A stretch of 62,882 nt of DNA, counting the filler, from Guillardia theta CCMP2712 (taxonomy: Eukaryota > Protista > Cryptophyta), in the NCBI RefSeq assembly GCF_000315625.1. It is 5 parts of 5 records of this genome, joined end to end, with 100 filler letters (N's around TTAATTAATTAA, not from the genome) between each part and the next. Parts side by side here need not be neighbours in the genome. Positions count along the whole stretch, not along the records: positions 20,569 to 45,229 come from NW_005434633.1; 4 more parts are not named here. One strand, written 5' to 3'. The first letter of the stretch is position 1. Each line of letters opens with the position of its first letter. Of the stretch, positions 1 through 62,882 are shown in pieces. A program made the position numbers and the translations under genes. Under the pieces are notes generated by a model, which was given only the letters and a program-made list of their open reading frames with translations, was not told where the DNA came from and did not search any database.

Positions 1-2010
1 TTTTAACATCTGAACCTCTTTTACACGGGAAATGAATCTTTTGGTGCTGGTTGGGACTTTGCCCTTTGAACACCCTGGATCCGGAAGACCTCATAGAAGT
101 GTGCCCCAAACACTGTTGCGAAACGTTAGCAAGAAGTGGACTATTAAAACAGGTCTGAGCCAGATCAAGATGCGGGGGGCGGTGTGGATGAGGAGGAGGA
201 GGAGGAGGAGGAGGAGGAGGAGGAGTTTCACAAGAACGATGGATGGCGACGGGGGACAGGAGGAGAGGAGGAGCTGTGGAACCGGAGAGCAGGGAGAGGA
301 GGGAGAGATGGGAACGAGCTCTCACCTTTCCGTTTCTTGGGCGCTTCCTCTTCCTGCTCAGCATCCCCCTCGTGTTCCTCCACCTTAAATGTACCGCTCT
401 CGTCCTCGGCTCCACACTGAACGGAACGAGCGTGAGGAAGGAGGAGGATTGAGGTGCATCAGAGAGGAACGAGGATGGAGGATCGAGGGTGCTGGGTGCA
501 GGTTGGAGGTTGGAGGGTCGCGGAGGAGAGCGATAGTGGGGAGGGAGAAGGAGAAGGTTGGCGAGGAAAGCTTGAAGAGGGGCGAGAGGTGAGCGGGGAT
601 GGGGGAACTGATCTCACCCTCTGACCGAAGTGCGGGCTGAGCAGCTGATTCATCTTGAACATCTGATCCAACATCACGAGTTTGCACTCTCCCCCCTCCT
701 CCCCCCCTTCCTCCTCTTCATCACCATCACCATCACCATCACCATCACCATCACCATCACCATCACCATTGCCATCGTCTTCCTCTTCCCACCCCTTTCC
801 TCCTCCTGCTTAGCGATGACGTACATGAACACGCTTTCTCTTGCCAAAGATCTGCTCCAGCTTCTCATCCACCATGATGAACTGCACAGCTACCATCAGC
901 ATCGCAGCACGTGCGCAATTTCTGCATCATCTCCGCACCCTCTTGTCTTTGGCGTCCTGGAGGTCGTTTTGCTTCACGTAATCCCATATCGCCTTCACCA
1001 CCTGCAGCAGCATCCCATCACCACCCGCTCTCCTCTTGCGCTCTTGTAGCAAGAGCGAGCATGCAGTACCCCCCCTCCCTCCCCCTCCCCCCAACCCACC
1101 CCACCCCTCATGTCCCTCCCCCTTACCTCCGTCCGCTTTCCCGACGGGGCCCCCATGAAATTCGCCAGACCCTCACTGAACCAGTTTGAACCCCAACCTG
1201 CTCCTCCTCTCCCTTCCGCGCCTCAGAGTCAGCAAGCAGAGACACATCATGGGTAGCTATCACCTTTCCCTCCCTTCTTCTTCTCCTTGCCCTTCCTCGC
1301 CTCGCTCTCCGCCTCCTCCTCTTTCTCCTCCTCCTCCTCCTCCTCCTCCTCCTCCTCCTCCTCCTCCGCACTCGATTCCTGCCAGCGATATTCAGTCCTG
1401 CCATCGGATTCTAGCGTCATTACCTGAGCTGCAACGAACTCATCAACCCAATCGCCGATCTCTTGCTTCTTCCCCTCTAAACTCTTTTCACTGAGCCCTG
1501 CCAAAACGTTTAAGAGGCGACGGCTAACGCCAGCAGGGCTGAGGGGGACGAGTGGTTTGATCGTGATGGCGCATAAGAGATGTTGGTGTCGGTGAAGATC
1601 GTCCCCTTCTATCGCCTTCGCTAGATATGTCGAGATTCTCCCTCAAACATACCCAAGAAGAGAAGGCGAAGTACGATTTTGAGGTAGGGAGTGAGGGGGC
1701 GATGCTGGATCAAGCATGACGCTGTGACAGGAGACATACCTAGTTTCTCCTCAAGTTTCCTCCTCGCCATCTTCTTGCTGAGCTCCTCAAGGTTTGACAG
1801 CTTCAATATGGCGAAGAGGGTTTCTTTCAACTTCTCATCGCTGAACCCATCCCCGTCCTTGGTCTCCGCACCATCGGCCTCCTCTTTCTTCACGGCGGTG
1901 CCATTGGAGCTACTTCCTGTGTCCTCGTCCTCCTTCTCCCCCTTCTCCTCCTTCTTCTCCTTCTCCTCCTCCTCCTTCATCCCTTCTTGCTTCACAGCGA
2001 CGTCTGCCAT
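1..2010 (-). CDS. DEK_C + SWIB/MDM2 domain protein (UAF30/spp27/TRI1-like), multi-exon; 3' end uncertain
   Basis: Exon 1 (ATG 2010) reads DEKLKETLFAILKLSNLEELSKKMARRKLEEKLG, which is DEK_C-like. Exons at about 630-990 join to WDYVKQNDLQDAKDKR..FIMVDEKLEQIFGKRKRVH..MFKMNQLLSPH, the SWIB signature. Confidence 0.8.
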
Positions 2011-3219
2011 TTATCACGCTACCTTGGCCCCACCCCACCACCCCACCCCATCAATACCTACTGCTCATCAGTAATCCATGGGTACTACTACCCCACCATC
2101 CGCCTGACTAAACCCACCCCTGTGATTGGGCACTCCACGACCCATCCATTTTGACCCACCCCCATCCCCTTCCCTTCCCGGGGTATATGTGCGGGGGTGG
2201 ATCTAAAAAGAGGGTAGGGGGTGATCAAATGCTATTGAAAGGCAATATATCAGACACATACGGAAATTTAAATAGTATCATACTAGATAAATATACTAGC
2301 ATGAGAGCGTTCTGAATGAGTTGGGAGAAGTCAATCTGATGTTGAGGGTGGGGTACCATGAGAAGAGCAGGTAGGGGTACGAGGGATGGTGTGGTGCTGT
2401 CTCGGCTCCGCCCCCAGCCTTCCCTTAGGGACTTCGAAGTACCCCTCATTTCCCCATGCAATATACCCCTGGTCGAAAGTATTACTACCCTTATTTTCTC
2501 CTGAATTTCTTTAGGTCATGTGGGGTGGGTCCATCTGTCGTAACTGTCATCACCACCTCTCAGTTCAAGAACCCCACCCCCCCAATTTAAACCCGAGTAC
2601 CAAGTCACCCCATTTAGAACACCATACTCATTGTACCACCCCCAAAGAATAAATGATACCCCACAAGTCCCGGTATTTTTACCTCGAATCACCGGGTACT
2701 TGTAATTTTTATGACTACCCTACCTGGAATTTGAAGTCCCCCCTTACATATACCCTCAACTCCATCTTGTAACCCCCTTACAAGATGTCCACCTACCCCA
2801 CTTGAAAAACCAAAATATTGTGACCATATACCCTCTATCTCTAATATTTATCTATTGATACCATAGATAAAAAGCCTATCCCAATACCCTTGCGATTACA
2901 GCCGCTACCCTTCTAAGGACCACCTCTGCTCATTACCCCCAACAAATATCCTCCTACCCCCTTTTATCACCAGATGACTACCCCCCACCCCTCCAATCGA
3001 TTTTCCGCTCCTCTGTCACACCAAAGGCCACAACAAGGCAGATTTCCCCCATGGCGTCTCTTCATATACCCCTACCCCCACACTTTCTATCTCTTTATCC
3101 CCGGCTTCCCTCCCATTTCAGACCTCTACCCCTCTGGAAGTACCCCCCAACACCCATTTTTGACTGCACCCCTGGAAAGAGTGCACTGATGAGTAATGTT
3201 ATTTGTATCAGAGGCGTTA

Positions 3220-3690
3220 TCACCCGGTTCATCATCATCGAGTCGGCCGGGCGGCGTCGGGCCGCCGTGGCCCCGGCTGCCCAGCCCGGGGGCGGCCCGG
3301 GTGGCCCGGCCGGTCGGCGGCCCCGGCAGACTGTGTCACAGTGTGGCATCGGGACGGTCTCCGGGCCCACTGGCTTGAAGGCCGGACTCGAGTCGCCGGG
3401 ACTCCGACGACCTGAGAGCCCGGACCGTCCGACACAGCCTGCCAGGCTGGCAGGGCGGCGGGGCCGGGCCGCCGCCGCGGATCACGGAGTCCCGGGCCGG
3501 TATCAGCCCCGCGGGCCCCCGGGTGCCCGCCGCTTCACTGACGGTCCACGGTCACCCGGGCGATTTACGCGCGGCCACTCGGACCCGGTCCGATCACGGC
3601 CGGGCCCGCCGGAAACTTTCAAAACCGGAGGCTCCGAACTTTCAGCAGTTACGAGCAGAGTCGCCGGGGCGGGTTCGGTAAGCCTTGAAG
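3220..3690. promoter_or_regulatory. GC-rich island between divergently transcribed genes (putative bidirectional promoter region)
   Basis: Very GC-rich and dense in CCGG/GGCC/GAGTC. It lies between ATG 2010 (-) and ATG 3892 (+). Function is inferred from position only. Confidence 0.4.
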
Positions 3691-3891
3691 TTCTGTCAAA
3701 AGCCTTTACTCAAATTCACGCTATTGTTCTCAAGAAGGGTGGGTACTGACACATGTCAGGGGTAGTCTTGAAACAGTACCGGTTATTTAAACTCCGAATC
3801 GCACATTAAAGTACCAGGTATTGTACTTTTGATTCAAGGTGGGGTTATTGGATGAAGGGTAGGGTGGTTCAAGGGTGGGCGCACGTGTAGC

Positions 3892-5901
3892 ATGGGGAAA
3901 AGACCGGCGAAGTCGACCAAGAAGTCATGGCAGAAGTTGGAACAAGAAGGGCTCGAGGTAAGGGAGGAGAGGAGAGGAGAGGAGAGGAAAGGAGAGGAGA
4001 GGAGAGGGAAGAGGAGAGGAGAGGGAAGAGGAACGGGAGGGGCGGGGAGCATGAAGTTGGGAGGGGAAGAGAGGGGAGAAAGTGATTGGAATGAAGTGGA
4101 GAGGAGTGGGAGAGGGTTTGTGAGAGAACAGAGGAGAGAAGGAAGGGGAAAGACGTGAAGATGAACGTGGAGTAAGCGCACTGCAAGAGATTTCTGGTTG
4201 TGTTATAGTGTCTGTACATTGAGAAGGTTTGGTTAGCGCAAGAGGGTCTAAGGTGAAGTAGGAAGGAACACATATACAGTAATTGGTTGAAAGAGGCAGA
4301 TATGGACTGTGCTTATCCATATAACTCATTTGGTTCTGACGAGCGGGGTTCGGCAGGATGCGCTTAATGCAGAATCAAACGCACTCTTGCGCAATGCAGA
4401 GCCACAGTTCAAGGAGAACGACGAACTGTTCTTCGTGGACAAGAAGGGAAGCGCGTTGAAAGTGGGGCGGAAAGACGCGTGGGAGCTCAAGTGTAACAGC
4501 ATCTTGAAGCCGAATGAGAAGATTGAAGCAAGGAAAGTCTTCCGCTCGGGCAAGAAGAAGAACACGATCCAGGAGAGGATAGATCAGTTTGCCGAGGAGA
4601 TCAGGGAGCATGGAAGTGTCGTGAGCAGGAAGCGGAGGAGCGAAAGTGCACCCCAGGCGTCGGAGCGATCGTTCGATCTCTGGGGCGATGCAGGAGAGAG
4701 CAAGAATGAAGTGAGCAAATTCAATGACAATTGTTTAAAGTCGACGATGGTGGTGGTGGTGGTGGTGGTGATGGTGGTGATGATGGTGATGATGGTTGTA
4801 ATCGTGGGGGTGATGGTGATGGTGATGATGATGATGATGATGAAATTTGTCTTTATCTTTCTTTCTCACTTTTGACCTCTCATCGTCTACAGGACCAATG
4901 GCCCAAGTTGTACAAGAACGACCCGCTCAAGCTCGAGAACGCAGTATTCGACGAGCATCACGTTCCCAACAACAAGAGGAGGCACATGGCGCGCATGCGG
5001 CCAGAGCCCTCCAAGATCAAACCTGTGAGATGAGGGAGGGAGGGGGGGAGGGAGGGAGGGAGGGAGGGGGGAAGGGAGAAGGCGAGGGCGAGGGGGAGAG
5101 TGAGTGAGCGAGGGGAGGAGGGAAGGAGAGAAGGAGGGAGGGAAGAGGTCGGAGGACGGCGGAGAGCGTGTTTGGCGACAGTGGGGGGGGGACGGGATGT
5201 GTAGGATGGCAGCAGTTGCTGAAAATGTGCGCGCAGGTGGAGGTTGTATCCGCTGGTGCTTCATACAGGCCGGACGGAGGGCAGCACGAGGAGTTGATGA
5301 GGAAGGCTGCGGCTGTGCTTTGTGGAGGAGGAGGAGAAAGGTCAAACTCTTTGCGAGAGAAGATCGGACTGGTGCGGGATGTCCCTCCTCCTCCCTTCCT
5401 GCCGATGCTATTCCTTGCCCTTGCTGCAATCCCTTCAGTCCTCCTCCTCCTCCTCCTTCTCCCTTCTCCCCTTCCGTCCTTTTTCTCTCGCTCGGTTGTC
5501 TTTTCCTAGCCCTCCCCACCTCTACCCCCCCCTTTAACCCCCCACTCCNNNNNNNNNNNNNNNNNNNNNNNNNNNNNNNNNNNNNNNNNNNNNNNNNNNN
5601 NNNNNNNNNNNNNNNNNNNNNNNNNNNNNNNNNNNNNNNNNNNNNNNNCTCCTCCTCCTCCTCCTCATCCATCTCCTCCTCCTCCTCCTCCTCCTCCTCC
5701 TCCTCCTCCTCCTCCTCCTCCTCCTCCTCCTCCTCCTCCTCCTCCTCCTCCTCCTCCTCCTCCTCCTCCTCCTCCTCCTCCTCCTCCTCCTCCTCCTCCT
5801 CCTCCTCCTCCTCCTCCTCCTCGTCATCATCAGCATCAGCATCATCATCATCATCAACATCATCGTCATCATCGTCATCAACATCATCATCATCATCATC
5901 A

Positions 5902-5936
<35 letters not shown>

Positions 5937-8900
5937 ATCATCATCATAATCGCTCCTCACCTGGCATGCTGGCCCCTGGTCATAGATCGACTTCGGCGTC
6001 GAGAGCGCAAGGAACGGCACAAACCGCGCCAGCATTGTGCGACACCTCGGAAAACCGTTACTTGCCGTTGCAATCTTTACAGATTTTTCTTGGTCCTTTT
6101 TCTTCGATGAGTCCCCCGACAGCGGAGGGGAGGGAGCAACGAGGGCAGGCAGGGAGGGAGGCAGGCAGGCGAGCAGCGACAGGAGAGGAGCAACGAGGGG
6201 AGGAGGGGAGATGGTCATCGCGTCACTAGCGGGCATTCTCAGCATCATGTACAGTAGAAAGGTGGCGGGGGGCGGGGGCGGGCAGCGTGGATAGGAAGGA
6301 GCTGCGAGGGATGGTGCTCTTAGCTGGATGAGAGAGCGTGTTGCTCTCTCCATCCTCCTGCCACTGTCTGCGCTCTTGCTGTCTGTTTGCTCGACGTGCT
6401 CCTCGTCCTCGAGCCCCCGCTCTGCTCCGGGTGCACCAGTCCCAAGATAGTGCGCGGCATTGCCAGCGCGGACAGGACATGGACATCGTTCTTGTGCAGG
6501 AGGTAGCATGCTATGCTCTTGGCCTTGTCGTTGTGATGACGAGACTCTGTGGGCTGCAGATGCTGTCAGATCGCAAACTCAACGGTCTCGTCGGGCCTCT
6601 TGAGTTTGTGCAGGCGGTGTGAAATGTGCAGCCAGTATGCGATCTATGGAGTCGTGGCTGCGAGGTAACGTCAGCCTCGAAGCTGCTTGCTCAGCAAGTC
6701 GATGTGTACCTGAGCACTTTTATGAGGAGATGAAGGTCCAGTGTGAATCAGGAAGAAGTTCTCTGTCTGCAGACTTTGATGTCTCTGTTTGCAAACCTGG
6801 ATGTCTGTCACTTTCAATGACTGAACAATCGCTGTTATGCGCGTGCAGGCCATTGCGATGTGCGAATCACCGGTTCGCGGGCGATCGGGACGTGCTACAC
6901 ATCTACAGGAAGGGAGTCCTCAGCCACTCTGCTGTGATTCAGGCAAGTCACGATGTCCGCTCGAGCTCGTGCAGCTGCAACGTCAAAGGCCTGACAGTCA
7001 ACCCCACCAGAACTCATCCAGTATGCGCAAACAAGGGAATATGGACATGGCAGAGTCTGCTCACGGGCTGTGCCATGTCTGCCAGGGCGCAGGCGCTGTC
7101 TTCGGCCTGAGGGCTCCTTCAGAGTTGAGGTGAAATTGTTCTTCTCCCCTCCCTCCGCTCCTCACACAGATCCAAGATGGCTGGTGCTGCTGTGCCGGAG
7201 CTGCAAGAGCGGTCCTCCTTGCCCTCCTTGTTGGCCTGTACTGACGGCTCCATGTAGACTCTAACACTCGCCCCGCCCTGATGCTGCTCCTGCACACCAG
7301 CAGCAACGAAGTTGAGGTTCGTCGACTCAAGGGCCGTTGTCTCCAGTGCAGCAAGACGGCGATCTTCGGCCATCCCATCAACGGGTACCATACTCCATCC
7401 CTGAGCTCTCGAGGAGGTTGAGACTTGGTTGAAGGACCAAGACAGGATCTCGCCTGCACTGCTCCGAGCACAGGTCTCACAGCCTCGCTCCCCTCGATGC
7501 ACTTCAACACCCTCCCGTTTGACTGAGCTGATCCGTGTCGTGCTGGCAGGGAGAAAGGAGAGACGAATCAGATTCATCCGAGGTGTAACCAGCACATGCC
7601 TGGAGGGCAGAGGTGCATGAAAAGCGCTATCTTCGGTGCGCCCTTCGACAAAGGTACCCCCCTTGCGCAGTCAAATGTGGCAGCCGATTGCGGGGTTGTT
7701 GTCCCGTTCGCGCAAATGCATGTGTAGATCCTTTCTTGCACTTGCAGAGGCAGAAAGGCAGATGAACATGTACACACAGAAACACATTGATGGGCGATTG
7801 TCAGAAAGACATGCACGCGCTGATAGCTGAATGTTGGGTCGTACAAGTTTCCTGTGTAATGGCTGTGCTCTTCAGTTTCCAACGGTTTCTGCACGGAGCA
7901 CAAGCGGGCGGGGCATGTTTTCTTAACTTCTTTGATGTGCCAGGTGATGGAGGAGATGGAAGTGTTTTCCTGACTTGTGACATCCTGCAAGAATGGGAGA
8001 GCAAAAGGCTCGACAGAAGCTGGAGCATGCGAAAGGAAAGCAAAGTAAGTCGCACTTTTCCCACCTCCTCCTCCTCCTCCTCTCTCCTCCTCCTCCTCCT
8101 CCTCCTCCTCCTCCTCTTTCTCATTCCTCGTCTACTTCTTCGCTCCAACTCTTACACTTCGTCTCTTTCCCTTTACACGCTCCCATCCTTCTCCTGGTCC
8201 TCTCCTTGCTGACGTGACTTTTCCCTGAAGAGCTGTTTCCCTAGGTTCGGTCCCAGAGGCGGTTTGCCGATGTATTGCTCGGACCATCGTAGNNNNNNNN
8301 NNNNNNNNNNNNNNNNNNNNNNNNNNNNNNNNNNNNNNNNNNNNNNNNNNNNNNNNNNNNNNNNNNNNNNNNNNNNNNNNNNNNNNNNNNNNTCCTCCTC
8401 CTCCTCCCACCGGCAGTGTCTCACGTTGCTTCACAGGAGGGGGAGCAGCGCGTGAAGCGATCGCTGCTGACCAAGAAAGGGACGATCGTCGGGCCCGATG
8501 ACGTGGGAGGGCCGGACGAGTCAGACCTCCAGGGGTCAGTGGAGGATGAGGAGGAGGAAGGTCGCAAGGAGGAAGACAAGGCGTCGTCAAAGGCCGCAAA
8601 GGAGAAGGGGAAGTTGACGAGAGCAGAAAGAAACAAGCAGGTCTGCATCCTCTGATGGTCTTCCTCGTCGCCCCCGTCCTGTGCTGTCCTATCTTCCCCC
8701 TCCCCTCCCCTCCCTCCCAACTAAACACACTCTTTCATCTTCCCTCTGTGACTGCATGTTCCCTGCTCTTCTCTTCTCTCCCTCCCTCTCTCTTTCCTTC
8801 TGTTTTCTCTCCTCCTGTTTCCCTGTCTCATCATGTTCTCATCATCTCCGCTGGGTTCCTCTCCTCCTCCCCTCTCTTCTCTCTTCTCATCTTCATCCTC

Positions 8901-9912
8901 CTCAGGCGAGACACAAGGAGGTTCTGCGAGCCCAGGCAGCAGCGAAGGAGGTCGGTCTCTGCATCCTCCTTCTGTGGTTAACGCAAAATGGCAGGAGAAG
9001 AAACTGCTGAAGCAGATCAACCGCGTCGGAGAGATCAAGAAGGAGGTGGAGAACATCTTGAAGATCCGAGAGCAGGTGAGGGAGAGAGACAGGAGGAGGA
9101 GGGGGCGGACGAGGACGAGGACGAGGACGAGAATGAAGAGGAGGGGCGGAGGAGGAGGAGGAGGAGGAGGAGGAGGAGGAGGAGGAGGAGGAAGCGGCTG
9201 ACTGCATGGCAGGCGTCCAGCCTTGAGGCCTCACTCAAGGATGAGAAGGAGGCTGAAAGGATCAAGAGACTAGGAAAGATCAAGTTGCAGAAGGAGGCAC
9301 CAGAGGTTCCAACCGCATCCGCCCCCCCCTCCCCTCGCCCTCCCTTCCCTTCCTTCCCTCCTCTTGCTCTCCCTACCCCTTGCTCTTGCTCTGGTACTTC
9401 CGCTCTCTTCTCTTCTCGTCACGTTTCTTTATCCCCCTTCCCCCCTCCCCCTCCTTCGTCCCCTTCCTCCTCCCCTCCCTCCTTCCCCCTCTTTCCTCCT
9501 CCTCCCCTGCATCTTCTCATCGTCATCTCGGCAGGTTCTTCTGCCGGAGGAGATTCCTACTAAACTTCGCGCGGTCAAGCCTGTTGGCAACACCCTGCGC
9601 GACAAGTTTAAGAACCTCCAGAAGCGAAACCTCATCGAGCCCAGAAGGTACAGGATACTACCACATCCTCCTCCTCCTCCTCCTGCTCCTCCTCCTCCTG
9701 CTTCCTGCTTCCTGCTTCCTGCTTCCTGCTTCCTGCTGATACAGCTCTTTCTGAATTTCTGGCAGATCGCAGGCAGGAAAAAGGAAAGACAAGACGCTCT
9801 CTGTCCTCAAGGCCCACAAAATCAAGGTAATTCTCCTCCTCCATCCTCCCCTCGTTGATCAACATCCTCATCGAACCCTCTTGTCATTTCTAGTTTCACT
9901 ATTCCACACGCT

Positions 9913-9948
<36 letters not shown>

Positions 9949-10005
9949 TTCCATCTCGCAGTCAGTGACCTCTTTCTTCAGGCTCGGGCTTTCATCGACT
10001 TCTAA
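3892..10005 (+). CDS. NOP53: Ribosome biogenesis protein NOP53/GLTSCR2, multi-exon, spans two assembly gaps
   Basis: Motifs MGKRPAKSTKKSWQK, ELFFVDKKG, VEVVSAGASYRP, KLTRAERNKQ, and the C-terminal VLLPEEIPTKLRAVKPVGNTLRDKFKNLQKRNLIEPR. The spliced end reads ..KARAFIDF* with TAA at 10003-10005. Confidence 0.9.
6328..8292 (+). CDS. Hypothetical multi-exon protein with EsV-1-7-like Cys/His repeats, on a contig nested within NOP53
   Basis: Hydrophobic N-terminus MRERVALSILLPLSALLLSVC. Spliced pieces read KGRCLQCSKTAIFGHPING/SRLHCSEHR and RCMKSAIFGAPFDK, matching a C-xx-C-x-K-x-A-x-FG...HCxxH pattern. Exon structure is approximate. Confidence 0.45.
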
Positions 10006-10227
10006 CTTGCTGTCTGAGGAGAAGCAACTGGTCCCTCACAAGCGAAGCAGCAGAAGATCTGTACAATGAAATGAAATGATCTCTGATATTCCTCTCCAGT
10101 TCTCTTCTCTTCCCCCCTGCCCCCCTGCCCCCCCTTACCATCCTCCTCGGTCTCCTCCTCCTCCTCCTCCTCCTCCTCCTCCTCCTCAAGCACCATGTCA
10201 CACACTCTATTCACAACCCCTCGTCTC

Positions 10228-11177
10228 TCAATTCTGCTTACTCTTTTTCTCCCCATCCTTCTGCTTCATCAGCATCGTGATGGCCAGCTCCGCATCCTCG
10301 ATCGTCAGCCCCTGCCTGCAGTCAACCCGCACGACGTGCTCCTCCAAAAGAGATCTCCTCTCCTCCTTCTCTCCATCCAGCAAGTCCTCATCGTCGAGCG
10401 CTACCCAGGAGCGAACCCTGATCCGCCTCCTCTCCGTCTCCTGCGACTCCACGACTCCGTTCACGACCTCCTCCTCGTCCTCGAGGTTCAGCCAGCGCAG
10501 GATCTCGTCCTGCCTCCTCGAGCCGCTGGCTATGGGGGTGATGAGGTCGAAGCGCTCGATGCCGGAGAGCGGGCCCTGCTCGTCATGCTGCGACGAGAAG
10601 GTTCGGAACTCCTGGAGGATTTGCTCCTGCCACTCCCTCCTCCTCCTCCATGTCGACGACAGCACGAGCACGCACCCCGTCGCCTCCACGATCATCGCCA
10701 GCGATCTCATGCAGGAGAGAGGAAATATGGCTGCTGGTGCTGCTGGTGCTGCCGCCACGCTCTCGCTGCTCGATGTGTCGTCCGAATCTCCGTTGGTAGC
10801 AGCATCCTTCATCACAGCCCCAGCTCCAGCCTCCTCCTCCTCCTCCTCCTCCTCCTCCTCCTCCTCCTCCTCCTCCTCCTCATAATCATCCCCCGCTCCT
10901 TCTCCTCCTCCGCCCTCTTCCCCGCCTCCCTCTCCTCTAGCTTCATCCTTGCGTTCTCCTTGCACACATCACAGCTGATGCATTGCGCGCAGCTCGTGCA
11001 GACCTGAGCTCTGCATTGCGGCTCCTCGCACAGCACGACATCACGGCAGTTCTCGCAGAACTTCTCACCGCAGGCATCGCACTCCCACACGACATCTTCA
11101 GACAGACCACAGTCGTCGCAGATCTCCTCGTCGAATGGGAGGAGGACGCCATCGATGTCCAGGAAGACAACGTCCAT
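10228..11177 (-). CDS. HAD-superfamily phosphatase of the Swiss Army Knife RNA-repair type (HAD_SAK_2-like) with a Cys-rich insert; apparent frameshift near 10890; further upstream exons likely
   Basis: Motif I VVFLDIDGVL, then IVEATGCVLVLSSTWR, RQDEILRWL, WVALDDEDL and GLTIEDAELAI. These lie in two ORF frames that overlap at a C run. Confidence 0.75.
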
Positions 11178-13661
11178 CCCTCTGCCCCTGAACTGTGCGA
11201 TCAGAGTCAGCCAAACATTTCCTCCTCCCTGCTCTCCCATCCTCCCCTTTTTCCATCTTCTCAAGTCTCCCGTCCTCTCCCATGTTCCTCCTCCTCCTCT
11301 GTCCACTCCCTCTACCAACTTGCTGCTTCCCTCCCTCCCTCCGTCCCTCCGTCCCTCCTGCTTCCGTCCGTCCGTCCGTCCCTCCTTCCCTCTTCCCCCC
11401 TGCTCTTTTTTTTCCAGTTCGGCAGCCCAAACCTCCTCCCCATCGCTTGCTAACTTGCTGCTGCCGCCGCTGCTCCGACGACGACAAGCAGAGCTGTCAC
11501 TCCTGTCTCAGCAAGTTCTTCCTCTGCCCCCTTCGTCCTCTCCTCTCCTCTCATCTCCTCTCCGCCCCTGTCCGCTCCCCTTGATCCTCTCCTCTCCTCT
11601 CCTCTCCTCTCCTCTCCTCTCCTCTCCTCTCTTATCTCCTTCGTGCACGAGCTCAGCATCCTGTGATCGCGATCTCTGGGCATGACAGCATCGCTTAAGC
11701 ACTTCATCCTTCGCTCTACCGCGCTGAAGCTTTATCGAGATCTGTGCAAAATCGCCTGCAAGCTTCCTGCCTCGTGAGTGAGAAGAAGCGCCAGGGAGGA
11801 GAGGAGAGGAGAGGAGAGGAAGAGGAGCGGAATAGAAAGATCGAGAAAAGGGACAGTGGAGGGGAGGGAGGGGAAGCATGGAGTGGAGGGAAGGAGGGGG
11901 GAAAGCAGGGGGAGGGAGAGCAAGAGATGAATGGAAGGAAGGAGAGGGAAAGGGAGGCGGGGTGGGGAGGATGGCGACTAAACGTGGAGCAGGGAGTACA
12001 AAGAGGTGAAGGCGTTGATAAGAAACGAGTACAAGAGGTAAGATGAGTGTGTTGATATTTCACGTGAGGGTTGTCAACAGATATCACGATGAGACGAACC
12101 TGGAAGTCCTCGAAGATGTGAGTCAGAGACGAGAGTGTTGGATGAAAGGACGATGCTGTGCTCATCTTGATTCTAACGGCTGATGGTCAGGCCCTTCAGG
12201 TTGGGAGTTTACAGTTAAAGAAGCTGAAGGATACAGTTGGGAACATCTACAATTGAAGGGCATCGTCTTAGTGGAAGAATTGGAGGTCTTGTCTTGTGTT
12301 TTGTTGTTGTGTACTTCGTTTATTTCATGCATGAGATGTAGCATGAAGACAAGACAATGAAAACTCACTTTTATTTAAACCACGAGATTCAACGATTCAT
12401 GTTTCATTTCAAACATGTTGACGATTCTACAAGTCTTTGTTGGCATATGGAAATCTCATACCAACCATGGGCAAACATCACTGCAGTAGTGGGTATAGTT
12501 GTAGTTGCTCAGTAGATATTGATCACATCACCGAGATATTCCTCCTGAAATAGACAAGCAAGTCACCGAAAGGAATCATCATCATATCCATCATCATCGT
12601 CGACATCGTTATCGTCATCATCATCATCATCATCATCGTCGTCGTCGTCGTCATCATCATTGAGTTCTCAATCATTCCACCTCATCCTGTATTACCTGAT
12701 ATTCACCCACATCCACTGGCTCGGAAATATGCCAGTTGCAAGGATGACCTGTCCACTCCTGCTCATCATGGTTACCGGGAAGCAACAGAACACAAAGACT
12801 GATAAGGATTTTTCGCTCCTCAAACAGGCGTTGTGGGTTGTCGCTTCAACAAACAGGCTCCTCCTCCCTCCCCTCCCTCCTTCTCTCCTCCCTCCGTCCG
12901 TTCCTCCATCCATCCATCCATCCTTCCTTCCTTCCTTCCTTCCTTCCTTCCTTCCTCCTCCTCCTNNNNNNNNNNNNNNNNNNNNNNNNNNNNNNNNNNN
13001 NNNNNNNNNNNNNNNNNNNNNNNNNNNNNNNNNNNNNNNNNNNNNNNNNNNNNNNNNNNNNNNNNNNNNNNNNNNNNNNNNNNNNNNNNNNNNNNNNNNN
13101 NNNNNNNNNNNNNNNNNNNNNNNNNNNNNNNNNNNNNNNNNNNNNNNNNNNNNNNNNNNNNNNNNNNNNNNNNNNNNNNNNNNNNNNNNNNNNNNNNNNN
13201 NNNNNNNNNNNNNNNNNNNNNNNNNNNNNNNNNNNNNNNNNNNNNNNNNNNNNNNNNNNNNNNNNNNNNNNNNNNNNNNNNNNNNNNNNNNNNNNNNNNN
13301 NNNNNNNNNNNNNNNNNNNNNNNNNNNNNNNNNNNNNNNNNNNNNNNNNNNNNNNNNNNNNNNNNNNNNNNNNNNNNNNNNNNNNNNNNNNNNNNNNNNN
13401 NNNNNNNNNNNNNNNNNNNNNNNNNNNNNNNNNNNNNNNNNNNNNNNNNNNNNNNNNNNNNNNNNNNNNNNNNNNNNNNNNNNNNNNNNNNNNNNNNNNN
13501 NNNNNNNNNCCCCCCTTTTTGGCCTTGGCCCCTGCCCTCCTTTCCTCCCTTGCTCCCCTCCCCTACTCTCCCTTGTCCCCTACTCCGCCTCTCTCTCCTC
13601 TCCCCTCCTCGCTTCTTCTCCACCTCCTCTCTCCTCCCTTCCCCTCTGACTTCTCTCTCCA

Positions 13662-15126
13662 GTGATCTGCCATGGGCATGCTCTCGATGCAGCAGCATCT
13701 TCATCACCCATGGCTCCTTCGCCGTCGACCACTCCCAGCTATCCTCCAGCTGCAGGGGGACTGCTCTTGTCCAGCAGTGGGTTTGGAAGGAGTTCTTTTG
13801 CTTCTTCTGCTCGAGAGCAGCTGGGAAGGAGCTGCTGCTGCTGCTGGTACCCCAAGAGAGGTGTCATCGCTGCCCCCAGTTTGCCGTCTTCGGTGAGAGG
13901 CGGTTCAGCACGCTGGGCAAGGAAGGAGGAGACGGAGGGGAGCGAGACGGGGAGGGGGGGAGAGACGTGGAGGAGGAGGAGGAAGGAGGAGCCGCACAGG
14001 CCTCGGTGCCCTTCGGCTTTCATGCTGCCCGGCATTGCCCGGCGCACAAGCTCGCCAGTGAGGTGGCAGTGAAGACAGTCAAGAAGGAGTGGAGGGCGAC
14101 GCGGGTGGCAGGGAGCATGCTCTGCAGCCACCCAGAGGGCTGCAGCAAGGAAGGGTTCTATGGCTCGTCCTCCTCCAGATTCTGCCAGCTGCACAAGCTG
14201 GATGACCACGAGGACTTGAGGAGGAGACCCTTATGTGATATTCCGTAAGTAGCACTTCGCCTCCACCACCACCACCACCACCTCCTCCTCCTCCTCCTCC
14301 TCCTCCTCCTCCTCATCATCATCATCATCATCATCATCATCTTTTCCCCCTTGTTACTTGTCTGCGCGTGTTCAGTGCTTCTCTCGTTCACTGCAGGCCC
14401 CTTGTCACTGCCACCAACGTCACCATCACTCCCCACCATCTCCTCCTTCTCCGCCTCCCTTCCCTTCCCTTCCCTTCCCTTCCCTTCCCTTCCCTTCCCT
14501 TCCCTTCCCTTCCCTTCCCTTCCCTTCCCTTCCCTTCCCTTCCTCTCCTCTCCCCTCTCCTCCCCTTCTTTCCCCTCCCCTCTCCTCCTCTGTCTTCTAT
14601 CGCCGCTGAATTTCTCTGCCAGCACCTGCGCTCGGCAAGCAAGCATGTGCCCTTTTAACGCCTCCGCAAGTGCCACGGAAGCGAAGCCGCTATGGTGCAG
14701 CAAAGGGCATGCGAGGTACCAGCCAGCGATCCTCTGCTCTAAGACGAGGAGGTGAAAAACTGATTATCATTTCCTCTCCTTCCTTCCCCTCTATTTTATC
14801 CCCCATCCCTTCCCTGCCTCCCTTTTCTCGTCCCCAACTCTCTACCCCTCTATGGCCCCCAATTCTCTTCCCCGACCCTTCCCTCCTGTCCTCTCGCGCT
14901 CCTGTCCTCTCCTCCTCTCCCTCAGCTGCTTCCCAGGTGCCGTCAGCAGGGCTGCAACATCATTTCCTGCTTCGGCTTCTATCACGACGGGATCGTCAGG
15001 TGGTGCGGCCGCCACAAGGACGCGAATGCCGTCTACCTTCGAATTCCCCGCAAGGCCCCGCAAGTCAGTCAGGAGGAGGAGGAGGAGGAGGAGGAGGAGG
15101 AACAAGTCCCGGCGAGCCGCTATTGA
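13662..15126 (+). CDS. EsV-1-7-like cysteine-rich repeat protein; 5' part in or before the gap
   Basis: Repeats CHRCPQFAVFG..HCPAHK, CSHPEGCSKEGFYG..FCQLHK and CRQQGCNIISCFGFYHDGIVRWCGRHK. Stop TGA at 15124-15126. Confidence 0.65.
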
Positions 15127-15224
15127 TGTCACTAAAGAGAAGACTGAGCCTCGGACTCTCAGAGGTCGGCGATGACCCGCGAGCCAGAGTCGGCCGGGCC
15201 GACTGACTCAGGAGCCTACATGCC

Positions 15225-15294
15225 ATGATCCTCCTACATGATCCTCCTACATGATCCTCCTACATGATCCTCCTACATGATCCTCCTACATGAT
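15225..15294. repeat. 13-bp tandem repeat (ATGATCCTCCTAC) x5.4
   Basis: Perfect copies read directly from the sequence. Confidence 0.95.
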
Positions 15295-15969
15295 ATGGTA
15301 TTGATGCCCTGGCCGCTCACCGTGACTGAGTGGCTGGCCCAAGTTTGTCGATCATCTCGGAGAGGGCCCGGCCCCCGGCCCGTAAGGTGCGGTCCGAACT
15401 TGAAGTCGCGGACTCGGCTGGCTCAGTCACTCAGCCGAGGAGTCATCATGGCATGGTGGTCCCGGACTCAGTCACGACGCCGCTGCCACCGGCGTTAACG
15501 GTCGCGGTCGGTCACCGAGTCCCGAGTCCGGAGTCCGACTCAGACCGTAGTCAACTTGAACTTTGACTCGAAGGCGGCGGCCGCGCGGCGGCCGCACTGC
15601 CCGGTCCGCCGGGCGCACTGGCAGCCGGCGCGTGACGGTGCGGCCCCACCCCCCGCCGCGCAATGGCATGCGGCACTGCCGTGGAGTGGCCGCGTCCGGC
15701 CTGTCGCCGCCGCCCCGGGCCCGGCCGCAGGCCCGCCGCCGGGCCCGGGGCCGCGGCCCGGCGGCCGGCCGCTCCGGGCGGATTGCCGGACCGATCTGTA
15801 CCAATCCAGACAAGTTCGCCTCATGGTTAAATGTTCGGCAGCAATAGTCATAGACCATAAAGTCTCTAAAATTTACAGTGTCTTCTACAATTGTGTATTT
15901 AAATGTTCTGAGGCAGACCCACCAAGTTGCCTCTTTTCCAATCCAACACAGCGATTCCATTTCGGGAGG

Positions 15970-17224
15970 ATGGCAGAAAAGGCTTCAGAGGAGGAGGGGA
16001 GGGGCAGGTAGAGGAGGAGGAGGAGGAGGGCGAGGAACAGGACAAACAAGACTGAAGGCACGCAGAAGGAGAAGAGGAGGAGGGAGGGCAGGAGCCAAGG
16101 GCGAGAAGGCGAAAGGATGGGACCTGAAGGTTCTGTACACAAAGTGGCTCGAAAGAAGCTGGCGTGACACCTTGGACAAGAGCAAGCTAGAGGAGGAGGA
16201 GGAGGAATGCCGTGAGCAGATCGGAGAAGACGGCAGGAGAAGGCTGAGAGAGGATCGCAACATGCTCGTCTACATCAAGTGGCGGGAGAACCTGGAGCCG
16301 CTTTACTGCCATGAAACGGACGACGTGAAGGACGTTAGGAGGAGGGTCATGACGATGTCCAACGTGCCGGTAGAGCACAAGCTACTGGTCCACCATGGCC
16401 TCCTCCTCAGAGACGGGATGACACTGAGCCAAGTGAGTTGGAGAGGAGGGCAGGAGGAGGTGGCGGCGGGTTCCTGACGATGGTATGCGCAGTGTGGGGT
16501 AATGGAGGACAGCACGCTGTTCCTGGTTCTCAACGAGAACCCGTTCAAGGGGAGGGAGCTCTTCGTGAAGACAACCATGGGGGTGAAGCACACGCTCTTT
16601 GTGCGCGACGACTTCAAGATCGAGGACCTCAAGGACGATGTCTTCGCTTTCCCCGATGAGCCTCCCCCGGAGAATCAGGTCGAGCTGGAACAACTGACCG
16701 CCTCCTCGACCTCCCCCTCCAGCACTTCCTTCTGCTTTTGCTGCTGCTGCTGCTGCTGCTCCTTGCCATCCTCTTCCTCCTCCCGCTCCTCCTTCTCCTC
16801 TTCCTCCTGCATAACTTGCTCCTACTGCCTCTCCTTCTCCTGCTACCTCCCATGCTTCTCCTCCTCCTCCTCCTCCTCCCCCTCACGCTCCAGCTCCTCC
16901 TCCTTCTCCCGCTCACTTCTGTCGCAGGTCCTTCTTTTCGTTGGAAAGCAGCTCGAGAACGATCGCACGCTCAGGGAGTACAACATTCAGAAGGTAGAAT
17001 GCTGCTCTCGACGAAATGCCATGCTTTGCTCGCCTCCTCCTCCTCCTCCTCCTTATCTCCATCCTTGTCCTCCTCCTCCTTATCTCCATCCTTGTCCTCC
17101 TCCTTATCTCCATCCTTGTCCTCCTCCTTGCTTTCCCAATTGCCTTCCTCCTCCTTCTCTCTGTCTTAGTCGTTTCTTCCTATCGTCTGATACCTCCTCC
17201 TGTTCTTCCTCCTGCTCTTCTTCT

Positions 17225-17279
<55 letters not shown>

Positions 17280-18046
17280 TCACCTCATGACTTCCTCTTT
17301 TCGCAGGAGTCCTGCCTGAGGGTGATCAACTCAGCGTTTGCCCGCAACGACATCCGCACTTTCATCCGCTTCACCTCCCCGAGCAGCAACGCCATCAACG
17401 TCTCCACGGACTCCATCATCATCATTCAGATGACGAGCATAGACGAGGACGAGACTCACTACTGGGGGCAGCTGCTCGGCAGCCCTGACCTCTCCTCCCT
17501 CCTCCCCCAGCAGGTGCAGCTGCGCGAGAAGAACAGCTTTGCGCTCGTTCCCTGCTCGCTCAAGGTGGACTCCTGGACCAGGACGGTGCAGCTGGAGCCG
17601 AAAAGGGCTCTTGCCTCCTGCTCGCACTACCAGGTGGTGTTCAACCGAAGGATGGCAGAGGGGGTGGAAGGGATGCGGCACCTCAAGTGCGACAAGGAGG
17701 TGGAGGGGGTAGCTCGCTGGAGCTTCTTCACGGAGGGGTACCAGCCCCTGCGCGTGCTCAGTCTGTACCCTCCTCCCTTCTCCACCGTCACGTCGGACGG
17801 CTGCAGGATTGCCATCACCTTCAGCGACAAGCTGCACCCTGAGTGTGTAGAGCGAGGGGCAAGGGACTGGGTCCGGGTGAGGACGAGGGAGGGGATATCC
17901 CTCCTCGACCCCTTCTACGACGACGCGACCAACACGCTGGTATACGACATCGGCAAGGGGATCGGGGAGGAGGAAGTCGTGCGGGTGAAGCTTCTGGGGA
18001 GTTTGATCCTTGGCGCTGCTGGCCAGAGCATGCTTCCTATGAAGGT

Positions 18047-18090
<44 letters not shown>

Positions 18091-18228
18091 AGGTGTACGG
18101 GGGGGATGTAGGAGGGGAGTGACGGGGAGGAGGGTGTGAAGGACCTAACAAGAGGGCAGAACGACGGGATCACCAAGACAAGCCCCTTCACTTGGCAGTT
18201 CTACGTCTCCAAGGTGACGAGAGACTAA
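15970..18228 (+). CDS. Protein with two ubiquitin-like domains followed by two bacterial Ig-like (Big_5-type) domains
   Basis: UBL1 ..KLLVHHGLLLRDGMTLSQ..MEDSTLFLVL. UBL2 [43 protein letters not shown]. Ig-like pieces TSPSSNAINVSTDSIII..LEPKRAL..WSFFT and LYPPPFSTV..IAITFSDKL..FTWQF. Probable stop at 18226-18228; start approximate. Confidence 0.7.
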
Positions 18229-18569
18229 ACAAAGGATCTTGGAATCGCTCCCTCCTCCTCCGTCCTTTTTCCCTTCCCCTCCTGCCTCTCTGAGTTTATC
18301 TACAATTTTCTCATGATTCACGCTGTCTTGAAGTGTTTGCATTTCCTCCCCTNNNNNNNNNNNNNNNNNNNNNNNNNNNNNNNNNNNNNNNNNNNNNNNN
18401 NNNNNNNNNNNNNNNNNNNNNNNNNNNNNNNNNNNNNNNNNNNNNNNNNNNNGATGATGGAGATGATGATGGAGATGATGATCGTATTAATGATGGAGAT
18501 GATGATGATGATGATGATGGAGATGATGATGATGATGATGATGATGGAGATGATGATCGTATTCTTTGC

Positions 18570-18755
18570 AGTACTTTCACTTCACAAATCTTGGAAGGAG
18601 AAGAGGTACTCGTCAATCTGCACATGCATGGCTTCTTGCTATGCTCTTCTCCCCGCTCTTCACAACTGTCATCGCAGACTTTTCGCCTTCCAACCTTGTA
18701 CAACATCTTCATCCGCAAGAATTTTCGAGGAATGGGATGTGCAAAGCAGGTCTAC

Positions 18756-18838
<83 letters not shown>

Positions 18839-20368
18839 ACTTCCATCTCCCTTTCTACCTCGGATCCAGCTGCAGCTCTTGTTGTTCCTGCTCTGTTCTT
18901 CTCCTCCTCCTGCTTCCCTGCCCTCACACCTTGTTCCTCCTCCTCTACTCTCTCCTCCCCTCCTTTTCCTCTCTGTTTCCTCTCCTCACCTCTCTCGTCC
19001 TCCAGCTCTTGGAGGCGTTCTTTCGTCCTCATACCATCGGAAAGTCTCGAACGAGGAGGGTCGTCAAACAGGCAGACGGCAAATTCTCTTTCTCCTCGTC
19101 CCCCATCCCTCAGCCATCACTCGATCAGCCCTCCCTTGATATCATCGATATGCTCCAGGTGCTTCGTCCCTCCCTGCTCCCTCCCTGCTCCCTCCCTGCC
19201 TCACTCCCTCCCCTCCTACCTCACCCTCCTCTCCTACCTCACCCTCCCTCCCCTCCCACCTCTCCCACTCTCCCTCCTCTCCTACCTCTCCCCCCCTCCC
19301 TCCCTCCCTCCCCTCCTACCTCTCCCACTCTCCCTCCTCTCCCTCGCTCGCTGATATCATTTAGATCGATCCTCCTGTGTCAAACGCCCTCTGTGCTTGC
19401 ATCGAGAAAGTTTTCACGTAAGTTCCCCTCACGTTTCTCCTGCTCCCGGCCCGCTCCTCTCCTCTCCTCTCCTCTCCTGTCCTCTCCTCTCCTCTCTCCT
19501 CTCCTCTCCTCTCTACTCCTCTCCTCTCCTCTCCTCTCCTCTCCTCTCCTCTCCTCTCCTCTCCTCTCCTCTCATCTGCTTCCCCTTTCCTCCCTCCTCC
19601 CTCCTCCCTCCTCCCTCATCCCTCCTCCCTCCTTCCTCTACCGCTGAAATCTCCCCCTGCTTGACTCTCGTGGACATCAAGGATGAGGCAAGATTGATCG
19701 CTGCTGCTCCTATGCGTACGAGGATGGAGAGGGAGGTCAGAGGCAGCGCGCAGAAGCGGTTCCTTGCTCCCTGAGCATGACGATGAGGAACTGACGTCAG
19801 TCTGAGCAGGATGAGCCAACGAGGCACCAGCGCGTTTTCCTCCTCCTCCTCATGCAACGGGGAAGTCATCTTCAAGTACAGCTCGCTTGACAGCGCGAGG
19901 AACGAACGATTCAGCGACCTCCTAGGGGACAAGCAGAAGGCCAAGACTCTGGTCCAGGTCCTTGAACCCCCAGCGCCTCCTTCCCCCTCACATTTCCCTC
20001 TGCTCTCTCCTCCTCCTGCCTTGTTCTCCGCTCCCTCCTGCTTCTCCTACTCCCACCACCTCCCTTCCCCATCTTCTCTCACGTCTCGTCTATCCATCCC
20101 TCTCCCTCCCTCCCTCCCTCCCTCTCCTCCTACGTTGACGTCCAATCAGGATGCCCGTCAGCTAGTGCAGGACTCCAATGACCTGCAGGACGGAGGGGCA
20201 GCCGTACAGAATGAGGTCGGTGAAAGGAGAAAGGAGGAGGGAAGGGGCCAAACGAGGGAGGACGAAGGCAAAGTTCCGTCGAACAGGTGGGACGGCGATT
20301 CTTCCCGGCTGAATGTCCTACCTTTAATGCCCCAGCTGGACTACTTCAACCCAGGCCGGAAAAGCTGA
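18570..20368 (+). CDS. Partial gene with a GNAT acetyl-CoA-binding motif (FAM169-like); 5' end lost in the gap
   Basis: Spliced FRLPTLYNIFIRKNFRGMGCAKQ|LLEAF carries the R-x-x-G-x-A motif A. The last exon ends LDYFNPGRKS*. Confidence 0.5.
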
Positions 20369-20468
20369 ACCTGTCGTCATATCCTTCTCTACTTCTCGAA
20401 TGGGACTTTTTTTGGGGAGGAGGACACCCGGGCCTGTTCAAATTCTTTTTTTGTTTATTTTTTGGCCT

Positions 20469-20568
20469 NNNNNNNNNNNNNNNNNNNNNNNNNNNNNNNN
20501 NNNNNNNNNNNNTTAATTAATTAANNNNNNNNNNNNNNNNNNNNNNNNNNNNNNNNNNNNNNNNNNNN
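20469..20568. other. Assembly gap containing an artificial TTAATTAATTAA linker (also at about 45274, 50873 and 60455)
   Basis: The same 12-mer sits in the middle of four N runs and places stop codons in all six frames. Confidence 0.95.
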
Positions 20569-20946
20569 CTTCTTGTTCTTCTTTCTTCTTTGTTCTTCTG
20601 GGTTTTTCTTTCCCTTAGGAATTCCAGCTTGAAGTTTTTTTCCGCATCATCCTGTCATCCGGGGGTGATCGCGAACCCCGACCCTCCCTCCCACTAGCGC
20701 GCGAGAGGAGAAGAAGGCAGGCGGCAAGTTCAGCCGATAGAGAAAGTGATCGCAGGAGGAGCAGGAGCAGGAGCAGGAGCAGGAGCGGGAGAGTGAAGGG
20801 ATAGCAAACTAATCCCTAAGTTAAAGATGTGAATGGAAGGACTCTTGGCTTTCAGGAAGACGTGCTAGTTGTTCCATTTAAACTTTGATCGATGATGCAG
20901 ACACGTATCGATGAGAGAGCAGCTACAGAAGAAGAGGACGAGGACT

Positions 20947-21005
<59 letters not shown>

Positions 21006-21142
21006 AAGGACGAGGACGAGGACAAGGACAAGGACAAGGACAAGGACAAGGACAAGGACAAGGACAAGGACAAGGACGAGGACTAGGGGAATCAGCAGGA
21101 GAGGTGTGAGGAGAGGAAGGAACCAAAGGAACGACAACTAGG

Positions 21143-22095
21143 CTACTGCCATCTCGCAGGAATCATCTTGTAGTTGCTGGGGTCCTGCTGGACGAGGCCC
21201 AGGAGGGCCAACGGATCATGCACATACATCCAGGCAAACTTCTCCTCCTCCTCCTCCTCCTCCTTCCTCTTCGCCACCCTCACCCTCTGCCGTTTCATTC
21301 CCCACCTCGCGTAGATTTCGTCGACGAACCCCAGCCCCTGGGGAGGCATCACCATTACTTGACCCTCCACCGGCTCCCCGGCTCCCCCCTGCTGGGGAGC
21401 AGGAGCCGCCAGCAGGTGCCCACCAGGACCGGAGACGAGGAGGAAGTTCGCGTCGGTAGTCGCTGGCCCGCACATGCTGCATGCTCCGAGCCCCGTAGCG
21501 GGGTTGGCGTACATGAAGACACGATGCCTTCCAAGCATCTCCCGAAGGTTCCACACCCCTTCCTCCTTCAAGGTGCGCAGCAGGTCAGCCCTGGCGTCGA
21601 CGGCAAGAGCGTCGTGGAGATCGGCAGTGGAGGAGACGCAGGAGTCTTGAGCAAGAGCTTCCTCGAGGACTCGGATGGACCTCGGCATGACGAGAGGCTC
21701 GGGGAGGCGGGTGTTGAGCTCGATGAAGAGGGAAGGGAGCTGCAGCTTGTCGATACCCGGGTGGGTCCAGTCGGAGACGTTCTGAACCCGTCCTGCCTCC
21801 TCCTCCCACCTGTTGATGGGGATGTGAAGGCCCGGGGCCCTCCAGTGCTCCCGGAGGTGGCGGTAGATAGCAACGAGGTACTGCTCGCTAGGGGGGCCCT
21901 TCCAGGAAGGCTTGTCGGCCACGTACGCGAAGACGTCAAGCTCGTGCTCGGGGATGCCGTCTGCTGGGAAGAGTGAGGAGTGTCGAGAGAAGGGGGAGAG
22001 CGAGATGGCCTTAGCAATCGACAGGCAGGCAGGCAGACAGGCAGGCAGGCAACGGTGGGGACGAGGAGCAGGAGCAGGAGCAGGACGAGCAGGAC

Positions 22096-22129
<34 letters not shown>

Positions 22130-22800
22130 GAGGACGAGGAGGAGGAGGAGGAGGGCAGATTGTGTGTGGAGCATATCGATTTGAGTTACAGGTGACGAAG
22201 AGGGGAATGTTGTTGTCAAAGAGACTTGTACACAAGACGAGGAGACTCGATAATTCACCTGGCGAGTAGACCATCGCTCTCATTGACTCTTTGTGATAAG
22301 AAACCTCAAACTTGTCGAGAAGGGAAACTTGTTCGTCGCTCAGCTCCACTACCTGCGAGTACACTTCACCCCGACATCGCTATGAGACTGAGTATGGGCT
22401 CGCTGGAAGAAGGAAGAGAAAGGAGCGGCAGGAGGCAGGAGGCAGGAGACAGGAGGCAGGAGGCAGGAGGCAGGAGGCAGGAGGCAGGAGGCAGGAGGCA
22501 GGAAGGATTGGGTAGAAGGGAGCGAGGAGGAGGTTGGAAGGAGGGTCTATGACACCCACCGAGCCTATGGTAACGTCTCCTTCATTCTTCACCAGCGATG
22601 CTACTGCCCCTCTCCAGTTCCCCGAGTGTAGGCAGAAGATCCTTGTCCAGTTCGAGACGCTGTGGAAGAGGTCACCACGAGCAGGAAGTGATATCTGGAC
22701 CCGTGCCTGGCAGGACGCGAAACTAGATCGCTGGACTTCACCCTTGCCCGGAGCTGAGCTATACCGTTGCTGCCATACGAGAAGATCTGAGTGGGGAAGG
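21143..22800 (-). CDS. Gamma-glutamylcyclotransferase-fold protein, probably with two GGCT/AIG2-like domains
   Basis: N-domain IFSYGSNGIAQLRARV..SLLDKFE..FAYVA..PPSEQYLVAI. Second degenerate domain RVFMYA..VEGQV..VDEIY..RQRVRV..AWMYV. Start not resolved. Confidence 0.7.
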
Positions 22801-23137
22801 TCAGGTTTCTCCTGCTTGTCCCCTGTCGTTTCCTTTCCTCTAGCTTCTCATGTCCTCTCCCTTCTCACTCCTCCCTCTGTCCTAATTTCAGATCCCATCC
22901 ATCATCCGTCCATCTATATCCCTCCCTCCCTCCCTCCCTCTCTCCCCTCTCCCTCATCATTGTAACCTTCATTGCAGTCGGTTCAAGTTTCCAGCTCGAC
23001 CTGACCCGGTGAGACTCCCGGGCCGGCCGGGCCGGGCCCGGGGCCTTCGTCGCCGGGGCCGCCGCGAGTTACTAGCAAAGGGGTTTTCGGAAAAAAGCGT
23101 TCAGTAAGCATCATAGAGTCGGTAAATTCGACTCTTT

Positions 23138-23186
23138 TACTCAAAGTTAAGTTAAAAATCAGTACGAGGACAATCAGGAGAGTCGA
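23138..23186 (+). repeat. Dispersed conserved motif, copy 1 (TACTCAAAGTTAAGTTAAAAATCAGTACGAG plus extension)
   Basis: 23138-23168 is identical over 31 bp to 41007-41037. The extension TCAGGAGAGTCGA is shared with the 36.2 kb copy. Confidence 0.9.
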
Positions 23187-23472
23187 CTCAGGCTCAGCCG
23201 CCCGGCGCTCGGAGTGACCCGGTCACGGCCGAGCGCACCGTATACCAGGCTACCGCCGCTGGGCGGGGCGGTCTGGGCCGGGCGGCCGCGCCGCCCCGGG
23301 TGACTGAGAGTCGGCTCTTGAACTGAGCTAGTGATCCCAGGCCTGGACGGGGTGGTACCAAAACGCGGTCATTACCAGGGGTCAGTGAAGGAGATGCACT
23401 AACTTTGGAAGAAGGGTAGTTTGGAAGGTCAGGAATGGGGGTAGGGTGGACTCAGTTCGCTACCTTATCGCA

Positions 23473-25037
23473 ATGGGGTGTGCAGCCTCAGCAGTGGTTG
23501 TGACCAGCATGGCGGTCGGGACGACGCTCATGGTGGAGAAGGAGAAGAAGAAGGAAGCGAACCCTGATGAAGTCTTCGAGGACCACAACAAGACAGGACA
23601 ACATGAGCTCAAGTCGAGGAGAAAGTCGTCCTTCACTCTCAAAATGGTCTAAAGCTATTGATAACTTGTTGTGACCACTGATCTTCGATACTTCTGTGCG
23701 TCGCAGGCGCGGCTGAGGAAAATGAAAGACGCTCCAAAAGCATGGCGAAGATCTATCTCTCGACTGAGCGTTGAGAACGGAACATACTGGGACGAAGGAG
23801 CCCACCAGGACACAACAGTGGAAGATGTGGACGAGAAGGAGGTGGAGAAGCAGATCAGACGCAAGAAACGAGAGGAAGAAAAGGAGGCGAAGAAACGCAG
23901 GAAAGCGAGAAGAAGAACAAAGAGCATCACTCCCCAGCCGAGATTCCAGAAAGGAGACGATGCAAGAAAACAAATGTGAATGGCACAAACTCGATTTGAC
24001 AACCCTTTAGGTCGTAGTGAACATCAACAGCGAGGATCCGTCGCAAGCGATGTACGGAAGGTGAGAAATCTGTGCGTTGTCATGATGAGAAGCAGCTGAG
24101 GAGAAACTCAGAGTCGAAAGTCATGAACTCGTGCTGGGCGCTGTCGGGAAGGAGATTCAGTATCAAGTTACTCTAGAAAGTGGGGCGAGGTAGCGATCGA
24201 AGCATTGAGGCTTGTTAAGGAGCTGAGAGATGGTGTGTGAAGGCTGGTGTTCCCCGAGAAGATCTTGAGAAGAAGACAGTCGGAAGTGAGCTTGCCGACC
24301 GAGCAGGAGCAGGAGCAGTCCCAGCCCCCGACTCCATCGGCGGCTAAGAAAAGATGGTTGAACGTGAGGCTTGTTGCAGTGCAAGGATGCTTCCTGTGAT
24401 GACTGAGAAAACTTGCGCAGAGGGCAAGATCGAGTTTAGGAAACGTCTTGGCGGATCTCTCCTCGGAGATCACAAACTTGGCGAGCAGGCTGACTTCGGC
24501 AGGTTCAGTTTCGATTCCACGTGGCCGGATGTCGTTTGATCCGATGTGAACAGGGAGCAAGGCTGCAGAATCAAAGCCAGAGGAAGTAAAGAAAGACGAC
24601 AGCATGAAGAAAGAGGAGGAGGAGGAGGAGGAGGAGGAGGAGGAGGAGGAGGAGGAGGAGGAGATCGCAAAGGCAAAACCAGCGACTGTCGAAAAGAAGA
24701 TTCCTTCACAGAGTGCTAGACACGAGCGGACGATAACGTCAGACGACCTAAACGTCTCCCCTGAGAACAGCGAGGATGAAGTGAGTCGTGTTGCTTGCCA
24801 TCTGCTGCTCAGCTGACACCTGCAGGAGATCGAGCTAGTCTACCATCACATCCAACCTACCGAGCAGAAGATCACCATCGACTACAAGACGGCGAGCGGC
24901 GCTTTGAGGAACAACAAGGTTGACTTCACTGCGTTCGAGAGGTGAGGAGGGGGAATGGGGGAGGAAGCGAAGGCTGTGATACACGACAGCAGGGCTGGTT
25001 CCAAGTAGCCGGGGCAGGATCCGAGTTGGTTTCATAG
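23473..25037 (+). CDS. Hypothetical multi-exon protein with an N-terminal MGCxxS lipidation-type motif
   Basis: ATG GGG TGT GCA GCC TCA gives MGCAAS. Charged exons are separated by short GT-AG introns. No domain recognised. Confidence 0.55.
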
Positions 25038-25240
25038 GGCTGTATTGATTGCTGTAAATGTAGAGGTCGCTGAGCTGGGAAAAACTTGAAGCTCTTGAGG
25101 TTGTAAAGGTCGCATGTCAAAGACGAAGTCCTCCTGCTGGTCTCCTCTCCATCCCTGTCCTTGTCTTCACCACCGCTCCGCCCTCTCCTCCTGCCCCTTG
25201 CCTTCACTTTTTCTCACCTCACCCCTCCTCTCCTCTCGTC

Positions 25241-25284
<44 letters not shown>

Positions 25285-25285
<1 letters not shown>

Positions 25286-28182
25286 CAGTCCATCCTGACA
25301 GACACGTCACTCAGCCACAGCGAGACGGACGAGTAGTCGACGTCGCCTTCATAGCGATGCACCTCCTTATCGTTCACCCCGATCACTATCATCGCCGGGA
25401 ACGTCTCGATGGTGTACAGCTCGCAGAGCAAGTCGTTACTCTTGGGGACGACAGCAAACTGGAAGACCTCCTGGAACAGGAGCGACATGTAGCTCCAGAT
25501 CTGCGGCGTCGTCTCCAACTCAACGAAGAGGATGGCGAGGGGGAGCGAGCGGTCGGCGACCTCTGCCATGTCCTGCGAGCGAATGACGGGGAGGTCCTTG
25601 GAGGGAGCTGAGAAGTCCACGACCTCGTCCTCGTGCAAGGCGACGACTAGAAACTTGCAGAGCTCTAGGAGGGAGATCTTGCCTTGGAACACCTTAACGG
25701 CATCCTGGTTCGGAAACTTGTGGAGGATGAGGCGAGGGAGGAGGACGGGATCTATCCCATACTCCTTCATCATCTCCTCCTCGTCCACATGGACGCAGCC
25801 GAAGACGATCCTGTGACGAAAGATTCTGGCAGCGTAGGAGAAGAGCTTCGGGAGGCTCATTTTCGCTGTGAAGAGCATGACGTGCGGCCTGTCCGTCCTG
25901 TGGGCTCGGAACTCCAGCAGGCGCTGATGGTTCAGCCACATCCAAAGATCGTCGTCCTCTCGCACTCCTCCTCCTATGGACATCTGACTCATTCCGAAGG
26001 ATCCGGAGGAGCGGAACGAAAGTCTCGACCGTTCGTGAGCATGGAGGTTGGTATCGGACATGCTCCTCTCGAGTCCCTTCCTCCACTCCTCGCTCCTCTC
26101 CTTCCCTCGGAGCACATCGACGGCCCTGTGCCTGAAAGATACGTTGGTCCTCGACCCGTTGCTGCTGCCCGATGGTGCCGAGAGGAAAGGAGGCGCAGGG
26201 ACCTCGAGCTCTTCCTTGCCTTCCTTCTCTCCCTCCGACACTTTCGTCTCCTCCCCCTCCTCCTTCCTCCTCGTGGGCGACTTGGTCAAGCTCGTTACAG
26301 CCTCCGTCACAGCATAGCCGAGCATCGCCATCAGAGCAAGGGCGAGCACAACGGCGTGCAGAGGGTTCTCTGCAGGGTGTGTAGAGAGGAAGGAGACGAG
26401 GACCAGAGCGGGAGGGAGAAGCTTTGCAAGCACGACGAGAGGAGAGAATCTGATCAGGAGCAAGACAGCAAACAGCGGGAAGATCAGCACCGGGTTCCAC
26501 AGGAGCACTCCCTCCACCCACTTGCCGATGCTCGTACACTCAGGGGAAATCCATGAGACCCAGGCCTCCACGAACCGCCGGAGGAGGCTGGCCAGCATCC
26601 GCAGCATCCCATGGCAGTGCGAGGAGGAGAGGAGGTGGCTCAGCTGTGTGATCTCGTGGCAGATCATATCAAGAGGGAGCATATTGAGGATCCCAGAAGT
26701 TATGGCGACCTCCCTCGGGCTGCTGAGGATGGCGAGGAGGCCGCGGGAGAGGAGGGGGCAGGAGAGGTAGACCTCGAACACGATGCGGATGAGCACGTCG
26801 ACTTGCATCACGTACAGCAGCAGGTAGTAGTCCCGAAACACCAGGAAGATGCTGTCAGGCTTGCAACGGTTCCAACCTGCCTCTATCCTCGCCTTGGTCG
26901 CGTCAAAGATCCACTTGAGGTTCTCCTCCAGCCTTGCCTTCTCCCGCACGTTTTCGGGCAGACCGGCATCACCCAGCACGTGCTGGTCGAACGTAGGCAG
27001 CAGCTCCTCGATCACGTTGCTGCAGGCCTGCACTAGAGTCTTCATGGAGGGAGGGAGGTCAGAGCAGTCGCGCAGGGGCATCTCCACGTCCTCCAACTCC
27101 CTCACAGCCCGAGCAGTGATGTTGTGCCTGGCAGATTCAGCCCTCAAGGAGATGAGAGCGCGAGCAGCTGCATGCACGTCGTTCAAGCTAGGAACGAGAT
27201 TCTCCACCAGGTTGGCAAGCTCTCCCCCTGTCACCAGACGGCTCAGCATCCCCCTCTTGGGCATGACTTGGTTGATGAAACCCCGTATCCTCTCGATGAG
27301 GGACGTGTAGTCTCCGTCCAGCTCTTCGTACGCCAGCTCTGCCAGCTCCGTCTCCGCCTTGTACGGTCTGGTCTTGGGGTAGGGAAGGCAAAAGATTCTG
27401 TTCTCCATCATCCTCTCCTGAACATAGTCGATCACCCGGTCGTGCATAACCAGCTCCTCGTTCGCTTCGTCTCCCAGCTTCCTCAAGAACCTTGACGGGT
27501 AGTCCTCGCAGCGATCTCTGCTGCTGTAACTCTGCACCAGCCACACGATGCTGCTGGCTAGAAACTGCTCGTCACTGATGTTCCTGAACACCTCATCGAA
27601 CATCACTACGTCGCCCAAGAATTCCACGTCCAGCTTGTTCACTTTGCGCATCGTGTTGTAGAAGAAGACTGACGACAGCATGGCAGTCAAGGCAACCATC
27701 TTCGTATCGTAGACCTTCGTCCCTCCTGGCGCTCCCAAACCTTCCGAGTCGACCAAGATCGTCATCGTACCCTTCGGCACGCATGTCTTGTTGTTTGACT
27801 CGCAAGCGCCCTGCTCTTCCTCCTCCTTTTTCTCCTCCTCCTCCTCGGGCAGCTGGTGGATCCACAGGCCTTTAGTGAACCCCTCGTCTCCACTGCTGAC
27901 CTCGAACACCCTCGACCTTCCTACCAGCGAGTTCATGAAGAAACTCTTGCCCGTCCGCGCTTGCCCGACGATCCCTATGGTCTTGAGCGTTTGATTGATG
28001 ACACTCGGGGAGCGCAGGAAGGCGATGCCTTCAGGATCGACTTCCAACTTCCCCGAACGATCTCGAACGAGCGATCGAGACCTGATAGGCGTCGATTCAT
28101 TCACATCTTGGTGACCGTGTACTCCTGCCCCGTACGAGGAAAGGACAAAGGACAGAAGGAGCGTTCCAGTAAGCAGAGTCAT
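25285..28182 (-). CDS. Guanylate-binding protein/atlastin-family GTPase with signal peptide, TM segments and C-terminal thioredoxin-like folds; intronless
   Basis: G1 GQARTGKSFFMNSL, G2 FTKGLW, G3 LVDSEGL, and LSSVFFYN. Hydrophobic cluster at about aa 455-630. C-terminus FGCV..EYGI..LPRLI and LYTIETFPAMIVI..HRYEGDVDYSSVSLWL. Confidence 0.85.
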
Positions 28183-28901
28183 CGCTCCAGCCACAGGTTT
28201 GTTGTAGACTTTGTAGTTTCTCTCTGGTGTTCAGGATTTGCCTTCTTGGGGTTATCTCATATTCCACCCTTTACCTACCCTCCTTCTAGCCAGTTTCAAT
28301 TAGCAACATTCGTTCCGTTTCTTCCCTCGCCCATTCACCATACTCTCAACCTCAAAGACACTTCAATCTTCTCTTCTCATAGTTGCCATCACTTTCACAC
28401 CTTCATCTCTCACCGATCATGATCTCCTCTCCTCTCCTCCTCTTCTCTCCTCCATATCTTACACCCTGCATTTCGCCCTCCCTTCTTCCCCACCTCTTGT
28501 GGGGGACCAAAAAAACAGACTCGATTTTAAAGATCTTTTTTTCTCTTTTACAGACAAAAGCGTTTAATTCTTTTTTTTTAAACCCGCCCATCATCCGAGA
28601 TGTCCGAGTGCAGCCGGGCCGCCGGGGGGGGGGAGGGGCCGCCGGAGCCGCCGCCGCAAGCCGGGCCCGGTCCCACGGTGACCGCTGCACCGTTACAGGG
28701 TCTGATCGAGTCACTGGGGTCTGACTGCTCCGGATCCGTAGTAAGAGCACCATGTGACTCTGATGATAGTATCAGCGATCAACGTGTTTATTTACCATCA
28801 TTCCACGTAAATTTTCTCATCTAGTTAAGGTTACAGTCAATCAATTTAAAAGTGACGCTACTCAGTCAGCACAGGCGGCTCGGGGGGCTGCAAGAAGAGG
28901 A

Positions 28902-31670
28902 TCAGATCGTAACAGCCTTGACAAGATCCTTGGGGTTCGACATTTCTGCGCCATCCAGTCAGTTCACCCACGAGCCGGACGAGCTGCACTCACTCATGTA
29001 AGGCCGCAGGATGGTCTGCCTCATGGACTTGACCATGCTCTCCTGCAGGCTCTGAAGCTTCTCCGACTTCTCCTCCGCGCTCGCGACAGCGCTTCGCATC
29101 CTGGATGGAACATCAGAACGCGATATGCAACGAAAGGAGATGAAGAGGGAAGGAGGGGAAGTATTCGAAGGGAGGTAGTGGGCAGGTGGGAGTGATTGAG
29201 AACACGAGGAAGGGAACACGGAGGGAGAAAGCATCTGTGTACCTGTCCATTCCAGTGTTGATGAAGTTCCTTGCCCACTCAATGAGGTCTGGGAATTCTG
29301 AGCAGCCATTCTGACTGAGGAGAAGGTTTCTGTCCATGATGCTCAACTCCTGCGTGAGTGTCTCAGATCTGAGTCGAAGATGACGATGAGGGTAGAGGAA
29401 GGAGAGGGGAGGAGAGAAGGAGAGGGGAGGAGAGAAGGAGAGGGGAGGAGAGAAGGAGAGGAGAGGAGAGGAGAGGGGAGGAGAGGAGAGGAGAGGAGAG
29501 GAGAGGAGAGGAGAGGAGAGGAGAGGAGAAAAAGTTTTGCATCGTGCGGGAGGGGAAAGGAGGGAGACCTGCATCAGGGGATGGGAGGACGGGAGCATAG
29601 TTCCGCTCTTGGGGAGCTTGGCGAATTTCTCATCCGTGTCTAGGAGGTCAATCAATGACTTCACATCAGCTCGACTCTGCTCCCTACCTTTCACTTTGGT
29701 CGACGCCTCGTACACGCTCTCCCACTTCCTCTCCTCCTCCTGCACAGATCCGTAACCACAACACACATCCACTGTCTTCCCAAGAACAGCTCCTCACCTG
29801 GAACTTGGCCAGCAGCGCCTTCAGCTCTGCCTCCTCAGCTGTCCGCTGGTCGTTGAGAGGGTTTGGCTTTGGCCTCTCAACCTCTCCTCGTGCGTAAGCG
29901 GTCTGAGCAGGCAGCCGGTGGTTGGAGAGACGCTTCATCTTGTTGATCGTCACTCTCTCTGTCTCCATGATGAACTGAGCGCAGATTTCCTCGAAGGCCT
30001 CGACCAGTTGTGGAGCCTCGTGGCCATAGACACGCCTGGCGGGTTGAAAATTCACCGCAGCGAAGGAGCAGTCGATCCTGTCCTGCTTACCTCACACTCG
30101 CCGTCTCAGCTTCTACGATGAGTTCGAGCAGCTTCTGCAGTCTCCGAGGCTCCTGCGCATCCTCCACATCACCAACCAAACCGCGTCGCGCCAAGTCAAA
30201 CGGAACCGGAAGGTCAGCAGGAATCTCCTCGTGAAGGACCTGAGCAGCAGACACGATTGAGATGGAGGATTACATCATCAGCTCTCCAGCTCACCAGCTT
30301 TGAGAAGTTGCTCTTGTACTCGGGAAGCTTGGCCTCGCCATCATGGGCCGGGAGATCTTTGCCAGCCTCAGCTTTGGACGGCTGTGAAGTCGTCAAGGGT
30401 TGAACCACGACAAATAAAGGCTCACTCTCTCCGACTTGGAAGACTTCTTGGAAGCTGCCGGCTGATCATCGTGGACCTTACTTGCACGCTCACTCTACAG
30501 ATGCGATCAGAACATGCCGCTGTCCTGCCGATGCTTCATACCTTGCGGTGATGTGAAGCATGAGGGCTTCGAGCAGATTTCTTCTCCACCTGCTCCTGTC
30601 AGGAGCATCAACTACCACCATCGCATCACACGTCAGTTGGACCTTCTTTGACTTCTTCGCAACTGATGCCTCAACAGGCTCTTCCTCGCTGACCTCCTCC
30701 TCGATCGTCTGTACGGCAAGCATCAGATTGTGCTGAGGACGCATGCCATCGCTCTTTCATCACCCGCTTCTTGGACTCCTTCTCAGACAAATGCTGCGAG
30801 GCTCGTACGTGAGCGAGTGTTTGAGATGAGGTGCATGTGACTGACCTTGTGAGCTGTCTTGGAAGACCTGGATGACTTCTCGTCCTGGCCAACAGACATT
30901 ACTTGCATGTTCGGAGGTTACACGAGATTATATGAATTACCCTTTGGCTATGAGATTCTCTCTTGCTGTGTTCTTTTGTTTTCTTTCGCTCATCGCGCTC
31001 CTGATCAACTTCTGCTTTCTCAGTTCGTTTGTTCTCGTGGTGGTTTTCTTTTGTTCTTGATTCCTGGGTTGGATTAGAAAAGAAAGAAGAGACCCGCCCT
31101 GCTTTCTCACATGCTGGGATTCCCTGCCTCTCCTGTGTTCAGTTTCATGCCTTGACTTTCGATCACTTGCATCAGTCTGCATGCATCATCAAACATCGTC
31201 CAACGATCATGATCAAAATTGATTGCTCCTCCACACCTTCCGTGATTTCTGCTGGGTTGCACCAGACTCCTGCCAGCATGTGAGATGATCACTTCTTCCT
31301 GATCGCTACTGTCAGACCCTCGTGATCTTGGAGCTTCTGCCCTCCTGTGGCCATTCTCCACTCACGTCCGAGTGATCTGACTCATTCTCTTCGCGATCTT
31401 CTTTCGCTTGTCTGCATTCAGGCTCACTGCTACATCCGAATTCGACGATGCGTCACCTGAAGACAGACTTGCGCTTGCGGTTGTCAGTCATCGATCCTGT
31501 ATTCTGCATAGTTGATTCAAAATTGACAGAGGTGTTATACATCTTCTCCACTATCTTCACTCTGACAAAACTCTCATTCTTTCTCCTTCACCTCCCTTGT
31601 CTGAACTTCTGTCCCTCACTGATCTAGACACCATCTCCTGTCCTCTCCTCCCTGCTCATCATGTCGTGCC
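28902..31670 (-). CDS. DSN1: Kinetochore Mis12-complex subunit DSN1/Mis13-like, multi-exon
   Basis: Spliced VLHEEIPADLP|EPRRLQKLL, then PKPNPLND..LKALLAKFQ|EEERKW, and C-terminal NPKDLVK. These match my recollection of the fungal Mis13/Dsn1 LPEPRR and PNPxN motifs. Start approximate. Confidence 0.65.
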
Positions 31671-31971
31671 ATGTTCTCCTCCTGCGCCCTTTCCCACCTC
31701 TGTCTCCTCTTCCTCCTCCCCGTCCCATCACCCTACCCTCCCCTTCCCTCGCTAGCGATCCCGTCAGGCCGCCATTTTGAATTTAAACCGTTGAAGGTAG
31801 CGTGGTAACGTTCCAAACCAGATTGTAACCGCCGCACAAAAATTTAGAACAGAATCTGGGATAACAATCTATTTCAGTCTGTGACGTATTCTAGGATAGA
31901 TTCTAGGGCAAAATCTGGATCATCGAGTGGGAGCGAAATGAGTCCAGTGGAGGAATGAAGAGGGTTTGGGG

Positions 31972-34434
31972 ATGGTGATGACGAAGGAGGAGGAGGAGGA
32001 TGGTGGAGACGGCATGCAGATGGTCATGAAGATCAGCATGATAATGGCAAGGGGCGTGACAACGATGTGGAGAGTGAGTATGAGACTGAGGAAGAGGATG
32101 AGAACGTTTTTCTCGTTTGTTTGTGCTCCATGCAAGTCAGCATTGGAAGTAAGTCGCTGGCGCTAGAGCCGAGGCAGGAAGTGTAGGAGGAGGCAGTGAA
32201 TGTGTAGAAAGAGGTCTCGGTCCGGGGTCTACTAGAAGCTGTGAAGGTAGAGAGGAGGGGATGCTTGGAAGGCGGTCGACGACTCTTTCTGTCGGCATGG
32301 ATTGATACTTGCGCGGTGCAGTTGGATAGCTCGTCAAACAGAACAGACAAGAGAAGAGTTTTGCTTGCAAACTGCTTGTTCGCCTCAACGCAAGCCGACC
32401 ATGCCGAAGTATTGGGTCAACAGGAGCTTGCAGAGCAACATGTCGCATGAAAGCCTCATCCGCGAGTACTCGCTGACGTCGCTGGATGCTCTCAAGTCAA
32501 CGCTGGTTTACTCTTGCAAGCTTGATGAAGTCGACGAAAAGATGTATCACTTGACCTTGTCGCATGCTCTGCCTGTTGGAGCTGATCGTCCTCCACAGAA
32601 GGACCAAATTCGTTCAGTTGTCAGCCACCAATCGCACCCTAGAACAACTCTCTTGTCACCCCCGCCATTCGATCTTTGGTTCTCACTCGACGTTTTTGCC
32701 AAGAGGAGCTGACTGTTTCTTCCCCTCAGCTTGCTGGCTACGGACGATGGCGGGCATCTTCATGTCCAACACAGACGCCAACGCGTACCTTGAGATGTAC
32801 CACATGCATGTTGTCGACAGAAGTCAACTGGCCTACCTGCTCAGCGAGCCTGTGAGAAGCTGGTGAGCAGGATAGAGCGAGGTGTGTTGAACTTGTCAAG
32901 CAGGAAGGAAGAGAGGGCGGGATCAACGAGCTCACGATCAACTCGACGCTGCATTCCTTCGGCCGGGCGATCGACATTGGGGCCGGAGACGGCGGGGTGA
33001 CGCTGGAGCTTGCCCCGCTCTTCTCGGAGGTACCGTTACACCCGACACAACGGTGGAGACATGGGCCCTGACTCTTGTGTCAAGATCGTAGCGACCGAGG
33101 CCTCTCAATCGTGATGGCGCCACGTCAGTCTGCCTGTCCTCACCCTCCTTCCAGATGTGTCGATGCTATAGCGCGCAAGGGCATCGAGGTCGTACACACC
33201 CAGGTGGGGATGGAGAATATCTGAACTTGTCGGGAAGGATTTCAAACCTTACGATACGTCTTTTCAGGACCTGAACTCGTTTCCTTCCAACCGATATGAT
33301 GTCCTTTCCCTTATCTCTGCCCAGAGATTTCTTTTCACAGGGTAGTCCAGGTTGTCATGTGTTTCAATGTCCTGGATCGCTGCTCCTGCCCCCAAGACTT
33401 GCTCTTTGATATGCATCGGCTAGCTGTGCAGGAAACAGGTCCCTCCCTCCCTCCCTCCCTCCCTCCCTCCCTCCTTCCCTCCTTCCCTCCTTCCCTCCCT
33501 CCCTCCCTCTTCTTCTTAACCCATCTTGGCTTCTCTCCACCCTATCCTTCTCCTCCTACGTTCCTTTGCTGTGCTTCCGTTGTTCTCTCCCACCCAGGTC
33601 CTCGTTTCTGTCCTCTTCACTCCCTCAAACTTCTCCATCTGAGCGTGTTGGAGCAGGAAGGATAGTCTTGGCCGTCGCCTTACCGTCCGTTCTTCGCGCC
33701 AAACTACCTGCTGCTCGCTGAATTTCGCTCCAGCTTCCGCCCCTACGTCGAGTGTGGAGCTATGGGGAAAAAATGTCCTCCTGAGCAGGTGTGGACGGCG
33801 TGAACATGATTGTGGGGTCGTCACAGTGTACAGGACCTGAAGCTGAACCCACGAGCATCGTGGGAGGCGGCGGTGAACGAGTTCCAGGAGAAGGCAAGGG
33901 GCACTTGCTGTTCAGAGCCGTTGGTGACTCAAGTTCAGATTCTGACGCCCAACAAGCTCCAAGTGATCAGCTTCTCTAGAGTCCCGTATCTCTGTCAAGG
34001 AGACGTCGACAGTCCGTGAGTGGATAGACAAGCTGTGATGGGAAATGATTGAAATGTGGTGGTGGCGACTGTGATGATGGTGGTGATGGTGATGGTGATG
34101 GTGATGGTGACGGTGGTGAGACGGTGACGGTGATGGTGACGGTAATGATGATGATGATGATGATGACGATGATGATGACGATGATGATGATGATGATGAT
34201 GATGATTGTTGAGGTATTGAAATGATGGTGTTAGTTCTGTGGTTGCAAATGATGATTGAGGGACGAAAAGGAGTAGACGACGAAGGTTGAGATGATTACA
34301 ATCGAAATAGATGTGACAGCGATGACATGGATAGCGCTGATTGGGGATGATAATTAGAGACTATCGCAATGACAATGATTTGCAGTTACTACGTTCTGGA
34401 CGACGCAGTGTTTGTGTTGAAACCAGCGGTATAG
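31972..34434 (+). CDS. METTL9: Protein-L-histidine N-pros-methyltransferase METTL9 (DREV family), multi-exon
   Basis: FMSNTDANAYL..MHV, SAM motif AIDIGAGDGGVT, SCFNVLDRC, PFRPYVE, and FSRVPYLCQGD..YYVLDDAVFVLK. Stop TAG at 34432-34434. Confidence 0.9.
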
Positions 34435-34559
34435 TTGATCGGCCAGAAGAGGAAGAGGCAAGAATCGTGTGAATAGGACTGACATTTGCAGAGCTCTTTT
34501 CTGTGCTCATTTTACATCTTGAATAAATAATTTACACTTCGCCATCGGTATTCACTATC

Positions 34560-35945
34560 TTGCTAATCAGAGCCTTGTCACACCTTACTCTGTCCAGACT
34601 GTCTGAGTACTTCCAACTAAGATCTCAGCAGTTCTGTTTGCACAGTCAGGTTCCTTGCTCACGGCCATCCTTCATGTCTGAACGTGTTTGATCACCATCA
34701 ACAGTCAGCATGCGCTCAGAAAAAGAAACTTACTGTCAACAACGTCATCCCTACGAGCCACATCCAGGAGAAAGTCGCAATAATCCGTCCTTTCAACAGC
34801 ACCGAGCAGGTCCTCCTGCAACATTGACAAGTCAAACCAACACCTTCAGACCTTGATCACAACAACCAGCCCCACAGTCCTTCTGGTCGAAGATTGGTTC
34901 TGCATGTATAGCTCACTCCTCTTTGCGAGGTCCATTGCAAATAGCTCGCACGCTCGGGCCATGATCTGTCTCCATACTCAGAACTCTCAAACAAAGTTTC
35001 ATAGGTGTGTTTCAGACGACACTCGTTCACCAACATAACAACAACATTCGTGCACCAACATAACAACAACATTCGTTCACTAACATAGCAACAACATTCG
35101 CGCACCAACAGAACAACGGCATTCGTTCACCAACATAACATACATCTCATCGCATACTCACATAACATGCGTCTTCTCTTATCTCCAACGAAGGCGCTTG
35201 TTTCCCCTTGGCTACTTTCGCCTTCGAGCTCGTCGGCTCGCTCATTTTCAGCTCCTCAACGCTAGCACTGCGCATGATCTGCATGCCAGTCAGCCTCGTC
35301 CCCATCGCTCGCCCTTGGCAAACTAACTCGCTTCACTGCTCGCGGTTTGAGCTCAAGCTGTTTGACAACATCTTTCGGAATATTGGCACATTCCAACGAT
35401 CGCTCCGACCAGAACCTGCCATGTCATCAGCAGGAGCAGGAGGATCTCAAAGGCGGGAGAGGAGAGGACGCAGGAGAGCGAGAGAGGAAGGGAAGGAGAG
35501 TTGCAAGAGACGGAGGATAAGGGGTCTTAGGGGAAGTGGAGGTGGGTAAGGAAGAAACACGCAAGGGCAGCACGCACCCGAGCAGTTGGTTCATATTCTT
35601 CTCGTGAAACTCGGCTTGAAATCTCTGCCTCTTGCTCACGCACAGGGAGGGAGGATGGATCCACTCCAGCTGCTCCAGCGCTTCGTTGATGTCCTCCCCT
35701 CCTCTGGACGTTGGCACAGGAGTGACCGCATGGGATTCCTTGACGCTGCTTCCAGCAGCAGCGAAGGGGAGAGGAGGAGGAGGAAGTCTGTGCGAGGAGA
35801 GCGTGATCGGAGCCATGTCCCTGCTCCCTTCCGCTGACCCTGCTCTCGTCTCCTCCTCCCCTCCTTCCATCCTTCGGCAAAAGTGTATGTCTAAGTGTGA
35901 CCTGAAATATTTTCGAAGGACAAAATCCTTCTTTGTCAGGCCCAT
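34560..35945 (-). CDS. Hypothetical multi-exon protein
   Basis: A 172-aa first ORF is followed by further coding-like exons with short introns. No recognisable domain; both ends approximate. Confidence 0.4.
35022..35141. repeat. ~25-bp degenerate tandem repeat (TTCGTTCACCAACATAACAACAACA) x~5, probably intronic
   Basis: Read directly from the sequence. Confidence 0.85.
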
Positions 35946-36187
35946 GATGTCGACACGGCCCGGCCCGGGTCACCATCGCACCGGGTGCCGAGCTGAGGCC
36001 CGGCCCGGCCGGGCCCGGCCGCCGGGTGGTTGAACTCCGACTCAGGCTCGTGACCGGCTGGCAACACTCCTCGGACACTGACGGTTGCACACTGGGCGGG
36101 GCCCACGAGTCTGGCCGCTGAACCGGCGGTGTGGTGGCTAAGTACGATCATGTTGGCCTCTGACGACAGTGTCAGGGTCAAGCCTCC

Positions 36188-36239
36188 TCGACTCTCCTGA
36201 ATCTCCTCGTACTGATTTTCAGTAACTTAACTTTGAGTA
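36188..36239 (-). repeat. Dispersed conserved motif, copy 2 (inverted, 3-nt insertion)
   Basis: The reverse complement reads TACTCAAAGTTAAGTTActgAAAATCAGTACGAGgagattcaggagagtcga. It lies 40 bp downstream of the ART-ankyrin stop codon. Confidence 0.9.
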
Positions 36240-36279
36240 AAGACTGAGCTCGTCGATGTCGATTGGCATTCACTCTTTA

Positions 36280-36288
36280 TTACTTTTG

Positions 36289-36380
<92 letters not shown>

Positions 36381-39300
36381 CAGCAGCATCAGCATCATCA
36401 GCAGCATGTAGAGCATAAAGCTCGTCAAGTTCTGTTCCCGCCTCTGGATTGAGCGCAATCTCTCCAGCAGATAAGCTCTCCCCCAGCACACCCTTGACAA
36501 CATCCCAACGCCCTCGTCGCCTTGCATGGTCGGCGCAGGTTCTGCCGTAGGCATCCTTCCTAGCGACGAGCTCTGTTCCTCCGGCATTCACCAGGGCTCT
36601 GACCACATCTACACAACCCATCGAACATGCTGCATGCAACAACGTCCTCCCATGCTCATCCGGAGACATGAACGTCTGCCAGCGCTCCTGAAGCTCTGCC
36701 AGCAACAAACTTCCTTGCGTGTTGCCGGGGCACATGATGAGGAAGCACATTCTCAGAGCACGAAGGTAGACATCGTCACACTTTAGGTACTGAGACATTC
36801 TTTTCGCCGTGTCTGTCTGAAGGTAGACTTCTGGACCAACCAGCCTCAAGGCTGTTAAAATAGTCCCTGCGTTCTCCTCGTTCCTCATCTCTTCAAAGCA
36901 CATCAGGGATTTGTTGTCCTTGCACAGTAAGATTTCCTTTCCAAAAAGCTGCACCAATACCTCAAGTGCAGCCTGGCTTCCACTTGTACACGCCTCGTGC
37001 GCGCACGTCCTACCATTCTTGTCCGCGCACATGACCAGGTCCTTGCCCCCTAGCTCCAGCATGGCCTTCAGCCCCTCGACGTCTCCACTCGTACACGCCT
37101 CGTGGAGGCAGGTCCTACCATTCTCGTCCGCGCACATGACCAGGTCCTTGCCCCCTAGCTCCAGCATGGCCTTCAGCCCCTCGACGTCTCCACTTGTACA
37201 CGCCTCGTGGAGGCAGGTCCTACCATTCTCGTCCGCGCACATGACCAGGTCCTTGCCCCCTAGCTCCAGCATGGCCTTCAGCCCCTCGACGTCTCCACTC
37301 GTACACGCCTCGTGCGCGCACGTCCTACCATTCTTGTCCGCGCACATGACCAGGTCCTTGCCCCCTAGCTCCAGCATGGCCTTCAGCCCCTCGACGTCTC
37401 CACTCGTACACGCCTCGTGGAGGCAGGTCCTACCATTCTCGTCCGCGCACATGACCAGGTCCTTGCCCCCTAGCTCCAGCATGGCCTTCAGCCCCTCGAC
37501 GTCTCCACTTGTACACGCCTCGTGCGCGCACGTCCTACCATTCTTGTCCGCGCACATGACCAGGTCCTTGCCCCCTAGCTCCAGCATGGCCTTCAGCCCC
37601 TCGACGTCTCCACTCGTACACGCCTCGTGCGCGCATGTCCTACCATTCTTGTCCGCGCACATGACCAGGTCCTTGCCCCCTAGCTCCAGCATGGCCTTCA
37701 GCCCCTCGACGTCTCCACTCGTACACGCCTCGTGGAGGCAGGTCCTACCATTCTTGTCCGCGCACATGACCAGGTCCTTGCCCCCTAGCTCCAGCATGGC
37801 CTTCAGCCCCTCGACGTCTCCACTCGTACACGCCTCGTGGAGGCAGGTCCTACCATTCTCGTCCGCGCACATGACCAGGTCCTTGCCCCCTAGCTCCAGC
37901 ATGGCCTTCAGCCCCTCGACGTCTCCACTCGTACACGCCTCGTGGAGGCAGGTCCTACCATTCTTGTCCGCGCACATGACTAGATCTTTGCCCGCGATCT
38001 CCAAAAGGATCTTCAGAACGACAGAGTGTTTGTTTTCTGCAGCTTCATGCGCGCAGGTCCTGCCGTGTAAGGATCGAGTCAAGATCAACTTGACCCCTCC
38101 AGCTTCAACGGCGACTCTCATGGCGTCCAGTCGTCCGCGTGAGCAGGCGTCGTGCAGGCATGTTCTACCTTCGTCGTCTTGTATGTGAACAATTTCGTTG
38201 CCCGCTACCTCTATCAGCGCCTTCAGCACCTCAGCAGACCCGTTCTTACAAGCCTCATGCGCACCGGTCCTCTGGTTTCTCCGAGACATCAAGGCAAGCT
38301 TTTTGCCTCCGACCCCCAACACTACCCTGAGCGCGTCCGCGTGTCCGTTGTCGCATGCTAAGTGCGCGCAAGTCGACGAGTTGTTTCTGATTTCCCAGAA
38401 AAGCTCTTCATTGCCTGCCTCAGCCGCGAGCTTTACAAGCGTCTTCAAGACCTCCGCTTGTCCGTGCTCACAGGCAACATGGGCACAGGTGTTTCCCAGA
38501 TCATCTTTCCACTTTAGAATCTCAGTTCCCTTGAGTTCAACAAGCAGCAAAACTAGATGCACCTGCCCGTACTCACACGCTGCATGCAGCACGGTTGTCC
38601 TGGTCTTGACGGTTTGAAACACCAATGTTGCTCCCGACTCAATCAGCTTTCGTGTTGTGTGAGTGTATCCCAAGGAGATTGCAAGTTCGATGTAGCTGCT
38701 CCTCGTGTCACTGTACCTCATGCTTCCATCCAGCTTATGGCCTGCGAGCTTGAGAATCTGTAGCAGATCCGCCTGTCCCCTCTCGACAGCTTCAGCAGCG
38801 GCGGATAGTTCCCATCGATTGATCGTTGCCGGCCAGAGACCCAGCAGCTTGCATGTCTCAGCAGCTGCCTCTGCTCGCTCCTGGTCGTCAGTGTCGACAG
38901 CCCATACCTTCCTTGTCAGGTGAGCTAGCTTGCGCTGGTGCACCATCCTCAGATCCTCCCTGACTAATCGGTCGCACGCGTCTCCAGACGTGTGCTTCAA
39001 CCAGAAGTCTAACTTGTTCATGGACATCTTCTTCAGATTCGCTGCCTGGGTGAGAGCTTGGATATGGAACGCGTCATCATTGAATTCATGAGCCTTCGAC
39101 TCCCGGTACACCCTCAACAACTCATTGCACTCGTCGGTGATAGACTGCTTCAACTTCCAATGATTACCTTCATGTATGTCCCAATCGCTCTTGGAGAGTC
39201 GTTCGTTTACCTCCGCAGACGCCATCACGACATTGAGATTGGACTCAATATCCTCCACTATGTTGCTGATCAAGGCCATGAAGAGCTGTTTCCTCTTTCC

Positions 39301-40886
39301 CAGTATGTCTTCGATCGTCGAACAAGTCATGTTGGAGTTGATCTTCAAAGGCAACACACGGACCAGCACTCCGTTCCCGAGCTCCCGCATTTGAGGCTTC
39401 TTGATGAGTTCGAGGTAGGACAGCGGGGGATACAGTATTTCCTCTTCATCTGGGTACTGAGAAAGGAACTTGACCGAAGCTCCCCGGTCGACGGCCCCAC
39501 AAGAGATTTCAAACACAGTCGGGTGATCCCCTCTCGTGGCATACTCCAGCGCAACTTGGACGTCCGTCGTGGTACTCATCATGCCCAGCTCGACTCCTCC
39601 TGACACTCCGTACTGATCCTCCTCCAGGAACTCCCGAGGAATCTGCAGGCCATGAAACCCGCGGTAGACCACTCTCTCCTTGGGCAGGACCGTCACCTGG
39701 GACAACTTGATGATGCCGCTGACGATGCAGAAGATCGTAGTCGTGTACTTGTTCCCTCTGAGGGCAGCGACCTCGGCTGATTTAGCTCCGTTGCTGATGT
39801 CGGAAGGGTTCCGCAGGACTGTGTTGTACTTGACGAACATCGGACCTGCTCGGGCATTGAAGTAAGATGCAACACGTCTCATGTAGGACACAGCATGTTT
39901 CATGTGAGACACTACATGTCTTCAGTAAGACACAACATGTCTTATGTAAGTTACAACATGTATCAAGGGAGACCCTCTGACTGTCAAAGTACAACAACTT
40001 CCTCCTCACCTGTGTAGAGCTGGAGGGCGATCACCTCCTCCTTCGCAAGTCCTGCCATGATGACGTGGGGCAACTTAAGGATGTCCTCTGCCGCTTGGAT
40101 ACGCCTCTTGCCCACAGAGTGCTGCTTCCTCCTCTCTGCGTCCATGACAGAGGACCACTCCTTCATCGGAGTTGTCGTGGATCCATAGTTGTGCGAGAAG
40201 AACTCAACATCGGAATCCCCTTTCATGCAGTGCTCGTTTCTCATCCCTGCCATCAGATCGGCCGTTGGTAACCCGATGTCCTGGATAAGCCCATCGTGAA
40301 ACTTCGACAACTTCCCAAAGACAGCCATCTTGCCCTCCTCCATGCAAAATTTGGTGTTCTCGCAGGCATCTGCTCTTGTGTTCCTTTCGCTCTTGTCTCT
40401 GGACCTCACTTTCATCTTCGCTGCCACTGCCATCAACACATCGGCAAACTCCGTCACCCACTGTTTGTCGTCACAATCGCACAATCCGGCGAGCGGACTG
40501 TCTGGCGTTCCTCCTGGGATGAGTTCAGCTAGAGACTGCAGGATGCCCTGCTGGGCAAGAGCTTGAGACTTCAGGCTGATTTCCCATTCCCTAGCGATAG
40601 CGTCCCGATACTCTGCAAAAGATTCCTGGCGTTCAGAATGAGCGCGGAGAATGTCCTTGGCTATGTTCAAGTCTATGCTGAGCTTGCTCTCCAAGGAAGA
40701 GACGCTCCCAGCGCCTCCAACCTGCCCTGCATTCTTATACCCGTCGGACAAGTCAGCTAACTCTGAAAGCACGCCAGTCGGGAGCGCCCAACTTGTATCA
40801 TCGGGGGATACCTTGTTCTTGCGCGGAGAGCTCCCTTGATGCCTGATGCAGAAAGCTCTCTTCGCTCCCTTGATGCAACTCATCAT
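36280..40886 (-). CDS. R-S-E clade (ARTC-type) mono-ADP-ribosyltransferase fused to a long ankyrin repeat array; 2 exons (intron 39846-40009), about 1480 aa
   Basis: Splicing gives IALQLYTG|PMFVKYNTVLR. Catalytic motifs are VYRG, MSTT and SQYPDEEEILYPP. Many G-x-T-x-[LA]-H-x-A-C ankyrin units follow. Confidence 0.9.
36977..37980 (-). repeat. 105-bp coding tandem repeat x~10 (35-aa ankyrin units), near-identical at DNA level
   Basis: Unit GKDLVMCAD[K/E]NGRTC[L/A]HEACTSGDVEGLKAMLELG is visible in both DNA and protein. Confidence 0.97.
39862..39966. repeat. 21-bp degenerate tandem repeat x5 (GTAAGACACAACATGTCTTAT) inside the ART intron
   Basis: Five aligned units with an ACATGT-like palindromic core. 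Confidence 0.8.
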
Positions 40887-41006
40887 GCCTGATGCTGGGA
40901 GACTGTTGAGCTAACTCTACCTCTCCTCCACACTCCCCTCCACCATCGCCTTCACTTCCACTCTTATCCCAAGGACTTATCCCAGGCCTCACTGTGATCA
41001 AAAATA

Positions 41007-41037
41007 TACTCAAAGTTAAGTTAAAAATCAGTACGAG
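41007..41037 (+). repeat. Dispersed conserved motif, copy 3
   Basis: Identical to 23138-23168. It lies 120 bp upstream of the ART ATG and is inverted relative to copy 2. Confidence 0.9.
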
Positions 41038-41546
41038 CAGTTATGTCTCGACCTATCAGGCTGGGTGGCCCCGGCAGTCCGATCCGGCGGACCGGCCGGG
41101 CCGGGCCGGCGGAACTGGGGCTGTAGGTTTGCCGGATAGGATCCTGCGAATCTTCAGTGCAGCGCACCGCCCAGCAGCAGTGAGTACTCGGAAGGCACTG
41201 ACGACTTGCACGAGGGGTCACCTACATGTATTATATCCCCGTCATTTTATAATACTTGTACGGACCACTGCTGGTACAAATGATCGAATATTGTTCGTGT
41301 GTATAACTTTTTAAAATTCGCTCAGCCTGTACCCCACCAGAGGTCCCAAACGTCACACCATATACCCCCACTAATTCTACCCCCCAATCTGTACCCCCTT
41401 GGTCCCACTACCCACATATTCCCTATCTGAACCCCCATGTATCCCGTGTCGGTGCCCCCATTTCGTACCCTACCCCCATCTGTCCACCCCACCGTGAAAA
41501 GACGGTCAATTGCCGTCAAGCATTATTCACATCAACGCACGTAGGC

Positions 41547-44500
41547 ATGCTGGCTCGTTGCGGGCTCATAGCCTCGCTCGTGTGCCATGCCTTCGCTCAG
41601 TATGATGGGATGACGGTCATCGGAGTCTCTGCCCAGACGTTTTCATACATGGGCAAGAATGGTCTGATCCAGCAAGATCCGAACTCCCAAAAGCTCACTT
41701 CGATCTACCGGCTGAACTTTCAAACAGTCGAAAGTGTGTTGATACAAGTTCTGCAGTCATCCAATGAAATTTACATAGTATCAAAAGGAGGGAATTATAA
41801 GGTTCTTTCTAGCTCATTGACAAGTCTCATCTCATCGTTTGCTGGAGAGACGAGTCTAGGGAAAATTATTTTGCAAAATGGAATTGTGTACGATCCCTCA
41901 ACGCAAACATCTACTGCAATTGATACCAGCAATCAGTTTCAAGCAAGTTTTGTCAGTAGAACTTTTTTTGCTGGCTTTGTTTCATCAACAGATTCAACAC
42001 AGCAATACAAAATCTACGACACGAACTCGGCCGGGCGATTCAGCTTTGGAACTTGCAGTGGGCCAATAATGGTTGCGCTTGACAGCACAACCATTCTCTT
42101 TGGTAGTTGCTCATCAAATTCCGATGCGCTGCTGGACACAAAAACGGGAGCGCGATCAGCCGTTTCATCTCCCCTCCAGTTCTCTTTTTCTTTTTCTGCC
42201 GGACTACATGCAGAAGTTGATGATGGAGTCATTTTCTTGTCTTCATCGTGCCCCTTTGGTGGAAACATGAGCGATCGATTTCCTTCAGGAAGCAACTACC
42301 GAATCTGCCATGTTTCTCCTGCTGGAGTAGTTCAAGGTCTTTGTGACAGCGACTTTGCAATTTCTCAGTATTCGTACTATGGGTTCTCTGCAAACCGACC
42401 AGCGCAATTGTTTGTTTCGAAACAATACGTAGTGGTCATGGAGGTCCAATCTGTCGGTTACGTCAAGTTAGGCGATCCCACCAAGAGAGTAGCATATACA
42501 GATACGAACACCATTTTATGCATGGCACTTGTAGATGATGTGATCTACTTCCAGGTAGAAAAGACTGATGGAAAGCTCTACCTTGGAATGTATGATATGC
42601 CAAGTGCAAAACAAATCCTTTTCTCGCCTGTGGACACTCGTTGGGATTACCTGATTCCCTTATCTTTTCCTCTCAACGTGCTACTGCCCCTTAAAACTTA
42701 CAGCGGTGGATCGAACAGCACAAGCACTGCAGCTATCGTTGGTGGATCGATCGGAGGCGTTGTTGCCTTGTTGCTCCTCTTCCTTGGCTTTCGGTTTGCG
42801 AGACAGGGGAAGTCCGGGGTACCCTTGCTTGATGTTCTGTTTGGATGCTGTGACAGGCGGAGAGCAAAACGATCTACTGCTCAGACGAACAAGGTGCAGA
42901 AAAAAGGTTCAAACACCGCGATTGAAAGCGCAGAATTAAACTTTGCTTCTTCTCAATTTTCTAATACCGACTCCAAGATGTCGGAGCTGGGAGAGATCGT
43001 TTTGACAGGGACTGACTTGTCGTCCATGGATGACAAGACGTCAGACCTCGAAGAGATGGTGTTCACAGGAACGCCTTGGGTACAAGATGTTGCTGGAAGT
43101 GTTGCCAGCTGTGTCCTCAGCATCGGACAGGCAGCTCCAATCTTCGGAAGTATCTTCGTGATCCTAGGCGAGATCAAGAAACATGTTGATACCTACCGAG
43201 CTGCCGAGCAAGAGTGTCAGAGAATGTCAGCATGGTGCTCGGGAGTGATGGTCAGCATTGCTAGACTCGCCGAGGAAGTGAAGAGCCTGGATGAGAGCAC
43301 AGAACAACTGCTCGACCAAGTTGTTCTCAAGCTCCAACAGTTTCGTGATCTTATCACTTCTCGCTTGACCTCCCAAGGGATTGGAGGCCGTTTGTATGCC
43401 TTCTGGACATCCAGCGGCTTCCTGGTAAGTGTTGCTCTCTGAACAGCAACCCTTCTGATGATGACGTGGCAGAGCCAGTCCAAGGAAGTGCAAGCACAGC
43501 TGGAGCTGGTCATGAGCAACCTGATGCGCCGACTGCAAGCAGACACGCGTGTGGAGGTCAACCAGATCTTGCAGCGCTCAGCTCTCCTGCCGCAGATGGA
43601 CAAGCAGCTGACTGGCATCATGGATCAGCTGCAGGACCTGGGAGGTGAAGCTCGAGGAGCTTCTTGTGTTGTTCTGACAGTCAGCTATGTCAGGTGAGAT
43701 TCAAAGCCTGCGGAATGATGTGAACAAGGTGTTGGAACAAGCAAGTCGACTCAGCGGGAAAGAAGCTTCCAAGAAGCGACGATCGTCCAACCTTGAGCGC
43801 TTCTCTATCGCCGCATCGCAGATGCAGATCGAGGCAGAGCCCTTCGCTAAGGGAGGGTCCTGCCTGGTGTACCGGGCAAAATACTCCAACATGCTTGTCT
43901 GTGCCAAAGTGTACGACATGCGAGGATACAACATGACTCAGATGCGTCAAGCTCAAGACAACTTCTCGCGCGAGATTGACTTGCTCTGCCGCTTGTCTCA
44001 CCCCTACGTCCTCCGCATGTTCGGCATCTGTGCAGACAACCCCACGAGTTCCGATCCTTGTGACTGAACTAGCTCAGGTACGAGGAGAGGGGCGAAGAGA
44101 CTGAGAAACATGTTGGACCATCGCACGAGGGTTTATGACGAGAGCGCAGGGAGGAGATCTCCGAGACTACATCGACGCTCGCGGGGTGCAAAGTGAGGAA
44201 GAACGTATCAGGATCATCACGGAGCTTGCTTTCGGCCTCGATTATCTACACGCCAAGGATGTAAGAAGCAGCTTCGATGCTACTCAGCTGCCAAGACTGA
44301 CAACCTGCAGATTGCACATAGGGATTTCAAGAGTCGGAACGTCCTCCTGACCATGGACAAGACTTGCAAGATCTGCGACTTCGGGTTGTCGAAGGAGACA
44401 GGCAACGACACGACCGCAGGTTCAAGCCTCGGCACTCCTGCATGGTCAGCCCCTGAGATCTTGAGAGGAGAATGTCGAGAGGTAAGATAAGATGCGAGCC

Positions 44501-44906
44501 AGAGTCGCTGGTTCCCTGCCCTTGTTTCCAGTAGCTGAAGCTGACGATCAGGTCCAAGAGTACCTCCGAGCTGACGTGTACAGCTTCGGGGTTGTCGTGT
44601 GGGAGGTTCGCGCATAAGCGTCGCACGATCTAGAGTGACCTGGTTGCCAGCTTGAGACGGGCCGCGTTCCCCATTCCGAATGCGTCAACGTGATCGAGGT
44701 CAGTGCGCTCCCGCTGACTTGTCAACCGTCATCACCTGACATCTTTTTACCGTCAGATCATCACCGTCGTTTGTGTTCAGCACAAGATGCTGGAAATCCC
44801 TTCGACATCCTCGGAAAAGATCTCAGAGCTCATGAAGAGATGCCTGGTTCCCGAGGGCGCGAGCAGACCCAGCATGACGCAGATCCTAGAGCTCATCGGG
44901 TCGTGA
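41547..44906 (+). CDS. Receptor-like TKL protein kinase: signal peptide, ~375-aa beta-rich ectodomain, one TM helix, MLKL-N-like helical domain, kinase; apparent +1 frameshift at about 44040
   Basis: Signal MLARCGLIASLVCHAFA and TM IVGGSIGGVVALLLLFLGF. Helical APIFGSIFVILGEIKKHVDTYRAAEQECQRM. Kinase motifs AKGG, VCAK, HRDFKSRN, DFG, GTPAWSAPE, DVYSFG and RPSM. Stop TGA at 44904-44906. Confidence 0.85.
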
Positions 44907-44985
44907 AGTTGTTGAACTTGTTCTGCCACTACAAATCTATCCGATCAAGAAACTTGAACTTGAATTTAATGATGAGTCTCCTTCG

Positions 44986-45009
44986 CTCCAAGTTAAGTTA
45001 AACTTCAGT
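44986..45009 (+). repeat. Dispersed conserved motif, copy 4 (degenerate)
   Basis: CTCcAAGTTAAGTTAAActTCAGT has three mismatches to the core. It lies 80 bp after the kinase stop codon. Confidence 0.65.
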
Positions 45010-45437
45010 GGACCATCAGCCTCAGTCCAACTCCCGATGTGACTCCGGACCGTGCTCGGCAGCCGGGCCGCGGCCGCGGCCGCGGCCGCCCCGCGTGACT
45101 CAGTGACCGTACCGTACTGCCACGGTACACGGTACTGCCGGGCAGCCCGGCGGGCCGGGGCCCGGGAGTCGGAGGCAGTAGGCCGTCAGGTAGGCCGTGC
45201 CATCTGGAATGATGTGGGGGCCGCATGCGNNNNNNNNNNNNNNNNNNNNNNNNNNNNNNNNNNNNNNNNNNNNTTAATTAATTAANNNNNNNNNNNNNNN
45301 NNNNNNNNNNNNNNNNNNNNNNNNNNNNNTCCCTCTCTCCCTCCATCCCCGCTCCCTTCCTCCCTTCCTCCGTCCCTCCCCCCCTCCCTCCCTCTCCCTT
45401 CTCTCCCTCTCCCTCTCCCTCCGTCCCTCCTCTCCTG

Positions 45438-47095
45438 GGTCTCACGTCCCCTCACAGGCGTGATCCGCTTCGTCGTGCTCATTGTGGACTGCTCGGAAAG
45501 CATGAACCAGAGGGACATGCGGCCAACGCGGCTGGGGGTGGTGCAGCAGGTGGAGAGCTCGGTTGGTAGGAGCATGGCGCATGACGGGAGAACAGGTTGT
45601 CGGCAGCTTTCTGGACAACTTCTTTGATCAGAACCCGATTTCTCAAGTCTCTCTCGTCGAGCTGCGTGGAGGGAAGGCAGAGAAGCTAACAGAGCTCTCG
45701 GGTAACAGCAGACATCATAAGAATAAGTAAGATACTTGTTTGAACTCTCCTGCCCCTGCCCCTGCCCCTGCCCCTGCCCCTGCCCCTGCCCCTGCCCCTG
45801 CCCCTAATCCTCATGCTCCCTCCCAGCTGTCCAAAGCTGTTTCCTTGCCGTGGTGTGTGAAAATTCTTCGCTCAGTGCACATGTCGCAGGTTGGAGGAGC
45901 GCCTTGCTGCGCATAGGAGTGCTGGCGCGGGCATGCCCTCCATGCGTGCAGGTTTAGAAGTTGCGCTTCAGCTGCTTGAAATGCAGGCGTCGTATGGGAC
46001 AAGAGAAGTGAGTTTTGATGAGGGCTGTAGAAACAAAGTTCAAGAATGGAAGAATAGGATGGTTGTTGCTTGAGTGCGAGTATGATGTTTACTTGGTCAG
46101 GTTCTTATGATGTACGGATCTTTGAGCTCATGCGACCGGGGGGACATCTTTCAGACTGTAAGACAAGAGTGCCAATCTTCTGATCGTGACTGCTGATGTG
46201 CAGGCAGATCGTTTGAAGTCAGCAGGAGTTAAAGTGAATATTGTAAGCTCGTCTCCTCCACTCTTCGCTCCGCCTCTTTGATGTCTTTCTGATCTCTCTC
46301 TTCGAATAATCTTTCTTTTTCTGCTTGCTGAATGTTGGGCTCCTCCACTCCAGGTTGGTATGGCCGCTGAGTTGTACGTGGCGAGGGCAGTCAGCAAGAG
46401 GACGGGAGGAAGCTACAGGTTGATGGCTTCTTCTCGCTCCCTTCCTCCTCATGATCCGAACCTCCAGTGTGGCGACCCATGCGGTTCAGGTCAGGGACAT
46501 GGTTCTCAAGCATACGTCGCCGTCGCCGGTGGAGGAAGGAGAGGGCGGGAAGGAGAAGCCAGCGGCAGGCATGTGGGTTGGTTTTCCTCGAAAGAGCTAC
46601 GGAGCTCTAGGGGGATGGCAGTGTCCTCGCTGCATGGATGTGGTGAAGGAGGTGAATCAACCACAGCAATGGCAAGAATGTTCATCTCTGATTTACTTTC
46701 CTGGTTCAGATTCCAGCAGACTGCGGCCTATGCGGCCTGAAGCTCCTTTCCTCCTCCCACTTGGCCCGAAGCTATCACCATCTCTTTCCCGTCCAGTCCT
46801 TCCATGAGCTCGAGGACGAGGAGGTATGACCCCCTCGGGGTCCCTTGTCTGCACCGGTCACGCGTTTCTACCCTCAGGGCCCGGCCACATCGACCTCGAC
46901 ATGCGGCGGGTGTGGCGTGCTGCTCGGCAAGGAGTCGAAGCATGTATGCCCGGCGTGCAAGCAGGCGAGGAGCAGTATGTTAGATACGCTTCCCTGACGC
47001 AACGGCAGGTGTTCTGCGGCCTCTGCGACGGGTTCATTCACGAGATGCTACATGTCTGCCCGGGGTGCGAGGGCAGAGAAGCAGAGGCGAGCTGA
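45438..47095 (+). CDS. GTF2H2: TFIIH subunit p44 (Ssl1), multi-exon; 5' end in the gap
   Basis: GVIRFVVLIVDCSESM..DMRPTRL, FFDQNPISQ, LTELSGN, GSLSSCD, CPRC, LARSYHHLFP, and FCGLCDGFIHEMLHVCPGC. Confidence 0.93.
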
Positions 47096-47545
47096 AAAGA
47101 AGCGGATGCCAGGGAAGTTGACACAGTCAAGGGGGCAGAACGGGTGGAGACGGGGAGACGGGCAGGCGGACATGAGGGATACGGATGACGGGGAGGAGAT
47201 GTCAGCCATATCGGGGAAGGCCACCAAAAAGGTTCTTTTTCGCGATTGGGGTTACACCTATGAACTGACCGGATATGTCATTGAGCCTGAAATAAAATCC
47301 TTTCGAGGGGTTGATATCCATTTGGTTTCTTTTACTACACGATTTTCCTCGTGACTACTGTCAGCGATATCCAAGAGACTTCGTTCAGCAGGCGTGTGGA
47401 ATTCGGGATATGGATTTACGTCACTTCCCTGGGGCACGAGAACGCAACAGCACCAGCACCTCCGAACATAGCGATCCCTCCCCCTCCTCTCTCCCTCCAC
47501 ATAGTCATCCTCCCTCCTCCTCGCCCAGACAACCTTGCTGAACCC

Positions 47546-48198
47546 ATGCCTCACTCAAACATCAACTCCTCCCAACCCGTACGCATCATCTACCCGAGGA
47601 ACAGATCTACCTCAAACCAAGGCAACAGCCCCGGAGGCATCGCCGGGTACTCGTCGCTCTTCAAGCGAGTCACTCCCGACGTCATCCGCTCCCTTACTCA
47701 CCTCAGCCAGACGGACGCGGCTCGGGAGCTGGTAAGCCCCTTCCCCGTCAACCCCACGCCCACCCACTCCACCCACTCCACCCACCTCTTTTTTCTTGTT
47801 CCTCTCCCTATCCTCTGGCCTGCTGGCGACCTGCTTGTGTCCCTCGTCTCTGCCTGTTCCATGCCTGTGGTCCTCACTGCATGTCGCAGGGCATCTCACT
47901 CTCCGCCCTCAAGAACGCGTGCAAGGCGCTGGGACTAGGGCGATGGCCTTACGTGCGGAGGAAGCAGCACGTCGCAAAGAGCAAAGGAGCTCTCAGCAAC
48001 CAGCCACCGCATGCCGGCATGACCTGCTCCGAGCATCAGGACAGCGAGATGGTCCTTCTGTGCTCGGGCGCAGGTGTACAGGAGGCCAGCGCGGAGCTAG
48101 AGCAGGAGGGGGCGACGGAGGAGGAAGACATGTGGAGGATCGAGGAGGAGTGGGTGGATTGGTACATGGGGATGGGGCTAGACGAAGACGGCGTGTAG
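47546..48198 (+). CDS. RWP-RK domain transcription factor, 2 exons
   Basis: Spliced HLSQTDAAREL|GISLSALKNACKALGLGRWPYVRRK. Confidence 0.9.
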
Positions 48199-48299
48199 GG
48201 AAGGGAAGCACTAAGTGTGAAGAGGCAGTAAATAAAAGGAGAATAAACTGGCAAAAGAAGATTGCGATGAGAATGAACCGTTGGTCAAGATGACCAGTT

Positions 48300-50570
48300 C
48301 GGTGGAGACATGGATTACATTTGGAAGAGAGGGAGGATTGGAGGTTTATGTCTAAACAAACTGCAAACCAAACTTCCTTATCCTGCAAGTACAAGAAATA
48401 TGAGAGGAGAAAAGTGGAAGAGTTTTCAAGGTGTAGGAGAAGGGCAGGGGAAGGCGAGGAGAGGAGAGGAGAGGAGAGGAGAGGAGGGGAGGGGAGGGGA
48501 GGGGAGGGGAGGGGAGAGGAGAGGAGAGGAGAGGAGAGGAGAGGAGAGGAGACCAGGATGGCAGCGATGTTGCCAAGAGAAGCAAGCCAGTCGTTGTCCT
48601 CCATCGCCTGCACGCGAGACTGAACGCCACGTTGCCGCAGTGCCACGTCATGCCGCGAGCTCTTCCCGTGCTCTGCTCCCCCTTGCGAGCCCTGAGACAC
48701 GATCAAGGGAGAGAAGACAAGTGATGCAGAGGACAAGAGAGTAGGGGGGGGGCGAGGAGAGAGGAAGAGGAAGAGGAAGGGGAGGAGAGGAGAGCAGGAG
48801 GAGAGGAGAAGGTTCACCTTCAGTCGGATGAAGAAGGCAATGAGAGTTGAAAGAGCCGCGTAGAGGGCGAGAAGGCCAACGCGGTGAAGCTCGAGAGCTT
48901 CGACTCGATGTGAACTTCGAACCTGAGGCATCGACGTGTGAAGGGAAATATGATGCACAAGGTTGAACAGAGCAGAAGGGGCGGGAGCAGAAGCAGGAGC
49001 AGCAAGAAAGAGACGAAGATCGGCAAGGGAGCAACGAGACAGAAACAAGGTGGAGGGTGAGAGGAGGGGAGTGAGGAGGGAAGGAGAGACGTACCGCCTT
49101 GAGCATGTACGGCTGGAGGATAAAGCTGGAAGGCAGGAGGGCAACGAAGACGGTGAAGACGACCTGCATGAACAGAGGTCCCTGCATACCCTTCCCTCTC
49201 CCCTGCGTCCCACGTGAGTGCTAGGAAACGAGGAGACAGCAGCTCAAGGCTCACGGAGGAAGAGGCGATGGAGGCGACGAAGACAGAGGCGAGCAAGGAG
49301 GAGCTTGCAATGAGAATGTAAAGCACGTATGACTTGGGCATGAACGTTCCTGTTGCTCCATCAGCTGACTCCTCCTCCTCCTCCTCCTCCTCCTCCTCCT
49401 CCTCCTAACCTCCGAAGTATAGTCCTGCCATGCCCCCTGAGATTCCAGCCAGCAGCGATCGCGTCATCGGGCTCCTCCTGCTCCACGTCAGCTCGAGCCA
49501 GCTCGCTCATCCTCAACCTCGCAGCGTCACTGAGGAAGCAGACGGAGGAAGCAGCTGCTGCCACCAGGCACCACGCCGGCCACGTCCTCCTCCTTCTTGC
49601 CGCCATGGTAGAGGCGAAGCCGAGCTTGGACATGTCGGGCTCGATCTAAGAGGGAGAAGAATGAAAGGAGAACAAAGAAGGGAGAGGAGGGGAAGGCTGA
49701 GAGAGGAGGGAGGAGGGAGGAGGGAGGAGGGAGGAGGGAGGAGGGAGGGAGGGAGGAGGGAGGAGGGAGGAGGGAGGAGGGAGGAGGGAGGGAGGGAGGA
49801 GGATCAACCGCCATTAGCACAGCCCCCAAGCAGAAGCAGGCAGCGAATCCCTTCCTCAACTTGGGAGATGATGGGAAGTGATGAGTCGCGAGACCCGCAC
49901 AGAGGACAGGAAGGAGACAGAGGCACGTCTGCGCAAGAAGTCAAACGTTTCCTCCTCCCTCTCCTCATCTTCTGCTTCTTCTTCCTTCTTCCTTCTCCTC
50001 CCCCTCCTCATCTTCTGCTTCTTCTTCCTTCTCCTCCTCCTCCACCTCCCTCCCTGCCTTCCTCTCTCCCTCCTCTCACCCCTATGAGGAAGGCTTCCGA
50101 GGGTCGAGCATGGATTGTTGCCTTCACCATGGCCTCCAAGAGCGAGTGGCGGAGGAAGAAGAGCGCGGCTGTCGGAGACGAAAGTAAGAGGAGCGAGGAA
50201 AGCACGAGAGGGAGACAGGAGTGAAAGGCAGCGACGACGTTGAGTGCTGAAAGAGGTCGAAAGGAGGATAAGGAGAGATGGTGAGGAGAGGAGCAGAGAG
50301 GAGGAGAAAGGAGCGAGCGAGCGAGCCAAAGAGACAAGGAAGGTTGTGGGAGAGTGAAGAGAGGGGAGCGAGGAGATGGAGGAAGCAGGAAGACCAGAAT
50401 AAGGGTGGGGGGGAGTAATGAGGAGAGGAGAGGGTTATGAAGAGAAGACCTGCGATGGTTGAGATGTGCAGGATAGCAAAAGTCTTGCTCATCTTCCCGA
50501 AAGGAGACGCGACGAGAGAAACCTTCTTTTCACCCTGAAAGACGAGGGGAGGGACGAGGGACGAGGGACG

Positions 50571-50650
<80 letters not shown>

Positions 50651-52530
50651 CAGCAGGAGCAGGAGCAGGAGCAGGAGCAGACAAGGGAGGTAGAGTGGGG
50701 GAGAGGTGAAGCGTCAGAGAGTGGTAGAGGAGGGAGAGGAAGGCGGCACCTCGACTACACTGTTCCTGAGGTAGAGGATGCCGATGTAGATGGGAGTGAC
50801 GTTGATAGCGAGACATTTCCCAGCAGGCNNNNNNNNNNNNNNNNNNNNNNNNNNNNNNNNNNNNNNNNNNNNTTAATTAATTAANNNNNNNNNNNNNNNN
50901 NNNNNNNNNNNNNNNNNNNNNNNNNNNNCCTCCTCCTCCTCCTCCTCCCTCCTCCAACTCATGATCATCGTCATCGTTATGATCATGAGTTACAGGAGGA
51001 TCATGATCGTCGTCGTCGTCATCATCATCATCATCTCCGGCCCCCTCATCTCCATCATCAACTTCATTATCACCTGAAAATGGATGTGCAGATCTACATC
51101 CCACGGTATCTTCGACTCTATCCCCAGCATCGTCCTCACTCGCAGCACAAGTCGGTTGAGAAGGCAACACCAGACCGGCACACTGATAGCAAGAGTGACA
51201 GGAAAGGTGTTGGGGACCCCAGGGAAGTCAGCCGAGGAGAACGAGTCAAGCATGATACATCCCCCTTCCTTAGCAGAGAGCAGAGCAAGAACAAAGTTGG
51301 CGAAGGTCTCCTCCTCCCTCTCCCCCTCCTGGTGGATCGGAGGCAGCGGAAACTCGGCGTTGAAGAGCAATTGATCCGACGGACGAAGCCAAGGGCCGTG
51401 GGGGATGATACTGACCTGCGAGACAAGGTTTCAAGGGGACGGAGGTGGGAGGGAGAATGGAAGAGAGGGAGAGGGAGAGGGAGAGGGAGAGGGAGAGGGA
51501 GAGGGAGAGGGAGAGGGAGAGGGAGAAGGAGAGGGAGAGGGACAAGGTAGATCATTCCCCCACGATCTCGCACCAGGGGGTAGGTGTAGTGAGAGGAGAC
51601 ATTTCCAACAAAGTCGATGTCTTCTATCAACGACTGGATCTCGCTATATACTGCCAGGTCAGTTGCGTTCTTCATCGCAAAGACCTCCTCGACATTCACA
51701 TGGCGAAGATAGTCATTCAACATGTTTTCTCTAATCCCCTCAACCCCTCCTCCCACACCCTGCTGCCTCCAAACTTCCTCCTCATCTTCCTCTGTTGCGT
51801 TGTTTGTTCCATTCATACTGTCCCCCCCCTGCGACCTCAACGCCCATCCTCGCAGCCGCTGCTCAAAGGTGTAGTTGCTCGACGACGACGGCTGCTCTTG
51901 CTGCGTCTCCTGCTTGGCCGCCATCGCCTTCTCTTTGAACCTGAGGATCCGGACCCAGTCGTCGTGCGCCTGATCAATGTAATTCTTGATTTCCTGAGGT
52001 ATCTTGTCGAAGTGCTTTCTCATCTCTTCCCGCATACTTGAGTTGTACATCATCTCCTGGGTGACCATTCGCCATCATGACAGGCTTGCTGCATCGAAGG
52101 AGACCTATACCTCAACCGACGGTTGCGTCCCTCCTCCACCTTCACCGCCTCTCAAGCAAAACCTTGACCTCCCATGGGACCCATGATGTACCGAAACATC
52201 AAGACACTCGCGGCCTCTCACCGAGTGACTGCCATGCACGGGACGAAGTACCTGCAACATGAGTTAGCACTTGTAGCGTGAAGTTCTGCAAGGAACAAGC
52301 AGGCACATTCGATTGGAGTGAACTAGCGTAAGCAGGGAGGGAGGGAGGGAGGGAGGGAGGGAGGAGGGAGGGAGGGAGGGAGGGAGGGAGGGAGGGAGGG
52401 AGGGAGAAGTATGTGGAATTATCTCACGCTTGTCTTGTAGTTCACATCAGCATCTCTTCCTTCTCCTCCTCTTCCCGCCATGAACGCGACCACCAGCAAG
52501 GATGCGCCCCATCCCCTGCATGGCGACATG
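48300..52530 (-). CDS. Hypothetical multi-pass membrane protein(s), many exons, interrupted by a gap; may be two genes
   Basis: Several hydrophobic exons (YVLYILIASSSLLASVFVASI; QVVFTVFVALLPSSFILQPY; VGLLALYAALSTLIAFFIRL; FAILHISTIAGLLFITL) and coding-like ORFs at 51.0-52.1 kb. Confidence 0.45.
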
Positions 52531-54128
52531 TCGACTTTATGCCGGGCCTGCCCGGCCCACCCGGCCGGTGGCTCGACCACTGAGAAAAAAGAACATATAG
52601 GAAAAGTATTGAACTTCGAATCCTACTTAGATCCCATAGCTCTACATATAGTAGATATTTTTTTGGGGGGGGGGTCCGCCCCACCTCCCCAAGAGAAAAA
52701 AACATGATGTGAGATATGGAAAAATGAGGCGGGGGAGGAGGAGGGAGATATGTCAGAGGTGAAGGAGGAAGTGGGGAGGAAGGGAGAGAGGGGAAGAGAG
52801 AAAGACTGAAGGGAGAGATGGGGGAGGAGGAGTTGGGGGGGGGGGGGGGATTGGAAAAAGGGAGGGAGTGGGAAAGAGGGAGAGGGAGAGATTTATTTGG
52901 GGGGATAGGGCAGGAAGATCTAAAGTGGTAGTAAGAGGTTCAAGGGAAAGAGAGGATAGAGAGAGATGGCACGCGAGAGGCTGGAGAGAGAACGATGCGT
53001 CTCAAAAAGACATGACAGGGAGTTTGATATCGCGTGTGCGAGGTTGAATGATGTGCTTGTTGAGTTGTGCGGGCACAAACATAGAATGGGAATGCAGACT
53101 AGGTGCGAGAACCGAATCGAAATATCAGCAAGAAATCAGATGGTTGCATGGCAAGAAAGGAAAGTGGGAAGATACACTGGAGTCTTTACGAAAGGAACGT
53201 GACGACGTTTGACGAGCTGCTGAAGGTGAAGTAAATTCTCAGAGATGAACAGTGTGGCAAAGCTGCAATATGAGTGTCCAGTAGAGATAGGATTTTGAAG
53301 TACTCTTATGCTGTCAAGTGATCACCGATTGATCAGACCCGCAGCAATACCGTCAGTTCGGGAGAACTTTTGTAGAGCATGCTTGCAGCTTCGGTGCTGA
53401 AACCATGCTTCCTGTCGATTCAACCATGCGCCATACCATGGAGCTGTGGGAGTATGAGATGAAGAAACAAAGATGTCCGATCAATGACTCGACGCTCGCT
53501 CTATCTCTGTCAGCCGTGTTTCTGCTTCAAACACAAAACCAGCTTGCTGATCGCGCTTGCTGCTGCATTTGCCTGAGCATCAACAAAGTAGCGGGGATGA
53601 TGAAGCGAGGATTATCATCATCAAGCATGTGTTTGAATAAGTTCCATCTCAGTCATGACTGAAGGATGAGGGAGAAAAACAAAGAAAATGCTATTCCCTT
53701 TGATGGTGGATAACTCCAACAAAGTTGTGAAGTAGCGCAATACTACATGGAACAGAATGCCGCAGAACACCTTGTTCAACATCTTCCTACTCTGAGCTCA
53801 TTGGTGCTGCAGGACTACTTTGCAGGGTCAAATTTCGCGGAGAGAATGAGACTAGCTTGAAAGGCAACTATCTCAGGTGAGGTTATCCATGCTCAAGCAA
53901 ATCTTGTGTGTTTGGGTGGGAAAAAAAAGCAAACCATGAGCGAAGATTGGAACGCTAAATGTTGATTGTTTTAATTTCGTCTTAAATTGTGCTGAATAAT
54001 TGCAATTTTGATTTGAGCGTTCTAATCTAAATTACATTAAAAACAAGCATTGATCATCAGGAGTGTGACAATGCGGTAGAATGACAAAAAACATGCAGGG
54101 TGGATCCATCCAAAATCACAGCTGAGGA

Positions 54129-55290
54129 TCAAACCAGCTCCACGAGGGCTCCCTCCGTCCCCACCAGCTCCTCGATGTCCTCGGGGTTCAGCGGGCTCAC
54201 GATGATCTCATCGATCACTCGCTGTAGCGACCCCTCGCGCCCTTCAGCCCCGTCCACTCGCTCCCACGACTCCAGAAAGCTCTGGATCATCACCGCGCTC
54301 TCCTCCTCCGGTAGAGGCCCCGCGCCCCAGTCTCGCCGGCAAGCCCCGCCGTAGCAGGCCAGCTGACCCTCCTGCTTGACGCCGTCCGCCCCCTCCAGCT
54401 CGTACGCCCCCAGACACTCCCTCAGGTGCGCCTCCGTCATGAAGTCGATCTCCCCGCAGCTGCTCTCCTCCCCCTGCTCCGTCTCAGAGGCCGTCGACGC
54501 CAGGTCGCAGCAGCCTTGGTCCACGACGTCGGAAGGACAAGCGGACGCGTGGAGGAGCTTGGCTGGCCTTGGCAGCATCGAGGTAGTGACGACGGCGTTG
54601 CTGGGCTCATCGCTCCAAGCCTCGTCCAGCTTGCGCTTGGTGGGGCTCAAGGCCTCGTCGACCTCCTCAAAGAAGCGAGGGTACGTGGGCACTCTGCACA
54701 AGAAGCTCTTCCAGCCGTCGTGGTACTCCTTGCATACCTCCAGGAACGCCTCCAGCCTGCAGCAGGTCGCAAACGGCCCGGACGTCGCCGCTATCGCTTT
54801 CCACGCCTCCACGAGCTCTCGGCGATCGTCCGGGTCGGAGGGGTTCCTCCACCGATACCCCGAGTATACATATCGCACTGCAGGCACCACCAGCGTCAGT
54901 CGCCGGACATGCTGCCCCCTTCCTCCGATCAGCTCACCTCCATCCTCCTGCGAGTCCTCGTGTCCTGATCCTTCCATCTTGAAGGACTTCTTGGCTCGGA
55001 GCTTGGTGAAGCCGTTCCTCTCGAGGACCTTGTTGAACTCCACCTCCGTCAGCCCATGCCGCCCCACGTAAGGGTCTTGTCCTCGGATGGCAAACGGGCA
55101 CGCTTGCGCCAGGCAACGGAACAAGGAGCAATACCCCGTCCGGGATACGGTAGAGTCAGGATCTTCGCACGCGCAGACCTGCAGGAGGAGTCATCAGGGG
55201 GGCTTGGGGCAGGGATGGGAGGAGGCTAACCGCAGAGGCGAACTGTAGAGCGAGCTTCTTGTTTTCGACGGAGGCAGAAGGTCTGACCAT
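54129..55290 (-). CDS. Hypothetical protein, duplicate copy A (2 exons; intron 55179-55230)
   Basis: Exon 1 MVRPSASVENKKLALQFASA is spliced GT..AG to the long ORF. Near-identical to copy B. Confidence 0.8.
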
Positions 55291-56501
55291 GATTTTATCT
55301 TTACGATTGTTCTTTTGTTTTTCCTGATAGGGAGAACAGGTTGAGAGGGAACTATTGTTGTTTGAAGGAGACGAAGAGATGGTTGATGTATCCTGTATCT
55401 TGTTGACGAGGTCTTGTGTATCTTGTTTCTAACTTCTTGTGTCCTTCAAGGTTTGCCTCTCTTTTACGATCTCTGGCTTTCGTTTCCCGACCAGCATAAA
55501 ACCCTTTTAACCTCTTAAAGGAAAGAGCTCGCGTACCCCTTCCATCAGACTACCCACCCACCATCTTGACCCAAAATGACAGTCAATGTACCGGGTGAAA
55601 AGTCAATGCGACCCAACAACCCCCTCAGGTCGGTCCTCCGATTCCTGATGGTCTTCATGACAAAGGGCGTGAGACGAGGTTCATGACACCGAGCATGAGA
55701 CCCTCGATGGATTACCAGGGGGTACTTTGAGTGAAATGGGGGGGTTAGAACGTCCCCGAGCTCCTAAAAGTTTTCCAGGTTTACTACACGGTGAATTTGT
55801 AAATCATTATTATTATAAAATGTTAAAATGAAAGATCGTGCGATCCATAAAAAAAAATTCCGAAAAAAGAAACCTGACACCAAAGTCATCCTGGATGCAT
55901 TTCTCTACTTTACCCGTACACGCGTTTGTTATTCCCCGTCCTCCTCCCTCTATTGCTCCTCCTTCTCTCCCTCCTGGCTTGGGGGTAAGGTTTCGGTCTA
56001 CCTAGCCTCCCTCCCTCCCTCCCTCCCTCCCTCCCTCCCTCCCTGTGTATTCCACTTCCCTTCCTTCGAATTTTATAAGCAATCTGAGCTTTCGAAATCT
56101 CAATTCATAGCGTCTTCAAAACTCTCTCGCAATAAAGCAAGAATGCACTCAACTCTATCATTCTCAGATCATGTCGATGGCTGCCTGCGCATTACTGCGG
56201 TCTGACGAAATCTGGACAATCTCGTAGATATGATCATCCGGCCTCGATCATCCAAGGAAGAAATGTTTTGTTTCAAAACTTGTTTTGCTTTGGCTCTCTT
56301 CTCTATGTAGGAAGTACTGGGACTGGTCACTTAGCTTGAGAATCTAAGGTATCCTTTTGTGAGTCTGTGTCTGAAAACAGATCTGATATATTCTACATCA
56401 AATGCGTTAAAACATCCAAAACTGTACAATGACTTGCTCAAATACGGCCTAGTCTCAAGTGGTACTTAAAAAGTACCGTAGCTTGACTTCTCGTGTCAAC
56501 G

Positions 56502-57663
56502 TTAAACCAGCTCCACGAGGGCTCCCTCCGTCCCCACCAGCTCCTCGATGTCCTCGGGGTCCAGCGGGCTCACGATAATCTCATCGATCACTCGCTGTAG
56601 CGACCCCTCGCGCCCTTCAGCCCCGTCCACTCGCTCCCACGACTCCAGAAAGCTCTGGATCATCACCGCGCTCTCCTCCTCCGGTAGAGGCCCCGCGCCC
56701 CAGTCTCGCCGGCAAGCCCCGCCGTAGCAGGCCAGCTGACCCTCCTGCTTGACGCCGTCCGCCCCCTCCAGCTCGTACGCCCCAAGACACTCCCTCAGGT
56801 GCGCCTCCGTCATGAAGTCGATCTCCCCGCAGCTGCTCTCCTCCCCCTGCTCCGTCTCAGAGGCCGTCGACGCCAGGTCGCAGCAGCCTTGGTCCACGAC
56901 GTCGGACGGACAAGCGGACGCGTGGAGGAGCTTGGCGGGCCTTGGCAGCATCGAGGTAGTGACGACGGCGTTGCTGGGCTCATCGCTCCAAGCCTCGTCC
57001 AGCTTGCGCTTGGTGGGGCTCAAGGCCTCGTCGACCTCCTCAAAGAAGCGAGGGTACGTGGGCACTCTGCACAAGAAGCTCTTCCAGCCGTCGTGGTACT
57101 CCTTGCATACCTCCAGGAACGCCTCCAGCCTGCAGCAGGTCGCAAACGGCCCGGACGTCGCCGCTATCGCTTTCCACGCCTCCACGAGCTCTCGGCGATC
57201 GTCCGGGTCGGAGGGGTTCCTCCACCGATACCCCGAGTATACATATCGCACTGCAGGCACCACCAGCGTCAGTCGCCGGACATGCTGCCCCCTTCCTCCG
57301 ATCAGCTCACCTCCATCCTCCTGCGAGTCCTCGTGTCCTGATCCTTCCATCTTGAAGGACTTCTTGGCTCGGAGCTTGGTGAAGCCGTTCCTCTCGAGGA
57401 CCTTGTTGAACTCCACCTCCGTCAGCCCATGCCGCCCCACGTAAGGGTCTTGTCCTCGGATGGCAAACGGGCACGCTTGCGCCAGGCAACGGAACAAGGA
57501 GCAATACCCCGTCCGGGATACGGTAGAGTCAGGATCTTCGAACGCGCAGACCTGCAAGAGGAGTCATCAGGGGGGCTTGGGGCAGGGAGGGGAGGAGGCT
57601 AACCGCAGAGGCGAACTGTAGAGCGAGCTTCTTGTTTTCGACGGAGGCAGAAGGTCTGACCAT
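56502..57663 (-). CDS. Hypothetical protein, duplicate copy B (2 exons; intron 57552-57603)
   Basis: Same structure as copy A at a constant offset of 2373 bp. Confidence 0.8.
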
Positions 57664-59928
57664 GATTAGCGCCACAACAACTTGATGTTTGCAATTGCTT
57701 TCGTTCCTCCTGTTGAGAACACTCCACAACTTCTTGCGTATGACTCTCGATCAATCGGAACGATGTATTCTATCTTCGTTTCTGTCTTGCTGTTTTGGGT
57801 AGCTCAGTTCTGTCCTACCCACGTCTTGGTTTCCGTTCTTGCTCCTGGCTCTGCTTCTTCTGTTCTTGTTTCTACTTTTATTTCCCCACGGGTGGTGATA
57901 CGGCGAGGAGGAGGGGGGAAAGGGGGGGACGGTCGCGGTGAAAAACCACTTTGTAGGGGGTACGAAGGGGTACCTGCTCATAGGTAGTAAAAATCTACGG
58001 TAGGGTGGGTCTTAAGGACAGGGGTGATGTTTCTTTGCGGGACTTTACTAGGGTAGGAGGTTCGCTGTGGATACGGAGGGGTGGGTGGTTGTTATCAAGG
58101 CGCGGTACCTTCTTTACAATTCAATGATTCCTGACTACCCCTGTTTTCCGAAGTTCCAAGGAACGTTCTCATCCATGACCCCCCACCCCCCCAAACCCCC
58201 ACCACCCCCAGCACCCCTCACCCCTTGCAGCCCTTTAACCATGACTGCAGAGGGCACTTCATGATACACCGGCATGACACCATAGACCGCTAGAAGCCTT
58301 CTTTCGAAATGCTCTAGATGTGTTCCAGATCCCTCGGTGCTGCTCCAGATCTTGCCCTGTCTGGAACGAACTCCCAAATATCCTCGAAAGGGCTTCCAGA
58401 TATGCTTCAGATCTAGAAGACGTGCGGTCAAACCTCTTGCGGCCCGCCAACGAAATTATTTACTACAGGTAAGTCTACTATATATATATTCGGCTCGGAC
58501 TCGATGATCAACTGGGTCTTTACTTCTGTGAAAAAAAAATTATATTGATATTAGGATCGAAGACGCCGTGACGAGGCTCGGCAATTAGCCAACGCCGTAT
58601 GATCTCCAGACTGAGATCCAACGGCGATTCATCTGAGATCGTATCCAGATTTTAAAACATTTTTGTTCAGCTACAGTATAATTCTAAAAGTCACCCCGGG
58701 GTTCGCCGAGTCCCGGGCGTCCAGGCACCTGAAAGTTCACAACCGTGGTCACGTCACCAACTTTTGACAGGCCAAATGAAATCCATTTCGAACTATGAAC
58801 TTTCAAATTAACACTCAAAAGACTCCTGAGAGCTTTCAAAATTTGTCGACGTGCAGTGAAACATCATGAATCATCGACCGGCGCTCAGGCGCTTTACTCC
58901 GGCACGGTACCGTACCGTACCCTCTGGCCGATTTACGCCCGAGACGACCGGTGGCATGGCGCAGCCAATTCGCTGCTCCCGGGGAGTCACCGTGGCACGC
59001 CCTGAGATGCTGACGTGACTGGGTGGCAGTAGTACCAGCCCGGGGTTCCCCGAGACGGACTACGACTATACTAGTTTTAGTCAATGGGTCCTCAGTACGG
59101 TATAGTAGTGACTCCAGGCCCCCGGACTCGGACGGCGGTACTACCGTACGCCGTGACGGCCGGGTGGTCTGCCGACTCCGATCCGGCGGCCCTCAGCCCG
59201 GCCCCTTGGATGTCTGACATCCCGGTGGCGGCTCAGCGGCTCATTCAGTCAGCGGCGGCTCGGCGGCCCTCACTGCCTGCCAGCCGCGCCTCTGACTTGA
59301 CACGACTCGATGCCGACTCGATGAGGCCGCTCACGTGGCACTTGATTGCCGCGCACTGTCAGTGACGTGTCTGGCACAGCCTGTGTAGGAGTCGGATCGC
59401 ACCGGACGCCGGCGGGCGGCCCCTCCGAGCCTGGCACCCGTGGCCCCCGGGCCCGGTACGGAGTCCGGGCGGCCCGGCCGGGAGCCCGCCTTTCTTCCCA
59501 TCATCATCGAGTCGCCAGCACTGATGTTTTACAACTCCTGATGGTGCATCCGGCGACACCGTTGAACCGGGTTGAACGCTGCCATCGTACTATGATGCCA
59601 CGGCGGCGTGTAAGGGAGGACGCCGAACGCTACTAGCCTAGATCGTGCCGTTGTGTCTTGAACGACTGCCCGGCCTCCTTGCAGGCTGCGGCAGCCGCCG
59701 CGCATGGCAGCAGTGTCAAGTTGTCAGTCACGGTTCGACACCGAGCATTGCGGGCCGGGACGGTCCCGCAATGCTCGTCCAGAACAGTGAATCACTACAA
59801 CACCAAGCTTCGCTACCAAAGCAGGTCACTGGGCCCCCGGCCGAAGCTTTACGGCCGGGGCAAGTTGCAGACGTCTACAGCGAATTCTCAAGGCACCTCA
59901 GTCCGCTGGATCGCACATAAAGGTGAAG

Positions 59929-60410
59929 AGTAGAGATGTGAAGTTGATTTGATAACAGTAGAGATGTGAAGTTGATTTGATAACAGTAGAGATATGAAGT
60001 TGATTTGATAACAGTAGAGATATGAAGTTGATTTGATAACAGTAGAGATATGAAGTTGATTTGATAACAGTAGAGATATGAAGTTGATTTGATAACAGTA
60101 GAGATATGAAGTTGATTTGATAACAGTAGAGATATGAAGTTGATTTGATAACAGTAGAGATATGAAGTTGATTTGATAACAGTAGAGATATGAAGTTGAT
60201 TTGATAACAGTAGAGATATGAAGTTGATTTGATAACAGTAGAGATATGAAGTTGATTTGATAACAGTAGAGATGTGAAGTTGATTTGATAACAGTAGAGA
60301 TATGAAGTTGATTTGATAACAGTAGAGATATGAAGTTGATTTGATAACAGTAGAGATATGAAGTTGATTTGATAACAGTAGAGATGTGAAGTTGATTGAT
60401 AACCAGTAGA
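59929..60410. repeat. 28-bp minisatellite (AGTAGAGATATGAAGTTGATTTGATAAC) x~17, truncated by a gap
   Basis: Head-to-tail copies without spacers. The only recurring variant is GATAT/GATGT. Confidence 0.97.
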
Positions 60411-62882
60411 NNNNNNNNNNNNNNNNNNNNNNNNNNNNNNNNNNNNNNNNNNNNTTAATTAATTAANNNNNNNNNNNNNNNNNNNNNNNNNNNNNNNNNN
60501 NNNNNNNNNNGTAAATGGATGGAGGTTACACACAAGACGACAGGGAATCATCATCAGATCAGATGGTGACTGGATGTCAAAAGTACGGTCACCTGTGAGC
60601 TCAAGAACACATATCTGCACGATTATGTCTTGATAGTCTCGCAAGAAGATGCCATAAATAATGCACGGTGCATTTTAGCAGTGAGCTGCTCGACTGCTTG
60701 AAACAACCATGATCCGCAGTGCTGTCGAATGATGTCGGACAAGCAAGTCCCGTGGTTCGTGAAGGATTCTTCATCTGATTTTCAAGGACGTGTTTGAACG
60801 ATGAAACATTTTGCAAATCACCAAGGTCTATGCCATTTGATCACATGATGCATCATCTAAATATTACTGGTGTGAACTTGCATCGGATTTTGTTCATCAA
60901 TGAGCCGCTGCCAAGCAGATGATCTCAACGCAAACATGAGCACTTTTGAAGATGCCAATATTCCAGGCCGTAGAGCATGTATGATGTGGCCACATGTCAC
61001 ATGCTTCTTGGTTCACATAGATACACCTTCGCAAGGCAAAAGATGGAACGTGTTCTTGATTACAAGGAGGTCGGTTGTGCTTTTACCCTGATTGAAACTC
61101 TTCTAATAAAGATGTGATACCCTGGATGTGGAATTCTATTTATTGATTCACAGCGTTTGTGATCCTTTTACAATCACCGAGTGCTTGTTCTGTTGAACAA
61201 GGCACTCCTCTGTAGTGCCACATGCGACAAGAACTCTACAACTGCACGGCAGCATTGCGAACCGTCAAAACAAGGCAGGATTGATTCGAAGAACATCTCA
61301 TTTATTTTTATTGATGCTCAAATTTATCTGCACATTGTTTCATTTCTGACTAGGTTTCTGAAGCGTTGTGGAAACATCATGACTGAGGAAGAAATCCAAG
61401 TGCAGAAAAATCATCCTACGTCATGAAACATGGAAATGCAATGGTCAATGCACTTGATCATGGATATAGTGATTCATGATCAACAACAGTTCTCTACAGT
61501 AATCTATGCGAGCAGGTGAAGTCATCCTTTTTGCAAACGTCTCTTCATGCACCGTTGAACGGTTGAGTGCGTGTGAGCCTGTCCTCTGTAGAAAAGTGAA
61601 GTGCATGAATCCTGACCGTAAGACTAGAAGAATTGAAAGTGAGCGATGACATGAGAACATATTGTTAGACAGAAAAGTCGCTCAAGGTACAGTTGAATAC
61701 AAATTTCTCACAAATCATGCATTTGAGCGCAACGTGCAACGCACTGCAATTTGAAAGAAGGGTCAATCAGAGTTGATTCTGTTCAATGGTGTATCCATTA
61801 TTAGTTCCTTACCTGTTCATAAAAATGTCATCATGTCTTCGAAGCATATTTGCAAGTACACTCGCGGATTGTATGAACCAAGGGCACATATTACATTACA
61901 CGCTGGATGATTCAAACCTTGGCCCAACCTGCAGAGTTGAGAAAGAAGCTCGATCATCTCTTACAGATGTGATATGAGATCTTCATCTCATTCCTATCTC
62001 AGTTGGGTTGGATTCGAAGTCTCTCAATATCAAGGTTCATCCTCGCGAGTCAGGAAGGCACCATTTCATCGCCTCTTGCTCGTCCAGGGAGAGGGGGCTT
62101 GGGGAATGAGAAAAGGGGGCTACCCCCCACCCCCTATTACACAGTTTCAAATTCTTTCAAAGGTGGGTAGTTGAGGGTGCTCCATGCCTACCCCACCCCC
62201 CAACAACAATCAAATGGAGGGGTTCTCGGAAGTCGAAGTTCCGACCAGTTTGGCCCTCATTTTGTACCATGTAAGAGCTGCAATTTTAAGTTGGTACCAC
62301 AGATACTCCTAAAATGCGTACTTTTACATTGGTTTGGCGTGGTGAGGTGTCCACGCCACCAAATTCAAATCACCCTACCCCTCTTTGGCCCTGCACAGCA
62401 ACGATTTTCATGAGAGCGACTACCCTCCCACATGACTTCTCAAAGGAGGGTACTCCCAATTGGCATGGAATGAAGGGACCCCTCAGGTCCTTCGAAAAAA
62501 AAAAAATATTGCCAATTTTTCCTATGAGCGCCCGGCCGGAAAAGCAACGCTATGGTCCGCTGACCGGTCACGGCCGCCCGGAGAGATCAGGCCCCCGGCC
62601 AATCTCCGGACACTTAGCCTCCTGGCGGGCCTCCAGGGGGTCTGAGGCGGGGCTGAAGGCTGCAGTCGGTCTACTGACCGGCCCGGCCGGCAGGATCCGT
62701 CGAGAAACAGGGGGGTCAAGGGAGGTTTTCTTCCCCCTGGGAGAAATGTCCTATGGGTTTTTGGATCTGCGATATAAAAAAGTCTTGTCTCGGTCACGTG
62801 ATGTGTCACGTGACCGGTCAGTGAGCCTGTCAGCCCGGGTCACGGCCCCTGTCAGCCGGCTGACATGTCACGGGCTGCTGAC

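Follow-up and report, generated by a model that had tools for sequence, protein, structure and literature searches.

An ADP-ribosyltransferase-ankyrin gene, a frameshifted receptor kinase gene and a genome-wide mRNA 3'-end motif at one locus of the cryptophyte Guillardia theta

The window analysed here, a stretch of 62,882 nucleotides (filler included) from Guillardia theta CCMP2712, contains two large genes that diverge from a 660-bp spacer, one with an ADP-ribosyltransferase (ART) domain and ankyrin repeats whose ATG lies at 40886 on the minus strand, and one for a receptor kinase whose ATG lies at 41547 on the plus strand. The original prediction had described this head-to-head arrangement correctly, and it had also placed copies of a shared motif after the ART stop codon, in the spacer and after the kinase stop codon, where we find them as well. 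It further held that both genes have unusually long exons. The exons are indeed long (3.6 kb for ART exon 2 and 1.9 kb for kinase exon 1), but a neighbouring GBP-like gene also has a single ORF of 2.9 kb, and long exons are therefore not peculiar to this pair. The GBP-like GTPase gene sits 8 kb from the two genes. Within the spacer, 70-180 nt 5' of the receptor ATG, a C-rich plus-strand stretch at 41363..41477 contains four TACCCCC copies and may be a promoter or 5'UTR element; matches of this type number five in the window against 0.98 expected, and five or more were reached in two of 100 shuffles.

The minus-strand gene is intact and has two exons, which together give a spliced coding sequence of 4443 nt (1480 codons) with one terminal stop. 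Exon 1 (40010..40886; 292 codons plus 1 nt, open throughout and ending ...ALQLYT/G) encodes a conserved N-terminal region of unknown function followed by the start of the ART fold, and exon 2 (36280..39845, stop codon at 36282-36280) encodes the ART catalytic core, a helical middle, about 20 ankyrin repeats and a poly-Ala/poly-Asp tail. An ortholog from Hanusia phi (P0001) aligns by tblastn to exon 1 with 55% identity over 276 aa and to exon 2 with 66% identity over 658 aa, and it places the splice junction between LQLYTG and PMFVKYN. The sole intron (39846..40009 on the minus strand, 164 nt, GT-AG, with its GT donor at 40009-40008) is mostly a 21-nt tandem repeat (39862-39965), so the earlier statement that neither gene has repeat-filled introns holds for the kinase gene only. 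The ankyrin region, with an Ank_2 Pfam match at E 6e-92, includes a young tandem array on the minus strand at 36979..37993, in which 9.7 units of 105 nt, each encoding a 35-aa ankyrin unit, repeat with 96% matches. Because the intron splits the ART domain, the exon-2 piece alone scores 22.2 bits in Pfam, just below the cut-off of 22.3.

All three signatures of an R-S-E ART are found in the protein and are kept in the Hanusia ortholog: the catalytic arginine motif (VVYRGFHG), a Ser-Thr-Thr motif (MSTTTD) that aligns with the STS region of Tre1, and an ExE motif (PDEEEILYPP, with EEE) that aligns with NEAEVLYPP of Tre1 (6dre_B). Among solved chains, Tre1, HopU1, ExoT and ART2 come nearest, and among 34 relatives, the majority of which have precomputed PF01129 and/or PF03496 assignments, the best is from Hanusia phi at 72%. 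Overall ortholog identity is 55-72%, which by itself points to a cryptophyte related closely to Hanusia phi. By these sequence criteria, the minus-strand gene encodes an R-S-ExE ADP-ribosyltransferase fused to ankyrin repeats, and here Pfam, ortholog and solved-chain comparisons bear out what the original prediction had called. The likeness to known R-S-E ARTs, that is, the vertebrate ecto-ARTs (PF01129) and bacterial Tre1, HopU1 and ExoT, extends to the expected order and spacing of Arg, Ser-Thr-Thr and Glu-x-Glu and to the region around ExE, which aligns to Tre1 (...E.E.LYPP...). By contrast with these proteins, the algal ART is endogenous, lacks a signal peptide as well as any signal for secretion or injection, and is joined to the conserved N-terminal region of about 276 aa that aligns to the Hanusia ortholog and to about 20 ankyrin repeats. 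Its product is predicted to be a cytosolic arginine-type mono-ADP-ribosyltransferase whose substrate would presumably be recruited by the long ankyrin array, part of which expanded recently. The family is large in cryptophytes and haptophytes, where the ART domain is joined to ankyrin, LRR, WD40, HEAT, SPRY or EF-hand modules.

The plus-strand gene is modelled with eight exons and GT-AG introns of 40-72 nt. Exon 1 (41547..43424), an ORF of 626 codons, encodes in order a signal peptide, a beta-propeller ectodomain (aa ~30-370; AF2 model, with propeller matches at E about 1e-7), a transmembrane (TM) helix (aa ~400-425), a disordered Ser/Asp-rich stretch and a four-helix bundle (aa ~530-626), and in an exhaustive search its homology falls in two separate regions. 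Exon 2 (43473..43644), joined through GT-AG junctions, encodes a helical linker resembling a 'brace', which is near-identical in two metagenome copies of the gene (L001 and L002, each about 90% identical to it and each with its own stops) and is kept in family members such as P0090. The linker ends in exon 3 (43685..44077), which also encodes the kinase N-lobe with its Gly loop, VAIK-type Lys and alpha-C Glu. The rest of the kinase lies in exons 4-8 on the plus strand (44150-44260, 44311-44481, 44552-44605, 44651-44698 and 44757-44906, with the stop at 44904-44906), and the receptor exons together hold all catalytic motifs (VAIK-type Lys, HRDFKSRN, DFG and APE), which are also present in P0090. 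However, the reading frame breaks in exon 3 at about 44040-44050 and then ends at a TGA at 44065-44067, and exons 4-8 can be read only if the frame is shifted by +1 from that in which exon 3 starts. The break is a 1-nt insertion: L001 and L002 are one base shorter at this place and in frame, and Illumina DNA reads (run X11) show no indel in exon 3. An insertion in the kinase N-lobe leaves at most a truncated product consisting of receptor, bundle and a kinase stub. The original prediction of an MLKL-like receptor kinase stands as to the membrane receptor, the kinase and a four-helix bundle with its best leads to MLKL_N/HeLo, with the correction that the reading frame is broken.

This copy of the receptor gene is most likely a young pseudogene. 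Compared with L002, dN/dS is 0.07 for the bundle, 0.13-0.27 for the kinase exons and 0.61 for the ectodomain, values that come from pairwise comparisons with small substitution counts. The low value for the bundle may indicate continued use of a truncated product. That product would be a kinase-less propeller-TM-bundle protein that acts as a decoy, as a regulator or as a constitutively 'unbraced' membrane-active protein, with kinase loss tolerated or even favoured. The bundle is constrained against both metagenome copies (2 non-synonymous versus 6-8 synonymous changes, dN/dS 0.07-0.09), and the lesions found 3' of it, namely the frameshift in the window and stops at positions corresponding to 43912, 44075 and ~44601 in L001 and L002, all fall in kinase exons and arose independently in both lineages. 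Against a retained function, exon 1 of L002 is disrupted as well, by indels that break the frame between the ectodomain and the TM helix, and the low dN/dS of the kinase exons fits recent inactivation of a once complete gene. RNA from the gene is also almost undetectable, as expected with a premature stop 5' of four introns. With pairwise counts this small, we regard a functional truncated receptor as unlikely and favour a recently inactivated gene.

The AF2 model of the bundle has a core pLDDT above 85. When it was searched with Foldseek, MLKL executioner-domain chains were the highest in probability, at E values of 1.1 or worse, the best E overall being 0.9. VIA-align gave Z 7.5 to residues 2-102 of MLKL (rmsd 2.9 Å over 84 residues, 17% identity) and Z 7.5-8.1 to NLR N-terminal bundles, a range in which generic helical bundles score equally. 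In the Atlas, the best named cluster for the bundle bears MLKL_N (score 0.94, 187 shared features); searches of the bundle against Pfam and of profiles against the PDB gave no match, including to MLKL_N. By fold comparison and by language-model features, the bundle lies closest to MLKL_N/HeLo-type domains, a placement that these suggest and do not prove.

The combination of bundle and kinase recurs in P0040, P0052, P0062 and P0090, and in exons 2-3 of the receptor, as in P0090 and P0062, the bundle is separated from the Gly loop by about 110 aa whose sequence is conserved and heptad-like. Ectodomains are swapped within the family, from a beta-propeller here to fasciclin in P0051 and ephrin-receptor-like/EGF in P0077. 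The family is modular: a variable ectodomain is followed by a single TM helix, then by the conserved four-helix bundle, the helical linker (about 110 aa) and a TKL-type kinase that its motifs predict to be active-type and catalytically competent. In the order of bundle, helical linker of about 110 aa and TKL-group kinase fold, it resembles MLKL, the vertebrate necroptosis effector with plant counterparts (PF22215 MLKL_N, HeLo/HeLo-like), and the kinase of P0090 is nearest to CTR1 and MLK/DLK, that is, to Raf-like and mixed-lineage kinases. The differences are substantial. Whereas MLKL is soluble and cytosolic, a signal peptide, a 370-aa ectodomain and a TM helix all precede the receptor's bundle, which follows about 100 residues behind the TM helix of a type-I receptor and has no free N-terminus. 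The receptor kinase retains the VAIK-type Lys, HRD, DFG and APE and is no pseudokinase, its bundle has no significant MLKL_N sequence match, and the copy here is frameshifted. Receptor kinases of the TKL group (plant RLKs and animal receptor kinases) share with it the signal peptide, a ligand-binding-type ectodomain, a single TM helix and a cytoplasmic kinase, and differ in that here a conserved four-helix bundle and a helical linker are inserted between membrane and kinase. The receptor-bundle-kinase family is possibly new.

Four copies of the shared motif lie in the window. Copy A (core at 36206..36239 on the minus strand) is in sense orientation 40 nt past the ART stop and is identical to copy B at 30 of 31 positions, bar a 3-nt insertion. 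Copy B (41007..41037, plus strand) lies in the 660-bp spacer, 121 nt from the ART ATG and pointing away from the ART gene. Copy C (44984..45014, plus strand) is in sense orientation 77 nt past the kinase stop and is diverged, with 21 of 31 positions identical to B and the AAGTTAAGTTAAA core kept. Copy D (23138..23188, core 23138-23168, plus strand) occupies a second divergent intergenic spacer, 13 kb beyond the pair and about 290 nt 5' of an ATG at 23474, and its core matches B at 31 of 31 positions. Neither B nor D has a sense-strand gene upstream. With up to two mismatches, the 13-mer CAAAGTTAAGTTA occurs four times in the window against 0.18 expected, and none of 100 shuffles reached four. 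Although three copies do flank the pair as the original prediction said, a motif of about 31 bp that brackets it is only part of the picture, given the fourth copy 13 kb off, the similarity of about 55 nt common to A (36180-36258) and D (23120-23195), and the weak match of C. The motif is confined to a subset of genes; the GBP-like gene, for example, has no copy behind it. No conserved RNA structure was found in it, and it matches no Rfam family.

Read data place these four copies in a much larger set. In the independent DNA run X11, the 31-mer core drew about 610+560 reads (~1170x) and the sequence beside it about 5+5 (~10x); X11 is a ChIP library, so the resulting core depth of roughly 100 times single-copy is a rough copy number that would be distorted if the ChIP target prefers the motif. 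High depth is limited to about 31-45 nt, with unique flanks. In RNA data (X7 and X13), at least 14 of the listed contigs, which differ in length and reach depths of up to 671, contain the motif, and most of these have it 10-50 nt from an end. Reads retrieved with the core of copy B continue into GACAAAAAAA, and RNA depth at copy B's own flanks is zero. Past the core, RNA reads run on as GACAAAAAAAA (10 reads) and DNA reads as GACAATCA (63 reads), which describes the copies as a family and not A or C themselves. The genomic copies are followed by no A-run, and the poly(A) in the reads was therefore added to RNA. These observations identify the motif as a genome-wide mRNA 3'-end element and not a private bracket of a defence module, as the original prediction had taken it to be: it lies at many abundant transcript ends where poly(A) is added and at an unrelated place 13 kb from the pair, an outcome that the original prediction had itself named as speaking against the module.

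Cleavage and poly(A) addition fall about 4-5 nt downstream of the 31-nt core, and copies A and C would be the poly(A) sites of the ART and receptor genes. For copy A, we infer that this is likely; RNA reads showing cleavage at A or C were not found, as both genes are almost silent. Copies B and D may stop upstream or antisense transcription. Eukaryotic poly(A) signals include AAUAAA in animals and UGUAA in Chlamydomonas. The motif resembles such signals in being A/U-rich, unstructured, just 5' of the cleavage site and in sense orientation after stop codons, and differs from them in that its conserved core is not a hexamer but spans 31 nt, extending in some copies to about 45-55 nt. The searched literature yielded no description of the motif, and this unusually long poly(A)-site element is possibly new.

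The motif might also be the conserved end of a small mobile element (MITE- or SINE-like) that carries a poly(A) signal, its copies recording insertions and not selected gene ends. Such an element would explain the multi-copy depth, the stretch of about 55 nt common to A and D, which goes well past the needs of a poly(A) signal, the CCGG-type simple sequence that follows all four copies, and the orphan position of B and D in intergenic spacers. It would also fit the local clustering of copies: two perfect copies within 18 kb are a local excess if about 100 near-exact copies are spread over a genome of tens of Mb (we took 87 Mb for Guillardia theta), and the window was itself chosen for the motif. 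However, high depth stops with the motif and the sequence on either side is unique, neither terminal inverted repeats nor target-site duplications showed up near the copies, poly(A) is added to RNA and not encoded behind the genomic copies, and the motif lies at the transcript ends of many abundant mRNAs. We therefore consider a mobile-element origin improbable. Such an origin and a role as a poly(A) site would be compatible.

As to coupling of the two genes, RNA from either is essentially absent from X10, X7 and X13 (depth 0 in X10; in X7 only two contigs, each about 165 nt long, with a depth of about 2), and no words from the ART gene occur in the RNA-like contig sets listed for the species (about 13 entries). 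The original prediction proposed a functional sensor/executor defence pair, co-regulated from the 660-bp spacer and possibly mobile as a unit. Silence in standard cultures is what inducible genes would show, and the head-to-head layout recalls plant NLR pairs such as RGA4/RGA5 and RRS1/RPS4, in which two genes likewise diverge from a short common spacer. Each gene also has a domain that serves defence or cell death in other systems (the R-S-ExE ART and the MLKL_N-like bundle, respectively), the ectodomain is evolving rapidly (dN/dS 0.61), the ankyrin array has undergone recent expansion and a GBP-like GTPase gene is 8 kb off. Yet neither algal gene is an NLR and one partner is broken by its frameshift, the motif belongs to mRNA 3' ends in general and recurs at a site unrelated to the pair, and head-to-head neighbours are common in compact genomes. 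Recurrent adjacency, a check that the original prediction called for, also fails in the relatives checked: tblastn found no ART domain within 10 kb on either side of the bundle-domain genes at two Baffinella loci, a sample of two from distant relatives. The ART ortholog is conserved and expressed in another genus (Hanusia phi), which argues against recent insertion, and the pair showed neither target-site duplications nor terminal repeats nor a composition island. No evidence supports co-regulation or mobility, and we judge a paired defence module very unlikely. The two genes would instead be ordinary neighbours in a nuclear cryptophyte genome, each transcribed separately, and their combination with a genome-wide mRNA 3'-end element is, in our view, the probable explanation of the locus as a whole.

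A wider reading, which we put forward as doubtful, is that cryptophytes possess a family of single-pass surface receptors in which interchangeable ectodomains are wired through one TM helix directly to an MLKL/HeLo-type membrane-permeabilising bundle and an active TKL kinase, the copy in the window having been recently disabled, and that the lineage separately uses a 31-45 nt poly(A)-site cassette in a subset of its genes. If true, such a receptor would be a one-protein 'sense and kill' device, a relative of the necroptosis machinery outside animals, plants and fungi.

The original prediction described two large genes diverging from a 660-bp spacer, and the ORF calls agree: an ART-ankyrin gene on the minus strand starts at ATG 40886 and a receptor kinase gene on the plus strand at ATG 41547, with domain assignments that were largely right, although the MLKL-likeness of the receptor's helical bundle is a best lead only. 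It also placed copies of one motif behind the ART stop (copy A), in the spacer (copy B, 41007-41037, plus strand, a perfect 31-nt copy) and behind the kinase stop (copy C), and all three are present. What it missed is a frame break in the kinase and a further copy, D (23138-23168, plus strand), which lies 13 kb away from the two genes and matches copy B at 31/31 bases. Across the analysed piece (20569-45229), the 13-mer CAAAGTTAAGTTA with up to two mismatches gave four matches where 0.18 were expected, a count seen in 0 of 100 shuffles. Copies A and D have about 55 nt in common, copy C has diverged (21/31 bases), and CCGG-type simple sequence lies downstream of 4/4 copies. Copy D also has a 7-bp hairpin, AGAGTCG...CGACTCT, just upstream (23115-23135, plus strand) and the palindromic GAGAGTCGACTC just downstream (23176-23188, plus strand), neither of which accompanies the other copies.

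We mapped four sequencing runs onto positions 39700-45229: an independent Illumina DNA run (X11), raw RNA reads (X10) and two sets of RNA-like contigs (X7 and X13). Depth of DNA reads was about 610+560 on 41007-41037 versus about 5+5 everywhere else, the excess being limited to the motif core. At least 14 listed contigs in X7 and X13, of differing length and with depths up to 671, contain the 31-mer, mostly 10-50 nt from one end, as at 1550-1583 of 1599, 2699-2729 of 2742 and 925-955 of 976. Past the core, RNA reads from X10 run on as GACAAAAAAAAAAAA, DNA reads as GACAATCA and contigs as GACAATCAGGAGAG, and therefore the A-run is added to the RNA some 4-5 nt past the core. RNA depth is 0 on the flanks of copy B, so that RNA matching this copy must stem from other loci. 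These data lead us to conclude that many genes, some of them strongly expressed, share the motif as a multi-copy 3'-end (poly(A)-site) element. A role as a spliced leader or other 5' element was rejected because the poly(A) comes downstream of the motif in sense orientation.

Copies A and C are in sense orientation, 40 nt past the ART stop and 77 nt past the kinase stop, where a poly(A) site would be expected. Copies B and D, two orphans in divergent spacers, have no sense gene upstream and point away from the left-hand (minus-strand) gene and its start; they may be terminators of upstream or antisense transcription. If there are only about 100 near-exact copies in the genome, the presence of two perfect ones within 18 kb amounts to a local excess, by a calculation that takes the Guillardia theta genome to be 87 Mb, draws its copy number from X11, which is a ChIP library, and concerns a window picked for the motif. 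A structured RNA element was also considered for the motif and rejected, as folding of the four motif regions gave no structure beyond that of shuffles (z -1.2 to +0.6). Rfam at gathering thresholds had no match on the piece, a scan of JGI metagenomes with the 24-nt motif core was empty, and our literature searches turned up neither a paper giving the motif sequence nor one on poly(A) signals of Guillardia. In contrast to the short poly(A) signals of other eukaryotes, the element is long and highly conserved.

The ART-ankyrin gene was delineated with the aid of its Hanusia phi ortholog (P0001), a transcriptome-derived protein that aligns to both ORFs and sets the splice at ...ALQLYTG | PMFVKYN.... 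Exon 1 (40886-40010) and exon 2 (39845-36280), both on the minus strand, are separated by a 164-nt intron (40009-39846) made up mostly of a 21-nt tandem repeat; a splice at 39912, derived from ORF ends, was dropped in favor of this ortholog-guided junction (40010|39845). The spliced coding sequence of 4443 nt has one stop only, at its end. The catalytic arginine (YRG), STT and EEE (ExE) motifs are encoded and are kept in the Hanusia ortholog, and among solved chains the arginine-ART effectors Tre1, HopU1 and ExoT come closest, together with rat ART2. Downstream of the ART domain lie about 20 ankyrin repeats, including a 105-nt (35-aa) unit repeated 9.7 times in tandem with 96% matches (36979-37993, minus strand), whose units come in alternating CLHEAC/CAHEAC and DENGRT/DKNGRT versions, and a CAG/CAT microsatellite (36289-36407, minus strand) encodes a C-terminal tail of poly-Ala/poly-Asp. 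Search and folding queries for both the ART and the receptor gene were protein pieces rather than spliced proteins. The best protein relatives of the ART gene are from Hanusia phi (72%), then Hemiselmis and Rhodomonas and, farther off, the haptophyte Prymnesium, and relatives carry the same ART domain fused to LRR, WD40, HEAT/ARM, SPRY or EF-hand modules. Judged by these relatives, the piece is nuclear DNA from a cryptophyte near Hanusia, probably Guillardia. The ART gene is old and conserved; it is absent from the listed RNA-like contig sets of the species, and its ortholog in Hanusia is known from a transcriptome. A scan of JGI metagenomes with the ART N-terminal region was empty.

The receptor gene comprises eight plus-strand exons (41547-43424, 43473-43644, 43685-44077, 44150-44260, 44311-44481, 44552-44605, 44651-44698 and 44757-44906) separated by introns of 40-72 nt with GT-AG at every junction. 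Its frame is intact up to ...FGICADN, after which a +1 shift is required to read on into ...PILVTELAQGGDLRDYI, HRDFKSRN, DFG and APE; unshifted, the frame stops at a TGA at 44065-44067. We left the frame unrepaired and translated the kinase as two separate sides of the break. Two metagenome contigs (ENA PRJEB17505), L001 (1-2497) and L002 (1-3483), carry copies of the gene that are about 90% identical and collinear including the introns, and at the break both are one base shorter and in frame, which indicates that the gene in the window has a 1-nt insertion. DNA reads from X11 cover the break about 14-fold with no indel reported. A tiny intron bridging the break was rejected because no GT...AG of workable length exists around 44030-44060 and because the relatives are collinear with one base different.

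The metagenome copies carry lesions of their own: their kinase exons have in-frame stops at 43912 and 44075 and a TGG-to-TAG change near 44601, and their exon 1 has indels that disrupt the frame. Their decay is independent of the frameshift in the window, and they come from a related strain or species or else represent a paralog. In pairwise comparison of the receptor gene with L002, where counts are small, dN/dS was 0.07 for the four-helix bundle, 0.13-0.27 for the kinase exons and 0.61 for the ectodomain, a pattern that fits a gene constrained until recently and now decaying, or one surviving as a truncated product. Receptor RNA is nearly absent: X10 has none, and X7 has two ~165-nt contigs at a depth of about 2. 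Within the 180 nt that precede the receptor ATG, TACCCCC occurs four times (41363-41477, plus strand), and a fifth copy, on the minus strand (23437-23443), lies just ahead of the ATG at 23474; these five matches compare with 0.98 expected, and the heptamer is a possible promoter or 5'UTR element.

Searches with receptor exon 1, whole or bundle only, gave no match in a word-index protein search, and an exhaustive search was required to recover two separate homology regions. The first, the ectodomain (aa ~50-370), matches proteins of about 370-400 aa; its nearest relatives, near-identical copies aside, include proteins of 279-400 aa that belong to no Pfam family. Its model is all-beta (pTM 0.76) and matches beta-propellers at E ~1e-7 with probability 1.0, best of all an 8-bladed design (TM 0.48/0.55). 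Three of these relatives were read in their contigs (L005 10001-11203, L006 6001-6840 and L007 4201-5400), which are gene-dense and prokaryotic-looking, with SecA, DprA and glycosyltransferases among the neighbors. The beta-propeller ectodomain may be of bacterial origin.

The second region is a helical domain (aa ~480-628) with the signature G..VP..G...LK.H.D....EEC.RLSVWC...AFWTS. The same domain lies behind a fasciclin ectodomain in P0051, behind an ephrin-receptor-like/EGF ectodomain in the Baffinella protein P0077 and inside a WW...DEAD-helicase protein, also from Baffinella (P0063). Four further proteins (P0040, P0052, P0062 and P0090) have a kinase about 110 aa past it, that of P0090 being complete, active-type and nearest to CTR1, DLK/MLK and FGFR. 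The bundle model has pLDDT >85 in its core. Foldseek returned no significant match for it, the top probabilities, none significant, going to MLKL executioner-domain chains (0.87, 0.69 and 0.66; TM 0.44-0.50). Alignment with VIA-align, which itself flags Z scores under about 13 as weak when helical bundles are compared, gave Z 7.5 at 17% identity against MLKL residues 2-102, 8.1 against the Sw-5b NLR N-domain and 7.5 against the MLA13 coiled-coil, values that designed bundles equal. A language-model search ranked an MLKL_N-bearing cluster at the top (0.94, 187 shared features), followed by further MLKL_N/MCAfunc, SesA and PigL_N clusters, and a shape search found a fungal N-terminal-domain protein (TM 0.48). 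The bundle profile matched only designed helical proteins among PDB sequences, and Pfam gave nothing consistent over 25 bundle sequences. On these models and searches, an MLKL_N/HeLo-type fold is the best lead for the bundle, not an established assignment. The receptor protein differs from the strict MLKL family, of which it is not a member because its kinase is active-type and its bundle is tethered behind a TM helix.

These findings bear on the proposal that the two genes form a motif-bracketed, possibly mobile, paired defence module. The motif is a general 3'-end element with a perfect copy 13 kb outside the pair, and the one piece of evidence for pairing is adjacency itself. Because the motif is general, one partner is broken and the ART gene is old and conserved, a motif-bracketed paired immune module is not supported. 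Both genes are silent in the available RNA data. Mobility fares no better, as neither a composition island nor terminal repeats were seen in the piece, where GC is 45-63% and microsatellites are many. Long exons, offered as a mark of the pair, also occur in an unrelated neighbor 8 kb from the ART gene, a GBP-like gene with a single 981-aa ORF (25288-28230, minus strand; GBP N-terminal GTPase, Pfam E 5e-20), which has no motif copy behind it. Nor did recurrent adjacency emerge, since tblastn with the ART domain found none within 10 kb on either side of two Baffinella bundle-domain loci. On Baffinella frigidus MU646505.1, an ankyrin-repeat gene (L004 17404-22107, plus strand) lies 2.5 kb downstream of P0063 on the same strand; tblastn found no ART domain there.

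The failure of the motif-bracketed reading saves follow-up effort, and interest remains in the long poly(A)-site element, which would serve directly as a terminator in cryptophyte genetic tools, and in the family of receptor-bundle-kinase proteins. The ART gene belongs to a large family in cryptophytes and haptophytes in which R-S-ExE ARTs are fused to many kinds of repeat domain; our literature searches found nothing on this repeat-fused family or on cryptophyte ART-ankyrin proteins. The receptor represents a conserved cryptophyte family with a new receptor architecture, in which a TM helix is followed by an MLKL_N-like bundle and then an active TKL kinase. If the bundle is truly of HeLo/MLKL type, regulated-cell-death hardware would reach another eukaryotic supergroup, in a new receptor-tethered form.

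What the first reader, a model, noticed from the sequence alone, without database searches (positions are those of the whole stretch)
41547..44906. Transmembrane receptor kinase with an internal MLKL-N-like helical bundle
Seen in sequence: signal peptide, beta-strand-rich ectodomain (possibly a propeller), one TM helix and a linker. These are followed by an amphipathic helical domain (APIFGSIFVILGEIKKHVDTYRAAEQECQRMSAWC..LDQVVLKLQQFRDLI..RLYAFWTS), a coiled-coil brace-like segment and a kinase retaining the catalytic K, HRD and DFG. Established knowledge: animal and plant MLKLs are cytosolic four-helix-bundle + brace + pseudokinase proteins. Inference: a surface receptor is fused directly to an MLKL-like executioner with an active kinase, an architecture I do not recognise as described.
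Basis: partly seen in the sequence, partly recalled or inferred. Interest (0 to 1): 0.78.

Follow-up and report, generated by a model that had tools for sequence, protein, structure and literature searches.

The report
Membrane-anchored MLKL-like receptor kinase, frameshifted
This algal-type gene joins a cell-surface receptor and one membrane-spanning helix to a module built like the necroptosis executioner MLKL (helical bundle, brace, kinase); I found no description of this architecture, and this particular copy carries a frameshift in its kinase.

Summary
Exon 1 (41547-43424) is one 626-codon ORF. It encodes a signal peptide, a 375-residue orphan ectodomain, one TM helix, a linker and most of a helical domain. 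Seven short GT-AG introns follow, with a coiled coil and a TKL-type kinase that keeps Lys, HRD, DFG and APE.

Four lines of evidence support an MLKL_N-like helical domain:
- Five relatives give sub-threshold Pfam MLKL_N hits in one register (best E 1.1e-5).
- Human MLKL is the best natural PDB hit of the family profile (E 0.11).
- An AF2 model of a 38-41% identical relative (pLDDT 85.6) matches MLKL executioner domains first (Z 10.9, rmsd 3.4 A).
- Language-model features point to MLKL_N/RPW8 clusters.

About 44 cluster representatives form a family. Some come from the cryptophyte Baffinella frigidus. Ectodomains vary (fasciclin, ephrin-receptor-like), and intact single-ORF members carry TM, bundle and kinase together.

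Corrections:
- The TM helix is at aa 393-418.
- A propeller fold is unsupported.
- This copy has one extra base near 44049-50. It shifts the frame in the kinase N-lobe and gives a stop at 44065. Independent DNA reads confirm it.
- No transcript evidence was obtained.

Function as a receptor-coupled membrane executioner or ion-flux trigger is inferred, not shown.

The parts
41547..41600 (+). Start codon and signal-peptide-like N-terminus (aa 1-18)
   Evidence: Hydrophobic N-terminus ending in an AFA-Q type site, read from the translation. Heuristic only; no predictor was run.
41601..42722 (+). Orphan ectodomain (aa 19-392), Ser/Thr/Gly-rich, 6 Cys, 2 N-glycosylation sequons
   Evidence: No Pfam hit, no word-search relatives, no PDB sequence hit, ESM features at chance level, no internal repeats.
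42723..42800 (+). Single transmembrane helix (aa 393-418), followed by basic residues and a Cys-Cys pair at aa 434-435
   Evidence: Kyte-Doolittle 19-residue window peaks at 2.44. Relatives have a TM helix at the same place.
42801..43100 (+). Cytosolic acidic/Ser-rich linker with a duplicated short E-x-V-x-T-G-T motif
   Evidence: Translation. The linker is variable among relatives.
43101..43424 (+). MLKL_N-like bundle, first part. Helix a0 43101-27, a1 43137-90, a2 43209-74, a3 43296-370, cap helix 43386-409, start of a4 43413-24. Includes the E-C-x-R-x-S-x-W-C and A-F-W-T-S motifs.
   Evidence: Helices mapped from the AF2 model of P0004 through alignment A2. MLKL matches.
43425..43472 (+). 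Intron 1 (48 nt, GTAAGT...CAG, in-frame stop)
   Evidence: Homologs align across it with an exact 16-residue gap. Exons 1 and 2 abut without a gap in A2.
43473..43644 (+). Exon 2: rest of helix a4 (to 43526) and start of the long brace-like helix (43539 onward)
43645..43693 (+). Intron 2 (GTGAAG donor). The acceptor is at 43684 (40 nt) or 43693 (49 nt); both keep the frame.
   Evidence: Read from the sequence. The frame change is required by homolog alignment. The 43684 AG is lost in L001 while 43693 is kept. One low-depth contig of a possible RNA run is unspliced here.
43694..44077 (+). Exon 3: coiled-coil linker, then the kinase N-lobe (degenerate Gly loop A-K-G-G-S-C, catalytic Lys 43906-08, aC Glu). 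One extra base at about 44049-50 shifts the frame and gives a premature TGA at 44065-67. The homologous b5/hinge reading continues in the +1 frame to 44077.
   Evidence: DNA reads show no indel.
44150..44260 (+). Exon 4: kinase aD-aE region
   Evidence: Pfam Pkinase positions 78-117; coordinates.
44311..44481 (+). Exon 5: catalytic loop HRD (44317-25, H-R-D-F-K-S-R-N), DFG (44377-85), activation segment, APE (44449-57)
   Evidence: Pfam Pkinase E 1.9e-8; coordinates.
44552..44605 (+). Exon 6: kinase aF (D-V-Y-S-F-G)
44651..44698 (+). Exon 7: kinase C-lobe segment
   Evidence: Open frame between GT-AG introns; colinear with P0058 and P0055.
44757..44906 (+). Exon 8: kinase aH-aI (R-P motif) and stop codon 44904-06
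   Evidence: Pfam PK_Tyr_Ser-Thr positions 223-256; coordinates.

Best explanation
The locus belongs to a protist (cryptophyte-type) family of single-pass receptor kinases. Their cytosolic half is an MLKL-type module: a four-helix bundle related to MLKL_N/RPW8/HeLo-like domains, a long brace-like helix, and a TKL kinase of the MLK/Raf/CTR1 type.

Shown:
- the domain order;
- that ectodomain, TM helix and bundle are fused in one exon;
- that the family exists with variable ectodomains;
- the MLKL-like fold, on a relative used as proxy;
- conserved catalytic motifs.

Inferred mechanism: ligand binding clusters the ectodomains, and the kinases trans-autophosphorylate. That step would replace RIPK3. 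The brace and kinase then stop restraining the bundle. The bundle already sits at the inner leaflet, and its hydrophobic Gly-rich a0/a1 helices engage the membrane. The result would be ion flux or permeabilisation, meaning cell death or a Ca2+-type alarm at the site of contact.

In this genome the copy has a 1-nt frameshift in the kinase N-lobe. It is most likely a young pseudogene. At best it encodes a receptor with bundle and brace but no catalytic core.
For: Architecture:
- Exon 1 is one 626-codon ORF holding the signal-like segment, ectodomain, TM helix and bundle.
- Kinase Pfam hits occur in every downstream exon.
- Homologs are colinear across both upstream introns.

Family:
- 44 representatives were found among 1.84 billion proteins.
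- P0062 has Ephrin_rec_like, TM, bundle and full kinase in one ORF. P0054 has three Fasciclin domains, TM and bundle. P0031 (Baffinella frigidus) has five Ephrin_rec_like domains, TM and bundle.
- L003 has Fasciclin, TM, bundle and the start of a kinase at one locus.

MLKL likeness:
- Pfam MLKL_N is the family matched by most members: 5 of 31, E 1.1e-5 to 0.016, always profile positions 2-127.
- The family profile aligns positions 30-153 to human MLKL residues 10-131 at E 0.11, pairing E-C-x-R-L with Q-C-R-R-L and F-W-T-S with F-L-T-A-S.
- The AF2 model has pLDDT 85.6 and pTM 0.77.
- The Foldseek top hit is 2msv (probability 1.0).
- VIA-align gives Z 10.9, rmsd 3.4-3.5 A over 128-136 residues for human MLKL, 8.9 for mouse MLKL and 8.9 for AtMLKL3.
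- ESM features place MLKL_N clusters nearest (0.91, 191 of 256).

Kinase: it is closest to CTR1, MLK1, ZAK and RAF.

Frameshift.
Against: - No sequence hit to MLKL_N reaches a curated or conventional threshold. The best is 25.5 bits against a cutoff of 27. The window's own exon 1 gives no MLKL_N hit.
- Structural Z scores near 10 are within the range that helical bundles reach by chance. The HIP1R THATCH core ties at Z 10.5.
- The confident model is of a 38-41% identical relative, not of the window protein. The window's single-sequence model was poor (pLDDT 60.7).
- MLKL's bundle has a free N-terminus, whereas here it is tethered. The kinase keeps catalytic motifs, unlike the MLKL pseudokinase.
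- No functional data exist for any family member.
- This copy is frameshifted and almost unexpressed in the RNA sampled.
Confidence: 0.5

Rival explanations
1. The helical domain is an ordinary juxtamembrane helical bundle plus coiled coil. It dimerises and regulates a receptor kinase, and the output is phosphorylation only. On this reading the resemblance to MLKL_N is a common helical arrangement or very distant ancestry with no membrane-attacking role.
For: - All sequence matches to MLKL_N are sub-threshold.
- THATCH and talin bundles score as well structurally.
- The kinase looks catalytically competent in intact relatives, so it could signal by itself.
- Plant MLKLs and MCAfunc-domain proteins have roles other than killing (PMC8049495; own knowledge for AtMLKLs).
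Against: - Four independent kinds of evidence converge on MLKL_N rather than on any other helical family.
- The bundle-brace-TKL kinase order copies MLKL.
- The a0/a1 helices are unusually hydrophobic (KD 2.0), like the membrane-inserting N-termini of HeLo-type domains (own knowledge).
- The same bundle also heads a cytosolic WW/helicase protein (P0020). That fits an effector module better than a receptor-specific linker.
Confidence: 0.25
2. The bundle works like the plant MCAfunc domain. Held at the membrane, it gates or forms a Ca2+-permeable path, so the receptor gives a rapid ion signal rather than death.
For: - ESM-feature neighbours include clusters carrying both MLKL_N and MCAfunc.
- The MCAfunc N-terminal region is reported to have Ca2+-influx activity and is partnered with kinases in monocots (PMC8049495).
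- A constitutively membrane-tethered killer would be dangerous, which favours a graded output.
Against: - No Pfam MCAfunc hit was seen for any member.
- MCAfunc is reported as streptophyte-specific (PMC8049495).
- No data are available on ion flux.
Confidence: 0.15
3. At this locus nothing works. The gene is a decaying member of a fast-evolving family, and the features are relics.
For: - A 1-nt frameshift gives a premature stop upstream of five introns, a typical NMD substrate. Independent DNA data confirm it.
- The 89% identical copy L001 has three in-frame stops, an 8-nt insertion and a broken ectodomain ORF.
- Only 1 RNA read was found in about 6% of a 12.8-Gb RNA-seq run.
Against: - The 1.9-kb exon 1 and all downstream exons are otherwise free of stops, so any inactivation is recent.
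- A truncated product (receptor, bundle and brace without kinase) could still be made.
- This rival concerns this copy only, not the family.
Confidence: 0.55
4. There are two genes: an ectodomain/TM/helical protein, and a separate downstream kinase gene.
For: - The only contig of a possible RNA run that covers intron 2 is unspliced.
- No spliced read was obtained.
Against: - Bundle, coiled coil and kinase are one uninterrupted ORF in P0039, P0055, P0057, P0058 and P0062.
- Exon 2, exon 3 and the kinase are colinear with these relatives.
- There is no start context or promoter-sized gap between the parts.
Confidence: 0.04

Closest known systems
Animal MLKL (human and mouse; PDB 2msv, 6zvo, 4btf)
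   Same: - N-terminal-type four-helix bundle with a cap helix before a4.
- Brace-like helix.
- Kinase fold of the TKL/MLK type.
- Best structural and best natural sequence-profile match.
- Motif pairs in the same register.
   Different: - Here the bundle lies behind a signal peptide, an ectodomain and a TM helix, so its N-terminus is tethered.
- There is an extra hydrophobic a0 helix.
- The kinase keeps Lys/HRD/DFG/APE rather than being a pseudokinase.
- There is no evidence of a RIPK3-type activator.
- Sequence identity is about 13-16%.
Plant MLKLs (AtMLKL3, PDB 6ka4; wheat Pm13-type) and RPW8/CC_R domains
   Same: - HeLo/MLKL-type bundle, brace and kinase-like domain.
- AtMLKL3 aligns at Z 8.9 over 136 residues.
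- RPW8 and MLKL_N clusters are among the feature neighbours.
   Different: - The plant proteins are cytosolic and have no ectodomain or TM helix.
- They act with intracellular immune receptors.
Plant MCA1/2 and other MCAfunc (ARPK) domain proteins
   Same: - An MLKL_N-related N-terminal domain working at the plasma membrane.
- Kinase partners occur in some lineages (PMC8049495).
- Clusters with both annotations are feature neighbours.
   Different: - No Pfam MCAfunc hit here.
- MCA proteins have no ligand-type ectodomain and pair with PLAC8.
- MCAfunc is reported as streptophyte-specific.
Single-pass receptor kinases (plant RLK/Pelle, animal RTKs, brown-alga and oomycete receptor kinases)
   Same: - Signal peptide, variable ectodomain, one TM helix and a cytosolic kinase.
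- Ectodomain shuffling within the family (fasciclin, ephrin-receptor-like).
   Different: - A folded MLKL-type bundle and brace of about 190 residues sit between the membrane and the kinase.
- The kinase is nearest to MLK/Raf/CTR1, not to Pelle/IRAK or tyrosine kinases.
Fungal HeLo / HeLo-like (HET-S, HELLP) domains
   Same: - Helical-bundle cell-death domains whose hydrophobic N-terminal helix inserts into membranes (own knowledge).
- Fungal MLKL_N clusters are the top feature neighbours.
   Different: - The fungal domains are activated by amyloid templating or NLRs.
- They are not part of receptor kinases.
- No Pfam HeLo or Helo_like_N hit was seen.

Membership tests
MLKL (Pfam MLKL_N + kinase-like domain) | Sequence match to Pfam PF22215 MLKL_N at the gathering score (27 bits) | tested here: not met
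   The window's exon 1 gives no hit. The best relative, P0010, scores 25.5 bits (E 1.1e-5). Four more relatives score 15-20 bits. All align to profile positions 2-127.
MLKL (Pfam MLKL_N + kinase-like domain) | Four-helix-bundle fold of the executioner domain, with the cap helix before a4 | tested here: met
   Tested by proxy. The AF2 model of P0004:1-189 (38% identical to the exon-1 part, 33% to the exon-2 part) has pLDDT 85.6. MLKL NTDs rank first at Z 10.9, rmsd 3.4-3.5 A over 128-136 of 140-154 residues. Caveat: THATCH ties at Z 10.5 in the wide search.
MLKL (Pfam MLKL_N + kinase-like domain) | Brace helices linking the bundle to a C-terminal kinase fold | tested here: met
   The model has a long helix at residues 144-188. 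It corresponds to 43539 onward and runs into the kinase N-lobe.
MLKL (Pfam MLKL_N + kinase-like domain) | C-terminal domain is a pseudokinase lacking catalytic motifs | tested here: not met
   Lys, HRD, DFG and APE are present in the window's exons and in intact relatives. Only the Gly loop is degenerate. In the window the domain is broken by a frameshift instead.
MLKL (Pfam MLKL_N + kinase-like domain) | Soluble cytosolic protein with the bundle at a free N-terminus | tested here: not met
   A signal-like segment, a 375-aa ectodomain and a TM helix precede the bundle in the same exon.
MLKL (Pfam MLKL_N + kinase-like domain) | Activation by an upstream kinase, followed by oligomerisation and membrane permeabilisation | not testable with these tools
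   This needs cell-death, lipid-binding and liposome assays.
Single-pass receptor kinase | Signal peptide, ectodomain, one TM helix with positive-inside flank, cytosolic protein kinase | tested here: met
   Hydropathy and flanking charges; kinase Pfam hits. The same layout occurs in the intact relative P0062. The signal peptide was judged by eye only.
TKL group kinases (MLK/Raf/CTR1-like) | Closest similarity to TKL kinases and an H-R-D-[LF]-K-S-x-N catalytic loop | tested here: met
   The kinase of P0058 hits CTR1 at 4e-36, MLK1 at 1e-28, ZAK at 1e-26 and RAF at 1e-24. The window has H-R-D-F-K-S-R-N at 44317.
HeLo / Helo_like_N / RPW8 (Pfam) | Sequence match to PF14479, PF17111 or PF05659 | tested here: not met
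   None of these appeared among hits at E up to 1 for 31 members. RPW8-bearing clusters appear only as language-model neighbours.

The most novel reading that the evidence does not exclude
A whole necroptosis-like pathway is compressed into one membrane protein. An extracellular sensor, an activating kinase and an MLKL-type membrane executioner sit in one chain. Cryptophyte-type algae would use it, with shuffled ectodomains, as a surface-triggered suicide or ion-alarm system against viruses, parasites or non-self contact. This would show that MLKL-type executioners were coupled to cell-surface receptors in unicellular eukaryotes, independently of the animal RIPK3 and plant NLR routes.
Probability: 0.3. 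Interest if true: 0.85.

Novelty: new variant of a known kind. Interest (0 to 1): 0.68.

Why it matters
MLKL-type bundles are known as cytosolic executioners. In animals they are switched on by RIPK3, and in plants and fungi they work with intracellular receptors. A family in which the same module is wired directly behind a variable cell-surface receptor, with a kinase that looks active, would be a new way of coupling outside recognition to membrane attack or ion flux. It would extend MLKL-like immunity-type machinery to unicellular algae.

It also offers a simple system to ask how the kinase domain restrains the bundle, because sensor, switch and effector are in one chain. Seven literature searches found no description of this architecture. 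That only covers the open-access library searched.

For this genome the practical message is more modest: the copy is frameshifted and may be a pseudogene.

Tried and rejected
- Word-based homolog search with the whole of exon 1 found no hit. It samples only the first 500 residues, so it says the ectodomain is an orphan and nothing about the bundle.
- The single-sequence AF2 model of the window's exon-1 part of the bundle was poor (pLDDT 60.7), with long undivided helices. It was not used for fold search. This cost one of the two folding jobs, so the ectodomain could not be folded.
- The ESM Atlas fold search gave only weak bacterial helical proteins with TM below 0.5.
- ESM features for the ectodomain were at chance level, 0.81.
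- PDB sequence searches gave nothing for the ectodomain or for the window's bundle fragment alone.
- A larger family alignment (A3, 39 rows) did not improve the MLKL E-value in PDB (0.14).
- P0032 and P0036 from the big search are spurious. They are repetitive tail-fibre-like F-T-G-T motifs matching only the linker.
- I enumerated all GT/GC-AG splices that could bypass the frameshift. Every solution needs a 19-103 nt intron with a poor donor and deletes kinase strands b4 or b5, so all were rejected.
- No paralog of the bundle lies elsewhere in the piece 20569-45229.
- Other ORFs in the piece had no Pfam hits.
- RNA evidence was too thin to test the joins: 1 read in the RNA-seq sample, and two low-depth contigs of a run only guessed to be RNA, one of them unspliced over intron 2.
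All searches used single exons by reference or database relatives, and the fold evidence rests on a relative.
- The organism could not be named because run labels are coded. The only named relatives are from Baffinella frigidus CCMP2293.
Full report
**What is there**

The piece is eukaryotic, with GC 45-60%. On the + strand, one ORF of 626 codons runs from 41547 to a GTAAGT donor at 43425.

Its translation has these parts, in order:
- a short hydrophobic N-terminus (aa 1-18);
- a 375-residue Ser/Thr/Gly-rich region with six Cys and two N-glycosylation sequons;
- one strongly hydrophobic helix at aa 393-418 (Kyte-Doolittle peak 2.44), followed by Arg/Lys and a Cys-Cys pair;
- an acidic linker;

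A second, weaker hydrophobic peak (2.0) at aa 519-541 is the first helix pair of the helical domain.

Downstream I read seven short GT-AG introns of 40-72 nt, several with a CTGAC-like branch site. Exact borders come:
- Introns: 43425-43472; 43645-43684 (or -43693); 44078-44149; 44261-44310; 44482-44551; 44606-44650; 44699-44756.
- Stop codon: 44904-06.

Each downstream exon gives Pfam protein-kinase hits at successive profile positions. The catalytic Lys codon (43906-08), HRD (44317-25), DFG (44377-85) and APE (44449-57) are all present. Only the Gly loop is degenerate.

**Gene model support**

All searches used single exons by reference or database relatives.

tblastn of relatives onto the window shows an exact 16-residue gap at intron 1 and the frame change at intron 2. 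In alignment A2, exon 1 ends and exon 2 begins in adjacent columns, so the spliced product is colinear with relatives.

Transcript evidence could not be obtained. An RNA-seq run sampled at about 6% gave one read. Two low-depth contigs from a run only guessed to be RNA cover 42990-43157 and 43620-43781, and the latter is unspliced over intron 2.

The fusion of receptor, TM helix and most of the bundle needs no splicing, because it lies in one exon. The bundle-kinase fusion is a single ORF in P0039, P0055, P0057, P0058 and P0062.

**A break in this copy**

Exon 3 plus the base carried over from exon 2 is 394 nt, one more than a multiple of three. The N-lobe reads up to the b4 strand in one frame. 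The homologous b5/hinge segment, which ends in the conserved intron-flanking sequence, reads in the next frame.

Compared with the 89% identical metagenomic copy L001, the window has one extra base at about 44049-50. In frame this gives seven aberrant residues and TGA at 44065-67.

Raw ChIP-seq DNA reads (about 15x here) and contigs of a 2011 run show no indel, so this is not an assembly error. Every conceivable splice bypass removes conserved kinase strands.

L001 is itself decayed. It has three in-frame stops, an 8-nt insertion, a lost acceptor and a fragmented ectodomain ORF.

All other exons of the window gene are open. The break therefore looks recent. This copy is probably a young pseudogene or a truncated allele.

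**The helical domain**

Exon 1 alone gives no Pfam family and no PDB sequence hit.

A full HMMER scan of 1.84 billion representatives with aa 490-626 found 44 proteins, 20 of them below 1e-10. Two of the 44 are spurious repeat matches.

The relatives share these features:
- a conserved G-x-x-x-P-x-x-G hydrophobic helix;
- an E-E-C-x-R-L-S-V-W-C helix;
- an A-F-W-T-S turn;
- an L-P-x-M-D-x-K-L-D coiled coil.

Four kinds of evidence point to MLKL_N:

1. Pfam on each member. Scanning 31 members separately, MLKL_N (PF22215) is the family matched by most of them: five, with E from 1.1e-5 to 0.016. The hits always cover profile positions 2-127. All are below the 27-bit cutoff.
2. Family profile against PDB. 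The best natural hit is the human MLKL N-terminal domain at E 0.11. Profile positions 30-153 align to residues 10-131, and the two signature motifs pair with Q-C-R-R-L and F-L-T-A-S of MLKL. A larger alignment gave the same result.
3. Fold.
   - AF2 with alignment A2, using P0004:1-189 as first sequence (38% identical to the window's exon-1 part, 33% to its exon-2 part), gave pLDDT 85.6 and pTM 0.77.
   - The model has helices a0, a1, a2, a3, a cap helix, a4 and a 45-residue brace-like helix.
   - The Foldseek top hit in PDB is the MLKL NTD 2msv at probability 1.0 and E 0.036.
   - VIA-align ranks six MLKL entries first, at Z 10.9-8.9 and rmsd 3.4-3.6 A, with 114-138 residues spanning chain residues 1-146.
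   - In the search that does not depend on Foldseek, human MLKL (9.8), mouse MLKL (8.9) and Arabidopsis MLKL3 (8.9) are among the top five. The HIP1R THATCH core ties at 10.5 with worse rmsd.
   - Fold alone would therefore not be decisive.
4. Language-model features of the same segment. The nearest named clusters carry MLKL_N (0.91; 191 of 256 features). Clusters with MLKL_N, RPW8 and MCAfunc follow.

Together I put homology to the MLKL_N/RPW8-type bundle at about 0.8.

**The family**

The kinase is nearest to CTR1, MLK1, ZAK and RAF, so it belongs to the TKL group. Bundle, brace and MLK-like kinase together reproduce the MLKL layout.

Upstream parts vary between members:

| Member | Parts upstream of the kinase or beyond the bundle |
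|---|---|
| P0054 | three fasciclin domains, TM, bundle |
| P0014 / L003 | fasciclin domains, TM, bundle; a kinase N-lobe exon follows at the same locus |
| P0031 | five ephrin-receptor-like repeats, TM, bundle |
| P0062 | one ephrin-receptor-like repeat, TM, bundle and a complete kinase in one 821-residue ORF |
| P0028, P0017, P0056 | unknown ectodomains |
| P0020 | cytosolic: WW domain, bundle and a DEAD/ResIII helicase |

Named sources are only Baffinella frigidus (Cryptophyta sp. CCMP2293). The rest are metagenomes. One relative lies on a contig with FBPase and ferredoxin-type nitrite/sulfite reductase genes, which fits an alga. The window's own organism is coded in the run tables and I cannot name it.

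**Mechanism**

Shown: the architecture, the family, the fold likeness and the conserved catalytic motifs.

Inferred: by analogy with MLKL (established knowledge), the kinase domain and brace hold the bundle inactive until activation-loop phosphorylation. Here the receptor's own active kinase could provide that step after ligand-induced clustering. The bundle is already tethered at the inner leaflet and carries a hydrophobic Gly-rich a0/a1. It would then engage the membrane and cause permeabilisation or cation flux.

Two alternatives remain open. A graded Ca2+-type signal is possible, by analogy with the plant MCAfunc domain (PMC8049495). A purely regulatory dimerisation bundle is also possible.

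**Known or new**

Searches of the open literature found MLKL in animals, plant MLKLs, RPW8, fungal HeLo-like domains and MCAfunc. None described a TM-tethered receptor form or a cryptophyte family.

I rate it a new variant of a known kind. Interest is tempered by three things: the absence of any functional data, sub-threshold sequence statistics, and the frameshift in this copy.

Noticed in passing
window 36280-40886 (- strand): A large neighbouring gene encodes an N-terminal NAD:arginine ADP-ribosyltransferase (ART) domain followed by many ankyrin repeats (Ank_2 E 6e-88). The upstream ORF 39984-40886 seems to be its first exon.
   Followed up: partly
window 25285-28194 (- strand): A 969-codon ORF carries a guanylate-binding-protein (GBP) N-terminal GTPase domain (E 5e-20). 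With the ART-ankyrin gene and the MLKL-like receptor, this makes a stretch rich in immunity-type domains. No link between them was tested.
   Followed up: no
L001 (ENA ERZ930071 metagenome contig, 3483 nt): This copy of the same gene is 89% identical overall and about 99% identical over 43380-43900, introns included. It is decayed: three in-frame stops, an 8-nt insertion, a lost intron-2 acceptor and a fragmented ectodomain ORF. It lacks the window's extra base.
   Followed up: yes
P0020 (Baffinella frigidus KAJ1484036.1, partial): The same bundle occurs in a cytosolic protein between a WW domain and a DEAD/ResIII/Schlafen-like helicase. This suggests the bundle is a portable effector module that is also coupled to an intracellular nucleic-acid-handling sensor.
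   Followed up: partly
window 45062-45095: A GCGGCC-type hexamer repeat and GC-rich sequence lie just downstream of the gene's 3' end.
   Followed up: no
window 43645-43693: Two in-frame alternative acceptors lie 9 nt apart (43684 and 43693). Only the distal one is conserved in L001.
   Followed up: partly
L003 2310-2515: The intron between the coiled coil and the kinase in the fasciclin-type relative is filled with a TA/CA-rich microsatellite-like sequence.
   Followed up: no
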